The position numbers and the translations under genes are program-made. A DNA stretch of 63,659 bases. Source: Lentisphaeria bacterium. GTDB lineage: Bacteria; Verrucomicrobiota; Lentisphaeria; JABSQK01; JAWLHB01. The stretch is from NCBI GenBank assembly GCA_041690595.1, contig JAWLHB010000048.1:1-63659 (forward strand), in the 5' to 3' direction. A model generated the notes under the pieces. That model saw nothing but the letters and a program-made list of their open reading frames with translations, did no database searches and had not been told where the DNA came from. How positions within the stretch are numbered: position 1 is the first letter of the stretch; each line of letters starts with the position of its first letter. Below, piece after piece: positions 1 through 63,659 of the stretch.

Positions 1-72
1 GTCGCCAGCGGCTCCAACCAGACCGCCGCGGGCATTCGCGATGAACTTGAGGCTATCCGTCCAAATAAATAA
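1..72 (+). CDS. 3' end of an unidentified CDS (partial)
   Basis: Frame 1 reads VASGSNQTAAGIRDELEAIRPNK and stops at TAA 70-72; GC3-rich codons. Confidence 0.5.
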   Translation, partial: VASGSNQTAAGIRDELEAIRPNK

Positions 73-79
73 TCAAATA

Positions 80-165
80 CCATCAGGGTTGATGGGTGGG
101 CGGGCAGTCTACCCAGGGTAGCCTCAAAGGCAACCCTGGGCTATGGGACGTAGCCCCGTTGGGGC
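80..165. repeat. REP-like palindrome cluster
   Basis: Hairpins CCATCA-gggt-TGATGG (80-95), CCCAGGGTAGCCT-caa-AGGCAACCCTGGG (112-140, one mismatch) and GCCCC-gtt-GGGGC (153-165). Confidence 0.6.
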
Positions 166-270
166 AAGGGGCGAAAGGAGACGCAGGGGACGAAGGGGAC
201 GCAGGGGCGAAAGGGGACGCAGGGGCGAAAGGGGACGAAGTGGACGAAGGGGACGAAAGGGACGAAAGGC
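166..270. repeat. Purine-rich ~9-bp degenerate tandem repeat
   Basis: Repeated aggggcgaa / ggggacgca / gggacgaag units. Confidence 0.7.
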
Positions 271-334
271 AAAGGGGGAAGCGGAGCGAGTGAGGGGAAG
301 CTGGTGTTGGGGAGTGGCAGCGTGCAACGCCGGT

Positions 335-730
335 GCCACTCAGGCGAGTGGCGTGCCCAGGGGGCGTGGGAGCGGTGACGGGACGTTGGGGAGGGTCAAC
401 GGCGAACGCCGGGGCCACTCAGGCGAGTGGCGTGCCCAGGGGGCGTGGGAGCGGTGATGGGACGTTGGGGAGGGTCAACGGCGAACGCCGGGGCCACTCA
501 GGCGAGTGGCGTGCCCAGGGGGCGTGGGAGCGGTGATGGGACGTTGGGGAGGGGCAACGGCGAACGCCGGGGCCACTCAGGCGAGTGGCGTGCCCAGGGG
601 GCGCGGGAGCGGTGACGGGACGTTGGGGAGGGGCAACGGCGAACGCCGGGGCCACTCAGGCGAGTGGCGTGCCCAGGGGGCGTGGGAGCGGTGATGGGGC
701 GTTGGGGAGGGGCAGCGTGCAACGCCGCGT
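335..730. repeat. Tandem array, 5 x 79 bp, each unit carrying hairpin GCCACTC-aggc-GAGTGGC
   Basis: GCCACT starts at 335, 414, 493, 572 and 651; units nearly identical over their full length. Confidence 0.95.
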
Positions 731-759
731 GGCTGTCGGGAGAAATGGTGGATGGGGGG

Positions 760-801
760 TTGCATCGGGGGAATGGGGCATTATGATTGTACAGGTACAA
801 T
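760..801 (+). promoter_or_regulatory. sigma70-like promoter overlapped by palindromic operator ATTGTAC-ag-GTACAAT
   Basis: TTGCAT (760-765), 16-nt spacer, TATGAT (782-787); perfect 7-bp inverted repeat at 786-801 resembling the AraR/GntR box. Confidence 0.55.
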
Positions 802-834
802 GCAACGGTTAAACCTGTTCATCAGGTGACTGAC

Positions 835-1977
835 ATGGCGCAATCTACGGATCGTACGCAGCCGAAGACACATCGAGTGGCCGAGACGCTGACGCAATGG
901 ATAGCAGAGGAGCGGGTGGTTCGCGGGGAGGCTATTCCGTCGGAAGCGCAGTTGATGCGCGAGCTTGCGGTGAGCCGAGGCACGGTGCGTCGGGGGATCG
1001 ATCTGCTGGTGCAGCAGGGGATCCTGGAGCCGCGTGCGGGGATCGGCCATGTGCTGCGTTCGCGGACGCCGCGTCCGGCGATCGGCATCCTCTTCGGGGG
1101 CGTTTTTCAGGCGTATCACAAGCTGATCTATGAGGCGCTGGTCGAGGAGCTGGCGGCCTGCGCCTTCGTCTCGCGCACCTACATCGGCGTGGCGCATTTC
1201 GAGGGGCATGGTCTCGATCAGACGCAGATCTGCCAGGACATCCAGGCTCGCCGCCTGCAGGGGTTGATCACCTTGAGCTGGCGCGGCACGGAGAGCGAGC
1301 GCGATCGCCGGCTGAAGGCGCTGCTGGACGAGCAGGAGATTCCGCGCGTGCAGTTCTCGTCGTCGGATCTGCCCTATTCCATCAGCGCCGACATGGGGGA
1401 CATGGCCAGGCGGGCGGTTCGGTTGCTTGCGCAAAGCGGTCGGGGGCGCATCGCCCTGATGATCCCCGGGGTTGAGCAGTCGGCGGAGCCTTCCAGCTTC
1501 CTCAGCGCCTATTGCCAGGCGATGCTGGAGATGGGGCTGGCGGTGGAGCCGTCGCTCCTCTGGCACGCAGGAGGAAGGGCAACGGAGCAGAGCGGGCATG
1601 ATCTCTTCAAGCGGTACTGGGCCCAGGAACCGCGGCCCGATGCGCTGATCATCACGGACGATGTCCTGGCGAAGGGGGCGCTTGTGGCCGCTATCGACCT
1701 GGGGATCGACATTCCGGAGAGGCTGCGGGTCGCCGCCCTGGCGGTCAAGGATAGCGACACCTTTTACGCCCGCCCCATCGTGCGGCTGCAGCTCGATGCC
1801 GGCCTCTTCGCGCGCACCGCCGTGCACACGCTGAAGGGCCAGTTGCAGCAGCCCGCCAGCCCCCGGCAGAAGATCCGTCTCCCCTGCGAGCTGGTCGACG
1901 AGAGCGGTGCCACTGTCGGCGAGGGATCGTCATTTCCGTCCATGGCACCACCTACCATAAAGGAGAATCAAAGATGA
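835..1977 (+). CDS. GntR-family HTH + LacI-type sugar-binding domain regulator (AraR-like)
   Basis: [22 protein letters not shown] winged HTH; C-terminal [16 protein letters not shown] LacI-like domain. Confidence 0.9.
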
Positions 1978-2666
1978 AAGCGCGATCGTTGAGAGTGGGA
2001 TGTTTCACGTTGATCGAGCTTCTGGTCGTGGTGGCGATAATAGCCATTCTGGCGTCGATGCTGCTGCCCGCGCTGAGCAAGGCGCGTGGTCGTGCGCAGC
2101 AGACCTCGTGCATGGGTAGCATGAAGCAGATCGGCATGGGCATCGGCATGTACGTGGACGAATGGGACTACTATCCCTCCGGCGGCAGCAACAAGGCGAC
2201 GGATCTGACGCACTATTACTATGCTCCGTGGTGGGCGTGGAAGGGCGGCTCGCTGTGGCCCTACGTAGGGAGTACAGAGGTAACGCGCTCCGGTTGCCCG
2301 ACCAGCCGGGGGCGTCTTCTCGAGTCTTACCTGGTCAACCGGCTCGCGCTGGTAATCTACGGCAGTGACACCGGCAGCCATGGCTTCGTCAAGCCGAACC
2401 GACTTCAGGTACCCGAGAGCTTTCTGCTGGTGACGGAATTCAACATCCCGAATCGCAACGGCTACAACTACTTCGAGTACAGCCAGACGGATTCCGTTGG
2501 TCGCTGGCACAATGGCGGGATGAATATCGCGTGGGCGGATGGGCACATCAGCGGGCTGCCCAACATGGCCGCCCTCATCGGCAGCAGGTACAATACGAAT
2601 TACGTCAAGCTCTCGTGGATGAACCCTGTCTACAACACACCATCGCTCGTCGCCTCGAACTGGTGA
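1974..2666 (+). CDS. Prepilin-type N-terminal cleavage/methylation protein with H-X9-DG motif (DUF1559-like)
   Basis: [56 protein letters not shown] overlap with the regulator. Confidence 0.92.
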
Positions 2667-2694
2667 GGCAAGAGCAACGATCCCGGAGACACCG

Positions 2695-5600
2695 ATGCAG
2701 ACCTTTGTGACGATCCTCCGCGCGTGCGCCTGCCTGGCCTTCCTCGGCGGTGCCGCGACGCCGCTGCAGGCCCAGACGGAAGCGGCCACCTTTGACCCGC
2801 CGAACAGCTTGGTCATCCCCCGCCTCGAGAATTGGCAGGATCCGGTGACGGTCGACGGTGAGCTGGGCGAAGGGCGCTGGCGGCAGGCAGCCGTGATTCC
2901 CTCCTTCAATTCCGTGTGGGGCAAGAACGAGCAGGCGATCCAGCAGAGCAGCGCCAGGATCTTCTACGACACCGAGAACCTCTACATCGGGCTTGTCTTC
3001 AATGAAGAGAAGATGGCCTCCATCATCCACGGCATTCCCGCGGGACAGGCGGAAGATGCGCCCGTTAACTCCAACGATGACTGCTGCGAGATCCTGATCG
3101 CGCCGGAGGGAGATCCGCACCGCTACTTCGTCCTGAAGTTCACGCCAAGCGGCGCCAGATTCGATGCACAGGCAAGCAGCGACATCGCCCGGGGGGGGCG
3201 CTTCCAGTTTCAGGACGACTGGAATGGCGACTGGAGTATCGCCACCGCGCTTGGCGCGGAGAGCTGGAGCGCGGAAGTGCGTGTGCCGTTGGACCTTTTT
3301 GCCCGGGAGGGGGAATTCGTGGGGGTGCCGGTGGCGGGGCAGAGCTGGCGGTTGAACATCTGCCGCGTGGCCTCGACGAGCGGCGAGTTCAGCGCGTGGA
3401 ACAAGAGTCCCAAGGGGTTCCAGGTGCCGGAGAGCTTCGGCGAGATCGTTTTCCGGGGTTGGGAGCATGGGGAGATCGTCCTGGAAGGGGTTTCTCCCGG
3501 CGAGATGATCGTAGGCAGCAACACCTTCACCGGGACCATTCGCAACGCCAGTGACCGCGACGCCAGCGTAAAGCTGCAGGCCGTGCTCAGTCGAAAGATC
3601 ACGGATCCGGAAGAGCTGACGGAGACGGAGAAGCAACGGGCGTGGGAGATTCCGCGGCGCCTGGTCCCCCTGCATGAGGAAAGTCTCTCGCTGGCCCCCG
3701 GCGCGACGCGGGAGGTGCGCTTCGTCTACACCCTGCACGATGGGGGCCTGAAGACGGTTGGTGTACAGCTGACCTGGGAACGGATGAAGATGAACATCTA
3801 TTCCGGCTCCGCCTACCGGAATGTCTATCCGCTTCTCGAAACGAACCAGCGTCACCGCCGGCAACTGGAGGATCTGAGGAAGCGGGCCGCCGCGACGGGT
3901 ACGCTGACGGGGCGTTACCGGCCGCTTGCGGATGGCTTCGCGGCGGGGCTGCGGGCGGCGGAGGGCGAGCTGGCGGCGTTGATGGCAAGCGCCGAGCAGT
4001 GGGACGCGAGGGTTGCCGCTTCGCAACAACTGGACGAGCGCCTGGAAGCACTTGAGCGGACTTTCGCCAACGAGCTTGTTCCGGCCTACTGGGCGGTGAC
4101 CCGTGGCAGGGAGGAGCTTGCGTTCTGCGTCGGCAGCATCCATCCAACGGAGAAAGTCTTTCGCGACGATCTCTTCCGCGGAAGTATTGGCGAGGAGGTG
4201 GCGATCGCCATGGCTGCCAATGAATATGAGAGTGCGCAGTTCGTCATTCTTTATCTCGACAAGATGGCGGGAGAGATCGCTTTTTCGGCTACGGAATTGG
4301 TGAGCGAGGATAATCCCGAGGACATGATACCGGTCAGCAATCTGGAATTTCAGGTGGTGGGCTACATCGATATCGGGGATACGGGCAAGGGGACGCGGGT
4401 CGGCGCCTGGCCGGATGTCCTCTACCCTGAAACACGCGTGGCGTACAATGGCTATCCGCTGCAGCCGGTGATGCTCACCGTGAAGACCGACAAGGCGCAG
4501 GTTGCCGGTTTGTACAAGGGGAGCGTCAGCTTTACGGGCAGCGACGGGCAGGCCATTGTGATTCAGCTTCAGGTGCGGGTCTATCCCTTTGCCCTGCCGG
4601 ATCAGAAGTCGTTGCGCTCGAGCTTCTGGTTCAGCACCTATCGGCCTCGCAACTACTACGGCGGCAAGCTGGGCGGCGAGTTCTTTCCGGTTTCCTTGTA
4701 CACGGAGTTCGCGGAGATCCTCGGCCGCTACCAGATGGCGCCGAGCCCGCGGGGGGATATTCTGTCGCGGATGATCCGCCTGAAGCGCAATGCGGACGGC
4801 AGCATCGGCTTCGACTTCTCGCGCATCGATCCTTACTGGGAAGCGTCGCTGGCCAGCGGCGCAAATGTCCTCTATATCGATTCTCTGCCTTCCTCCTTCT
4901 TTCTGGAACCGGAGAAGAACTGGATTCCACGCGCGATCCTGGTCGATCCGGTGAGCGGCGCGGAGAGCGATTACGTGGCCGAAGATCCAGAGCAGATGGC
5001 GGCTGCGTATATCCGGGCGGTGGTGGATCATTTCAAGGAGCGCGGCTGGTTCGACAGGGCGGTCATACAGGTCTCGGATGAGCCGTGGGGAAGCACCAAG
5101 CAGCAGCAGATTCGCGACGCGGTGACGCGGCTGCGGCTGCTGGCGCCTGACCTGCCGGTGGTCAGCGCCGGCACCGTGCGCGGCAAGATGAATCTCGACG
5201 GCTACATCGACATCTGGTGCCCCCAGTTCCGCCAGTACAATCCGGACGACTATGCGGACATGAAGGAGGGGGAGAAGCTCTGGCTTTACCAGTGCCTCTA
5301 CAAGCCGTTCTTCCCTACTTACACGATCGACCGGCCCGGCATCGATCCGCGCATTGCCGCATGGATCTGCTGGAAGACGGGTGCGGAAGGCTTCCTCTAC
5401 TGGACGGCCACGATGTGGGACAGCCCGGCTATCATCAAGCAGAAGATGGCGGGCGACAATCGCTGGATCAAGGAGCAGTGGTTATTTCCCTGGGATGACA
5501 TGCCCGGTGACGGCTGCTTCATCTACCCGGAGAAGGAACGCCTGGTGGCCTCCTTCCGCGCTCAGGCTATCCGCGATGGCTTCGAGGACTACGAGTATCT

Positions 5601-5805
5601 GGTCCAGCTCGACAGTCACTACCGCGCCGCCGTCGCGGGTGGGAAGCTGCCGCCGGAGCTGCGGCAGCGGGCGGAAACGCTTCTGGCGATTCCGGATCCT
5701 ATCGTCAAATCCTGCATGAGCTGGACCAAGTCGCCGGGGGATCTGGAAGCGACGCGTCGCGCCATTGCCGAGACCATCGTGGAGCTGCAGGAAGGGAGGC
5801 GGTGA
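2695..5805 (+). CDS. Secreted CBM9-like + DUF4091 (GH123-like) glycoside hydrolase
   Basis: Signal peptide; VTVDGELGEGRW..WSAEVRVP..WRLNICR (CBM9-like); ANEYESAQF, WPDVL, SDEP, IRDGFEDYEYL (DUF4091). Confidence 0.75.
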   Translation: MQTFVTILRACACLAFLGGAATPLQAQTEAATFDPPNSLVIPRLENWQDPVTVDGELGEGRWRQAAVIPSFNSVWGKNEQAIQQSSARIFYDTENLYIGLVFNEEKMASIIHGIPAGQAEDAPVNSNDDCCEILIAPEGDPHRYFVLKFTPSGARFDAQASSDIARGGRFQFQDDWNGDWSIATALGAESWSAEVRVPLDLFAREGEFVGVPVAGQSWRLNICRVASTSGEFSAWNKSPKGFQVPESFGEIVFRGWEHGEIVLEGVSPGEMIVGSNTFTGTIRNASDRDASVKLQAVLSRKITDPEELTETEKQRAWEIPRRLVPLHEESLSLAPGATREVRFVYTLHDGGLKTVGVQLTWERMKMNIYSGSAYRNVYPLLETNQRHRRQLEDLRKRAAATGTLTGRYRPLADGFAAGLRAAEGELAALMASAEQWDARVAASQQLDERLEALERTFANELVPAYWAVTRGREELAFCVGSIHPTEKVFRDDLFRGSIGEEVAIAMAANEYESAQFVILYLDKMAGEIAFSATELVSEDNPEDMIPVSNLEFQVVGYIDIGDTGKGTRVGAWPDVLYPETRVAYNGYPLQPVMLTVKTDKAQVAGLYKGSVSFTGSDGQAIVIQLQVRVYPFALPDQKSLRSSFWFSTYRPRNYYGGKLGGEFFPVSLYTEFAEILGRYQMAPSPRGDILSRMIRLKRNADGSIGFDFSRIDPYWEASLASGANVLYIDSLPSSFFLEPEKNWIPRAILVDPVSGAESDYVAEDPEQMAAAYIRAVVDHFKERGWFDRAVIQVSDEPWGSTKQQQIRDAVTRLRLLAPDLPVVSAGTVRGKMNLDGYIDIWCPQFRQYNPDDYADMKEGEKLWLYQCLYKPFFPTYTIDRPGIDPRIAAWICWKTGAEGFLYWTATMWDSPAIIKQKMAGDNRWIKEQWLFPWDDMPGDGCFIYPEKERLVASFRAQAIRDGFEDYEYLVQLDSHYRAAVAGGKLPPELRQRAETLLAIPDPIVKSCMSWTKSPGDLEATRRAIAETIVELQEGRR

Positions 5806-5859
5806 GGCGGAGGCAGGAGGAGGATTAACCACAAAGAGCGCAAAGATCGCAAAGAACGA

Positions 5860-6007
5860 GCGGGGGACGCGGCCGGCCGTTGGGGGCAACGGCCGGAACG
5901 GGACCGATGAGGTGGCGAGGTGGTGTGAGGGGAGGCTGGCGTTGGGGAGGGGCAACGTGCAACGCCGGTGCCACTCAGGCGAGTGGCGTGCCCAGGGGGC
6001 GCGGGAG
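5860..6007. repeat. Composite REP module (two hairpins), copy 1
   Basis: CCGGCCGTTG-gggg-CAACGGCCGG (5873-5896) plus GCCACTCAGGCGAGTGGC (5970-5987), the same hairpin as in the 79-bp array. Confidence 0.75.
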
Positions 6008-6128
6008 AGTGACAAAGATTGGGAAGGCGTCTCGGAGCGCCGCAGCGTTGGGTTTGCAGAGCGGCAAGAGAAAGGGCGCGACACCAGTGAGGGTGTCGCG
6101 CCCGTGTCATGTCAGTCGTGGTTGCTTT

Positions 6129-7256
6129 TCAGTAGCGGCTGCCGGTGGGGGATTCGCTTGCTGACGGCGTATGGAGAATGCGCCGGCGCGATTCCCGCCA
6201 GTCCACGTTGCTGGGCTGGTCGGTGATGTGGAAGCTCTGGGCCATCAGGGCTCGCTTGCCCTCGATAGTGACTTCGCGAAGCTGGAAGGTGCCCTGCGCA
6301 CCTTCGCGAATCTGATCGGTGTTGATCTCGTTCTCCTTGCCGAGAATGACGGTGCGCTGTTGACCATCATCGAACTCGACGAGCGCAATGACATGCGTTT
6401 TGTCGGTGCCTTCACCGATTTCGACAGTGGCGGCGCGAAGTATCTCGCCGTTCACGCGACGCAGGCTGGGCATCGACTGCTCACTGCGTTGCCGCAGGTC
6501 GATGCGCCGACCATTGGCCTCGAGATTCTCGGCTACGAGTATGTCTCGGCCGTTGACGCTGCCCTGGATGCCAGTGGCTACCAAGCGATCACCCTCGTCG
6601 AGATCGACCCTGCGAAGCTCACGCTCGGGACCGAGGTTGACCATGACAGTGCGGCCTTCCTGGGTACGCACCTTGGCGAAGAGCTGCCGCTCCTGCTCGC
6701 CGGAGAGCTGGAAGGCTCTTATGTCGGTGATTTGGCCTTGCAGACGATAGGTCTGATGGCTTTGGCTTGACTGGCCGTACTGACTGCTCTGCCGGTTATA
6801 CCGATCGGTCTGGCCGTAACGGTCGCTGGTGGTCTGACCGTACTGGCCGGTCTGGCCGGAACGGTCGCTGGACTGGCCATACTGGCCGCTCTGGCCGGTC
6901 TGGCCGTAACGGTCGCTGGTGCTCTGACCATACTGGCCGCTCTGCTGACCGGTCTGGCCGTACTGGCTCTGCTGACGCCGCTGAGAGTTCTTGCGGGCTT
7001 CCTGCAGGTCGATGTAACTGATCGTCTCGACGACTTCGTAGGTGCCATCACCATCGAGGTCATAAGCGATAGCGACCATTTTGTGTTCCGGCGACTGCTT
7101 GTTCTGCGTCTGCTGTTGGCCGGATTTTTGCTCGCTGCGTTGTTGCTGATTGCGATCGCTGCTCTGGCTGCTGTCGCTTTGAGCCGTGCCGGTGAAGGTT
7201 CCTGCGACCATGGCGATGGAGCAGGCCAAAGCGGTTAGTTTCGTGTGCATATGCAT
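6129..7256 (-). CDS. Secreted hypothetical protein with Q/Y/G/S-rich low-complexity repeats and C-terminal beta (OB-like) modules
   Basis: RBS AGGAGA before MHMHTKLTALACSIAMVAG (signal peptide); QYGQ repeats; the ORF-track extension to 8267 is an alternative frame of the upstream gene. Confidence 0.75.
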   Translation of the reverse strand: MHMHTKLTALACSIAMVAGTFTGTAQSDSSQSSDRNQQQRSEQKSGQQQTQNKQSPEHKMVAIAYDLDGDGTYEVVETISYIDLQEARKNSQRRQQSQYGQTGQQSGQYGQSTSDRYGQTGQSGQYGQSSDRSGQTGQYGQTTSDRYGQTDRYNRQSSQYGQSSQSHQTYRLQGQITDIRAFQLSGEQERQLFAKVRTQEGRTVMVNLGPERELRRVDLDEGDRLVATGIQGSVNGRDILVAENLEANGRRIDLRQRSEQSMPSLRRVNGEILRAATVEIGEGTDKTHVIALVEFDDGQQRTVILGKENEINTDQIREGAQGTFQLREVTIEGKRALMAQSFHITDQPSNVDWRESRRRILHTPSASESPTGSRY

Positions 7257-7299
7257 GAGGTGTTTCTCCTGAATGTTGATGGTAGCGGGCAGGACTGCG

Positions 7300-8340
7300 T
7301 TAGTCTTCGTACCAAGTGTCGAAGTCATCGCTGGTGGTGAACCACTCGTTGCGTGATCGACCAAACTCGCCAGAGGTCGAGGTGCTGGTGGTACGGTCGT
7401 ACTGGCTGGATCCGCGCATACGGGAGTCGCCGGTGCGCCAATCGTCGCCGGTGCCGGAACGCATACGGGAATCGCCAGTGCGCCAATCGTCGCCGGTGCC
7501 GGAACGCATGCGGGAGTCGCCGGTGCGCCAATCGTCGCCGGTGCCGGAACGCATACGGGAATCGCCAGTGCGCCAATCGTCGCCGGTGCCGGAACGCATG
7601 CGGGAGTCGCCGGTGCGCCAGTCGTCGTCGGTGCCGGAACGCATGCGGGAGTCGCCGGTGCGCCAGTCGTCAGCGGTCGTACTCTGTCCAAACTCATCGG
7701 CAGTTCCGCTGAACCCGCGGTCGGTGGTATTGCGATCCGTGTCGGTGGTTCGCCTTTGGCCGAACTCCCAGCCGGAACGACTGGTGGTATCGCGGCGATC
7801 GAAGTCCCGGTCGGAACTACGAGTGGTGTCGCGACGATCGAAGTCCCAGTCGGAACTACGGGTGGTGTCACGACGGTCACCGAAGTCCCAGTCGGAACTG
7901 CGGGTGGTGTCACGGCGATCCCAGTCGGAGCTGCGGGTGGTGTCACGGCGATCCCAGTCGGAGCTGCGGGTGGTGTCGCGGCGATCCCAATCGGAACTAC
8001 GGGTGGTGTCGCGGCGATCACCGAACTGCCAGTCGGAGTCGCGGGTAGTGTCGCGCTGGTTGCCGGTTCGCCAATCCGAGCGATTGTCCTGATAGGCGTC
8101 GATTTGGGTATCGACCTCATGATCGGAGCGAGCACTCTGGGAACTGTATGCGCCGGAGCGGGTACCAGAGGTATCGCCTCCAGATCGGGCGCTGGTCGTG
8201 CTGCTGCTGCCGCTGGTACCGGAGGTGCCACTGCTCCCACTGGTGCCTGAGGAGCCTTGCTGGGCATAGCCGGTGATGCTGACTGTCAACAGCGCCGCGA
8301 AGACGGTGGCAGTCCACTGGGTCAAGAATTTCAGTCTCAT
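7300..8340 (-). CDS. Secreted disordered repeat protein (DRRDTTRSSDW x~8; GTGDDWRTGDSRMRS x6)
   Basis: RBS ACAGGA, signal peptide MRLKFLTQWTATVFAALLTVSITGYA; 45-bp tandem units at ~7411-7675. Confidence 0.75.
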   Translation of the reverse strand: MRLKFLTQWTATVFAALLTVSITGYAQQGSSGTSGSSGTSGTSGSSSTTSARSGGDTSGTRSGAYSSQSARSDHEVDTQIDAYQDNRSDWRTGNQRDTTRDSDWQFGDRRDTTRSSDWDRRDTTRSSDWDRRDTTRSSDWDRRDTTRSSDWDFGDRRDTTRSSDWDFDRRDTTRSSDRDFDRRDTTSRSGWEFGQRRTTDTDRNTTDRGFSGTADEFGQSTTADDWRTGDSRMRSGTDDDWRTGDSRMRSGTGDDWRTGDSRMRSGTGDDWRTGDSRMRSGTGDDWRTGDSRMRSGTGDDWRTGDSRMRGSSQYDRTTSTSTSGEFGRSRNEWFTTSDDFDTWYED

Positions 8341-8410
8341 GATATCGTTTCCTGTTTGCTTTTTCGCTGATGCGGCCAGAGGGCGCCGCGGCGGATCACT
8401 CGGCTTCTGA

Positions 8411-8426
8411 TGCATGCGCTGTGCCA
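8411..8426 (-). promoter_or_regulatory. sigma54 (-24/-12) promoter
   Basis: Minus strand TGGCACAGCGCATGCA (GG-N10-GC), ~70 nt upstream of ATG 8340. Confidence 0.55.
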
Positions 8427-8614
8427 GAGTCGGCTTCAATGGCTGTCGTTGTTGATGTGTGAGCAGGGAAAAGAGGCGAATTTGAGAGGCTGGTGCGCCA
8501 TGTTGCGCGGGTTTGTGTAAACTTTTTTCCACTATGCGTCGCAGTGAGCATACACAGTGAACAAGAAGATGATGATGCTGCCTTCTTCTGTACTTGTGTC
8601 GCAATGGGGGGGGC

Positions 8615-8750
8615 GCGGGGACGCGGCCGGCCGTTGAGGGCAACGGCCGGAACGGGATCGATGACACAAGGGAGGGTGAAGGGAGATTGGGAGGGCAATG
8701 TCCAACGCTGGAGCCACTCAGGCGAGTTGCGTGCCCTGGGTGCGTGGGAG
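8615..8750. repeat. Composite REP module, copy 2 (direct repeat of 5860-6007)
   Basis: CCGGCCGTTG-aggg-CAACGGCCGG (8627-8650) and GCCACTCAGGCGAGTTGC (8713-8730), same order as copy 1. Confidence 0.7.
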
Positions 8751-9160
8751 GGAAGATAGAGGTTGGCATAGGGCCGGGCACATGCGAGGCCGTTGGGCAC
8801 AACGGCCAATCGCCGTGTCGGAATGCCTCCCACGTTGAGATCCCACGTTGAACTCAACTCAGGGGCGGCAAGGGCAAGGGCTTGTGGGACGAATGTCCGG
8901 GTAACGGCCGGCCAGGGAGACCACTTTCGGCGTCTCCGCGTCCCCGCTGCCAGAATCCGCTGCAAGTATCCTGATTTTTTATGGGGAAGATCCGGCCATT
9001 TCCGAGGATGGTTTTAGGTCATTTTGAGCAGGAACCGGCTGTGCGCGGAAGGGATTTCCCTTTGCGGGGGACCATAAAAGTATCGTAAGTGTGGTGGACA
9101 TCCGGGCTTATAATGCTTATTGTCTTTATAGTCCTCTACTTCAAGAATCAGGAGTCCGTT

Positions 9161-9655
9161 ATGGCCATTCTGCAAACCGGTACGGTTCTACAAAGAGCGC
9201 TGAATGTGAACGCCGTTCGGCTAAACTTGCAGGCGACGACAAAGAAAGCGGTTATACGGGAGTTGCTGGCTATCGCGGATGAGGTCTACAACCTCAAGGA
9301 TCGCGCGGCTTGCGAGAAGGTAGTGATGGCGCGGGAAAAGAGCTTGAGCACGGGGATGCAGAATGGCATTGCCATGCCGCACGGCAAGACGGACACGGTG
9401 GATCGCCTGATCGCGGTGGTGGGGCTTCAGCCCGACGGGATCGACTTCAACTGCTTCGATGAACAGCCTGCTCGCATCTTCGTGATGACCCTTTCGCCGG
9501 CAAGCAAGGCGGGGCCGCATATTCAGTTTCTGGCAGAGATCAGCAGTTTGCTGCGCGATGAAGAGGCGCGCGAGCTTCTGCTTCAGTCGGCGACTCCCGC
9601 GGAAGCGTATGCGACGTTGACCAACCGCAAGCAGAATCTCGCCTACGCCAAGTAA
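9161..9655 (+). CDS. PTS EIIA (fructose/nitrogen-regulatory type)
   Basis: REKSLSTGMQNGIAMPHGK phospho-His motif; HIQFLAEIS; RBS GGAG. Confidence 0.9.
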   Translation: MAILQTGTVLQRALNVNAVRLNLQATTKKAVIRELLAIADEVYNLKDRAACEKVVMAREKSLSTGMQNGIAMPHGKTDTVDRLIAVVGLQPDGIDFNCFDEQPARIFVMTLSPASKAGPHIQFLAEISSLLRDEEARELLLQSATPAEAYATLTNRKQNLAYAK

Positions 9656-9667
9656 AGTCGTGACCCG

Positions 9668-10432
9668 TCAGCGCGCTTCGGCCAGCAACTGGCGGAGCGT
9701 GTGGGCATCCTGCATGAACTGGCTCTGCAAACCTCCGCGGACAAACTCGATGAATACCCACGGTTCATGCGTGAGTTGAGCCGCCTCCGCCAGATAACCA
9801 CGCCAATCCGCCGCACCGTCCGCGAGCGCGGCCTGACTGGGTGGCGACCCGGGCCAATGAAAGCAGTGCAGATTCTGAACCCAGGGCCGCACTGCCCGCA
9901 GCCCCTCGACGCAGGAGGCATACGAGGCGCCGGGCGTCGATTGCCAGTAGGTACGGAAGCTGGGGTTGCTGACTTCCCGCATGAGTTGCAGGGCGCTCTC
10001 GGGCGTGTCGGTGAGGGAATGGCTGTGAAACTCGGTGGCGACGACGATATCATGGGCTGCCGCTTCGGCCGCAATGCGCCGGGCATCGTCGACGAGTTGG
10101 CGGCGCCGTTCCGGGGAGACGTCGGCCGAGCCATCGCGTCCAGGCCAGACACGAATGACGGGGGTGCCAAGTTCCAAGGCTGTTTCCAGGTAGCGGGCGA
10201 AGGGGTGCGGCTCGCTTTCGCCAAGGCGATAGTAGGAGCCATAGGAGGGGAGCGCCAATCCTGCCGCCGCCATGCGTCGGCGAATCTTCTTGGCGCCGGC
10301 GAGGTTATCCGCCGGCACATGTACGTCACTGCCCCATTCGATGCCCTCGATGCCGGCTTCGACAGCCAGTTCGATCACGGCGTCGGCAGTGAGTGGACGA
10401 AAGGTGACGGAACAAAGGCCGGCGTGAAACAT
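9668..10432 (-). CDS. Sugar phosphate isomerase/epimerase (xylose-isomerase-like TIM barrel)
   Basis: GLCSVTFR, GIEWGSDVHVP, EFHSHSLTD. Confidence 0.85.
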   Translation of the reverse strand: MFHAGLCSVTFRPLTADAVIELAVEAGIEGIEWGSDVHVPADNLAGAKKIRRRMAAAGLALPSYGSYYRLGESEPHPFARYLETALELGTPVIRVWPGRDGSADVSPERRRQLVDDARRIAAEAAAHDIVVATEFHSHSLTDTPESALQLMREVSNPSFRTYWQSTPGASYASCVEGLRAVRPWVQNLHCFHWPGSPPSQAALADGAADWRGYLAEAAQLTHEPWVFIEFVRGGLQSQFMQDAHTLRQLLAEAR

Positions 10433-10449
10433 GAGTATTACTCCACGGT

Positions 10450-11391
10450 TCAGGATTCCGCGGCAACAGGATTGACCAGCTCGCCAATGCCTTCGATGAC
10501 GACCTTGACGGTGTCACCCGGCTTGAGAAAGCTGCCGGTGGTGGCGCCGACGCCGCTGATGGTGCCAGTGCAGATGATGTCGCCCGGTTCGAGGGTGAGC
10601 ATGGCGGAGATGTAGGCAATGGTCTCGGGGATGCGATAGAGCATCATGCCGGTGTTGTTGTGCTGCTTGCGCTCGCCGTTCACCCAGGTGCTGATGTCGA
10701 GGGAGTGCGGGTTAGTGATTTCGTCGGTGGTGACCATCCACGGGCCGAGGGGGGCGAAGGAATCGAACCACTTGCCGTTGAGCCAGTCGAACCATTCGTC
10801 CTTGGGGCGGCTTTCGGTGCGTTCCTTGATCTTGAGCTTGCGCTCGGAGACGTCGTTGACGCAGGTGTAGCCTGCCACCATCTGCATGGCATCTTCGGGC
10901 TTGACAGCCTTGCATCGGCGGCCGATGATCACGGCCAGCTCGCCTTCCCAGTCGATGCCCTGCGCGATGGGGGGTATGAGGATGGGATCGTGCGGTCCGA
11001 CGACGGTGTTACTGGGTGGTTTCATGAAGACGCGGGGGGTCTGCTGATCCGCTTCGGACATCTTGCTGCCTTCTTCCTCGATATGGTCCTGATAGTTGCC
11101 GGCCAGGCAGAGGAGCTTGCGGGGAAGAGGGACGGGGGCAAGCAGGCGGACGTCGGCGAGGTCGATTCGCGCGTCCTGAGGGGCGGTGGCGATGACGCGC
11201 CGGGCGGTGGCCATGGCTTCGCTGCCGGCATTGAGGAAGGTAAGCATGTCGGAGAAGACGCCGGTTTCGGTGCGACCTTCCTGGATGGCGAGATGGCGAT
11301 CGGCGGCGGCAAGATCGATGAGCACCTGATCATTGTCGACGACGGCACCCAATCCCAGATTATTATCGATGGCGAAGGTGGCGAGCTTCAT
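10450..11391 (-). CDS. Fumarylacetoacetate hydrolase family protein
   Basis: NYQDH, FMKP, DWEGELAVIIG, NDVSER, GKWFD, PGDIICTGT. Confidence 0.93.
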   Translation of the reverse strand: MKLATFAIDNNLGLGAVVDNDQVLIDLAAADRHLAIQEGRTETGVFSDMLTFLNAGSEAMATARRVIATAPQDARIDLADVRLLAPVPLPRKLLCLAGNYQDHIEEEGSKMSEADQQTPRVFMKPPSNTVVGPHDPILIPPIAQGIDWEGELAVIIGRRCKAVKPEDAMQMVAGYTCVNDVSERKLKIKERTESRPKDEWFDWLNGKWFDSFAPLGPWMVTTDEITNPHSLDISTWVNGERKQHNNTGMMLYRIPETIAYISAMLTLEPGDIICTGTISGVGATTGSFLKPGDTVKVVIEGIGELVNPVAAES

Positions 11392-11474
11392 GCAAGTGGG
11401 GTATCCTTGGCATTTGCGCGGTTGAATGGGATTTTCTGGTGAAGAACGGCTAACGTACCACCAGTCGCCTCAGG

Positions 11475-12170
11475 ATGCCAGCCCGTATCGCCACTCTGGA
11501 GAACCTGCCTGTGCGCCTCTTCCGAAAAATGAAACATCTGCCCTGGATCCTGCGCTGGCTGCTGGCCGCCCTCCTGCGCGTTTGGCGGCTCTCCCTGCGG
11601 GTCAAGGTCATCGACCCACGCGGGGAGCGGACGGGGGAGCCGGAGGAGCCGCGCATCTACGCGATCTGGCACAACCGGTTGCTGTTGATCCCGGTCCTGG
11701 TGCCGCGCCGCCGGCGGCGACAAGTTGCCTTTCTGGCCAGCCGTTCCCGAGACGGCGGCTACATTGCGGACCTTCTCCAGTCGTTCGGGATGCCGGCGGT
11801 GCGCGGCTCTTCCAGCAAGGGTGGCGCGGCAGCCCTGCGGCAGCTTGCCAACATGCTGGCGGAAGGCTTCTGCGTGTCGGCCACACCGGACGGTCCGCGT
11901 GGCCCCCGCTACGAAGTCCAGGACGGCATCCTCTGGCTGGCGGCACAGAGCGGCTACGCCATTGTGCCGGTCGCCATCAATTCGCCTCATCACAAGGAGT
12001 TGCGCGGATGGGACCGAACACAACTGCCGCGGCCTTTCAGCACGATCGAACTGGAGACCGGCGACCCGATCTACATCGAAGGGCCTCTGGATGCGGAGAA
12101 TCTGGAGATCGAGCGCGCTCGCGTTCGCGCGGCGATGCTGGCGATCTGCCGCTACGATCATCCGGCGTAG
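11475..12170 (+). CDS. Lysophospholipid acyltransferase family / DUF374 protein
   Basis: WHNRLL, SRSRDG, RGSSSKGG, TPDGPRGP. Confidence 0.88.
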   Translation: MPARIATLENLPVRLFRKMKHLPWILRWLLAALLRVWRLSLRVKVIDPRGERTGEPEEPRIYAIWHNRLLLIPVLVPRRRRRQVAFLASRSRDGGYIADLLQSFGMPAVRGSSSKGGAAALRQLANMLAEGFCVSATPDGPRGPRYEVQDGILWLAAQSGYAIVPVAINSPHHKELRGWDRTQLPRPFSTIELETGDPIYIEGPLDAENLEIERARVRAAMLAICRYDHPA

Positions 12171-12239
12171 CCTCGGAAAAAGAAGAGCGATGCCGCCGCG
12201 GCTGCCCTGCCCACGGCGGTACCGCAAGATGACAAGGGG

Positions 12240-12467
12240 CTACTTGGTGTGCCACTTGCCATCGTCACCTTTTTCGTATTTCCTCTTGACGGCTGCCCAG
12301 GCTACTTTGTTGGCGGTTTCTTCACGGGAAGCGTCACCGCGGCGATCCTCGGGATCCTTGTAGTCGTCCCAGGCGCTGTTGTAGGCTTCGATGAAGATCT
12401 CCTGCGCATGCTTGGGGAGCTTGTCCTTGAGCGAGTCGCGCAGCTCGTCGATGTTGTCGTAGGGCAT
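12240..12467 (-). CDS. chaB: ChaB family protein
   Basis: MPY...LPKHAQEIF..AYNSA...A.KVAWAAVKRKYEK..GKW. Confidence 0.92.
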   Translation of the reverse strand: MPYDNIDELRDSLKDKLPKHAQEIFIEAYNSAWDDYKDPEDRRGDASREETANKVAWAAVKRKYEKGDDGKWHTK

Positions 12468-12483
12468 GAGGGGGTCTCTCCTT

Positions 12484-13194
12484 TCAGCTGGCGATGCGCC
12501 GGAAGGCTTCGTTCAGTTCGTGCGACTCGTCCTCATCAAAGGTGTCGAGGGCGACTTCGAAGATGCTGTCTTCTTCCTCTTCGACATGGTGTTCGATGAG
12601 TTCCTTGAGGACCTTGAGGCGTGCCTGCCAGTCGGTGGTATCGGGTTCAACTTCTTCCAGGCGCTCGAGCGCGGTGCGGGCATGGAAGTGCTCTTCCTCG
12701 GCTTCGAGTATCTGTCCTTCAATACCTGCCTCCTCCATCAGGCGGGGATAGAAGGTGTTTTCTTCGGCTTCCATATGCTCTTCGAGCTTGGTCTTGATCT
12801 TCTCGAGAAGCTGCTGGCGCGTTTTGCGGGCGCGGTCGGTGGTTTCGGCGGCTTTTTCGAGCAGGGCCTTCACCTCATCGTGCTGCGACTCGATCGTCGT
12901 CAGAATGCCATCGGGCCGGCGGACGAACTTGCAGAAGCGGCTGGTGTTGCCCTCTTTTGTCTTCTCCTGATATAGAAAAAGGAGCTTTTCCTCGTCGAAT
13001 TTCTCAAAGAACTCGTCCCATTCGATGTGCTGGAGAGATTCTTCGCCGGAGTAGCCGGGGAAATCGATGCGGAGGATGCCGGCGCTATCGCCGTTCTTCT
13101 TGGAGGCTTTGACGGTGGCGGGGGATCCGTCACGTTTTTCAGCCCACTGCCGGATGATGTCGTGCGATCTGGTCTTGTCGGATGAGCGGCTCAT
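12484..13194 (-). CDS. Hemerythrin (HHE) domain protein with an N-terminal conserved ~85-aa domain
   Basis: QHDE, EEHMEAEE..FYP, EEEH, EHHVEEEE; N-term HDIIRQWAEKR..LRIDFPG..WDEFFEKF; RBS AGGAGA. Confidence 0.85.
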   Translation of the reverse strand: MSRSSDKTRSHDIIRQWAEKRDGSPATVKASKKNGDSAGILRIDFPGYSGEESLQHIEWDEFFEKFDEEKLLFLYQEKTKEGNTSRFCKFVRRPDGILTTIESQHDEVKALLEKAAETTDRARKTRQQLLEKIKTKLEEHMEAEENTFYPRLMEEAGIEGQILEAEEEHFHARTALERLEEVEPDTTDWQARLKVLKELIEHHVEEEEDSIFEVALDTFDEDESHELNEAFRRIAS

Positions 13195-13371
13195 GTGCGA
13201 GGTCTCCTGAATGTAACTACATGGGTGAAGCCCCTCTGCACTACCATAGCGCCGACGCGGGTTCGGTCGCAATCGCGCTATTCTCCGTCAACGTCAGGGT
13301 CATGCGGCGGCATGACGTTGCAAGGCAGCATTCTTTCCGGGTATAGTAGAGTATAACGGGAGGATCGGGCC

Positions 13372-14058
13372 ATGCTTGAATGGTTCAAAAAGCCCAGGCA
13401 GGGAAGAGAACATTTTCGCGAGGCACTTTTTGGTGACGTGCCGGTGCCGGACTGGTTGCCCGACGACAAGGCGGCGGTTGAGCAGGAACCGTGGAAGAGC
13501 TTTGCTGCCGCCCGACACGAGGCCGTGACCGGGAACAAGGCGGCTGCCTGCGACGCGCTGGAGCGAATCGACGGCATGCCGGGATTGGATCCGCGCCACT
13601 ACCTGCAGGCGTGGCATTTTCTGCGGCTGCTCGGGCGGAAGCCTCCAGACGCATTGGCCGCGCGAGTTTATGGCGTGGTGGTGGAGATCGCCACCAATCG
13701 TGGTTATGACGTGCTGGCCGCCTACAGCAATGGCTCCGCGCGCTTCCTGAGCGCTGGAGGAACGGAGCGCACCAGCGCAGGCAGCGACCAGGCGGAACTC
13801 TACGGCGCGGCGCTGGCGTTATTGCAGGCATCGCACTGGCTGCTCGAGAAGGTGGATGCCTACCCGGGCAAGCACCCGGCGCCGCCACCGGAAGGTGAAG
13901 CGCGACTGTCGCTTCTCACGGCGGGCGGGATCCATTTTGGGCAGGGGAAGCACGAGGAGATGAAGGCCAGCCCTCTTGCCAAGCCGGCCATGGAGCAGGC
14001 GGCGGCGCTGGTGAAGCTGCTCTGCGAAAGCACCGATGTGCCGAAGGCCGCCTCCTGA
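13372..14058 (+). CDS. Hypothetical protein
   Basis: 228-aa ORF after RBS GGAGG, fills the gap between its neighbours. Confidence 0.7.
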   Translation: MLEWFKKPRQGREHFREALFGDVPVPDWLPDDKAAVEQEPWKSFAAARHEAVTGNKAAACDALERIDGMPGLDPRHYLQAWHFLRLLGRKPPDALAARVYGVVVEIATNRGYDVLAAYSNGSARFLSAGGTERTSAGSDQAELYGAALALLQASHWLLEKVDAYPGKHPAPPPEGEARLSLLTAGGIHFGQGKHEEMKASPLAKPAMEQAAALVKLLCESTDVPKAAS

Positions 14059-14062
14059 GCGG

Positions 14063-16096
14063 TCAGAAAACGCGGCGTTCGCAGTCGGGGATACTTGAAA
14101 GGAAGGCGCTGCCATAGCCCGCGCGAATGATGCGCGGGTCGAGGACAACGATAATGCCGTGGTCGTCGTTGCTGCGGATCAGGCGCCCGACGCCCTGGCG
14201 GAACTTGAGAATAGCCTCGGGCAAGAAGTAGTCGCGGAAGGAACTGCCGCCCTTCTCCTCGATGCGGCGGCTGCGGGCGGCTACAACCGGATGGCTCGGT
14301 ACGGGAAAGGGGAGCTTGGTGATGATGACGTTGCTGAGCGCTTCGCCGGGGACGTCGACCCCCATCCAGAAGCTGTCGGTGCCGAAGATGACGGAGTTGG
14401 TGTCTTCGCGGAAGTTGTCGAGCATCTGCGTGCGGTTGAGGTCGCGGCCCTGCACCATGAGAGTGAAGCGGTTGAGCGCGAAGAACTCCTCCAGCTTTTC
14501 GGCGACGTCATTCATGAAGGAGTAACTGGTGAAGAGAACGAAGGCCTTCCCTTCGGTCTTCATGATGAACTGGCGGATCTGTTCGCAGCAGGCATCGCGA
14601 AAGGGTTCAACATCCCGAGGGTCGGGCATGGAGTTGTAGGGGACGTACAGCTCGACCTGCCGGCGGAAATTGAAGGGAGAATCGAGGATGTCGCCGCGGG
14701 CATCATCGGCGCCCACGCGCTGCTTGAAGTAGCGCAGATCGTGCTTGATGGCCAGCGTGGCACTGGTCATGACAACGGGAAAGTCCTTGCTGAATAGCTC
14801 GTCGCGCAGGATGTGATTGACCTCGATGGGGACGGCACTCAGGCTGAGGTGGCGGGAGGCGCGGCCATAGAGTTCGAACCAGTAGACGTAATCGGCTTCG
14901 CTCATGCGCAGGAAGGTATCGAGCGTATCGCGGTAAAGGGAGAGCCGATTGATGAGGGATTTCAGCTCCTGCCGATAGTCATCGTCGCCCCCTTCCAGGT
15001 CACGGATGAGATCCTTCATACCCTCGATGAGACGTCCCCAGCATTCGCCAAGCTGGTTGGGGATGTGGCCGGGATTGGAATAAGTGAGGGGATTCTCGTG
15101 CTGCTGCTCGACCCAGTCGCGTAGCTGGCCGAAGAAACGCTCACTGCGGTCGCGGGCCTCCATGGCCAGTTCGCGGAGTTGCTCGGCCTCGTCTCTGGCG
15201 AGCAGGCCGCGCTGCTGTTTCGGGCGGTAGAGCCGGTCGAAAAGCATCATGACGCCATAGGTACTCAAGCGCAGACCCAGATGCGTGGCGGCAACCTCTT
15301 CGAAGGTGTGCGCCTCGTCGATGATCAGCGCCCCATAGTCCGGGAGGAGCTTCTGCTCGCCGTTGGAGGCGCGCCGCATGGCGAGATCGACGCAGAGCAG
15401 CGCGTGATTCGCCACGACGATGTGCGCCTTGAAGAGACGCCGGCGAGCATTCTGGAAGAAGCAGTGGCCATCGGCCTTGCCCTGCTCGATGGGACAGACG
15501 CCGGGTTCGCTGCAGACGGCCGCCCACGTCTGCTGGCTGGGCAGAAACTGCAGATCCGCCCGCGAGCCGTCCTTGCTCTTGGCGGCCCAATCCGCCAGCT
15601 TCTGTACCTCTGGGCGAAGATCGTCCATCGGCAGATACTCCTGATGATGCATCAGGGCATTCTGCAGCCGGTGATTGCAGATATAGTTTTCCCGCCCCTT
15701 GGCCAGCGCGGCGGAAAAAGGAACGTCGAGCAGCTGCTGGAGGACGGGGATGTCCTTCTTCAGAAGCTGCTCCTGGAGGGCGATGGTGTGGGTGCTGATG
15801 ACGACCGGGGTGCCGGTGGTCATGGCGCGATAGATAGCCGGAATCAGGTACGCGAAGCTCTTGCCGATGCCGGTGGGGGCCTCGATGCAGAGATGATCGC
15901 CGCTGATGAACGATTCGGCTATGGCGCGTGCCATCGCCGCCTGCTGGGGGCGTTCCTCATAGACCCGGCCACCGTACTTGTACGCCTCGCGCAGGGGCGA
16001 TTCGGCGCCAAAGAAATGGTCGACAAGAGCCTTCAGATCCGGCTCTGACGACTCATCGGATGACGGGTCCCGCAACTGGTCGGGGAGCATGATCAT
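14063..16096 (-). CDS. ATP-dependent DNA helicase, DinG/YoaA family
   Basis: EAPTGIGKS, KGRENYIC, DEAH, TSATL, LFTSY, QGVGRLIR; Fe-S cysteines. Confidence 0.93.
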   Translation of the reverse strand: MIMLPDQLRDPSSDESSEPDLKALVDHFFGAESPLREAYKYGGRVYEERPQQAAMARAIAESFISGDHLCIEAPTGIGKSFAYLIPAIYRAMTTGTPVVISTHTIALQEQLLKKDIPVLQQLLDVPFSAALAKGRENYICNHRLQNALMHHQEYLPMDDLRPEVQKLADWAAKSKDGSRADLQFLPSQQTWAAVCSEPGVCPIEQGKADGHCFFQNARRRLFKAHIVVANHALLCVDLAMRRASNGEQKLLPDYGALIIDEAHTFEEVAATHLGLRLSTYGVMMLFDRLYRPKQQRGLLARDEAEQLRELAMEARDRSERFFGQLRDWVEQQHENPLTYSNPGHIPNQLGECWGRLIEGMKDLIRDLEGGDDDYRQELKSLINRLSLYRDTLDTFLRMSEADYVYWFELYGRASRHLSLSAVPIEVNHILRDELFSKDFPVVMTSATLAIKHDLRYFKQRVGADDARGDILDSPFNFRRQVELYVPYNSMPDPRDVEPFRDACCEQIRQFIMKTEGKAFVLFTSYSFMNDVAEKLEEFFALNRFTLMVQGRDLNRTQMLDNFREDTNSVIFGTDSFWMGVDVPGEALSNVIITKLPFPVPSHPVVAARSRRIEEKGGSSFRDYFLPEAILKFRQGVGRLIRSNDDHGIIVVLDPRIIRAGYGSAFLSSIPDCERRVF

Positions 16097-16132
16097 GGGG
16101 CGAGCCTGTCTGCGGGATACAACGAAAAGACG

Positions 16133-17375
16133 TCATTCAATCATCATGCCGCCGGTCTCTTCGGGCGGGGCGGTTTCCCCTTCCGCCGGCACTTCCGCCT
16201 CTTCAGGCGGTACGTCGAAGCCAGGATACATGCCGCCGCTCAGCAGGTCGATGTATGCATTGAGCTTGCGCTTGATCGTCAGTTCCTGATAACCGGGATA
16301 CTCCTTCAGGAAGGCGCGCATCTCGATGATCATGCGCTGCAGATTCTCGCCCGACAGATTCTTGTCAGTCTCCCGCCAGCGCCGCTTCAACTCTTCGTAA
16401 GTTGCTCCGCGCTGGCGCTGAAAATCCACTTCCTGTACACGGGCGTCCGGCGCTTTGGGACTCACGGGGGCGGCGGGCGGCGGCTGATTGTTCATGGCAA
16501 AGATGATGGCGACTACGGCAATCAGGAGGAGCACGCAGCCGGATATGGCATAGAGCATGGTCTTGTTGCCGGCTCGGGCGGCGGTTGCCTCGGCGACGGC
16601 GAGACTGGGGCTGCGTTTCAGATCCTTCAGCGCCTGGCTGTTGATGGTGCCGCCGGGACTGGTGCGTTTCTTGCGTTTGCCGACAGAGTCAGCCCCTTTG
16701 GCGGGCGCGGCCGGCTTCGCTTCCTCAACTGGCTTCGCTTCGGCGCTGGCTACGGGGGATGCCTCACTTGCCGCTTCGACGGGCTTGACCTCAGTGGGCT
16801 TCTCTTCGGGAGCCTTCGCTTCGGCAGGCTTGACGATGGACGCCTGCGGCTCGGCCTGCTTCTTGGGCGAGACTTTGATGGCTTCATCCCTGGGGGGCGC
16901 CGCGGGTGGTGCGGGCTTGGGCTCGCCCTTCGGTGGCTCCGCGGGNNNNNNNNNNNNNNNNNNNNNNNNNNNNNNNNNNNNNNNNNNNNNNNNNNNNNNN
17001 NNNNNNNNNNNNNNNNNNNNNNNNNNNNNNNNNNNNNNNNNNNNNCTTGGGCTCGGCCTTCGGCGGCTCTGCTGGCTTGGGCTCGGCCTTCGGCGGCTCT
17101 GCTGGCTTGGGCTCGGCCTTCGGCGGCTCTGCTGGCTTGGGCTCGGCCTTCGGCGGCTCTGCTGGCTTGGGCTCCGCCTTCGGTGGGTCCGGCTTGGGCT
17201 CAGCCTTGGGCGGCTCGGGCTTGGCGAGGGTGCCTTCGACTTCAGCCAGTGCCTGCGCCTCGATCTCGCGCAAGGTCTCTTCATCAAGCTCAAATTCGCT
17301 CTCGATGGATTTCAGCGCTTCTTCCTCAATGCGCCTCAATTCTTCAGGATCAAGCTGGAAATCATCATCAGGCAT
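16133..17375 (-). CDS. Single-pass membrane protein with Pro/Lys/Glu-rich repeat linker, spans the assembly gap
   Basis: MPDDDFQL start, (AEPKPAEPPK)n into the Ns, resumes PAEPPKGEPK in another frame; TM segment MLYAISGCVLLLIAVVAIIFAM. Confidence 0.7.
16946..17045. other. Assembly gap (100 N) inside a 30-bp coding tandem repeat
   Basis: N run flanked by ggcttgggctcggccttcggcggctctgct-type units. Confidence 0.98.
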
Positions 17376-17543
17376 GGTATTACCGCTCCGTTGGCTTACT
17401 GGTCGCGCGAACAACCCTTTATAGTAGTAGTGCTATACAGCAAGTCAGCCAAAAATCAAGTCGACGAGAGATTGAAAAGGGGGCGGGATGGGTGATATGC
17501 TTCCGTGCACACGATCACTCATCACGCACGGCAGGAGCAGGTA

Positions 17544-18152
17544 ATGGCAGGCGAGTACCCGACACATCTGGAAAACATCATTCGCTCCCTTGCCAGGTTG
17601 CCAGGCATCGGGCGCCGCACCGCCGAGCGCCTCGCCTCGGCCCTCCTCGATTGGGAGCGGCAAGAGTTGGCCGAGCTGGGGACGGCCATCGTCGAGCTTC
17701 CCGACAAGATCCACCCGTGCAAGGAATGCGGCAACCTCTCCGACGAGGATCTCTGCCGCATCTGTCGCGACCCGCGCCGTGATACAACCTTGCTCTGCGT
17801 CGTGGAGCAAGCGCGCCAGATTCCGGTCATCGAGAAATGCGGTCATTACCATGGACTCTACCATGTCCTGGGGGGGCGTCTCTCGCCGCTCGAAGGGATC
17901 GAGGCGAGCGATCTCAACATTGGCTCCCTCTATGAACGGCTGGGCAAACTGACGGTTACCGAGGTGATCCTCTCCACCAGTCCCGATGTGGAAGGCGAGG
18001 CCACCGCCGCCTACCTGGCCGAAGAGCTGCATGGGCATTTTGACCTCCAGGTAAGCCGCATCGCCCAAGGGATTCCCGTCGGTGCCGACCTCAACTACGC
18101 GGACGCCGCCACCATGGCCATGGCGATCAACTCCCGGCGCCGCGTGCCGTAG
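17544..18152 (+). CDS. recR: Recombination mediator RecR
   Basis: LPGIGRRTAERL HhH, CxxC..CxxC zinc finger, YHVLGG.LSPL, EGEATA, RIAQGIPVG. Confidence 0.96.
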   Translation: MAGEYPTHLENIIRSLARLPGIGRRTAERLASALLDWERQELAELGTAIVELPDKIHPCKECGNLSDEDLCRICRDPRRDTTLLCVVEQARQIPVIEKCGHYHGLYHVLGGRLSPLEGIEASDLNIGSLYERLGKLTVTEVILSTSPDVEGEATAAYLAEELHGHFDLQVSRIAQGIPVGADLNYADAATMAMAINSRRRVP

Positions 18153-18174
18153 GAGCCGATGGTCCTGCCATGGT

Positions 18175-19506
18175 TTACCTGCTGAGGGCCGGGCGGCAGA
18201 CGGCGATATGAGGAATGCTGAAGGCGATGCGTCCGGTGGCGGGATCCGTGTAAGGCTGCGATTGGGCGCGAAGGATCAGGGAGCGGGCGCCAGTGATGTC
18301 GACCTCGATCTTGCGCAGGGGCTCGCCGGCTTTCAGGTCGACGACGGCGAGGCTCCTGGCCTGGTACTCGATATCCTCGGAATAGACTTGGTTGACGGTG
18401 GCGTCCATCTCGACATGAAAGCGCGTGCTGAGGTGCTCGGTCTGCCCTTCGAGCTGGCGGCTGGGCAAGCCGACCTCGCAGGTGAAGCGGGGGTAAAGGT
18501 CGCCATCGACGAACCATTTGATGCCCATGTGTCCGCCCATCCCGAAGCCATCGGCGATCTCCACTTCGGCAGGGGAGCCGTTGCGCTGCTCGTAGACATG
18601 GATAGGAATCTTGCGCTTGTTCTGGACGAGGCATCCAGGGAGGGTCTCGACATATTGCCAGGCGTGGAAGAAGTAGGGATCGATGTCGAGGAGGGGCAGG
18701 CGGTCGAGAGCCGCGGTTTCGCTGGGATCGAAGCGGTCGCGGGCAATGCAGATGGCGGTGTACCAGGCGCTGGTGGTGATGGCGACCGCCATGCGGCTCT
18801 GCTCCTTGAGCAGTTGCTGCTGCATGCTCTGCGGGAAGCCTTCGTAAACGCTGCGAATGACGGGCCAGATGATGCGCTTGCCACAACGGATGCCACGCTC
18901 GATATCGAGGAGCAGGCGGAAGGCGCATTCGTGGATGCTGGTTCCCATGAGGCGGGGTGGCGGCGGGGTGATCTCTCCGCAGGCATTGTCAAAGGCGTGA
19001 TGCAGGCGCATGTGGCGGTCGGGGACGGGGTCGGGAAAGAGCTCGTGGAAGATGGCATTGTCGACCGCATGTCCGGGGGTGAAAGGCTCCTGGATGAAGT
19101 GAGCCAGCGCACCGCCATGACGCACCGCCTCTTCCCAATTCCCTTCGCGCATGGGGGCGATGGTGCGCTCGAGGAGCAGTTCGATCAACTTGACGTACTG
19201 GGTGAGAGACTTCGGCTGCCCGCTGCCGCCGGCGGCCTGCCAGTTGGCGTCGGGGGGGCCATGCGGAATCCAGCGCCCATCGGGAAGCGTGGCGTAGGGG
19301 CGGCAGTCGTCGTAGTAGACGAGATCCATGATGGCACAGAGGAAGCCCATCTTGTCCCCGGAATCCGCGAGGGAGGGGGGGAAGTAGGGCTTTGCCATGG
19401 CAGCCGGGGAGAGGTCGAGCTGGATGAGTTCCTTCTGCCAGTCGGGCAGTGCGTCATAGGCGAGGCGGCCGAGCAGGGCGTGCCCGGACCAGGTGGAATA
19501 GGCCAT
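18175..19506 (-). CDS. Putative Zn-dependent phospholipase C/S1-P1-like domain + NPCBM-like domain protein
   Basis: N-terminal WSGH, HFIQEPFTPGH, HHAFD; C-term GFGMGG..RFTCEVGL..IEVDITGARSLIL. Confidence 0.55.
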   Translation of the reverse strand: MAYSTWSGHALLGRLAYDALPDWQKELIQLDLSPAAMAKPYFPPSLADSGDKMGFLCAIMDLVYYDDCRPYATLPDGRWIPHGPPDANWQAAGGSGQPKSLTQYVKLIELLLERTIAPMREGNWEEAVRHGGALAHFIQEPFTPGHAVDNAIFHELFPDPVPDRHMRLHHAFDNACGEITPPPPRLMGTSIHECAFRLLLDIERGIRCGKRIIWPVIRSVYEGFPQSMQQQLLKEQSRMAVAITTSAWYTAICIARDRFDPSETAALDRLPLLDIDPYFFHAWQYVETLPGCLVQNKRKIPIHVYEQRNGSPAEVEIADGFGMGGHMGIKWFVDGDLYPRFTCEVGLPSRQLEGQTEHLSTRFHVEMDATVNQVYSEDIEYQARSLAVVDLKAGEPLRKIEVDITGARSLILRAQSQPYTDPATGRIAFSIPHIAVCRPALSR

Positions 19507-19529
19507 GGGTATGATCCTTCAGAAGGTGT

Positions 19530-22500
19530 TCAGGGTCGGTGCAAAGCGTAAATGGCGCGGATCGCATCGGCATCGAGCGTGCCTGCATAGATGCTCAGTT
19601 CATCGATATCGCCGCGCAGCCACGAGTAAGGGCCGCCGATGGTGATGGCTTGCTTGAGGCTGCCCCGCTGATCGGCTATGGGGCGCGAGCCGGCAAAATG
19701 GCCGTCGACGAGGAAACGCACTTCCCGCCCCCGGTCGACGACAAGGGCGAGTTGGTGCCACTGGCCGTCGGCGATGGCCTCGACGGGATTGCCCGGGACG
19801 GTAGCAGTGGCGAGATCGCCGCCGGCATTGAGGCTCATCCAGAGGCGCGGCGGCTGGCCCTCATCCCCTCGTATGCTGTACTGCCAATAGGGTGAGGTCG
19901 TGGTGCTGCCGAGGAGGAGGCCACCGGGGTTGTCGCCTCGGTACCAGAGGAGGATGGTGAAATCATCGGTGCGCAGATTGAGCTCCGCTGGCGCGGTGAG
20001 CGTGAGGTATTGGGCGCCCTCGCTGCCCAGCAGGCGAATGGCGTCGCCGGCGATACCGTCGGTCAGATTCTGCTCGCCCCAGCTTTGCCCGTCCTTGAAG
20101 GTGGAGAGCTGGAGCGAGGCGGAGAGGTAGCCGGAGCCGCGAAGGCCGCCATTCTGCCAGTCGTCGAAGCTGAAGTGAAGGGCGGCCGGCGGGCGATCGT
20201 CCTGGCTGATCGGCGGGATCTGAAAAGCGAGCACCCCGTACTCATCCAGTTGGGCGATACCCTCCAGAGTGGGCGCCCACTGAAGGAGGGTGCCGTCGTC
20301 GAACGAGCAGATGGCCTGCAACCCCCAGACATCGCCCGGGACAATCTCGGTGACACCGAGGAGAAGCAGATCCATGGTCACCTCCAGCGCCCACTGATTC
20401 TCCTCTTCCGTGCTCCAGTGAACGGCGGGGTCGATGGGAAAGGGCTTGCGGGCGCCCTTGCGGTCGATCACGTTGCAGGCGACGCTTTCGGCATCGCCGA
20501 TCTCAGCCAGGAAGGCCCGCTCGCGGCCGCGGCCGGGATCGACCGCCAGCTGCACGAGGCGCGGGGCATGGCCGCTGCCCCTCAGGGCCAGGGTGACGGT
20601 GGTTTCGTCCCACGCGGCCCTCATGACGCAAGGGGACTTGGCGGGCTGCAGCGTCACCGTCTTGAAGGCGGAAGATTCGGGAGCTTCAGCCAGCCCTCCG
20701 CCGGCGGCGGCGAGTCGGGGACGGGCACTGTGCCGCGTGCGATAGCGGGCAGCGCGACGCTCGATCTGCTGCTGAAGGGCGGCTTCGGCCAGCGCCACGC
20801 GTTCACTGTAGGGAGCTTCGGTTGCCAGGCGCGCAGCCTCATCGATCAACTCGCGAAGACGCGTAACGGTTTCAGGCGTACCCATGCGTTCCCAGTAGCG
20901 CATGGGCTGGGAGATTTCAGGGCCGGCATGGGTTTCGGGATCGCTCCACCGATCTTCGATGAGGGTGAAATAGGCGGCCATGGGGCGTTGGGCCGGGCCA
21001 TAGAAGAGGCGGTAGTGTTCCGCCAGCATGGCGTCGACATCCAGGTCGATGTCATCGAGAAGCTTCCAGGTGACATAGTGGTTGAGGAGATCTTCGAGGG
21101 GGTTGGCCAGGATGTTGTCCGTGTAGGGGCCGCTGGCGGAAGGAGCGGCGGAGGCCTCGAAGAACATGCCGTCGACACCGCACTCGTGCATATACCGGAT
21201 GGCGCGGGCGATGTTACGAGGGAATATCGGCGGGAAAGCCGCGTGGTCGGCGAAAGATTGCTGCAAGTACCATTCCCAGACGTACAGTTCCCCTGTCAGC
21301 TTGCTCCAGGCGAGGAGATTGTCGGCATGGTAACGCCAGCTCTCTTCCGTGAAGCTGTCGTGCAGATTGGCGGCCTGCGTGATGGAGATGTTGGGGGCCA
21401 GACCGACCTCCGGGCTTGGCGGCTGAAAGTACGGGCCATAGACCAGGCAGCTGATCCACTTGTCGGGATGGCGCGCATGAACCCGCCTGGCCACGTCGTT
21501 GGCCATCGTGAAGACGAAATCGGTGGCCCAGCCGCAGCTGAAGCCATCCTGGAAGCGGGGCTCGTTGCGACGCAGCGCCTCGCCGGCCTCCGTCCAGATG
21601 AGCCCCTTGCGGCCGTCGTTCGGGCTGACGCTGTAGAAGTCGCCGGCGGCGGGCACATGGCCTCCTCCATCCGGGAAGAGGCCTTTCGGAAACTTGCCGT
21701 CGAAGTAGTCGATGGCGTCATTCGAGATCTGCTCGATGAGGCTCGGGCTGAGGTAATCGGGGTGTGGCCAGGCTGGCGTTGGCTTTCCCTCTTTCCACCA
21801 TTCGGGGTGGGAATCGCCGAAGCGCGCCGAATAGCTGCCGAACGCGTGTCCAGCGGTGTGCGGGTTGCCGCCAATACGCATGCGCAGCAGCCACTGGAGC
21901 ATCTCGCGGCTGTCGACGGCGCGGATCTCGTCCGGCTGGCGCGAGCCATAGAACCAGGCAGCCTGACGCTGGTTCAGGCGTGAACTGCCGCGGTACTTCG
22001 TCCAGGGCCGCCGCCGGATGTTGAGGTTGGTGACGAGGAGGCGATCCTGCCGCTGCACCACCTCGCCGATCTCTCCAGGAAGATACCACCGTACACCCCA
22101 ACTCCGCTGCAGCAACTCGTGGACCGCATGGAGGGAGCCCATGGCCGTGAAGATCACATCCCCGCCGGCCGTCGGCCAGAGCCCATTCTTCTCGTAGCTG
22201 ATCAAGCCGTATTCTTCGGCATCGCGGCCCATCAGGATGAGATCCTGCCCACGCGTCGCAACGAGACATTCCTGGCGCTCGAAGTCTTCATTTCGCAGGC
22301 CATAGGCTTTGGTGAGGAGGCTCTCGCCGATGAGCACTCGCCGCGGCGACCAGGTGGCGCGGGGCACCGCGGCATCGACCACCAATGGCAGCTCCACGCC
22401 GGTGATCTTCCGGACATACGCAATGAACTCCGCGGCGGCAATCTGCGCCGGGCGGGTCGGATTCTCGGCAATCACGACGATGGCTCGGGGGGTGCCGCCG

Positions 22501-22640
22501 TTGACGATCTCGACGGTCCCCTCACCCAGCGGCGGCCATGGTTCCGGCGGCATGGCACTGGCGGCAAGCTCGGCCCGCGCCACAACCGTCAGCAGCGCCG
22601 CCATCGCCACCAGCGCGCCTCTGCGGCTGCCACCCATCAT
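19530..22640 (-). CDS. Secreted DUF4838 protein with C-terminal LamG-like domain
   Basis: Signal peptide; WGVRWYLPGEIG, SPNDG; C-term ADGQWHQLALV..LRGDIDELSIY. Confidence 0.75.
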   Translation of the reverse strand: MMGGSRRGALVAMAALLTVVARAELAASAMPPEPWPPLGEGTVEIVNGGTPRAIVVIAENPTRPAQIAAAEFIAYVRKITGVELPLVVDAAVPRATWSPRRVLIGESLLTKAYGLRNEDFERQECLVATRGQDLILMGRDAEEYGLISYEKNGLWPTAGGDVIFTAMGSLHAVHELLQRSWGVRWYLPGEIGEVVQRQDRLLVTNLNIRRRPWTKYRGSSRLNQRQAAWFYGSRQPDEIRAVDSREMLQWLLRMRIGGNPHTAGHAFGSYSARFGDSHPEWWKEGKPTPAWPHPDYLSPSLIEQISNDAIDYFDGKFPKGLFPDGGGHVPAAGDFYSVSPNDGRKGLIWTEAGEALRRNEPRFQDGFSCGWATDFVFTMANDVARRVHARHPDKWISCLVYGPYFQPPSPEVGLAPNISITQAANLHDSFTEESWRYHADNLLAWSKLTGELYVWEWYLQQSFADHAAFPPIFPRNIARAIRYMHECGVDGMFFEASAAPSASGPYTDNILANPLEDLLNHYVTWKLLDDIDLDVDAMLAEHYRLFYGPAQRPMAAYFTLIEDRWSDPETHAGPEISQPMRYWERMGTPETVTRLRELIDEAARLATEAPYSERVALAEAALQQQIERRAARYRTRHSARPRLAAAGGGLAEAPESSAFKTVTLQPAKSPCVMRAAWDETTVTLALRGSGHAPRLVQLAVDPGRGRERAFLAEIGDAESVACNVIDRKGARKPFPIDPAVHWSTEEENQWALEVTMDLLLLGVTEIVPGDVWGLQAICSFDDGTLLQWAPTLEGIAQLDEYGVLAFQIPPISQDDRPPAALHFSFDDWQNGGLRGSGYLSASLQLSTFKDGQSWGEQNLTDGIAGDAIRLLGSEGAQYLTLTAPAELNLRTDDFTILLWYRGDNPGGLLLGSTTTSPYWQYSIRGDEGQPPRLWMSLNAGGDLATATVPGNPVEAIADGQWHQLALVVDRGREVRFLVDGHFAGSRPIADQRGSLKQAITIGGPYSWLRGDIDELSIYAGTLDADAIRAIYALHRP

Positions 22641-25051
22641 CGCTCACCTCCGAAAGTGACGCGGCCAAAGCGATCCTTGATGTGCCACGACCAGGAATAA
22701 GGAGGTGACCAGCAGTGCCAGTGTTCCGGATCGAAGCGTTTCTTGGTGGAGAAGGCATAGCGATTGCGCATCACGTTAAGCCCCCAGGTGTCCCCCGGCT
22801 TCGGGGATTGGCCGGCCAGGATCACCGCAAAAGGAACGACGATCTCCCCGCTCCAGCCATTCTCCAGACGATGGACGACACCCTGCACCCCCAGCTCGGG
22901 GCTTGTCTGTGGAGAGTACTTCTTGCGCCACCACGTCCAGGTAGCGCTGTTGACGTTGAGCATGATCTGCACGTAGTCGGGACTCTCGGGATCCATGTCG
23001 AGGTTGACCTCGAGGGAATCGTCGACGCATATCATGGAGGTGGAGTCGGTGTACTCCTGGCGCAGCTCGCCCATGTTGGGTTCTTCGCAGATGAAGGCGA
23101 TATAGAGGTTGCGCTCATCCCAGGCGAGCTTGGCGGAGGTGGCGACGGCCGGTGTCTCATTGAGCATGGTGACGAATGGGGGAGTCGCGGCGGCCTGCTG
23201 CCAGACGGGCTCGTCGAGAATGCCATCGACTTTGATGGCCGCGGCGGCGACGCGGGGGATCTCGAGGTGGGGCAAGGGTGTGGAGACCACCTTGGCGTGG
23301 AAGGCCCCCTGCTCCACCAGACGCTCGAACATACCGCTGCGGATCGCCGCCAGACGGGAGCTGTAGGGATCTTCGGTCGCCACTTGCTCCGCCTGCGCGA
23401 GGGCGGCCTGTATCTTGGCGAGTCGGGTTTCACTGGCGCCGATGGCCCACTGGTGCGACGGGCCCAGCTGCTTGTCGGAGACTTCCTCGTACCCTTCTTC
23501 GATGAGTTGCCAGAAGGTGCGCATGGGCGCTTCGGCCGGTCCATAGAAGAGGCGGCAGTATTCCTCGATGACGGCCTCGGCATCCAGCTCCGGCTCACAG
23601 AGCGCCTTCATGGTGATGTAATAGTCCAGATGCGAGACGATGGGATTGGTGTCGCCGATCTCCATGAACATGCCGTCGACGCCCATGGCGCGGAGGGTAT
23701 CGATGTAAGGGGTGATGCGATGGGGCCGGATGGCGGGATAGCCGCGCGCATAGTGGTATTCCCAGGTGTAGAGCTGGCTCACCTTGCGCCGCCACTCGTG
23801 AAGGACCTTCATGCCATAGCCATCGGCAGCCCAGCCGTCGGCCATGGCGACGGTGACCGCGACGTTGCTCGGCATGGCGAAGGTGGGCGGTTCGAAAGTC
23901 CCCGCATAAGCGATGGTGCTCACATAGGCATCGGGGTAAACGCCCAGGAGGTTCTCCGCGACCGCCTTCACCCAGGCAAAGATGTAATCGCTGTAGACAC
24001 CGTTACCGAAGCCGTCACCGCTGCGTTCCGGCTGGGCGGGAGGCTGAAGATCGTCGCCATAGTCGCGGTTGTCGAGCGGGTACATGGCGAAGTAGTCGCC
24101 GGCGCTGATGCGGGCGGCGGAATGAATATCGGCGCCGCGCCGACGGGCGGAAAAGGGCAGCTTGAAGTACTCGACCGCGTCTGCGGCCACCTGCGCGATG
24201 ACCTCGGGATGGTCGAAGCGGGGCTGGACATCGGGTCCAGGCTTGCCGCGCACAAACCAGTCGGGATGCGTCTCGCCAAAACGCTTGAAGTAGTCGGTGA
24301 CCGAGTGGTTGACGTTATAGGGTTCGCAGGCCTTGCGGCTGCGCAGGACGAAGAGCGAGGTATCGCGGGGGCTGCTCCATTGCTTGTAACGATTGACGCC
24401 CGCCATGTCGATCTCACCGGGATCGCCGGGACGCCCCCAGCCACCGCTACCGACAACGCGATAGCGCGTCCATGGCGCCTGCTGCCGCTCAACGGCCTCC
24501 ACGGTAAGGGTCGGTCGGCGGGGCACCACGGTTCCCAGATCCGACACCATGTACCAGCGCACCCCGCACTCCGTCTCGAGAAAATCATAAACCGCATAGA
24601 GCGATCCCACCCGATAGAAGGGATTGTAGATGGCAAAGCCTTGCCACGTGCCCAGCTTTTCATAATCGACATCGCCATAGTCCAGATCGTCACGGCCGAT
24701 AAGGACAATAGCTTCCTCACCGATGCTGACCAGAGATTCCTGGGGCTTGAAGCGGTGGCTTGTATGGCCCAGGACACGGGTCGACGCGCTTTCGCCGACA
24801 AGGATGGGGATAGCTCCCTCGGGCAGCGGCTCCCCGTCGGTCAGGATTGGCAACTCCGCGCCGGTCATCTGCCGGAGATGCGACTGCAGTTCCAGCGCGC
24901 CCAGACGAGCACTGCGCGTGGGATTGGCATCGATAACAATAGCAGCTTTGGCAACCCCCTCCTCGACGAGGGTGACCGCTTGCGCGAGGTGAAGGTTCAG
25001 GCCGAGCGCCGCGAGAGCCGTCAGTGTGAGATTTCTGCCCCAAGTCTTCAT
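22637..25051 (-). CDS. Secreted DUF4838 + CBM9-like protein
   Basis: GSLYAVYDFLE.ECGVRWY; IKVDGILDEPVW..WDERNLYIAF..WGLNVMRN. Confidence 0.78.
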   Translation of the reverse strand: MKTWGRNLTLTALAALGLNLHLAQAVTLVEEGVAKAAIVIDANPTRSARLGALELQSHLRQMTGAELPILTDGEPLPEGAIPILVGESASTRVLGHTSHRFKPQESLVSIGEEAIVLIGRDDLDYGDVDYEKLGTWQGFAIYNPFYRVGSLYAVYDFLETECGVRWYMVSDLGTVVPRRPTLTVEAVERQQAPWTRYRVVGSGGWGRPGDPGEIDMAGVNRYKQWSSPRDTSLFVLRSRKACEPYNVNHSVTDYFKRFGETHPDWFVRGKPGPDVQPRFDHPEVIAQVAADAVEYFKLPFSARRRGADIHSAARISAGDYFAMYPLDNRDYGDDLQPPAQPERSGDGFGNGVYSDYIFAWVKAVAENLLGVYPDAYVSTIAYAGTFEPPTFAMPSNVAVTVAMADGWAADGYGMKVLHEWRRKVSQLYTWEYHYARGYPAIRPHRITPYIDTLRAMGVDGMFMEIGDTNPIVSHLDYYITMKALCEPELDAEAVIEEYCRLFYGPAEAPMRTFWQLIEEGYEEVSDKQLGPSHQWAIGASETRLAKIQAALAQAEQVATEDPYSSRLAAIRSGMFERLVEQGAFHAKVVSTPLPHLEIPRVAAAAIKVDGILDEPVWQQAAATPPFVTMLNETPAVATSAKLAWDERNLYIAFICEEPNMGELRQEYTDSTSMICVDDSLEVNLDMDPESPDYVQIMLNVNSATWTWWRKKYSPQTSPELGVQGVVHRLENGWSGEIVVPFAVILAGQSPKPGDTWGLNVMRNRYAFSTKKRFDPEHWHCWSPPYSWSWHIKDRFGRVTFGGER

Positions 25052-25206
25052 GTCAATCTCCCGGGAGTTTGTGTGGGTCTATTCCTGCCGACGAAAAGGC
25101 TTTGCAACGAATTCCAGGCTTTCCTGCATGGCAATAATGGCGAGAACAACCGGCCGTTTAACCGTGAAAACGATCTCGACGAGCGGAGCGGAGGCGGCTG
25201 CAAGGA

Positions 25207-26292
25207 TCATGTCGCTTCCTCCTGCCTGACCGGCGAAGCTTGCGCGGCAGGCGGTGCCGTGGAGCCGCGAATGACCAGGCTGACCGGCAGGGTATGAATG
25301 ACCGGTCGATCGTCAGCGCCGTTCGTGAGCCGCTTGAGAAGGAGGCGCGCGGCTTCGCGGCCGAGACGCTCAGGATGAATCTGCACCGTGCTCAGCGGTG
25401 GCTCCATCAGCCCAAGAGCATCGCGATCCTCGAAGCCGATGACGCTCAAGTCTTCCGGCACCGCGATACCCGCGGCACGGATAAGCGTGATGGCGGTGGA
25501 GTCATTGGGTAGAAAAGCCGCGGTCGGCGCATCCGGCACGCCTTGCCGCTTGCCCGCCAGCTCCGCCAGGCGCAGCGCCGCCGTCGGCATGTCCCAGACC
25601 AGGCTCTCGTCGATCGGAACTCCCACCTCATGCAGCGCCAGCTCGTAGCCACGATACCACTGCTCATAGAAACTCTGGGGCAGGCGCAGAACGGCGATGC
25701 GGCGGTGGCCAAGCAGCAGCAGATGCTCAACCGCCTGACGCGCCCCCTCTTCATAGTCCGGAACCACCGCATCCATGTCGTGGCGTGCGTCGCGGTAGGC
25801 AACCGTGGGCAGATGATCACGCAGCACCTCCGCGATCTCGGGCGACAGGCGCGAGGAAAGGATCGCCCCCTCCGCCTGCAACTGCCGCACATGCTTCCGC
25901 CAGTCGGGGTCATCCGGCCGCAGAACCACATACTGCAACGCGTAGCCGGCCCGCCGCAACTCCGGCTCGGCCGCATGAAAAACCTGGAAATGAAGCGCGT
26001 CACCCATCGGATTCCGCCACTCCCCATAAACAAAAGCGATCGCCTTCTGCCGGGGCTGCATGATGGTGCGCCTCGGCTTCACCACGAAAGCGCCCGAGCG
26101 CGCCTTGGTGCGCAGCAGCCCCATGCCCACTAGCTGCCCGGTCACCTTCTGAGCCAGCGAATTGCTGATCCCGTACTTACCCGTAATCTGTCGGGTCGAC
26201 CAGAAACGCTCGCCATCCTTGAAATGGTCGCGCAACTCGCGTTGGAGAATCGCCAGCAGTTGCTCGCTGGAAGAGACGGATGGGGTCGTCAT
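25207..26292 (-). CDS. GntR-HTH + LacI-type regulator
   Basis: N-terminal winged HTH; GHRRIA, PTAAFLPND, VPEDLSVIGFED, PPLSTV, RGST. Confidence 0.9.
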   Translation of the reverse strand: MTTPSVSSSEQLLAILQRELRDHFKDGERFWSTRQITGKYGISNSLAQKVTGQLVGMGLLRTKARSGAFVVKPRRTIMQPRQKAIAFVYGEWRNPMGDALHFQVFHAAEPELRRAGYALQYVVLRPDDPDWRKHVRQLQAEGAILSSRLSPEIAEVLRDHLPTVAYRDARHDMDAVVPDYEEGARQAVEHLLLLGHRRIAVLRLPQSFYEQWYRGYELALHEVGVPIDESLVWDMPTAALRLAELAGKRQGVPDAPTAAFLPNDSTAITLIRAAGIAVPEDLSVIGFEDRDALGLMEPPLSTVQIHPERLGREAARLLLKRLTNGADDRPVIHTLPVSLVIRGSTAPPAAQASPVRQEEAT

Positions 26293-26441
26293 CGAAATGC
26301 TACTCTCCTGCTACACTGTTCATACAGCCATCATCCCGTTACGATAGCCGCCATATCCAAGACGCGCAACTGTACCGCACAGAAATGCAGCACCGGTCGA
26401 TTCTCCGGTCATCCTCTCAGGCCCTCCACTCCCTTGGTGCC

Positions 26442-26876
26442 CTCTTGCGCATCGCTCCACCCCAAAACATCGGTCCATTCCTCGGTCGGTCTTCCCAGGC
26501 ACGCCATGCTCTTGCGCATCGCTCCACCCCAAAACATCGGTCCATTCCTCGGTCGGTCTTCCCAGGCACGCCATCCTCCCCGTGCATCGCTCCACCCCAA
26601 AACATCGGTCCATTCCTCGGTCGGTCTTCCCAGGCACGCCATGCTCCTGCGCCTCGTTCCACCCCAAAACATCGGTCCATTCCTCGGTCGGACAGTGCCA
26701 CGATTCGCGTCCGTGTTCGCCCGTGTCTGTCCGTGTCCGTCCCCGCTGAGGAAAGTCCCCTCGGCCGTTGTTGTGCTTCGCCTGCTCCTACCATCATGGC
26801 CAAACCCTCCCCCATTCCCCGGCACGCCACCTCGCCCGAGCACCCTCCGGCGCCTCGTTCCACCCCAAAACATCGG
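26442..26876. repeat. Tandem array, 4 x 67-68 bp, plus one detached partial copy
   Basis: CCACCCCAAAACATCGGTCCATTCCTCGGTCGG at 26457, 26524, 26592 and 26659; partial copy at ~26860. Confidence 0.92.
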
Positions 26877-26943
26877 CCATAACATCGGTCCTCGCTACTA
26901 ACCCGTTACCCCACCCACAAGAAGACTGCACATACCCGACCGT

Positions 26944-26971
26944 ACCATATCATGAATAACCCAAAAGTCAA
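26944..26971 (-). promoter_or_regulatory. sigma70-like promoter pointing into the 67-bp array
   Basis: Minus strand TTGACT-N16-TATGGT with extended -10 TGn. Confidence 0.45.
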
Positions 26972-27163
26972 GCGCTGTATCGAAAAATAAGCATCCCCAA
27001 CTCCTCCTCCTTCTACGTGCCGCTCGTGCCACCCACGTAGGACAAACAATGACATCATAATTTCCGAAACTCCTACCGCCGATAGGGTGCATGATGAGGT
27101 TGCCAACAATAAGGTGGTGCTATCGTAAGGGTAGAGACACTTTCCCAAACATCCCCCCGAGAT

Positions 27164-27212
27164 AAGCCGGCTCCCCAAGTTCACCGCATGGCTTGGGAAG
27201 CCGGCTTTTTTT
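27164..27212 (+). terminator. Intrinsic terminator-like hairpin
   Basis: AAGCCGGCTCCCCAAG-N12-CTTGGGAAGCCGGCTT (one mismatch) followed by a T run. Confidence 0.65.
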
Positions 27213-27411
27213 GTCCATTTGGCTTGCCGGGATCCTCGCAACCTTCCCAGCTTCTGAAAAGCTCTCAAGCCCAGAACTGAGTCTGATCCTGGCCATACGG
27301 CTCTCCTTCGCCGGCGCCCATGCTGCAAGGCCTTGAATTTATTGAGCCATCGTCCAGTGTAGGGACAGGTCAGCTCGACCTGCAAGCAGTACCGCGGCAG
27401 CAAGATCAAAA

Positions 27412-27495
27412 GTGATCGAAAAGACCGAATTCACCTTGATCGAGCAACCCGTCGCCATCGTCGCCAACTATTCTCCACGACTTCCCACCCCGTGA
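27412..27495 (+). pseudogene. Degenerate prepilin-type N-terminus (27-aa mini-ORF)
   Basis: GTG-IEKTEFTLIEQPVAIVANYSPRLPTP-TGA, resembles [22 protein letters not shown]. Confidence 0.4.
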
Positions 27496-27501
27496 GGCAA
27501 C

Positions 27502-29406
27502 ATGACCTTCAATGGTTTTCACTACGACATTGCACGTGGCGCTTACCTCCGTCCTGCCGTCCTCATCGAGGCGATGCAACTGGCGGCAGACAACGGCTTC
27601 ACCCATTTCGTCCCCTACCTCGAAAATATGATCGCGCTGCCGGCCATGCGGAAGGCCTCCCCCTCCTGCGCCTATACCCCCGATCAGTGGCGTGAATTCG
27701 ATGCTTCCGCCCAGAAGATCGGTATCGACCTCGTCCCCCACTTCAATGTCATCGGCCACAGCACCCAGATCTGCGCTGCCTACCCGCACCTCGCCGGCCC
27801 CCATGGTGGAGACGAACTCGATGTAACCCTGCCCGTCGTGCATGACTGGCTGGCCGATTGCCTCCACGCCTTCTGCGACTGCTCCACCTCCGACTGGTTT
27901 CTCATCGGCGGCGACGAATGGCTCGCCCCCAACCACCTTCGCGCCAATCCATCCTTCGACATCGGCAGAGCCTGGGCCGACCAGATCAACCGCGCGGTAG
28001 ACCTCCTCGCCGAACGCGGCCGAACGCCCATCGTCTGGCACGACATGCTCATGCACTATCCCGATGCGCTGCACTACCTCTCCAAAAAGGCCGTCCTCGC
28101 CTTCTGGTTCTACGACCACGACTCCGACTATCCCATCATCGATTCCCTCAAGGCGCACGGCTTCAGGGTCATCATGTCCTCCGGTATATTCGGTTGCCAC
28201 TTCACCAAGCGCACGGAGGCGGCCATCGAGACCGCGGTGCAGGCCGTAGAGAAACATGGCGCCGATGGCATGATGATGACTTCCTGGGAGACTACCCCTT
28301 GGGAAGCGCAACGCTCGGTCATTCCGCTCACCGCCGAGGCATACGCGGGAAAGGCGCTCCCCCAGGCGATCCTTACCGGTGGCGCCATCAACGCCTGCCT
28401 CGCCAAAGTGCCGGCCGGCACCTGCGCCCACGCCGACCTCGCCAGCCGGCTGCAGGTCAACCTCGAAGATCCCGAGTGGTCCCGCTTTCCGCTGCAGCAC
28501 GGCTTTCTCAAGGCAACCATTGCCGGCGACCGTCAAGCCATCCTCGACTCCTATTGCCGCTACCACTATCCCGAAGGTCCCCTCTACGACCGGCTCGCCA
28601 AAGTCGCGCCAAGACCCATCCCCAATGCGCCCGCCCCGGCTATCCCGCCACGCTGCTTCGAACTCGACATTGTCCAGGACCCGCAGGCCGGCGACTGCCT
28701 GCGCGTCAGCCATGGCGACGAGCGTTTCATCGTCTATCCCCGGTATGGCGCCACGCTGCAGAACTGGACCTTCGGCAGCGCCACCATCATCCCCCACATG
28801 CTGCCCGCCTTCCTCGAACGCCCCAGGCAGGAGCCAGGCGGCTATCGCGGCTGGAATGCCGTCGGCGGCATGCGCCCCATCTGGGCCCTTGGCACTCATC
28901 ACAACCCCTGCATCCTCTGGCAGTATCCCTGGCAGTGGGACGTAAGCACCCATACCGCCGACCGCATCGTCCTCGCCTTCCGAAAATCCCTCAGCCACGT
29001 TGACGTTACCTACGAGATCGCCGTCGACCGCGATCGCCCCGGCATTCGACTCTCGCTCACCGCCGTGAACAAGCTGCCCAACGCCTACGGCGCCTTCAGC
29101 TTCAACCTCCCCCTCGCGCTTGACCCGCACCAACTGCACGACACCCGCTTCGCTTGGGACGACCATACCGAGAGTCTGCTCACCCCCGCCCGCGAAGCAT
29201 TCTGGCTCCCCGCGAGGGAAAACCTTCAGCTTTCCACCCCATACTGGACACTCCGCATCGCCGCCGACAAGGAGGAGACCGCCGGCTTCTTTGTCGACTG
29301 GGGCTGCACCATGGTCACCCCCGACCTTCACGGTCTCTACAAACCCCGCCACATCGGCGAAGCCACCACCGTCACCTGGCACCTGACGCCGAGCAGACAA
29401 CCTTAA
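27502..29406 (+). CDS. GH20-like hexosaminidase domain + C-terminal galactose-mutarotase-like domain
   Basis: HYDIARG, PHFNVIGH, IGGDE, WHDM; C-terminal YGATLQNW beta-sandwich; no signal peptide. Confidence 0.7.
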   Translation: MTFNGFHYDIARGAYLRPAVLIEAMQLAADNGFTHFVPYLENMIALPAMRKASPSCAYTPDQWREFDASAQKIGIDLVPHFNVIGHSTQICAAYPHLAGPHGGDELDVTLPVVHDWLADCLHAFCDCSTSDWFLIGGDEWLAPNHLRANPSFDIGRAWADQINRAVDLLAERGRTPIVWHDMLMHYPDALHYLSKKAVLAFWFYDHDSDYPIIDSLKAHGFRVIMSSGIFGCHFTKRTEAAIETAVQAVEKHGADGMMMTSWETTPWEAQRSVIPLTAEAYAGKALPQAILTGGAINACLAKVPAGTCAHADLASRLQVNLEDPEWSRFPLQHGFLKATIAGDRQAILDSYCRYHYPEGPLYDRLAKVAPRPIPNAPAPAIPPRCFELDIVQDPQAGDCLRVSHGDERFIVYPRYGATLQNWTFGSATIIPHMLPAFLERPRQEPGGYRGWNAVGGMRPIWALGTHHNPCILWQYPWQWDVSTHTADRIVLAFRKSLSHVDVTYEIAVDRDRPGIRLSLTAVNKLPNAYGAFSFNLPLALDPHQLHDTRFAWDDHTESLLTPAREAFWLPARENLQLSTPYWTLRIAADKEETAGFFVDWGCTMVTPDLHGLYKPRHIGEATTVTWHLTPSRQP

Positions 29407-29569
29407 GGCGCTCCGCCCGACAATATGGGAGTCTCCGCCCGGCCGCTGCCCGGAACGCCATGGATGGGGCGGATCTCGCCGTCCATTCAGTTGCATCCTG
29501 GGGTTGGCGGGGGCAGGTTACGTGATTGTCAACGGGTTGCCTTCATCCAGACGGGGAGCTTTTTCTAAG

Positions 29570-31132
29570 ATGAATGTCATCGTGATTCTGTGTGACACCC
29601 TGCGGCGAGATCATTGCGGCGCGTATACGGGCGGCAAGCCGCTCAATCAGTGCTGGAGTGAGGAAGCGCCCGAGTGGTCGGTGCCCACTCCCAACATGGA
29701 GCGGCTGGCCCAGCGCGGCACGGTCTTCGAGAACTGCTGGTGCGGCTCGACACCCTGCATGCCCGCGCGCCGCGACATTCATACCGGCCGGCTCGAGTTC
29801 CTGGAGCGGGGCTGGGGACCGCTGGAAGAAGGAGATGCCGATCTTCCACGCCAGGTATCCGGACCGCCGAATACCTCCATCACGGCCATACGCGAGCAGG
29901 GGCGCTCCGTCAGCTACCTGGTTTCGGACCACTTCCATCTGTGGGAGCAGGGTTCGGGCAACTACCATATGGGCTACAGCGGCTTCCAGTTCATTCGCGG
30001 CATCGAATCGGATGGCCTCTATACGGACCCCATCGAGCCGGGACGGGATTTCACCTGTCCGGAAAGCGCTGCCCGTGGCAAGTGCGAACGGCACTGGCGT
30101 AACATGCACTTCGATCGGCACGAGGAGGCTGACTGGACCTGCGCCCGCACCTTTCGCACGGCCGCCGACTGGCTGCGCCGCAATCGCGACCATCAGGACT
30201 TCTTCCTCCATATCGACTGCTTTCCGCCGCACGAACCGCTCGATCCGCCCGAAGAAATTCTCAAACTCTTCTGGCCCGACGGCTATGGCAATCCCGAGGA
30301 CAATGCGGACAACTGGCCCTACGCCAAGTGGGCCGAGGCCGGGCTCACCGAGCGCCAGATGAACTTCACCCGCGCCCGCTATGCCGCTAACGTGGTGCTC
30401 GTCGACCGCTGGCTCGGCCATCTGCTCGATACGATGGATGATCTGGATCTGTGGAAGGAGACGCTGGTCATCTTCACGACGGATCATGGGACCTACAACG
30501 GCGATCATGGCCGCGTCGGCAAGCTTCAGACGCACAATCACGATGCGGTTGCCCATATTCCCTTCATCGCCTGCCATCCGAAGTATGGTCACGGCGAGCG
30601 TCGGTCGCAACTTGTTCAGCTGGTCGATATCTATCCCATGGTCCTTGCGGCCACCGGCTCCAGGTTTCCCGCGGCTCCGCTGCACGGCATCGACCTGTTG
30701 CCCGTGATTCAAGATCCCGGCGCGCCAACCCGGGACTACGCCGTTGCCGGCATGTTCGGGGGGAGCATGACCATTACCGACGGCCGCTGGGTGCTCCATC
30801 AACCTCCGGGTCCAGACAACCAACCGCTCAACTGGTATGGCTATCACCTGGCCCGCTTTATCCCCTATCCGCTGGGAGATTTCGCCGACGGCTGCCGCCC
30901 GGTTGGGAACCACCAATCTTATATGTCCGGGCCCCTCTGGCTCAGCGATCGCCAGGCGGATCCCAATGAGCTGCGGAACATGGCCGCCTCTCATCCGGGG
31001 GAGGTGGCCCGCTTGCAAGAAGCCCTCCGTCACGAGCTTCAGCGTCTTGAGGCGCCTCCCGAGCAGCTCCTCCGGCTCGATCTCAGCCGCCGGGAGACAT
31101 CAGATCCGCACGCCAGTTGTTGCCCAGCTTGA
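29570..31132 (+). CDS. Sulfatase (Cys-type)
   Basis: [13 protein letters not shown] (CxPxR), PHEP, TDHG, DP.E..N. Confidence 0.93.
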
Positions 31133-31742
31133 AGTTACGGGCGATATCACCCGTGACATGGCCGTCAATCCAGGCGAAGTTTGTTCTTCCCGCGTGGGGC
31201 GTGGCGACTACTTGGTAGCCGTAGTTCTCCAGCGTATGATTCGTCCAGAAACCACGGTCAAACCAGGCATTGCTGCTTTCGGTGAGGTGGATTTTGCGTT
31301 CCGCATTGAGGATCATCGAGTCGCGCGCGGGCGGATAGGCGGGTGACGAGTTGCCCGTGACCGTGCGAAGATTGACCAGATAGTCTCCGTTGCGCCCTTC
31401 ATTGGTCGGGCAGCCGAGCGCCAGCATGTTGAGACCGCTCTTTGGCGTATACTCGCGAAGCCCGCCGGTCACCGTGTTCCAGTACGCCCCCGCGGCTTCA
31501 TAGATACCGCTCGTGCCCCGGTAAGGGAAGAACCAGCCGTCGTTGTCGTCACGATACAACTGGGACATCATCCCGATCTGCTTGAGGTTGTTCAGGCACT
31601 CGATCTGTTGCGCTTTGCCGCGTGCCTTGCTCAACGCCGGCAAGAGCAGCGAGGCAAGAATGGCGATGATCGCCACCACCACCAATAGTTCGATCAGGGT
31701 GAAGCGGTAGTGGCCCGTTGACGGCGATGTGAAGGTAGCCAT
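31083..31742 (-). CDS. Prepilin-type N-terminal cleavage/methylation protein with H-X9-DG motif
   Basis: [42 protein letters not shown]. Confidence 0.92.
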
Positions 31743-31781
31743 GGCACGGTGACTCCTGGTGAGCGGTTATTGGTGTGCTGC

Positions 31782-32804
31782 TCAGGGAATCGCGGGATCG
31801 CGGATGATGTTGTGATCCAGGCTGATGTTTTCCTCGGGTCCATCGGTCTCGATCAGCACCTGACCGGCGCTCAGCTTCACCGCGGCGCGATTGTCGTACG
31901 CATGCAGCTTGGATCCATTGACGATTTCGATGAGCGCGGCGTTGTGGTTGGCATTGATCTGGTTGCCCCTGAGAGCGAGCTGTCCGTTGTGCTCCCCCGG
32001 CAGCTGATCCGGAGCGAGGCGAATCATCGGCTTCTCGCCGTTGCCTCCGTTCCCCTCGAAGTACGACCCTTCGACGGTGCCGACATAGAGATCCAGAAGC
32101 TCCAGAACGCCGCCGGTATTCCCTTCAAAGTCACAATCGCGGATATTGACCGGGCTCCCCTCGATCTGGATCGCCCAGTCGCGGCAGGCCCGGAAGGTGG
32201 AGTCGTAGATGTTGACGAGGTTGCTGCGATTGAGGCTGGCGGGTCGTCTTGGCGAGCGACCGCGGATGCCGTAGCCACAGGCAGTGAAGTGGCAGCGGTC
32301 AAAGGTCGCGATCTGGATCGGGTCGCCGCTGACGCCCGCGTCGCAGTGATGGAAGGCGCAATTCAGGAAATAGGTCACCGCCATCGAGGGATCCCCGGCT
32401 ACGCCGACCGACGCGTCGGTGAAGGTGATGCCCACAATGGTCAGCGAATAGACGGGCTTTCTGGTCAGAAAGATGGGCTTGCGCTCAGCGCCTTCCGCGG
32501 GGGTTGTACCAGGCTTGGTTCCGGCCGGGCTTCCGCGCAGGATCACATTCCCGGCATGAAAGGGGTTGGTCGAGGTGACGGTCAGCCCGTTGGTTGTCAG
32601 CGTCACCGGGGAAGCGATCCAATACGTTCCCGGTGGGATCCGCAGCACCTTGTCCGTGGCAATGGCATCATTCACCGCTTTCTGGAGCAATGCCGATACG
32701 TCCTCCTTGCCGCTGGTATCTGGAGAGTAAGTGCTGAAAACGGTCGCCCGCGCGGCAATCGCGAAGAGGAAGGTGAGGGACCAGATGGAAAGCTGGTGAT
32801 ACAT
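31782..32804 (-). CDS. Secreted right-handed beta-helix (pectate-lyase-like) protein
   Basis: Signal peptide; GKEDVSALLQKAV..IPPGTY; periodic I.DC.FE repeats. Confidence 0.7.
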   Translation of the reverse strand: MYHQLSIWSLTFLFAIAARATVFSTYSPDTSGKEDVSALLQKAVNDAIATDKVLRIPPGTYWIASPVTLTTNGLTVTSTNPFHAGNVILRGSPAGTKPGTTPAEGAERKPIFLTRKPVYSLTIVGITFTDASVGVAGDPSMAVTYFLNCAFHHCDAGVSGDPIQIATFDRCHFTACGYGIRGRSPRRPASLNRSNLVNIYDSTFRACRDWAIQIEGSPVNIRDCDFEGNTGGVLELLDLYVGTVEGSYFEGNGGNGEKPMIRLAPDQLPGEHNGQLALRGNQINANHNAALIEIVNGSKLHAYDNRAAVKLSAGQVLIETDGPEENISLDHNIIRDPAIP

Positions 32805-32853
32805 GACGAGCTCCTATGAAGATAAGATAGTCGCTTCTGGAGGCGCCTGCCTG

Positions 32854-33312
32854 CTATTTCTTTTCCGCCTTTGCATAAAGGTCTTTGGGTGCCTCCGCAT
32901 AGTACTTGAACAATCCGGGGCAGAGCCAGCCTTCCGCGTCATACTGCTCGCAGTAGTACCAGTTGCCCGTTGAATCCGCGCGTCGCCAACTCAATTTCAC
33001 CATGTGGCCCGGGAATGGCTGCGTCGAAAAGAGAAGCCGAAAGCCTTTGTCCGCATCCGGGATTTCCTTTACCATGGTGTCGATCATTTCAGGAATACCC
33101 GACACAAACGGTTCCCGCTTCAGTCCCACCGCCGCGTCGTCAAAAACCCAGGTTCCCTGGTACTTGTAGGGTGCGATCACCATCAGGGAATTGGAAGGAC
33201 GATAGAAGCCGAGCGGCTGAAATACCCCGTACCGGTAGGCCACGATGCCTGCCAACACCAGCAGCGCCAGAGTCAAGGCCGCGATACGCCCGATCCTGAT
33301 CTTCCCTTTCAC
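32854..33312 (-). CDS. DUF6717-like protein with N-terminal membrane anchor
   Basis: NSLMVIAPYKYQGTWVFDD..REPFVSG..GWLCPGLFKY; probable GTG start. Confidence 0.7.
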   Translation of the reverse strand: MKGKIRIGRIAALTLALLVLAGIVAYRYGVFQPLGFYRPSNSLMVIAPYKYQGTWVFDDAAVGLKREPFVSGIPEMIDTMVKEIPDADKGFRLLFSTQPFPGHMVKLSWRRADSTGNWYYCEQYDAEGWLCPGLFKYYAEAPKDLYAKAEKK

Positions 33313-33443
33313 CTTCGCACCCTCGCCTTTGAGATTGCTTGACAACCACTCGCCCTGCTCCGAAGATGACACAGCATTTTTCAGTTGCAAGCGGGCAACT
33401 GAAACGACCCGCGGAGGCCGAATTGCAGTATAGTAACCATCCT

Positions 33444-38969
<5,526 letters not shown>

Positions 38970-38999
38970 CCCGCGAACCGTCAACCCCGATTTTTCGCC

Positions 39000-40037
39000 A
39001 TGTCTACATCGCTGTCTCCGCCTGACTTCAGCCCCTCCGTGAATCATCGCCATATCATGGAAGGAACCAGCCCGTCCATGGCCTTCGACGGCGGCGACAT
39101 TCAGGCATGGCAGCGCCGTCTGCGACGCAAAGTGCGCGGCTTGTTGGGCGATATGCCGCGGGAGCGGGCGCCGCTGGAGGTCAGGGAAGTGTGGAGCCGT
39201 CGCCATCCTCTGGGACGGATCGAGAAGATCGTCTTCAGCGCCGAGCCTCACTGCGACGTGCCCGCCTATGTCTGTCTGCCCAAGGACGTCACGCCACCGC
39301 TGCCCTTCATGATTTGCCTGCAAGGACATTCGACCGGCATGCACAACTCCATCGGCGTCTGCCGGGAAGACGAAAGCAGGGCGCTGGAAGTCGACGGAGA
39401 TCGTGACTTCGCGATCGGTTGCCTGCGGCGCGGTATCGCGGCTCTCTGCATCGAGCAGCGCTCCCTCGGCGAACGTTCAGAGAAGGTCCAGGCGCGCGTT
39501 TCTGCACAAAATGGCTGTCACGATGCTTTCGTGCAGGCCCTCATGCTGGGCCGGACTCTTCTGGGAGAGCGCGTGTACGATGTCGATCGGGGAGTGGATT
39601 ACCTGGCCTCGCGCGGCGACGTCGACATGCGGCGAATCGGCATCATGGGCAACTCTGGGGGAGGAACGACCGGCATCTATGCGGCCGCGCTCCTGCCCCG
39701 CCTCTCCTTCGCCATGCCCTCCTGCTCCTTCTGCACCTACAGCCACTCCAAGATGGCCCTCTACCATTGCGCCTGTGGCTATCTGCCGAGCATCCTCAAG
39801 TATGCCGAGATGGCCGATGTCATGGGCCTCTTCGCGCCTCGCCCCGTGGTCATTGTGGCTGGGCGCGATGACGAGATCATCCCGCTGGCAGGCGTGCAGG
39901 CCGCCTTTCGGCAACTGCGGAATATCTACCGTGCCGCCGACGCCGAAGAGCATTGCCATCTGGTGATCGGCAATCAGGGGCATCGCTTCTATGCCGACGA
40001 CGCCTGGCCCATCATGCTGAAGGAGATGACCTCCTGA
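39000..40037 (+). CDS. Alpha/beta hydrolase (acetylxylan-esterase/Abhydrolase_7-like)
   Basis: GNSGGG nucleophile elbow, GRDD, GHRFY. Confidence 0.85.
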   Translation: MSTSLSPPDFSPSVNHRHIMEGTSPSMAFDGGDIQAWQRRLRRKVRGLLGDMPRERAPLEVREVWSRRHPLGRIEKIVFSAEPHCDVPAYVCLPKDVTPPLPFMICLQGHSTGMHNSIGVCREDESRALEVDGDRDFAIGCLRRGIAALCIEQRSLGERSEKVQARVSAQNGCHDAFVQALMLGRTLLGERVYDVDRGVDYLASRGDVDMRRIGIMGNSGGGTTGIYAAALLPRLSFAMPSCSFCTYSHSKMALYHCACGYLPSILKYAEMADVMGLFAPRPVVIVAGRDDEIIPLAGVQAAFRQLRNIYRAADAEEHCHLVIGNQGHRFYADDAWPIMLKEMTS

Positions 40038-40126
40038 CGCAATCAAGGTTGCGATCGGGAGCATGCAGCCGCTATAGTTTTTCATGGGGGATGCCCTTTA
40101 CCTGACACACATAACGAGAGCTGCAC

Positions 40127-40741
40127 ATGAAGATCCTGGTTGTTTATTATTCCATGTACGGACATGTCCTTCAGCTGGCGCGGGCCGTTGAAGAAGGAGC
40201 AAAATCGGTGGCAGGCGCAGAGGTGATCTTCCGACGGGTCGCGGAATTCGAGGAGGTCATCCGGAAAACCGCCGATAACGACTTCATTGTGAAAATCCGC
40301 GAGGAGCAGGCAGATGTACCCGTCTGTACGGTTGACGACCTGCGGCAGGCGGATGGCATCCTCTTCGGGTCGCCCACCCGCTACGGCAACATGACCGCGC
40401 AGATGAAGCAGTTGATCGACTCCACCGCCAGCCTCTGGCTCAACGGTGAGATGGAAGGCAAGCCGGCCGGCCTCTTCACCTCGACAGCCTCGACGCACGG
40501 CGGCCAGGAGACCACGTTGCTCACCATGATGGTCCCCCTCATTCACCTTGGCATGGTCATTGTCGGCGTCCCTTACTCGACGGAAGGGATGATCCATACG
40601 GAGGCGCGCGGCGGCACGCCATACGGTGCATCGACCATCGCGGGGCCGAAGGGCGAGCTGCAGCCGACGCCGGAGGATCTCGCCATCGCCCGCACGCTGG
40701 GCGCACGGGTCGCCCGGATCACCGCCAAACTCCGCGGCTGA
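40127..40741 (+). CDS. wrbA: NAD(P)H:quinone oxidoreductase WrbA
   Basis: YYSMYGH, GSPTRYGNM, HGGQETT, GGTPYGAS. Confidence 0.95.
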   Translation: MKILVVYYSMYGHVLQLARAVEEGAKSVAGAEVIFRRVAEFEEVIRKTADNDFIVKIREEQADVPVCTVDDLRQADGILFGSPTRYGNMTAQMKQLIDSTASLWLNGEMEGKPAGLFTSTASTHGGQETTLLTMMVPLIHLGMVIVGVPYSTEGMIHTEARGGTPYGASTIAGPKGELQPTPEDLAIARTLGARVARITAKLRG

Positions 40742-40801
40742 ACCGACCAGCGATCACCAACTTCCACAACCTGGCGACGACGGCTTGCTTTCGGAATCAA
40801 T

Positions 40802-40817
40802 TTGCCTATATTACCAA
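40802..40817 (+). promoter_or_regulatory. Putative ArsR operator, box 1
   Basis: Imperfect palindrome TTGCCTATATTACCAA upstream of the ArsR gene; related box at 41201. Confidence 0.5.
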
Positions 40818-40839
40818 ATAGATGGAGGATTCTGGCGCT

Positions 40840-41163
40840 ATGACGGACGTTGACAGGCAACGATATGAAGCGAGGGCCGCAGTGATCAAGGCCCTGGGCC
40901 ATCCCAGTCGACTGATGATGGTGGATGAACTGGCGAAGGGGGAGCGGTGCGTCTGCGACCTGCAGACGATTGTCGGCAGCGACATGTCCACCGTCTCCAA
41001 GCACCTTTCTGTGCTCAGATCGGCGGGAATCGTCGAAGACGACAAGCGGGGGCTGCAAGTCTTTTACCGGTTGCGGGTGCCGTGCATCCTCAACTTCTTC
41101 GGCTGTGTCGAGGCGGTACTGAAGGAGCAGGCACGGGCTGCACAGGCAGCACTGCGAAGCTGA
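40840..41163 (+). CDS. arsR: ArsR/SmtB-family metalloregulator
   Basis: KALGHPSRL, ERCVCDL (alpha3 cysteines), STVSKHLSVL, PCILNFFGC. Confidence 0.9.
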   Translation: MTDVDRQRYEARAAVIKALGHPSRLMMVDELAKGERCVCDLQTIVGSDMSTVSKHLSVLRSAGIVEDDKRGLQVFYRLRVPCILNFFGCVEAVLKEQARAAQAALRS

Positions 41164-41200
41164 TGTCGGCCGCCGCGGGGAACCTCGGCGGAACTTTTAC

Positions 41201-41216
41201 TTGGCTACATGGTCAA
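41201..41216 (+). promoter_or_regulatory. Putative ArsR operator, box 2
   Basis: TTGGCTACATGGTCAA, 11/16 identical to box 1, just before the next gene. Confidence 0.45.
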
Positions 41217-41238
41217 CAAGAAAGTGGAGAAACAAGCG

Positions 41239-41472
41239 ATGACGAAGATTCAGGTCCTGGGAACGGGCTGTCCCAAGTGCAAGAAGCTGGCGGATGCGGC
41301 AGAGAGTGCCGCCAAGGCTGCCGGCATCGACTACACGATCGAGAAGGTGACGGACATCAACGACATCATGGCTTTCGGCGTAATGATGACCCCCGCTCTG
41401 GTTATTGACGGGGAAGTCAAGACCGTGGGCAAGGTGCCGCCGGTGGAAGAGATTCAGAAGATGCTGGCCTGA
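41239..41472 (+). CDS. Small redox-active disulfide protein (MTH895/TM0996-type thioredoxin)
   Basis: KIQVLGTGCPKC, GVMMTPALVIDG. Confidence 0.92.
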   Translation: MTKIQVLGTGCPKCKKLADAAESAAKAAGIDYTIEKVTDINDIMAFGVMMTPALVIDGEVKTVGKVPPVEEIQKMLA

Positions 41473-41507
41473 CCAGTCAAACTCACATGCAATGGAGGAA
41501 GGGTGAG

Positions 41508-41903
41508 ATGAGTACGCAAGCACAGGGAACAGGTTGCTGTGGCGGAACGACGCTGATTTTCTCCTGCTCCGGCGCGGCGGATGTGGGCGCGGTCGCTGAC
41601 CGTGCCGCACGCAAGCTGACGCTGGACGGTGCCGGACGCATGTTCTGCCTGGCCGGTGTCGGCGGGCGGGTTCCGGGCATCATGAAGACCACCGAGGCGG
41701 CGGACAAGATTCTGGCGATCGATGGTTGCCCGCTGAACTGCGCGAAGGCCTGCCTCGAGCAGGCTGGGTTCACCAGCTTCACCCACCTGCAACTGGCCGA
41801 TCTGGGCATGCAGAAGGGGAAGACGGCGGTTGAGGAGAGCAGCATCGCCACGGTGGCGGCCAAGGGGGCCGAGCTGCTGGGCGGCGCCACCTGCTGTGGC
41901 TGA
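41508..41903 (+). CDS. DGC-domain putative zinc-binding protein
   Basis: SCSGAADVG, FCLAGVG, IDGCPLNCA. Confidence 0.9.
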   Translation: MSTQAQGTGCCGGTTLIFSCSGAADVGAVADRAARKLTLDGAGRMFCLAGVGGRVPGIMKTTEAADKILAIDGCPLNCAKACLEQAGFTSFTHLQLADLGMQKGKTAVEESSIATVAAKGAELLGGATCCG

Positions 41904-41985
41904 ACGGGGATGGCGTAGCGACAGGCAGGGGAATCACCTGTCGCTCGATTGTGCGGCATGAACACTCAGTGGAGAGGTGATGGAG

Positions 41986-43191
41986 ATGGGAAAGTGGAAC
42001 CGAATGATTGTGGTCGTGCTGTTGTGCGGTGCCTGCACGGCTGGAGCCGGGGATAGACTGCCGGCGCTCCTTGATTTTGGCTCGAAAGCCTGCATACCGT
42101 GCAAGATGATGGCCCCTGTTCTGGAGGGGATGAATGACGCGTTTGCCGGTGTGCTCGACGTCGAGTTCATCGATGTCGGTCTCAAGGAGAATGTGACCAG
42201 AGCCAGGGAGTACAAGATCGCCACCATCCCGACGCAGATCTTTCTGGACGCGACCGGCAAGGAGCTTTGGCGCCATGAAGGGTTCATTACCCGCTACGGC
42301 ATGCTAACCAAGTGGCGGGAACTCGGTTTCGACTTTGCAAAGGCGGCTCTCGATTCCCCGCTGAAGCGCTACGAGGTGACCGCCGAGGCACCTGCCGGCC
42401 CCATCTGCTTCATGTGCGATGCACCCATCGCCGCGGATCAGGCGGTAACGGTGCCGAGCGACAAGGGGGAGGTGCGGATCTGCGGCGTTCATCATTACTT
42501 CGTGATGCTCTCCTGCCTGGAGAAGGAACTGGCCGAGACTGAGGAGCGCGCCACGGTCGCGGCGGCCGATACGGGCCAGCCGGTTCCCATGCGTCAGGCG
42601 ATCTTCCTGGTGGGGGCGGACGAAACGAGCGGCCGGCCATGGATCGCGGCATTTGCCGGGCGTGCGGCGGCGGAGACCGCGCGCGCCACCAAAGGGGGCA
42701 GCCTGCTGGGCTACGATACGCTCAAACGACAGGAGATGACGGCTCGCTGCGGTTTCTGCGACCGGGCGATGTATGTGCAGGATGGCGCCATCGTCAAGAT
42801 CGGTGGCATTCACAGCTTTGGCTGTTGCGCCCACTGTTCCATGGGCGTGGCTGCACGCACCGGGGGGGACATCGAGGTGCACGAGCAGGATCGGCTTACC
42901 GGCGAACCGGTGGTCATCCGCACCTTCGGGGGTTATGTCGTCTCCGTGGAACCGGCCACCGCCGTCGCCTGGTACGGAAAGAAGAAGGGGGCGAGCGGCA
43001 AGTGGGGCTCGGCCGGCTGTTTCCACCAGGGATTCTTCGTGAACGCGGAGAACCTTCGCCAGTGGCTGGAGGCGAATCCGCGGGAAACCGGTGAGCAGAT
43101 CAGCATCGACCAGTCGCTGGCGGACAAGATGGCAATGACACCGCAGCAGATCGCCAAGGCATGCAAGGTCGGGGAGTGCGCACCGAAATGA
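41986..43191 (+). CDS. Exported thioredoxin + NosL-like + MerB(alkylmercury lyase)-like multidomain protein
   Basis: Signal-like N-terminus; CIPC thioredoxin; CFMC..TGQPV..AIFLVG..AF..AAA..KGG.LL (NosL-like); CCAHC..TGEPV..VEPATAV..CFHQGFF..W (MerB-like). Confidence 0.7.
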   Translation: MGKWNRMIVVVLLCGACTAGAGDRLPALLDFGSKACIPCKMMAPVLEGMNDAFAGVLDVEFIDVGLKENVTRAREYKIATIPTQIFLDATGKELWRHEGFITRYGMLTKWRELGFDFAKAALDSPLKRYEVTAEAPAGPICFMCDAPIAADQAVTVPSDKGEVRICGVHHYFVMLSCLEKELAETEERATVAAADTGQPVPMRQAIFLVGADETSGRPWIAAFAGRAAAETARATKGGSLLGYDTLKRQEMTARCGFCDRAMYVQDGAIVKIGGIHSFGCCAHCSMGVAARTGGDIEVHEQDRLTGEPVVIRTFGGYVVSVEPATAVAWYGKKKGASGKWGSAGCFHQGFFVNAENLRQWLEANPRETGEQISIDQSLADKMAMTPQQIAKACKVGECAPK

Positions 43192-43649
43192 AGGTATGGA
43201 TTGGCCGGTTGCTCCTCTTTTTTGCCATCTTCACCCTGGGCTATGGTCTCGGCAAGGACTCCGCGGCCAGTCGCGCCACGACCGTGCCGCCGGCGCCCGT
43301 GGCGGCGGGAGAAGACAAGGTTCTCGTCTACTATCTGCATACGACCTTTCGCTGCGTCACCTGCAACAGTATCGAGCGGCAGGCACGAGAGCTTGTGGAG
43401 CGTGACTTCGCGGAAGAGGTCGCGACGGGTAAGGTCGAGTGGCACGCGGCCAACTTCCAGGAGCGCGAGGACCTGGCCAAGCGATACGAGATATCCGCCA
43501 GCACCCTGGTGATCGTCAGGATCGAGGATGGCGTGGAAGCGGAGTACCGGCGTCTGGATGATGTCTGGCAAGTCTTCGATCAGCCGGAGAAGTTCACTGC
43601 GTATGTCGGCGAAGCAATCCGCGACTACCTGCCGGAGGAGAGGCCATGA
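43188..43649 (+). CDS. ArsF-family thioredoxin-fold protein (membrane-anchored)
   Basis: VYYLHTTFRCVTCNSIE motif. Confidence 0.75.
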   Translation: MKVWIGRLLLFFAIFTLGYGLGKDSAASRATTVPPAPVAAGEDKVLVYYLHTTFRCVTCNSIERQARELVERDFAEEVATGKVEWHAANFQEREDLAKRYEISASTLVIVRIEDGVEAEYRRLDDVWQVFDQPEKFTAYVGEAIRDYLPEERP

Positions 43650-44344
43650 CTTTGTGGCTGGCGCTCGGCAGCGCCCTCTGGCTGGGCATCCTGACCTCGA
43701 TCAGTCCCTGTCCGTTGACCACCAACATCGCCGCGATCTCCTTCATCGGCCGACAGGTGGGCAAGCCCCGGCTGGTGATCTCGTCGGGGGTACTCTACGT
43801 CATCGGACGGACCTTGGCCTATGTGCTGCTGGCAATGTTGCTGCTTGCAGGGATGATGGCCAGCGATGTACTCTCGCGCTTCCTGCAGAAGTATCTGAAT
43901 CTGGTGCTCGGCCCCCTGCTGATCGTCATCGGCCTTATACTGCTGCAGATGATCGGCAGTGGGATCTCGCTCAACCTGGCTGGCGCTGGAATCCAACAGC
44001 GGGCGGCGAAGGGGGGAGCGTTCTGGGCGACAGCTCTGGGCTTCCTCTTCGCGCTAAGTTTCTGCCCGGTCTCGGCCGGCTTGTACTTTGGCGCGCTGCT
44101 GCCGTTGGCTGCTGGGCAGGAATCCCGGCTGCTGGTGCCGGGGCTGTATGGGATCGGCACGGCGCTGCCGGTCGTGGTCTTTGCGTTTCTCATCGCCTTT
44201 GGCGGCCAATACGTCGGCAAAGCCTTCAATAAACTCACCCATATCGAGCGCTGGGTACGGAGCGCGACGGGGGTGATCTTCATCCTCGCCGGCATCTATC
44301 TCAGCCTCACCCACGTCTACGGCATGCCATCGATCGCCTGGTAA
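43646..44344 (+). CDS. ArsG-family / CcdA-DsbD-like membrane protein
   Basis: LGILTSISPCPLTTNIAAISF; FALSFCP; about 6 TM segments. Confidence 0.8.
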   Translation: MTLWLALGSALWLGILTSISPCPLTTNIAAISFIGRQVGKPRLVISSGVLYVIGRTLAYVLLAMLLLAGMMASDVLSRFLQKYLNLVLGPLLIVIGLILLQMIGSGISLNLAGAGIQQRAAKGGAFWATALGFLFALSFCPVSAGLYFGALLPLAAGQESRLLVPGLYGIGTALPVVVFAFLIAFGGQYVGKAFNKLTHIERWVRSATGVIFILAGIYLSLTHVYGMPSIAW

Positions 44345-44377
44345 GATGGCACGCCATAAAAAAGCGGAGAGCACCCC

Positions 44378-44830
44378 ATGAAGCAGCCCAACATCCAACT
44401 TAGCGGACTGACTGTCGTCTTGGCACTCTGTCTGATTTTGCAGTGGGGTTGCGGACGAACGCCCGCGAGCGGCGGCGAACCAGAGGCCGCCACCAGTGTG
44501 CCGGAGGCCGTTGTACCTGCTCCGGGAGGCGGCTCCCTGCCGCGGTTGCTCGATCTGGGCGCGAAGCAGTGTGTGCCGTGCCGGATGATGGCTCCAATCC
44601 TGGAAGATCTGGCGACGAACCATGCAAGCCAATTCGAGACTGTCTTCATCGATGTGTGGGAGAATCCCGAGCCAGGGAAGGAACATAATGTCAGTGCCAT
44701 TCCGACCCAGATCTTCTTTGACGAAGGGGGCAAGGAACTCTTCCGACACGAGGGCTTTTACTCCAAGGAACAGATCCTGGCCAAATGGCGCGAACTCGGC
44801 TACGACTTCAGCCCATCCTCAGGAGGTTGA
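44378..44830 (+). CDS. Thioredoxin-family lipoprotein
   Basis: Lipobox-like QWGC; CVPC; IPTQIF..RHEGF, paralogous to the N-domain of 41986. Confidence 0.85.
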   Translation: MKQPNIQLSGLTVVLALCLILQWGCGRTPASGGEPEAATSVPEAVVPAPGGGSLPRLLDLGAKQCVPCRMMAPILEDLATNHASQFETVFIDVWENPEPGKEHNVSAIPTQIFFDEGGKELFRHEGFYSKEQILAKWRELGYDFSPSSGG

Positions 44831-44834
44831 CCGG

Positions 44835-45767
44835 ATGCACGGATTGCGCCTCACGGCTTCATTGGGTTTGCTCCTCGCTTCAGTGGCAGTCGCCGCCGGC
44901 CAGCCGGCTGAGGATCCTGGGCGGAAGGTGCGTGTCGCCTATCCTGGTGCCGCTACCGGGCTGTTGCTCGAAGCCACCGTTGCCGATCTCGATAACTCGG
45001 TCATCCTGCGCGGCGAAGAGCTTGTCATCACCAAAGAGGAGTTCGACACCTTCGTGGCCCAGCTCCCCGCTCATCTCACGGTGCAGCAGAGCCCGGATCC
45101 GCTCCTGCTGCTGGAATACTTTGCTGCCAGCCGCCTCCTGCCGATCCTTGCGGGCCGCGCGGCTGCGACCGCGGAGAAGGCTGCCAATGACGATGAGGAT
45201 GCCCTGGTGCAGGCGTTTCTGGAGGAGCGGATTGCCGACATCGAGGTGTCGGAGGAGGAGATCAGCGCCTTCTACGCGGCAAACGCCGCGGCATTCGCGG
45301 GTGCCCCCCTCGATTCCGTCAAAAGTTATGTGCGGCAGTACGTGATGCAGGAGAAGCGGCGGGCGGCGATCGATGCCGTCATCCGCAACCTCGGGACTGA
45401 GGTGCCCTTGGAGCTTTCCGCGACGTGGTTGGAGAGTGCCGCAGCCCTTTCACTGGACAACCCCATCGACCGCGCGCGCGGCATGAAGAAGCCCTTGCTG
45501 GTCGTCTTCAGCTCCGCCAGTTGTTGCGGAACGGACACGATGCAGACGGTGAGCGATGCCGTGCGGCGTTTGGGAGCGGGGCGCGTGGAGGTGCTTCATC
45601 TGGATGCGCGACGACAGGTGCTGCTGGGCATGAGATTTGGCGTCAGAGCCTCACCCACGATCATCGGCTATGCGCCATCCGGCGATGAACTCTTTCGCCA
45701 GACTGGCGCCGCCAACGCGGAAGAGCTGCTCGCCCAGCTCGACTCGGCTGAACCGGCAGTTCCCTGA
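44835..45767 (+). CDS. Exported protein with SurA/PrsA-like helical region and C-terminal thioredoxin-like domain
   Basis: RBS AGGAGG; signal peptide; EVSEEEISAFY; LLVVFSSASCCG..FGVRASPT..GDELFR. Confidence 0.65.
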   Translation: MHGLRLTASLGLLLASVAVAAGQPAEDPGRKVRVAYPGAATGLLLEATVADLDNSVILRGEELVITKEEFDTFVAQLPAHLTVQQSPDPLLLLEYFAASRLLPILAGRAAATAEKAANDDEDALVQAFLEERIADIEVSEEEISAFYAANAAAFAGAPLDSVKSYVRQYVMQEKRRAAIDAVIRNLGTEVPLELSATWLESAAALSLDNPIDRARGMKKPLLVVFSSASCCGTDTMQTVSDAVRRLGAGRVEVLHLDARRQVLLGMRFGVRASPTIIGYAPSGDELFRQTGAANAEELLAQLDSAEPAVP

Positions 45768-45778
45768 GCACCCCGCTC

Positions 45779-47695
45779 TCAGTGGTTGAGATAGGTATAG
45801 CTGCTCAGGCCGTTCTCGAAGAGCCGCAGAATCTGGGCGGAGTCGGTGACCGTAATGTCCTCCCGCTCGACCGCGCGTTCGACCTTGGCGCGTAACCGTT
45901 CGAGAAGCTCGTTGGGATTGTACTGCAGGTAGGTCAGCACGTCGCGCACCGTATCGCCGCGGATGTAGTTCTGCAGCTTGTAGCCGCCGGAAGCATCCTG
46001 GATGACGTGAACGGCGTTGGTGTCGCCGAACATGTTGTGGAGATCGCCGAGGATCTCCTGATAGGCGCCCACGAGGAAAAAGCCCACGTAGTAGTGCTCG
46101 TCCGGCTCGATATGATGAATGGGCATCGAGGCACCGATGCACCCTTCGTTGATGTACTGCTCGACCTTGCCGTCCGAGTCGCAGGTGATGTCCGCGAGCA
46201 CGCACTGCAGGGTGGGCGGCTCGTTGAGGCGCTGAATCGGCAGGATCGGGAAGAGCTGATCAATCGCCCAGGAATCCGGCAGCGACTGGAAGAGCGAGAA
46301 GTTGGCGAAGAAGGTCGAGGCGAGGAGGGTATCGAGTCCCTCGAATTCCTGGTAATCGAGGTTGTGCTGCTTCGCGAGGCTGCAGATGCGCCCCATGATC
46401 GTCCAGAAGAGTTCTTCCATGTGGGCGCGCGCTTCGAGACTGAAGTTGCCGACGTTGAAGCGGGCCTGCGCCTGGCGTCTCAGGTAGACGGCATCATGAT
46501 AGAACTCGCGGCAGTTCCGAACGTCCAGCTCGTCATAGATATACTGCAGCTCGGGGAGCGGTTCCGGCGCGCCCTTTTCGGCACGTATGGCCAGCGTCGT
46601 CGAGGGAGCGGAGAAATCGACGAGGTTGGTCACCAGAACGCTGTAATGAGCGGTCAAGGCGCGGCCGGACTCGGTAATGACCGTTGGGGCGGGGAGCTTT
46701 TCATTTTCGCAGATCTGCTGGAGCGAAAAGATGATGTCGTTCGCGTACTCCTGCATGGTGTAGTTGATGGAGTGCGGGTTGCTGCTGGAGGTGCCGTCGT
46801 AATCGACGCCCAGACCTCCGCCGACGTCGACGTAGTCGATCTGTACGCCGATCTTTGCCAGCTCCGCATAGATTCTGGCGACCTCCGTCATCGCCACCTT
46901 GACGCGATCGATCTGCGAGATCTGGCTGCCAATGTGGAAATGCAGGAGCTGCAGGCTGTCGATCATATCATTCTCGCGGAGCATGTCGCAGGCGCGCATC
47001 AGTTCGTTGATGCGCAGGCCGAACTTGGAGCGGTCGCCGGCGGAAGATGCCCAACGCCCCGTCCCTTCCGTGGCCAGCTTGACGCGGACGCCGATGCTTG
47101 GCCGCAACCCCGTCTCTCGCGCGATCTTGATCACCCGTTCCACTTCCGAAAGCTTCTCGGCGACGATAATGACATTGTAGCCGAGCTGCTGCCCGCTGAG
47201 GGCCATGCGAATGAACTCGGCATCCTTGTAGCCGTTGCAGATCACCAGGCATGGGTAATCCGGCGAAACCGCCAGGACGGTGAGCATCTCGGGCTTGGAG
47301 CCCACTTCCAGCCCCAGCTTGGACGACTTGCCCGCCTGGATCATGGCTTCGACAACTTGCCGCTGCTGGTTCACCTTGATGGGGTAGACGGGATGGTAGC
47401 TGCCGTCGTAGTTGAACTCTTTCCGGGCCTTGGCAAAGCAACGGGTGATCTTCTTGATGCGATCGCTGAGGATATCCATGAAACGGATCAGCACGGGGGG
47501 TTGGATTCCGCGCTCGCGCAGCTCGTCCACCAGCTTCTTCAGGTCAATCTGACGTTTTCGATTGCCCTGGGGGCAGACGCAGACGTTGCCGGCCTCATTG
47601 ACCGTATAATAACCGGCGCCCCATTTCTGAATGCGAAAGAGGCGTTGCGCATCGGCCAACGTCCACGTAGCGGCAGTACGAGCTTTTTCGATCAT
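45779..47695 (-). CDS. speA: Biosynthetic arginine decarboxylase
   Basis: YPIKVNQ, GSKPE, HFHIGSQ, DVGGGLG, FSLFQSLPD.WAI.Q.FP, TCDSDG. Confidence 0.96.
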   Translation of the reverse strand: MIEKARTAATWTLADAQRLFRIQKWGAGYYTVNEAGNVCVCPQGNRKRQIDLKKLVDELRERGIQPPVLIRFMDILSDRIKKITRCFAKARKEFNYDGSYHPVYPIKVNQQRQVVEAMIQAGKSSKLGLEVGSKPEMLTVLAVSPDYPCLVICNGYKDAEFIRMALSGQQLGYNVIIVAEKLSEVERVIKIARETGLRPSIGVRVKLATEGTGRWASSAGDRSKFGLRINELMRACDMLRENDMIDSLQLLHFHIGSQISQIDRVKVAMTEVARIYAELAKIGVQIDYVDVGGGLGVDYDGTSSSNPHSINYTMQEYANDIIFSLQQICENEKLPAPTVITESGRALTAHYSVLVTNLVDFSAPSTTLAIRAEKGAPEPLPELQYIYDELDVRNCREFYHDAVYLRRQAQARFNVGNFSLEARAHMEELFWTIMGRICSLAKQHNLDYQEFEGLDTLLASTFFANFSLFQSLPDSWAIDQLFPILPIQRLNEPPTLQCVLADITCDSDGKVEQYINEGCIGASMPIHHIEPDEHYYVGFFLVGAYQEILGDLHNMFGDTNAVHVIQDASGGYKLQNYIRGDTVRDVLTYLQYNPNELLERLRAKVERAVEREDITVTDSAQILRLFENGLSSYTYLNH

Positions 47696-47718
47696 CGTTG
47701 GAAAGATACCTTTGTAGG

Positions 47719-49296
47719 TTAGATATCAAGTAGGCGGCGGACGTAAGCGGCGCGCAGGCTGCGCATGCTCTGAGTGAAATCCATATCGGCGGCAATCACT
47801 TCGGCGGTAGAACGGTCGAGGGCGCGGCGCATGGCGAGGAATCTGCGGCTCTGGCTGGCGATCACCGACAGATCCAGTAAGACACTGCGCAACCCATCAA
47901 GTTCATTCATCAACTCATTACCCAGAACCCGACGCAGGCTGTCCTCATGCAGCACCCGCATCATGCGGCGATACCGCCGCCCCACTTCCTCATTCAGCAG
48001 GCGCTGTTCGTGAAAGCTGCTATATATACCGCAAAGCTTCTCAATAACCACTTCCCGCTGACGAAATGAGTCAAAATTTTGTGTAAGCGAGTCGAGTTCG
48101 TGCGTGACACGCTCTTCCAGCTCCAGATTGCCGAAGCACAGGCTCTTGATGGTGGACAGTGGCGGTCGGCCTTCCTTCAGGTCTTCGAGGAAGCGTTTGC
48201 GGATCGCTTTCTTGCTGCATTCCTCCAGCGCCGATTCCCAGCACCGCTTGTAGTCGCGGGTGAAGCCGAAGATGGCCATCGCGAAATCATAGGAGCCGGT
48301 CGGCGCCAGCAGCAAGAGGTCCGACATCAGGAGAATCGGGGGCATCAGCCGCTCCAACTGCCCGAGTTCCCGCATCATGGCGCTGTGGCGCCAGGCGGCG
48401 CGCGATTCCCCTTCCGACTGCAGCTCGCTCTGCTTGATGAAGAAGTCGATGCTGGTCCCGAGGATCTCCAGGGCCTGGCGCAGCCACCGGTTCAGCCGGC
48501 GATCGTCGCGGTACGGTGCCAGGTACTGGAGCTGCCGACTGGAGCGGCACGCTTCCTTCCGGGATTCGACCCAGGCGCTCAGCGCCTGCACCCGCAGCAG
48601 GCGATCTGCTTCCTCGATAACCGCCGGCCAGTGTCGAAAGACCCGATCGTCTTCGCTCAGCTCCACGATCAGTTTCAGATGCTCCTTCGGCAGCGTCCGC
48701 CGGCCTCGCCAGACACGCAGAATATCTCGGGCGACATCGGGATCGACGGGCTGCCCATTCTGCCCCTTGCACAGCTCGAGCTGCCAGCTCAACGCGCGCG
48801 AGGGATCGAGGGCCAGCATGAACTCGAAGAGAGGTTCGAGGACGCTGTCCACGAGGTAATTGCGCCGTTTCGCGGCATCGACCGCGTTCATGAGGACGAG
48901 GGGCATGTCGGCTCGCTCCGTGATGACGCACCACTGGAGGGAGGTATAGTTGTCGCGGGGCACAAGGGCGAGGGAGCTGCCGGATCCAGCCGGGCCGCCA
49001 GTCTCAGCGGGGGGAATGGCGCCATTCGCCAGAAGGCGATCCGACGTCTGTTCGACCGCTCGAAAGTACTCCTTCAGAACCTCGCGTTCGTTACGCTTCA
49101 CCGGGCTGCGCAGATAGAGCGGCAGGAGCTCCTCCGCAAAGGTAACGACCTTGTCGAAGTAGCTCGCACCCAAGACAGGAGCCATGGAGAGCAGCTCCTC
49201 GCGCACCTGCTCCACCCGAAGCGGATTCAGCGAGCGGAAGATTTCGAGCAGTTTCCCCGCCCGTTCAACCTCATGTGCATGTGCGGATTTCGTCAT
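47719..49296 (-). CDS. Hypothetical alpha-helical protein
   Basis: 525-aa ORF co-oriented with speA and the nucleotide-sugar genes. Confidence 0.7.
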   Translation of the reverse strand: MTKSAHAHEVERAGKLLEIFRSLNPLRVEQVREELLSMAPVLGASYFDKVVTFAEELLPLYLRSPVKRNEREVLKEYFRAVEQTSDRLLANGAIPPAETGGPAGSGSSLALVPRDNYTSLQWCVITERADMPLVLMNAVDAAKRRNYLVDSVLEPLFEFMLALDPSRALSWQLELCKGQNGQPVDPDVARDILRVWRGRRTLPKEHLKLIVELSEDDRVFRHWPAVIEEADRLLRVQALSAWVESRKEACRSSRQLQYLAPYRDDRRLNRWLRQALEILGTSIDFFIKQSELQSEGESRAAWRHSAMMRELGQLERLMPPILLMSDLLLLAPTGSYDFAMAIFGFTRDYKRCWESALEECSKKAIRKRFLEDLKEGRPPLSTIKSLCFGNLELEERVTHELDSLTQNFDSFRQREVVIEKLCGIYSSFHEQRLLNEEVGRRYRRMMRVLHEDSLRRVLGNELMNELDGLRSVLLDLSVIASQSRRFLAMRRALDRSTAEVIAADMDFTQSMRSLRAAYVRRLLDI

Positions 49297-49364
49297 ACGA
49301 TAACTTACCGTATCGCGACGATATTGCGAAGCCTCCCGCCAGGCCGGACGATCCGGCCGCGGGC

Positions 49365-50684
49365 TCAGGCGCGATGAACGTGGGGTGCGTCTCCGACGAC
49401 GGCGCGGGTGTCGACCACCACTGTCGCATGACGCGCCATCGCTTCATGGTCGACCGACTTGTGGGCGGTGCAGACGATGATCGCGTCGTACGGGTTGGCG
49501 GCGACCTGCTCGAGGGTGCGGCTCTGGATGCCGGCGAACTGGGGATGCTCCCGATTCTTGCGGACAGCGGCGATGTGGGGGTCGTAATAATCGACCTTGG
49601 CCTGGTGCTTCTCCAGCGCCTCCCAGATCACGTAGGTGGGGCTTTCGCGGTCGTCATCGACATTGCCTTTGTAGGCGAGACCGACCAACAGGATGCGGCT
49701 ATCCTTGAGGCAGAGGCCGTGCTGGTTCATCGCCTCGATCGTCTTGCGGACGACGAAAGCGGGCATGCCGGTGTTCACTTCGCCGGCCAGCTCGATGAAG
49801 CGCGCCGTCTGCTGATACTCGCGAACCTTCCAGGCGAGGTAGAAGGGATCGATGGGGATGCAGTGTCCGCCGAGTCCGGGTCCGGGATAGAAGGGCATGA
49901 AGCCGAAGGGCTTGGTCTTGGCGGCGTCGATCACCTCATAGATGTCGATGCCCATGGGTTCCAGAACGATCTTCATCTCGTTGACCAGAGCGATGTTGAC
50001 GCAGCGGAAGATGTTCTCCATCAGCTTGGTGGCCTCGGCGACGCGGCAGGAGGAGACGGGGACGGTCTGCTGAATGATCGTGTCGTAGAGGGCGATGGCA
50101 AGTTCCAGGGAAGGGGCATCGATGCCGCCCACGACCTTGGGGATCGTCCGGGTGCTGAAATCCTTGTTGTTGGGATCTTCGCGCTCCGGCGAATAGGCGA
50201 TGAAGAGGTCGCTGCCGATCGTCAGGCCACTCAGCTCCGTGAGGATGGGCGCGAGCACTTCGTCGGTCGTACCCGGATAGGTGGTCGATTCCAGGCTGAC
50301 GAGTTGCCCCGGGCGCAAGTGAGGACCGATGGCCCGGGCGGTGCCGACCACGTAACTGATGTCGGGTTCCCGATGCTTGTCCAGTGGCGTCGGTACACAG
50401 ATGAGAATGGCGTCGCATTCTCCGGCGCGACTGAAATCGGTGGTGGCATCCGCACAGCCTTCCTCGACGAAATAGCGATGCAGGCGGGCGCCGTCGATAT
50501 GCGCGATGTAGGATTCGCCACGCTTGAGCTTCTCGATCTTCCCATCGTCGATGTCGAAGCCGAGAACCTTGACTCCACACTCGGCGAAAGCTTCAACCAG
50601 CGGCAGACCGACGTATCCGAGGCCGACGATGCCGGCGGTGAAATCACGGCGGCTGAGGAATTTCTGCAAAAGCTCATTTTTCAC
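49365..50684 (-). CDS. Nucleotide-sugar (UDP-GlcNAc-type) 6-dehydrogenase
   Basis: GLGYVGLP, CVPTP, ESTTYPG, SPERE, GGHCIPIDP, D.RESP; GTG start. Confidence 0.92.
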   Translation of the reverse strand: MKNELLQKFLSRRDFTAGIVGLGYVGLPLVEAFAECGVKVLGFDIDDGKIEKLKRGESYIAHIDGARLHRYFVEEGCADATTDFSRAGECDAILICVPTPLDKHREPDISYVVGTARAIGPHLRPGQLVSLESTTYPGTTDEVLAPILTELSGLTIGSDLFIAYSPEREDPNNKDFSTRTIPKVVGGIDAPSLELAIALYDTIIQQTVPVSSCRVAEATKLMENIFRCVNIALVNEMKIVLEPMGIDIYEVIDAAKTKPFGFMPFYPGPGLGGHCIPIDPFYLAWKVREYQQTARFIELAGEVNTGMPAFVVRKTIEAMNQHGLCLKDSRILLVGLAYKGNVDDDRESPTYVIWEALEKHQAKVDYYDPHIAAVRKNREHPQFAGIQSRTLEQVAANPYDAIIVCTAHKSVDHEAMARHATVVVDTRAVVGDAPHVHRA

Positions 50685-51789
50685 GGGCAACTGACCTTTC
50701 AATTTGGAGTCTTTCTGTCGATGATGGAAGCGGGGGCGCCGGCAGGGAAGCGGCGGCGGCGTCGGCAAAATCACGGAGAATATCATCGAGGGACTTGGTC
50801 AGTTCCCACTCCGGATAATCAGCCTGGAAACGCCGTAGATCGGAGATGTAGCAGATGTGATCGCCTTTACGGTTGTCGCTTGCGTAGTCATAGTCAAGTT
50901 TTCGCCCGAAGATCTCCTCGAAGCGCTGAATCGCTTCCTGCATCGAAATGGCGTTCCGGCGACCGCCGCCGAGATTGTAGACCGCGGCGGAGCGAGGATT
51001 GCGATAGAAGCATTCGAAGGCGGAGCAGACATCCTGAGCGTGAATGTTGTCACGCACCTGCTTGCCTTTGTAACCGTGGATGGTGTAATGGCGGCCTTCA
51101 TGAACGGCCTTGGCCAGGTACGCCATGAAACCGTGCATCTCCGCGCCGGAATGGTTCGGTCCGGTGAGGCAGCCGCCCCGGAAGCAGACGGTCGGCATGT
51201 TGAAGTAGCGGCCGTATTCCTGGACCATCACGTCGGCGGCCACCTTGGAGACGCCGAAGAGCGAATGCATGGTGCGGTCGATGCGGCAGTTTTCGTCGAT
51301 GCCGTGATGATCCTCCGGCCGGGCGTAATCATAGCGGGTCTCCAGCTCGATCAGCGGGATCTCGTTGGGCGCGTCGCCGTAGACCTTGTTGGTGGACATG
51401 AAACCAAAGGGGCTCTCAGGGCATTCGTGGCGGGCAGCCTCCAGCAGGTTGAGGGTGCCGAGCGCGTTGACCTCGAAATCGTCGAATGGGCGGTTGGCGG
51501 CAAGATCGTGCGAGGGTTGCGCGGCGCAATGGATGACGAAGTCGGGGCGAAGCTGGCGAAAGAGTCGCCGGATCGTGGCGCGGTCGCGAATATCGACCTC
51601 ATGATGCATGAAGTGACGGGTGCATGCCTCGAGGCGCTGCAGATTCCAGCGGGTATCGCCATCCTTGCCGAAGAAGGTGCGACGCATGTTGTTGTCGATG
51701 CCGTGTACCTGCCAGCCGCGCTTGTCGAAGTGGGTAACGGCTTCCGAGCCAATCAGGCCGCTGCTGCCGGTAATCAAGATGGTATTCAT
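50674..51789 (-). CDS. NAD-dependent epimerase/dehydratase (CDP-paratose 2-epimerase-like)
   Basis: TGSSGLIG, AAQPSHD, STNKVYG, GYKGKQVRD. Confidence 0.88.
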   Translation of the reverse strand: MNTILITGSSGLIGSEAVTHFDKRGWQVHGIDNNMRRTFFGKDGDTRWNLQRLEACTRHFMHHEVDIRDRATIRRLFRQLRPDFVIHCAAQPSHDLAANRPFDDFEVNALGTLNLLEAARHECPESPFGFMSTNKVYGDAPNEIPLIELETRYDYARPEDHHGIDENCRIDRTMHSLFGVSKVAADVMVQEYGRYFNMPTVCFRGGCLTGPNHSGAEMHGFMAYLAKAVHEGRHYTIHGYKGKQVRDNIHAQDVCSAFECFYRNPRSAAVYNLGGGRRNAISMQEAIQRFEEIFGRKLDYDYASDNRKGDHICYISDLRRFQADYPEWELTKSLDDILRDFADAAAASLPAPPLPSSTERLQIERSVAREK

Positions 51790-52006
51790 GGGAAATCCTG
51801 GATGGTTCTGACAGCAGCGAGGCGGGACCTGTATCGTGCGGAAAAGCCCCGGGGGCTGATGATCGCCTTTGCTCTGCCGCGCTCTCTTCAGGATCTACCA
51901 TAGGTGCAGCCACGGCATCCTCCCCAACCCTCGCAAAGCTGCCTCAGCCGGAAAGCTTGTCACAAATGCTCCATTCGAGGCTTGAACCCATGTCTTTCCG
52001 GATTAT

Positions 52007-52031
52007 TATTACGAATGCACTAAACGTAATA
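52007..52031 (+). promoter_or_regulatory. Putative NikR-type operator overlapping the -10 box
   Basis: TATTAC-N13-GTAATA inverted repeat; TTGAAC-N16-TATTAT promoter. Confidence 0.55.
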
Positions 52032-52048
52032 CCAGAAGGAGGAAGCTC

Positions 52049-52810
52049 ATGAAGCGAATCATTATCATTGCCGTCATGGTCTGCGTATTGGCCGCCCAGG
52101 CACACTTCCAGGTGCTGCTGCCGAGCCGTGACATCGTGAGCGCCAGCGATGAGCGGCGGATCGAGCTGAAGGTACAGTTCACGCACCCGATGGAGCAGGG
52201 GCCCCTGATGACGATGGGCCAGCCCCACCAGTTTGGCGTGCTGATCGACGGGGTGCGGCACGACCTGCTGGCCGCCTTGACGCGCCGGGAGAGCGAAGGG
52301 GTGGTCCAGTACTCCGCGACCCATGAGCTGCGCATGCCGGCCGGCCATATCTTTTTTCTGGAGCCTGCCCCCTATTGGGAGGCCGCGGAGCAGAAGATGA
52401 TCGTCCACTATACGAAGGTCGTCGTAGATGCGTTCGATGCGGGAACGGGCTGGGATGCGATGGTCGGCTTTCCGGTGGAGATCGAGCCGCTCGTACGGCC
52501 GTACGGCCTCTGGACGGGTAATCTCTTCCGCGGCATCGTGCGCCACAATGGTGAGCCCGTTCCCTTCGCGGAGATCGAGGTGGAATACTACAACGAAGGT
52601 GGCAAGGTGCGGATTCCGTCGGGTCCCTTTGTGACCCAGGTGATCAAAGCCGATGCCCATGGGCTCTTCGCCTATGCCATGCCGCGCGCCGGCTGGTGGG
52701 GCTTTGCCGCACTGGTCGAGGGCGCGCAGCCCATGAAGAACCCCGACGGCGACGAGGTTGAGGTGGAGCTTGGCGGGTTGATCTGGGTGAGATGCGTCGA
52801 TATGGAATAA
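52049..52810 (+). CDS. DUF4198 (NikM-like) Ni/Co uptake-associated protein
   Basis: Signal peptide followed by AHFQ; FTHP; PYWE; EIEPLVRPYGL; GWWGFAAL. Confidence 0.85.
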   Translation: MKRIIIIAVMVCVLAAQAHFQVLLPSRDIVSASDERRIELKVQFTHPMEQGPLMTMGQPHQFGVLIDGVRHDLLAALTRRESEGVVQYSATHELRMPAGHIFFLEPAPYWEAAEQKMIVHYTKVVVDAFDAGTGWDAMVGFPVEIEPLVRPYGLWTGNLFRGIVRHNGEPVPFAEIEVEYYNEGGKVRIPSGPFVTQVIKADAHGLFAYAMPRAGWWGFAALVEGAQPMKNPDGDEVEVELGGLIWVRCVDME

Positions 52811-52850
52811 TCTGAGGGCGGAAGCGATCCATTCCACATCTTTCCGCGGT

Positions 52851-52868
52851 GCCGCTCAGGCGAGTGGC
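52851..52868. repeat. Dispersed REP hairpin copy
   Basis: GCCGCTCAGGCGAGTGGC, one mismatch to the array hairpin. Confidence 0.65.
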
Positions 52869-53001
52869 GGGCATTCCTGCATTCCTGGATAGAGCACAGC
52901 AGCTCTTAAGGCGCTGGCGGTTGGTAGTGCGATTATTCTGAAGGTAGAGTAGCTTCGGTTCAACTCTCCCCACATTCCGCACTCATGCTTTCGGAGGTAT
53001 C

Positions 53002-56000
53002 ATGCCAGCCGGTGAACTCGCCCGTTTCACGCTTACCGACCGTCTCGACCACACCTGGCTCCATGAACGCGTCGGTTTTCACGTCGATAACCTGCCGCTG
53101 GATCAGAACCTGGCCATCCTTGACGAGCAGGACAACCCACATCCCTGCCAGGCGGTGGGCAGCGAAGTCTGGTTCTATGTGGACGAGTTGCCGGCGATGG
53201 GGACGCGTACCTATCGGCTGGTGACGGTTGAGGAAGAGGTGGTGGCGCCCGGCAGAGCGGTGCATGCGGTGCAGCAGGGGAAGTGGATGATCGTCGAAAC
53301 GCCTTACCTGGCGGTGCGCCTGGCGGCGGGGCAAAACGAAGATGGAAGCTGGCCGGCCCCATTCCTCGGCATGCGCGGCGGCTCCAAGCACTGGATGGGC
53401 GGCAGCAGGATTGCCTTCTCGGAGGCGCTCGTGGTCGAGAACATGGTGACGGAGGCGCTCGAAGTGGGCCCCCTCTGGCAGAAGTGGCAGGTGCGCTACG
53501 AGTGCACGACGGGCGAAACCTATACCATGTGGATCCGCATCTTCGGCGAAGAGCCTTACGTCGAGTTTCACGAAGAGAGCCGCCTCAACCGCGACTCCTG
53601 GCTCATCTTCGACACGGAAGGGCTGGACCCGGATCACATGTGGACGCACCGGCACAAACTCGATTCCTTCGGCGGCAAGCACGGCAACCTCGGCTCCATT
53701 CAGATGCCGGTTTACTCCGGCGTCTGGGTCCCCGACGACTACTACTATGCGGTGCTGATCAATGAACGCGGCGAGAGCCCCGACAGCCTTGCCGTCTGTG
53801 GCATCGAAGGGAGCTACTGGGATTATCCCTACGCCAACCAGATCGATATCGAGCGCCACGTCGAAGCTGGACCGGCGGGCCACGACAAGGGGGTGATCAG
53901 CCTCAACATGTCGATCAAGGCGGGCCATCGTGCCTGGCTTCTCATGCTTGCCGACCAAGAGCAGGTGCTGACGACGACTCCCCATTTCGACAACCCGGTG
54001 CACCGCGTCGTCAAGCAGTACGAGACCCCCCTCCACAAGGTCAAGGATTACGTGCTGGACTGGGGCGAAACGCCGCCGGCGCAACGCCCCTTCGCCATCG
54101 CCGACGGCGCCCAGCTCGAGCAGGCCCGGCAGCGCGCGGTAACTTACGACAAGTTTCGGGAGTACGTGGAGTCGCTCGACCCGGAGCTGCCCGGCGACTA
54201 CACCTATTATCATTCCGGCACCCACCGCACTTTCGAACCCCACCATCGAAATGACCCGGCGGTGCTCTATGTTACCGGCTCGGATCCGGAGGAACGGCGC
54301 AAGCAGGCCGGCTTCCTGAAGGAGGTGGTGATCGAGGGATTGGCGCACCGGCGTCACGCCATGCTGCGCGATGGCGGCCATACGGATCAGCACTGCGCCT
54401 CGATCAACCTTGGCCGCGGCCTGCGCCCCTGGGCGGCGCTGTATGATCTGGCCGCGTCGGAAGGAGTCTTCAGCGAGGAGGAAGCGCGTCTGGTCCAAGC
54501 CACCTTCGCCTTCTTCTGCTACAAGATCATGGATCGCGACTTCTGGCCCGCGGAAGCGCTGATACTGCGCGATGATCATCCGCGCAGCGCCCACCGGACC
54601 CATTGGTTTCCCGGGCGGCACAGCGACTGGGCCTTCTACAACATCGACAACATCCCGCACAATTTTCACGGCGACCTCTGGAGCGCCCTGGGCTGCATGG
54701 CGATCGCCCTGCCGCGGCATCCCCTCAGCCGCGAGTGGGTGGACCAGACGCTCGAGTGGTGGGAGAGCGAGTTGACGCAGTGGGTCTTTGCCGGTGGTGC
54801 CTGGCTGGAAAGCTCCACCTATACGCTCAACAGCATGAAGGATTACCTGATCTACTGCCGCATGCTGAAGAACGCCCGTATCCGGGATTACTTCAGCGAC
54901 GAGCGGTTGCAGCGCGCCTTCAGGTTCATCGCCGAGGCGCTGGGCCCGCATGACGAGCGCATCGGCGGCAGGTCGCTGCCGGTCATGGGCGACGGCGGCT
55001 ATCCCAACGGCTTCTGCTACGTGCTGGGCTGGATGGCCGGCCTTACCCGCGATGTCGATCCCGACTTCTCGCGCCTGATGAGCCTTGCCTGGAAGTCGAC
55101 GGGTGAATACCTGACCGAGCCCGGCCGCTTCGGTCTCAACTTCTGCGACTTTCTTTTCATCGATCCGGAGATTCCGGCGGCTGAACCGGCCTCGCTCACC
55201 TCACACTGGTATCGCGGCATGGGGGCGATTCTTCGCCACGCCCATGGCACGCCCGATGAGATCTGGATGTTCATCAAGGCCGGCATCATCTACTCGCACT
55301 TCCACGAGCCCGAAGGGACCTTTCAGCTCTGGTGGAACAGCAGCCCGCTCTGCGACGAATACGGCGTGCAGTACGGCAAGGGGACCGATGACAAGCCCAC
55401 CTCGTCGCCGGAATGTCACAACTGCATCGAGATCGAAGGGCTGGAAACGGCCTACAACAAGGGGGACGTCACCACCTTCGTCAGCACCGAAGCCTTCGAT
55501 TATGTCATCGTCGATTCGCCGATGCTGCCCGCCTACCTGGAGGAAGGCCAATGGATCTGGGGCTTCCGCGGCGAAATGGGACCGGCCGGCTGGCACCGCC
55601 GCCACTTCCTCCTCGTCAAGCCGTATTTCCTCTACGTGTATGACGAACTGGAGTCTCCCTACCCGACAATCTACCACCTCAACATCAAGGCCGACGGCAA
55701 GCGCCAGGAGGGGAACGTCGTTCACTATGACGGCCGCCTCGGCACGGATCTGGAAGTCGCCATGCTCAACCTGGGCGACCGCCAGATCGAGCACAGCGAG
55801 TTCGACGTGGACCCGCGCAGCCAGTATGGCTTCCAGCCGCCGCCCGGCTTCTATCATCAGTTGCAGCTCCATGTCCGCAGCGAAGGCTACACCGACTATG
55901 CCAGCGTCCTCGTTCCCCACGCCAGCGGTCAGGCCGCAAGCGTCGCGAGCGATCCAGAGAGTGGCGGCGCCGCCATCACCCACGGCAGGAACCGCTTTCG

Positions 56001-56355
56001 CGCCTTTCTCTTCCCGAAGCCACACCGTATCGCGACGGGCGAGATCGTCTTCAACGGGCGTGCCGGCGCCATCGAGCAGGATGGCGACACGCTCGCGTTC
56101 CATGTGGCCGACGGCACCCGCTGCGGCGTCCCGGGCCGCCTCCTGATCGACGGCGAGGGGCCCTATACCGCGCGACTGGACGGCGATCAACTGGAGGTGG
56201 CAAGCACGGGTGTAGCCCGCTGGCTGACCATCGAAGGCCCTGCCTTCCAGTCCGCCACCCGCGATGGAGAGAGCCATGATCTGGAGCAGCTCAGCCAGTC
56301 CAGACGCCGCCTCTATCTCCCCGCGGGGCCGGGAGCCATAGTCCTGCGTCTGTGA
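53002..56355 (+). CDS. Large heparinase II/III-like (alpha-toroid + beta-sandwich) protein
   Basis: PHNF, GAWLESSTY, PVMGDG, HFHEPEGTFQL, WHRRHFLLV; no signal peptide. Confidence 0.6.
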   Translation: MPAGELARFTLTDRLDHTWLHERVGFHVDNLPLDQNLAILDEQDNPHPCQAVGSEVWFYVDELPAMGTRTYRLVTVEEEVVAPGRAVHAVQQGKWMIVETPYLAVRLAAGQNEDGSWPAPFLGMRGGSKHWMGGSRIAFSEALVVENMVTEALEVGPLWQKWQVRYECTTGETYTMWIRIFGEEPYVEFHEESRLNRDSWLIFDTEGLDPDHMWTHRHKLDSFGGKHGNLGSIQMPVYSGVWVPDDYYYAVLINERGESPDSLAVCGIEGSYWDYPYANQIDIERHVEAGPAGHDKGVISLNMSIKAGHRAWLLMLADQEQVLTTTPHFDNPVHRVVKQYETPLHKVKDYVLDWGETPPAQRPFAIADGAQLEQARQRAVTYDKFREYVESLDPELPGDYTYYHSGTHRTFEPHHRNDPAVLYVTGSDPEERRKQAGFLKEVVIEGLAHRRHAMLRDGGHTDQHCASINLGRGLRPWAALYDLAASEGVFSEEEARLVQATFAFFCYKIMDRDFWPAEALILRDDHPRSAHRTHWFPGRHSDWAFYNIDNIPHNFHGDLWSALGCMAIALPRHPLSREWVDQTLEWWESELTQWVFAGGAWLESSTYTLNSMKDYLIYCRMLKNARIRDYFSDERLQRAFRFIAEALGPHDERIGGRSLPVMGDGGYPNGFCYVLGWMAGLTRDVDPDFSRLMSLAWKSTGEYLTEPGRFGLNFCDFLFIDPEIPAAEPASLTSHWYRGMGAILRHAHGTPDEIWMFIKAGIIYSHFHEPEGTFQLWWNSSPLCDEYGVQYGKGTDDKPTSSPECHNCIEIEGLETAYNKGDVTTFVSTEAFDYVIVDSPMLPAYLEEGQWIWGFRGEMGPAGWHRRHFLLVKPYFLYVYDELESPYPTIYHLNIKADGKRQEGNVVHYDGRLGTDLEVAMLNLGDRQIEHSEFDVDPRSQYGFQPPPGFYHQLQLHVRSEGYTDYASVLVPHASGQAASVASDPESGGAAITHGRNRFRAFLFPKPHRIATGEIVFNGRAGAIEQDGDTLAFHVADGTRCGVPGRLLIDGEGPYTARLDGDQLEVASTGVARWLTIEGPAFQSATRDGESHDLEQLSQSRRRLYLPAGPGAIVLRL

Positions 56356-56481
56356 CCAAGCCTATCTGACGGCCTCCTCCAGCGCGTTCCGCCGAAAAAT
56401 ATCCCTTCACGGTTTGCCAATCAGCCACTACCCGCTTACTGTACCATTCTCCAAGTACCCCCCGCATGCTTTCTTCCCGGT

Positions 56482-56558
<77 letters not shown>

Positions 56559-56573
56559 TTTTCTCTTTTTCCT

Positions 56574-56677
56574 CTGGTAGCGCGTCCCGAGCGCGCAAGC
56601 GCCTCGGGGAAGTAGCAGGTTCAAATCCTGTCATCCCGACCATTTTTCTCTGGTAGCGCGCCCCGAGCGGGGGCTCG
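56574..56677 (+). repeat. tRNA-Pro-derived tandem repeat (pseudo-tRNA)
   Basis: CTGGTAGCGCG repeated at 56574 and 56650; exact 28-nt tRNA 3' end at 56615-56642. Confidence 0.85.
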
Positions 56678-56961
56678 AATGCCTCCCAATCCACATCTTC
56701 TCGACTGTACAACTCGGTCTGCCTGTACGAAATAAGGCTCCTTATGTCGCACACGCTGGTCTCGAATCAGGCGGGTTAGCCTGTTTACCGTTTCTGCCGA
56801 AGCCTTGTTAAATGGCCATCCGGCCACACCATAGCACGGAGGCATCGGCCCTTGGAGGATCCGCGCCATGTGGTAGACCCCAGACGGCTTCGACGCCCCT
56901 GTTGGCCCCTGTGGCCATCTGGCACAGCCAGATCGCCAAGCACAGTTGACAACCATGAGTC

Positions 56962-57410
56962 TTGATACGGGACGGGCGGCTTTGCAAGCTCTACGGCATC
57001 CGCCTCTCGGCTCCGCCCCTGGGCCGCCCCAGCCCGGATGCCGCCGCCCAGCGCGCCCAATTCATTCAGGACGAGAAGGATCGCAACGCCGTCGAGGGCA
57101 AGTTCGGCCAACTCAAGCGCCGCTTCAGCCTCGACCAGGTGATGGCCAAGCTCAAGAGCACCAGCGAGACCGCCATTGCCATGGCCATCTTCGTCGCCAA
57201 CCTCGTCCACTGCGAAGCGAGCGGCCTCGCCGCCCTTTGGCGGCTTCTCAGCCGAAGCGGTCAGATCGCGACCAGCCTGCTGGCACGGTTCCCCACGGGC
57301 CTTACCGCCCTCATCCCCTTGGCCCATTCGCGTCCACCACCGCCACTACACCGCCTGTCCGGCTATCAGACGGCCGTCGCCTGAACCTTTTTCCCTTTTT
57401 CAAGCCCCAT
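56962..57410 (+). mobile_element. IS5-family transposase C-terminal remnant
   Basis: GIRLSAPPLGRP, RNAVEGKFGQLKRRFSL..AKL..TSET.I...ANL; N-terminal part absent. Confidence 0.75.
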
Positions 57411-57550
57411 GTGGACTTGACTCATAATTCGGATATTGTACATAATCAGGGAAACTTCGGCTGAGTTGACTTTGCATCTCCTTGCAGAACATCCAAAATC
57501 CAGCGTCCGAAGTACAGTCGTTTGACTCGAACGGGACGGGGAGGTGGATT

Positions 57551-59002
57551 ATGGATGCGCATGGGAAATCGGAATCTGGCGGGGTGCCAAAGGTTTGCAC
57601 GGGTATCTCGGGGCTCGACGAAATCACCAGGGGAGGGCTGCCGGCGGGCCGGCCGACCCTGCTTTCCGGCGGGCCGGGTTGTGGCAAGACCATGCTGGCC
57701 ATGGAGTTCATCTGCCGTGGCGCCATGCAGTTCGATGAGCCGGGCATCTTTGTTTCCTTCGAGGAATCGCCGGAAGACCTTGAAGCCAATTTCGCTGAAT
57801 GCACCTTTGGCTTGAGCGCCGCTCTGGCGTCCGGCAAGGTACGGCTGAAGACGGCGCTGATCAATCATGAGCCAGTGGTGGAGTCTGGTGAGTATACGCT
57901 GGATGGCTTGCTGGTGCGTCTGGGGCACTGGGTCGACTCCGTGGATGCCCGCCGCCTCGTGCTCGACAGCCTGGACAGCCTGCTCTCGCGCTTCACGGCC
58001 TCGGCCAACCTGCGCTACGAGCTCTCCCGCCTCTTGCAGTGGAGCAAGGATCGTGGGCTCACCACCATCGTCACCTCCGAACGCAACGATGGTCAGCCCC
58101 AGCGCTACAGCCTGCAGGAATACATCTCCGACTGCGTCATTCTGCTCGATCACCGAGTAGCCGGACAGGTCTCCAAACGGCGCCTGCGTGTGCTCAAGTA
58201 CCGCGGATCCGGCCACGGTAAGGACGAGTACCCGTTCCTCATCGGCGAGCTTGGCATTTCCGTCCTGCCCATTACCTCGCTGGGGCTGGATAGCTTGGCG
58301 CCAAGGGATTTTGTCACCTCGGGCATCACGGGGATCGATGCAATGCTCGATGGCAATGGCTATTTTCGAGGCAGCACCGTCCTGGTAACCGGCGCTGCCG
58401 GCACCGGCAAGAGCTCGCTGGCTGCCTGCTTCGCCGAAGCCGTCTGCCGCCATGGCGGCAAATGTATATATTTCTCGTTCGAGGAATCAGCCAGCCAGTT
58501 GGTGCGTAACATGGCCTCCATCGGCATCGACCTGGAAACCTCGACCAAGTCGGGAAGCCTGCGCGTGGAGCCACTCCGCCCCAGCGCTTTCGGGCTCGAG
58601 GAGCATCTGGCCAGGGTGCACGCCATGGTCGACAATATGCAGCCCGATGCCGTCGTCATGGACCCAATCACCAGCTTTACCTCGATCGGTGACCGGACGG
58701 AAGTGAAGGCGATGCTCATCCGCCTCTTCGATTTCCTCAAGTCACGGGGGATCACCGTGATCCTGCCCAGCCTGACACCCGGCTTCGGCACCGATGGGGA
58801 GACCGAGACCGCGGTTTCCTCCCTCGTCGACACCTGGATCATCATCCTGTTCGTGCGCGAGCAGGGGCAACGACGGCGGCAGCTTTATATTCATAAAGCC
58901 CGAGGCATCGCGCATTCCCAGGAGCTTGGCGAGCTGACACTTTCGACCACCGGGCCAGCCGTCACCCCCTATGCCCAGAATGCGGCAGCAGGCCTGATAT
59001 GA
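57551..59002 (+). CDS. kaiC: Circadian clock protein KaiC homolog (double RecA-like domain)
   Basis: GGPGCGKT and GAAGTGKS Walker A, FEES x2, KYRGS, VSSLVDTWI; RBS GGAGG. Confidence 0.92.
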   Translation: MDAHGKSESGGVPKVCTGISGLDEITRGGLPAGRPTLLSGGPGCGKTMLAMEFICRGAMQFDEPGIFVSFEESPEDLEANFAECTFGLSAALASGKVRLKTALINHEPVVESGEYTLDGLLVRLGHWVDSVDARRLVLDSLDSLLSRFTASANLRYELSRLLQWSKDRGLTTIVTSERNDGQPQRYSLQEYISDCVILLDHRVAGQVSKRRLRVLKYRGSGHGKDEYPFLIGELGISVLPITSLGLDSLAPRDFVTSGITGIDAMLDGNGYFRGSTVLVTGAAGTGKSSLAACFAEAVCRHGGKCIYFSFEESASQLVRNMASIGIDLETSTKSGSLRVEPLRPSAFGLEEHLARVHAMVDNMQPDAVVMDPITSFTSIGDRTEVKAMLIRLFDFLKSRGITVILPSLTPGFGTDGETETAVSSLVDTWIIILFVREQGQRRRQLYIHKARGIAHSQELGELTLSTTGPAVTPYAQNAAAGLI

Positions 59003-59344
59003 AACCCACCGATCACCTGCCAGTAATCGGGGAAGGCCGCGAACCCCCGGTGTGGGAGTTCTGTCTGTTCGTCGCCGGCATGACCGCGGTCTCCGAACGA
59101 GCACAGCGGAACTTGGAGCGGCTCTGCCTCAAGCATCTGCCCGAGCGTCATCATATCGAGGTCGTTGGATATCGTCGAAGACCCGGAGCGCGCCGATCTG
59201 TTCGATATCATCGTCGCGCCAACCCTTATCCGGATTCTGCCCATGCCGCATCGCCGACTGATCGGCGATCTGTCGGGCACCTCGGTGGTGCTGGCTGGGC
59301 TTGGGCTGAATGCCCCGGCGGAGACAGGCAATGAGCAACTCTGA
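58999..59344 (+). pseudogene. kaiB: KaiB homolog with +1 frameshift at 59167
   Basis: LFVAG.T..SERA..NL..HIEVV, extra G, then DIVEDPERA..IIVAPTLIR.LP.P.RRLIGDLS in the next frame. Confidence 0.85.
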
Positions 59345-62300
59345 GCAGCTGATTGAGCCGGGCAAGCGCCAGGAGCCACTGGCCAGCCAACTGGCTGAAT
59401 TGGTGAATGTCACCCAGGACGGGATTCTGGTTGTCGATGACGACGGGAAAGTGGTCTTTGGCAATGCGGCAGCGGCGGCGCTGCTCGGGCGCCAGCCCGA
59501 CGAAATCGTCGGCTACCAGTTGGGCCAGCCGGCGGTAGGCGCGGGACCGACGACCGTGGCAATCCGCCGCAAGGGCGGCGCTCCCCCCCTGACCGTGCAA
59601 ATGCGCACCGCGGCGACTTCCTGGCAAGGCAATTCCGCCTACGTGGTTAACCTGAACGACATCACCGAGGCCCAACGCGCTTTCGCTCAGGCCCAACGGC
59701 TGGCGGCTATCGTCCAGTCGACCGAGGACGCGATCATTGGCAAGTCCCTGGACGGGACGATCGCCACCTGGAATCCGGGCGCTGAACGCATGTACGGGTA
59801 TACCGCCGAGGAGGCCATTGGGCGTTCTGTAGGAATGCTTTTTCCGCCCGACAACGGTGACGAGCACACCAAGATCCTCAGACGAGTCGCGCAGGGCGAG
59901 ACCGTCACCGATCAGGAATGCGTGCGCTGTGCCAAGGACGGCCCTCTGCTCTATGTGTCCATCACGACCTCGCCGATTCGCGACGAGGAAGGGGCGATCG
60001 TGGGAGCGTCGACCATTGCCCGCGACGTGAGCGACCAACGCCGCGAACGCGAGGCCCTCGCCAGGCGGACGTATGACCTGGGGGAGCGCGTGAAAGAACA
60101 GGCGTGTATGTACGCCTGCAGCAGTGGGGCCAACCAGGCTCGGACGATCGACGAACTGGTCGACTCCGTCGCCCACATTCTGCCGACTGGGTTTCAGTCA
60201 CCCCACCTCGTTTCGGCCAGAGTGACGCTGAACCACCACGTGGGCACGTCGAGAGCGTTTGCTGAGTCGAAATGGCGGTTGTCGGCCGAGGTGATGGTAC
60301 ATGACGAGACGCGCGGTCGAGTGGAAGTGTTCGCCCCCGAAACCATGCCCGGCGAGAATGGCAATCGCTTCCTGCCGGAGGAAGAAAACCTGGTCAAGGC
60401 CATCGCCCACCTCGCGGCCAATGCCTGCCTGCGCCTGGAGGCTCGCCAGCGCATTCATCAGCTGAATCAGATTCTGCGAGCCATCCAAGGCGTGAACAAG
60501 CTGATTGTGAAGGAGAAGGATCGGGGGCTGTTGATTCAGGGAGCGTGTGAGACACTGTCGCAGTCCAGTACCTTCTATGGCTGTTGGCTGGCGGTGCAGG
60601 CCGACGCCGGGATTATCGATGTCGCCCACGCGGGGCTGAGCGCCGAGCGGGTTGCCCGGCTTACCTCAAGCATCGAGAATGGTATCTTGCCAACTTGTCA
60701 GAACTCCGACGCGGGCGTCTTGTGCCGGTTCCCTGCCAACGAATCGGTAGGCTGCGAAGGCTGCTCGATGCGCGGAATCGGCGGCGAAGACGCTGTCGTC
60801 GTGGCGGCGCTGACCCATGCGGGCCATCGCTACGGAACCATCGCCGTCTACGTCCAGGAGCAGCTTCAGGAAGACGGCGAAGAGATCGCCCTCCTGCAGG
60901 AAGTCGCCGACGATCTGGCGCTGGCGCTCCACGCCATTGCCATGGAGGAAGCGCGGCAGAAGCGCGAATACCTGCTTCAGGAGACCGCCCGCGTGGCCCA
61001 TGTCGGGGGGTGGGAATGGAACCCGGCAACCGGCAACATCACCTTCACCGACGAATGGCAGCATATTCACGGGCACGACGCCAGAGAAGGCTCGCTGGCC
61101 GATTGGCTCGATTGCGTGCATCCCGACGATCGAGACGCCTTATCCGCAGCCGTCGTCAGAGCTATGTCCGACAGCACTCCGATCGACGAGAGGTACCGCA
61201 TCGTCCGCCCGGATACCGGCGCAATCCGCCACGTCCATGCTCACGGCAATTTCCGCACGACCACTACAGGCCCCCGCATGATCGGAGCCACCGTGGATGT
61301 CACCGAGAACCACGAGCGGGTCGCTCGCCTGGAAGCTCAGGCACACATGCTCGCCTCCATCGGCGAGGCAGTCATCGTCATCGATCCACAGGGACTGATC
61401 ACCTACTGGAATGCCGCCGCCGAACGCCTCTATGGGTGGACGGCCGAAGAGGCGCTGGGCAAGCCGGTCTGCGAGCTCACACCGTCACCAGAAAGTAAGT
61501 TGCATGCAGAAGCGATCATGACTTGTCTGGCACGCGGCGAAAGCTGGTCGGGTGAGTTCAGCCTGCAACGCAAGGATGGCTCCAGTTTCGACGCCATGGT
61601 GCTCGACACTCCCATCATCAGCAGCGACGGGAAGGTTGAGGCCATCATCGGCGTTTCGTCCGACATCACCGCCCGCAAACAGGCTGAACGGGAGATGAGC
61701 GACTTGGCGATGAAGCTGACGACTGCCATCAATGCCGGGCGAGTGGGGCTATGGGATTGGGATTTGAGTACGAACCAGGTCACCTATTCCACCGAATGGA
61801 AACGCCAGATCGGCTACGCGGACAATGAAATCGCCGACGACTTCGAGGAATGGCGGAGTCGCGTCCACCCGGACGATCTCAGGCCCACGCTCGACCGCAT
61901 TCAGGCATTCCTCACCAAGCCATGCATTGGGTTGACTACTGAGTTTCGCCTCCGGCACAAGGATAGTTCCTACCGATGGATCCTGGCCCAGTCAACAGGC
62001 GAAATCCAGGGGGATGGCAAACTGCAAGGGGTAGTCGGATCGCACATTGACGTGACCGACCTGCACCGCGCGGAAGAGGAACGCCTCGCCCTGGCGGCAC
62101 AACTGCAGCAAGCTCAGAAAATGGACTCCATTGGCCGATTGGCCGGGGGCGTGGCCCATGATTTCAACAACAAGCTGAGCATCATCCTCGGCTTCGCGGA
62201 AATCGCCATGATGAAGATGCCATCTTCTGACCCGTCCTACCGGCGCCTGCAGGAAATTCGCCGGGCAGGTGAAAGCGCGGCGGATCTGACCCGACAGCTC

Positions 62301-63242
62301 CTGGCCTTTGCCCGCAAACAGACCATCGCCCCGAGGGTGCTCGACCCCAACGACCTGATCGCAGGCATGCTGAAGATGCTTGGACGGCTGATCGGCGAAG
62401 ATATCGAGCTGCTGTGGAAGCCGGCGCATCGGGTCAGGGCAGTGAAGATCGATCCCGGACAAGTGGATCAGATCCTGGCAAATCTGGTAGTCAATGCCCG
62501 CGATGCTATCCATGACGTCGGTACCATCACAATTGAGACTGCCAACGTAACGCTCGACGCAGCCATCTGCGCACTCCACCCCGAATCCGAACCGGGCGAC
62601 TACGTTATGATCGCGGTCAGCGATACCGGCATCGGCATGGGAGAAGCGACCCTATGTCAGATTTTCGAGCCGTTCTTCACCACCAAGCCACTTGGCAAAG
62701 GCACCGGGCTTGGCCTTTCTACCGTCTACGGCGTCGTCAGGCAGAACCACGGCGCCATCGATGTCGTCAGCCACGTCGGGGCCGGTACCACCTTCAAGAT
62801 CTACCTGCCCTGCCCACCCAGCGCGGAAGTGGCGGCAATCGTCGCAAGAACGACCGGGGAAATCCCGACGGGCACCGAGACCATCCTCCTGGTGGAAGAC
62901 GAACCCGCATTGCTCGACATGGTCTGCTCGATGCTTCTGGATGCCGGGTACACCGTGTTGGCCGCCGGTACTCCCGAGCAAGCGCTGGAGTTGGCCCGAC
63001 AGCACGGCACGACCATTGATCTGCTCCTCACCGACGTGGTGATGCCCAGCATGAACGGCCGCGATTTGCACGACCAGCTGACCACCGAGCTCCCCAGCCT
63101 GCCCTGCATCTTCATGTCCGGCTACACCGCCGATGTCATCGCCGACCGAGGCGTACTCGAGGACAACGTCCATTTCGTCCAGAAGCCCTTCACCGCCCTG
63201 GCGATTGGCCGCAAGATCCGCGAAGTACTGACCGAGGTCTGA
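59331..63242 (+). CDS. Hybrid sensor histidine kinase (multi-PAS/GAF, HisKA-HATPase, receiver)
   Basis: GGVAHDFNN H-box, NLVVNARDA, DTGIGM, FEPFFTTK, GTGLGL, ILLVEDE..TDVVMP..KPF. Confidence 0.95.
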   Translation: MSNSEQLIEPGKRQEPLASQLAELVNVTQDGILVVDDDGKVVFGNAAAAALLGRQPDEIVGYQLGQPAVGAGPTTVAIRRKGGAPPLTVQMRTAATSWQGNSAYVVNLNDITEAQRAFAQAQRLAAIVQSTEDAIIGKSLDGTIATWNPGAERMYGYTAEEAIGRSVGMLFPPDNGDEHTKILRRVAQGETVTDQECVRCAKDGPLLYVSITTSPIRDEEGAIVGASTIARDVSDQRREREALARRTYDLGERVKEQACMYACSSGANQARTIDELVDSVAHILPTGFQSPHLVSARVTLNHHVGTSRAFAESKWRLSAEVMVHDETRGRVEVFAPETMPGENGNRFLPEEENLVKAIAHLAANACLRLEARQRIHQLNQILRAIQGVNKLIVKEKDRGLLIQGACETLSQSSTFYGCWLAVQADAGIIDVAHAGLSAERVARLTSSIENGILPTCQNSDAGVLCRFPANESVGCEGCSMRGIGGEDAVVVAALTHAGHRYGTIAVYVQEQLQEDGEEIALLQEVADDLALALHAIAMEEARQKREYLLQETARVAHVGGWEWNPATGNITFTDEWQHIHGHDAREGSLADWLDCVHPDDRDALSAAVVRAMSDSTPIDERYRIVRPDTGAIRHVHAHGNFRTTTTGPRMIGATVDVTENHERVARLEAQAHMLASIGEAVIVIDPQGLITYWNAAAERLYGWTAEEALGKPVCELTPSPESKLHAEAIMTCLARGESWSGEFSLQRKDGSSFDAMVLDTPIISSDGKVEAIIGVSSDITARKQAEREMSDLAMKLTTAINAGRVGLWDWDLSTNQVTYSTEWKRQIGYADNEIADDFEEWRSRVHPDDLRPTLDRIQAFLTKPCIGLTTEFRLRHKDSSYRWILAQSTGEIQGDGKLQGVVGSHIDVTDLHRAEEERLALAAQLQQAQKMDSIGRLAGGVAHDFNNKLSIILGFAEIAMMKMPSSDPSYRRLQEIRRAGESAADLTRQLLAFARKQTIAPRVLDPNDLIAGMLKMLGRLIGEDIELLWKPAHRVRAVKIDPGQVDQILANLVVNARDAIHDVGTITIETANVTLDAAICALHPESEPGDYVMIAVSDTGIGMGEATLCQIFEPFFTTKPLGKGTGLGLSTVYGVVRQNHGAIDVVSHVGAGTTFKIYLPCPPSAEVAAIVARTTGEIPTGTETILLVEDEPALLDMVCSMLLDAGYTVLAAGTPEQALELARQHGTTIDLLLTDVVMPSMNGRDLHDQLTTELPSLPCIFMSGYTADVIADRGVLEDNVHFVQKPFTALAIGRKIREVLTEV

Positions 63243-63659
63243 CCGCTGCACTCAAGCCGCCTGAACGCCGCCAGAAGTGGCTGATTGGGCTTGTCGGCTT
63301 GCCTATCGCAGGACCAGACCCACGGCCGTCCCCGTCCTGTGCGGATATTCATATGGATAGCTCTGAGCGTCCATGGAGAGCCCGATCAGCTGGATCTCGC
63401 ACACATTTCGGCCGATCTGTGCGGAAATGTGCGCAGTCGGTATCTACGGTGAAATCGGCAGGGCCTGAGCCCCGGTCGGGTGGCATTGCCAGTCCTGCCT
63501 TAGTGCCAGTAAGTCTATCGGATGCCACTTGATCCCCACTTAGGGGTTAAAATGAAATTTGTCTAGCCCAACTTCAGCATAAGTGACGGCTGAAATGGCG
63601 ATTTTTGAGCCTTTTGTGCGGACCACAGGCTCAAGCGGTTTCATTTCTGGCGAAATAGT

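Follow-up and report, generated by a model that had tools for sequence, protein, structure and literature searches.

The organomercurial lyase MerB has been described as an orphan of open origin whose only relative is NosL, and NosL and TRASH domains can be aligned with it too poorly to root it (PMC10114901, PMC8261052). Both MerB and NosL have been proposed to derive from duplicated TRASH-like treble clefs, the MerB site being a repurposed zinc site (PMC4999995). In NosL of Shewanella, zinc is held by C59, C62, C88 and D92, with the spacing C59-x2-C62...C88-x3-D92, and the adjacent cargo site holds copper through C62, M64 and M145 (PMC8457098). The MerB Cys117 position varies in MerB-like variants as well, and a variant survey names 99Ser and 117alt forms, with no 99Cys form among those in the accessible part of its text (PMC8261052).

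Three other described systems share features with the locus reported here. SaoL of the SAO system (NF040728) is likewise a MerB-like protein outside mer operons, found in anaerobes with genes for thioredoxin-like proteins and a DUF318-type permease as neighbors; it is a cytosolic (seleno)protein that keeps the catalytic Asp (Cys99/Asp102/Sec162; bioRxiv 2022.07.06.499078). ArsEFG-type gene sets are represented by the models TIGR00412, NF040494 and NF040495. Finally, operon C of Pseudodesulfovibrio mercurii ND132 (arsR-arsP-arsE-DGC) is induced by arsenic (bioRxiv 2022.10.17.512643).

We analyzed a 63,659-nucleotide stretch of DNA from a Lentisphaeria bacterium (hereafter the window), in which an ORF at 41986-43191 (+) encodes a 401-amino-acid protein. 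This protein combines an export signal, a thioredoxin domain, a NosL-fold module (A) and a MerB-fold module (B) in one chain. An earlier note, made from the sequence alone, had proposed such a triple fusion, and the proposal is borne out by Pfam and fold searches and by the best 120 relatives, 119 of which cover 90% or more of its length.

The N-terminal export signal (residues 1-21; 41986..42048, +) was assigned from the sequence and from a hydropathy census of relatives. A hydrophobic N-terminal stretch (mean of at least 2.0) is present in 112 of 115 assessable relatives, compared with 8 of 118 mature parts (five rows could not be assessed), and export of the protein, also claimed earlier, is predicted on these grounds. 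The thioredoxin domain (42049..42345, +) carries the CIPC motif that had been recognized by eye (C36-I-P-C39 at 42091-42102) and an invariant IP(T)Q. It matches Pfam Thioredoxin (PF00085) over residues 26-93 (E 1.6e-9) and solved thioredoxin folds with Z up to 14.8, so that fold, CxxC and cis-proline motif are all present; C36/C39 are kept in 119 of 120 aligned rows. Module A follows at 42394..42735 (+) and module B at 42742..43155 (+). The chain ends with the cysteine pair C393-x4-C398 (43162..43179, +), both members of which are invariant in 120/120 rows. In the AlphaFold2 model pLDDT falls below 50 at the last four residues, and the C393/C398 tail is probably mobile.

Module B is matched by Pfam MerB (PF03243) over residues 270-377 (E 2.6e-15; 56.9 bits, above the cut-off of 27), and Pfam NosL (PF05573) matches residues 191-249 below its cut-off (E 0.0087 at 16.8 bits, with scores of 16.8-18.4 bits overall; cut-off 24). 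None of the NCBIfam models reaches its own cut-off for the fusion protein, the MerB model giving 26 bits against a cut-off of 200 and the SaoL model NF040728 giving 12 bits against 140. Identity with SaoL was rejected on this score, on the Cys at the Asp102 position and on a GCF in place of the CU/CC motif; unlike SaoL, the fusion protein neither keeps the Asp nor is cytosolic. The top solved structure by sequence is MerB2 (5c17, E 3.2e-9).

AlphaFold2 models of residues 21-401 and 123-401 have the same pLDDT (94.2), with pTM values of 0.88 and 0.89, respectively. Thioredoxin matches crowded the fold searches made with the complete model, so modules A and B were folded alone. When the model of residues 123-401 was compared with 48,161 chains, only four gave Z of at least 5, and the next best gave 4.8. 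These four are MerB2 5c17 (Z 12.6, rmsd 3.1, 131 residues aligned, residues 253-390), NosL 7og7 (Z 12.3, rmsd 2.4, 108 aligned, residues 137-250), MerB 3f2g (Z 11.3) and apo-NosL 2hq3 (Z 7.0). Foldseek agrees with this result, and a search of the ESM Atlas with residues 125-401 returned no usable match. The structural check that had been suggested therefore matched both folds, and the module limits estimated by eye (about residues 139-247 and 254-382) agree with the fold-aligned ranges. The module B match spans MerB residues 73/77-209 only; the N-terminal part of MerB (residues 1-75) has no counterpart.

Every motif by which the modules had been noticed is present in the protein: CCAHC (280-284), TGEPV..VEPATAV, GCFHQGFF (344-351) and the CKVGEC tail (C393/C398). 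HMMER alignments concur with the by-eye register of CCAHC with WCALD and of GCFHQGFF with FCCHVHFF, placing C281 at Cys96, C284 at Asp99 (Ser in MerB2), C345 at Cys159, C280 at Trp95 and D302 at Cys117 of MerB. When the query was aligned with 119 relatives, the database copy of the window's own protein being left out, Cys284 was found to occupy the catalytic Asp position in 120/120 rows, as had been claimed, and D302 is Asp in 119/120. Eleven positions are invariant in all rows: C141, H169, C255, C258, C280, C281, H283, C284, C345, C393 and C398. Alignment locates the module B positions at 42748-42759 (C255 and C258), 42823-42837 (C280, C281, H283 and C284) and 43018-43020 (C345), all on the + strand. 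The invariant CGFC knuckle (C255/C258) and C280 had been absent from the earlier note. Together with C284 they form the tetrad C255-x2-C258-x21/22-C280-x3-C284 in 120/120 rows, with a spacing of 21 in 112 rows and 22 in eight.

The TRASH-type pattern is C-x2-C-x(about 20)-C-x3-C, and this four-ligand pattern is present in 120/120 rows. The C-x2-C...C-x3-C arrangement is common to TRASH-type treble clefs (L24e, YHS; PMC4999995) and to the start of both modules, but here it is embedded in duplicated NosL/MerB folds and accompanied by extra cysteines. Module B is thus a MerB body whose first treble clef is intact.

These observations bear on the role of C284, which had been proposed as the third thiol of a Cys3-type site suited to As(III), Hg or Cu. 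That proposal is weakened in two ways. First, C284 completes the four-Cys treble-clef pattern with C255, C258 and C280, and since this tetrad matches the zinc-ligand pattern of NosL, the more probable role of C284 is that of the ancestral fourth zinc ligand, not of the third thiol in a Cys3 site. Second, the tetrad is better kept in distant relatives than are the Cys96/Cys159 equivalents. Among 14 distant relatives taken from an unindexed search (one of which, P0198, appears to carry two A-type modules), the equivalents of C255, C258, C280 and C284 are the only cysteines invariant in 14/14, with C281 kept in 13 and C345 in 11; some members that have lost C345 retain the tetrad. Alignment to solved structures suggests that the module B cysteines cluster. 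C284 would be a zinc ligand that perhaps bridges to cargo on C281 and C345.

Module A shares the NosL fold (PF05573; 7og7, 2hq3), and the zinc-ligand spacing of NosL recurs in both modules. Its residues C141-x2-C144...C166-x2-H169-(C/H)170 include C141, C144 and C166 together in 107/120 rows, with C or H at 170, and C141, C144, C166 and (C/H)170 form a probable structural zinc site. The register C141 = NosL C59 follows from spacing and the fold-aligned range rather than from a residue-level superposition. In contrast to NosL, the protein lacks the Met64 and Met145 copper ligands, scores below the Pfam cut-off, is not part of a nos cluster and has three domains. The residue census of module A finds Gly (106 rows), Ala (9 rows) and never Met at the Met64 position (residue 146; n = 120), and module B has an invariant Arg at its equivalent. 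In the loop of the second repeat of module A that corresponds to Met145, no conserved Met or Cys is found among the aligned relatives.

Compared with MerB and MerB2 (PF03243; 3f0p, 3f2g, 5c17), module B has the catalytic-domain fold and the Cys96/Cys159 equivalents in common at about 20% identity. The differences are that the fusion has Cys at Asp99, Asp at Cys117 and Cys at Trp95; that it has an intact CxxC knuckle, of which MerB has none; that it lacks the N-terminal MerB domain; that it is fused to thioredoxin and NosL modules; and that it is exported rather than cytoplasmic and lies in an ars-type rather than a mer context. Despite likeness in fold and probable metal handling, the fusion thus fails the defining features of MerB, NosL and SaoL.

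Of 8000 candidates from a word-seeded search, 1824 proteins had an E of 0.001 or less, part of which will be thioredoxin-only matches. The best 120 of these are 52-100% identical to the query, one being the window's own protein, and all 120 have a MerB Pfam match. The 119 full-length relatives led us to reject an assembly artefact or a chance fusion. They come from Phycisphaerae, Planctomycetes, Sedimentisphaerales, Lentisphaeria, Verrucomicrobiota and Armatimonadetes, and the best 120 are labeled 'thioredoxin', 'hypothetical' or 'organomercurial lyase' at source. No published description of the architecture was found in the literature searched, which covers subscription journals little, and to this extent the earlier statement that none was known holds. 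The family is conserved but unstudied. Some members are longer (470-490 aa; P0049, P0057, P0061, P0062, P0067, P0072, P0078, P0082 and P0090, with loci at L001:7020-8459, L007:597-2036, L010:7041-8459 and L013:4788-6200). They start with CPC or CC and have one more hydrophobic segment ahead of the signal/anchor; they thus carry a further cysteine pair and are probably membrane-tethered. Module B has 29 matches in a plasmid collection, each at below 60% identity; those listed are annotated merB/merB2 or unannotated, and no close relative of the fusion family is among the matches.

The earlier note had also seen in the protein an evolutionary link between NosL and MerB, and profile comparisons and two trees support an intermediate position. 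A profile of 14 members matches MerB2 (E 7.6e-16), MerB (2e-6) and NosL (5e-5), and its matches to L24e at the start of both modules (E 0.4-1.3) are not significant. In hhalign, modules A and B align with each other at E 1.5e-5 (5e-7 in thioredoxin-less relatives), and they are homologous through the knuckle and helix motif. Against MerB-like proteins, module B gives a probability of 99.7 along their length and module A gives 0.8.

In a 70-row tree with A-type domains as outgroup, the MerB-like proteins form one clade (100/100) that is sister to module B (95/83); the MerB rows of this tree were found with the fusion as query, which is a bias. In a quick 47-row tree, to which seven mer-operon MerB proteins were added and from which the knuckle and cysteine columns were dropped, MerB (SH-aLRT 86) is sister to module B plus the B modules of thioredoxin-less relatives (88). 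A sister relation of module B and MerB that excludes the thioredoxin-less relatives was therefore not upheld, and we claim only that module B lies outside MerB. Both trees place it there with modest support, from 112-140 columns and with long branches. This position fits an ancestral-type site. Because module B falls outside MerB in both trees and the tetrad is common to the outgroup, the simplest reading is that the tetrad was lost once on the MerB stem. The trees and the retained tetrad agree with the treble-clef duplication proposal as far as it is set out in PMC4999995. The fusion is not itself an ancestor; it is a present-day relative that has an ancestral-type site.

Relatives with other arrangements were also observed. 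Exported NosL-MerB tandems without a thioredoxin domain (P0159, P0167, P0175, P0181, P0201 and P0218-P0220) keep the NosL CxxCxM in their B module; several have lipoprotein-like N-termini, and the PCC loop is kept. Since both CxxCxM and the PCC loop are retained, these tandems may be copper proteins. In two of their loci (L024:5622-8058 and L025:5956-8725), the genes downstream encode a small cysteine-rich protein and an FtsX/LolCE-like permease (the permease was scanned in L024). In the MerB-like proteins P0189, P0194, P0196 and P0217, it is the knuckle of the second repeat that retains a CxxC, the mirror image of the fusion family.

The fusion gene lies in an operon with the order arsR - arsE - DGC - fusion gene - arsF - arsG - trx - trx-like. 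The ArsR/SmtB repressor gene (40840..41163, +) encodes a CVC motif and matches Pfam HTH_5 and NCBIfam NF033788 above cut-off; its longest ORF starts at 40822, and the start at 40840 has the better ribosome-binding site. For ArsR of E. coli, the Cys32/Cys34 pair is reported to suffice (bioRxiv 2022.10.17.512643). An imperfect inverted repeat before arsR (40801..40820, +) is a putative operator, similar sites being found upstream of arsR in five of seven related loci tested. A 16/20-base match also lies about 70 bp upstream of the separate arsP gene of the window genome (G000:C18:56479-57844) and ranks seventh in a genome scan; it counts as modest evidence, because the operator scan scores 17-19 bits at unrelated places too. 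A WrbA-type NAD(P)H:quinone oxidoreductase gene (40127-40741, +) lies upstream of arsR, and flavodoxin-like genes occur in some related loci.

The next genes encode a small thioredoxin-like protein of the MTH895/ArsE family (41209..41472, +; TIGR00412, 112 bits, cut-off 62) and a cysteine-rich DGC-domain protein (41487..41903, +; PF08859, E 8e-30). Downstream of the fusion gene is a gene for an ArsF-family exported CxxC protein (43188..43649, +; NF040494, 98 bits, cut-off 60), whose start overlaps the fusion gene's stop (ATGA). Its own stop overlaps the start of the gene for an ArsG-family DsbD/CcdA-type membrane protein with two cysteines, C22 and C140 (43646..44344, +; NF040495, 259 bits, cut-off 200; Pfam DsbD_2). 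ArsG would act as an electron conduit; its NCBIfam name says efflux permease. The last two genes encode an exported thioredoxin that stands alone and shares about 50% identity with the thioredoxin domain of the fusion (44378..44830, +) and an exported protein with a C-terminal thioredoxin-like domain (44835..45767, +) that recurs beside the fusion gene in 8 of 23 loci. An arginine decarboxylase gene (45779-47695, -) converges on the operon end. ArsE, ArsF and ArsG genes, all above cut-off, are thus present under ArsR, as in ArsEFG-type sets, and DGC and ArsE are shared with ND132 operon C; the fusion protein is an addition to these sets, which do not include it as far as the descriptions consulted go.

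The 23 loci comprise the window, 18 genome loci and four further loci, many of them only partial stretches. An ArsG- or CcdA-type gene lies within 2.7 kb downstream of the fusion gene in 21/21 evaluable loci; the other two end at the gene. With many loci partial, arsE is found in 16 of the 23, arsF in 14, arsR and arsP-like genes in 13 each and DGC in 11. One or more of acr3, arsC and arsM are present in 10/23, and none of these occurs in the covered stretch of the other 13. A search of 58 chosen neighboring ORFs found no mer or nos gene at E 1e-8; small genes could be missed. The neighborhood, on which the earlier note did not draw, points to arsenic. Other genes were seen at single loci or pairs of loci, including an MtrA-like gene (corrinoid methyltransferase subunit) inside the operon in 2/23 loci (L010:5592-6359 and L013:2828-3559, above the NCBIfam subfamily cut-off) and an ArsM-Acr3 fusion in one 645-aa ORF (L005:11945-13879).

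The fusion gene is sporadic: among 301 genomes sampled from the window's phylum, five carry it and 41 have ArsF, with both present in 4 of those 41; the fusion protein is dispensable for the thiol relay. The five carrier genomes, which are 94-97% complete, have Acr3 and ArsP in 5/5 and ArsG in 4/5, with Acr3 saying little because it is common (7/14 control genomes). MerA and NosZ above cut-off are each found in 0/5, and HgcA in 0/5 apart from one split match (G254:C231:3577-4445), where hgcA lies in two pieces beside acr3, possibly through selenocysteine read-through or a frameshift. In the window genome, the fusion protein is the only PF03243 match and no NosL match is found at E 0.001; an arsR-arsC-arsM-acr3 cluster (C5) and arsP (C18) are on contigs other than that of the operon.

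We give an even chance to the reading that the fusion protein is a zinc-stabilized periplasmic binder or handler of trivalent (organo)arsenic that is kept reduced through ArsG/CcdA. C255, C258, C280 and C284 would coordinate one zinc ion in the manner of NosL C59, C62, C88 and D92, and module A would hold a second, structural zinc. Beside the module B zinc, C281 and C345 (MerB Cys96/Cys159) would capture a trivalent arsenical, either methylarsenite or arsenite, in the periplasm, with help from a bridging C284 or from the mobile C393/C398 tail. The ArsG/CcdA-type membrane protein could pass cytoplasmic electrons to the thioredoxin domain, directly or via ArsF or the free thioredoxin, and this domain would keep the cargo thiols reduced or free the bound arsenical. 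Such a protein would work like NosL, with a zinc-preformed site beside the cargo site, and would use a MerB-type cargo site for scavenging or hand-over rather than as a protonolytic lyase. That the substrate is arsenic is suggested by gene context alone.

A periplasmic organometal(loid) lyase, in which C281, C345 and C284 (or a zinc-bound thiol or water) protonolyse C-As or C-Hg bonds and the thioredoxin and tail release the product, is unlikely. The whole MerB catalytic body with the Cys96/Cys159 equivalents, and the hhalign probability to MerB-like proteins given above, are what such an enzyme calls for; hgcA lies directly upstream of the fusion gene in one of the 23 loci (L002:3971-5113), and ArsP, an organoarsenical permease family, is a neighbor in 13. 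Against this stand the absent counterpart of the MerB N-terminal part, the distant members that lose C345 yet keep the tetrad, and the lack of MerA above cut-off in all five carrier genomes. The literature, in so far as PMC10114901 reports it, cuts both ways: three-thiol model sites protonolyse methyl- and ethylmercury, but Asp99 is reported to be indispensable, and MerB2, in which Ser occurs naturally, is much less active. Since neither Asp99 nor MerA is found, a mercury lyase of the kind envisaged earlier is weakened.

Similarly unlikely is a periplasmic oxidoreductase in which a redox chain runs from ArsG/CcdA through the thioredoxin and the tail to C281/C345, with metal playing a structural role only; such a chain would reduce pentavalent (organo)arsenicals, or mend envelope thiols damaged by arsenic or oxidants. 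The DsbD/CcdA-type gene is the tightest partner (21/21 loci), the operon contains four further thioredoxin-fold genes, and the invariant C-terminal Cys pair is predicted to be mobile, all as this scheme would have it. However, neither sequence nor fold searches linked the protein to any known reductase of arsenate or sulfoxides, and the MerB/NosL fold is known for metal binding only.

A chaperone or buffer for copper(I) or another soft metal, comparable to NosL or to the sensor domain found in YcnK-type regulators, is slightly less likely still and, as the copper chaperone of the earlier note, weakened: the NosL fold, the CxxC...CCxHC motif shared with six DeoR-HTH-NosL proteins, copper(II) binding by MerB D99S (PMC10114901) and the below-cut-off scores of neighboring permeases against a Cu/Zn efflux family speak for it, but both NosL methionines are missing (Gly/Ala in 115/120 rows of module A and Arg in module B at Met64, no conserved Met or Cys in the module A Met145 loop), NosZ is above cut-off in 0/5 carrier genomes, and no copper ATPase, CopC/D or nos gene is among the 58 neighboring ORFs scanned.

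DeoR-HTH-NosL regulators with CxxC...CCxHC...CCAP are encoded at L026-L034, one of them (L029) adjoining a PCu(A)C copper chaperone gene. Their domains were scanned in three of the six proteins that share the CxxC...CCxHC motif, and theirs is the architecture of the copper repressor YcnK. Because the motif is common to these regulators, one of them beside PCu(A)C, it is by itself no argument for arsenic.

Quite unlikely, in our estimate, is a bolder form of the arsenic reading: that the fusion is a living intermediate between NosL/zinc finger and MerB that is already an enzyme, its zinc-thiolate and Cys96/Cys159 pair cleaving the C-As bond of methylarsenite (or C-Hg) O2-free in the periplasm and being recycled by its own thioredoxin and the CcdA-type conduit. 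If true, the protein would be an anaerobic organoarsenical demethylase, the C-As lyase known so far, ArsI, being a dioxygenase; it would also point to arsenic chemistry as the source from which MerB was recruited.

The family unites a MerB body with the full four-Cys site from which the MerB active site was proposed to derive, and it retains the zinc-finger cysteines that MerB is thought to have lost. Because one profile matches both MerB and NosL and the MerB body carries the full tetrad, the zinc-finger-to-lyase proposal can be tested on a single soluble protein by a small number of point mutations. With this family, the arsenic-type operons of uncultured Planctomycetota, Verrucomicrobiota/Lentisphaeria and Armatimonadota gain a periplasmic component that has no name. 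Database labels of 'organomercurial lyase' on family members (P0079, P0084 and P0120) may inflate merB counts in anoxic metagenomes. Elsewhere in the window, an ORF at 33339-38969 (+) encodes a 1876-aa UvrA-like protein in which a duplicated ABC ATPase core can be read by eye.
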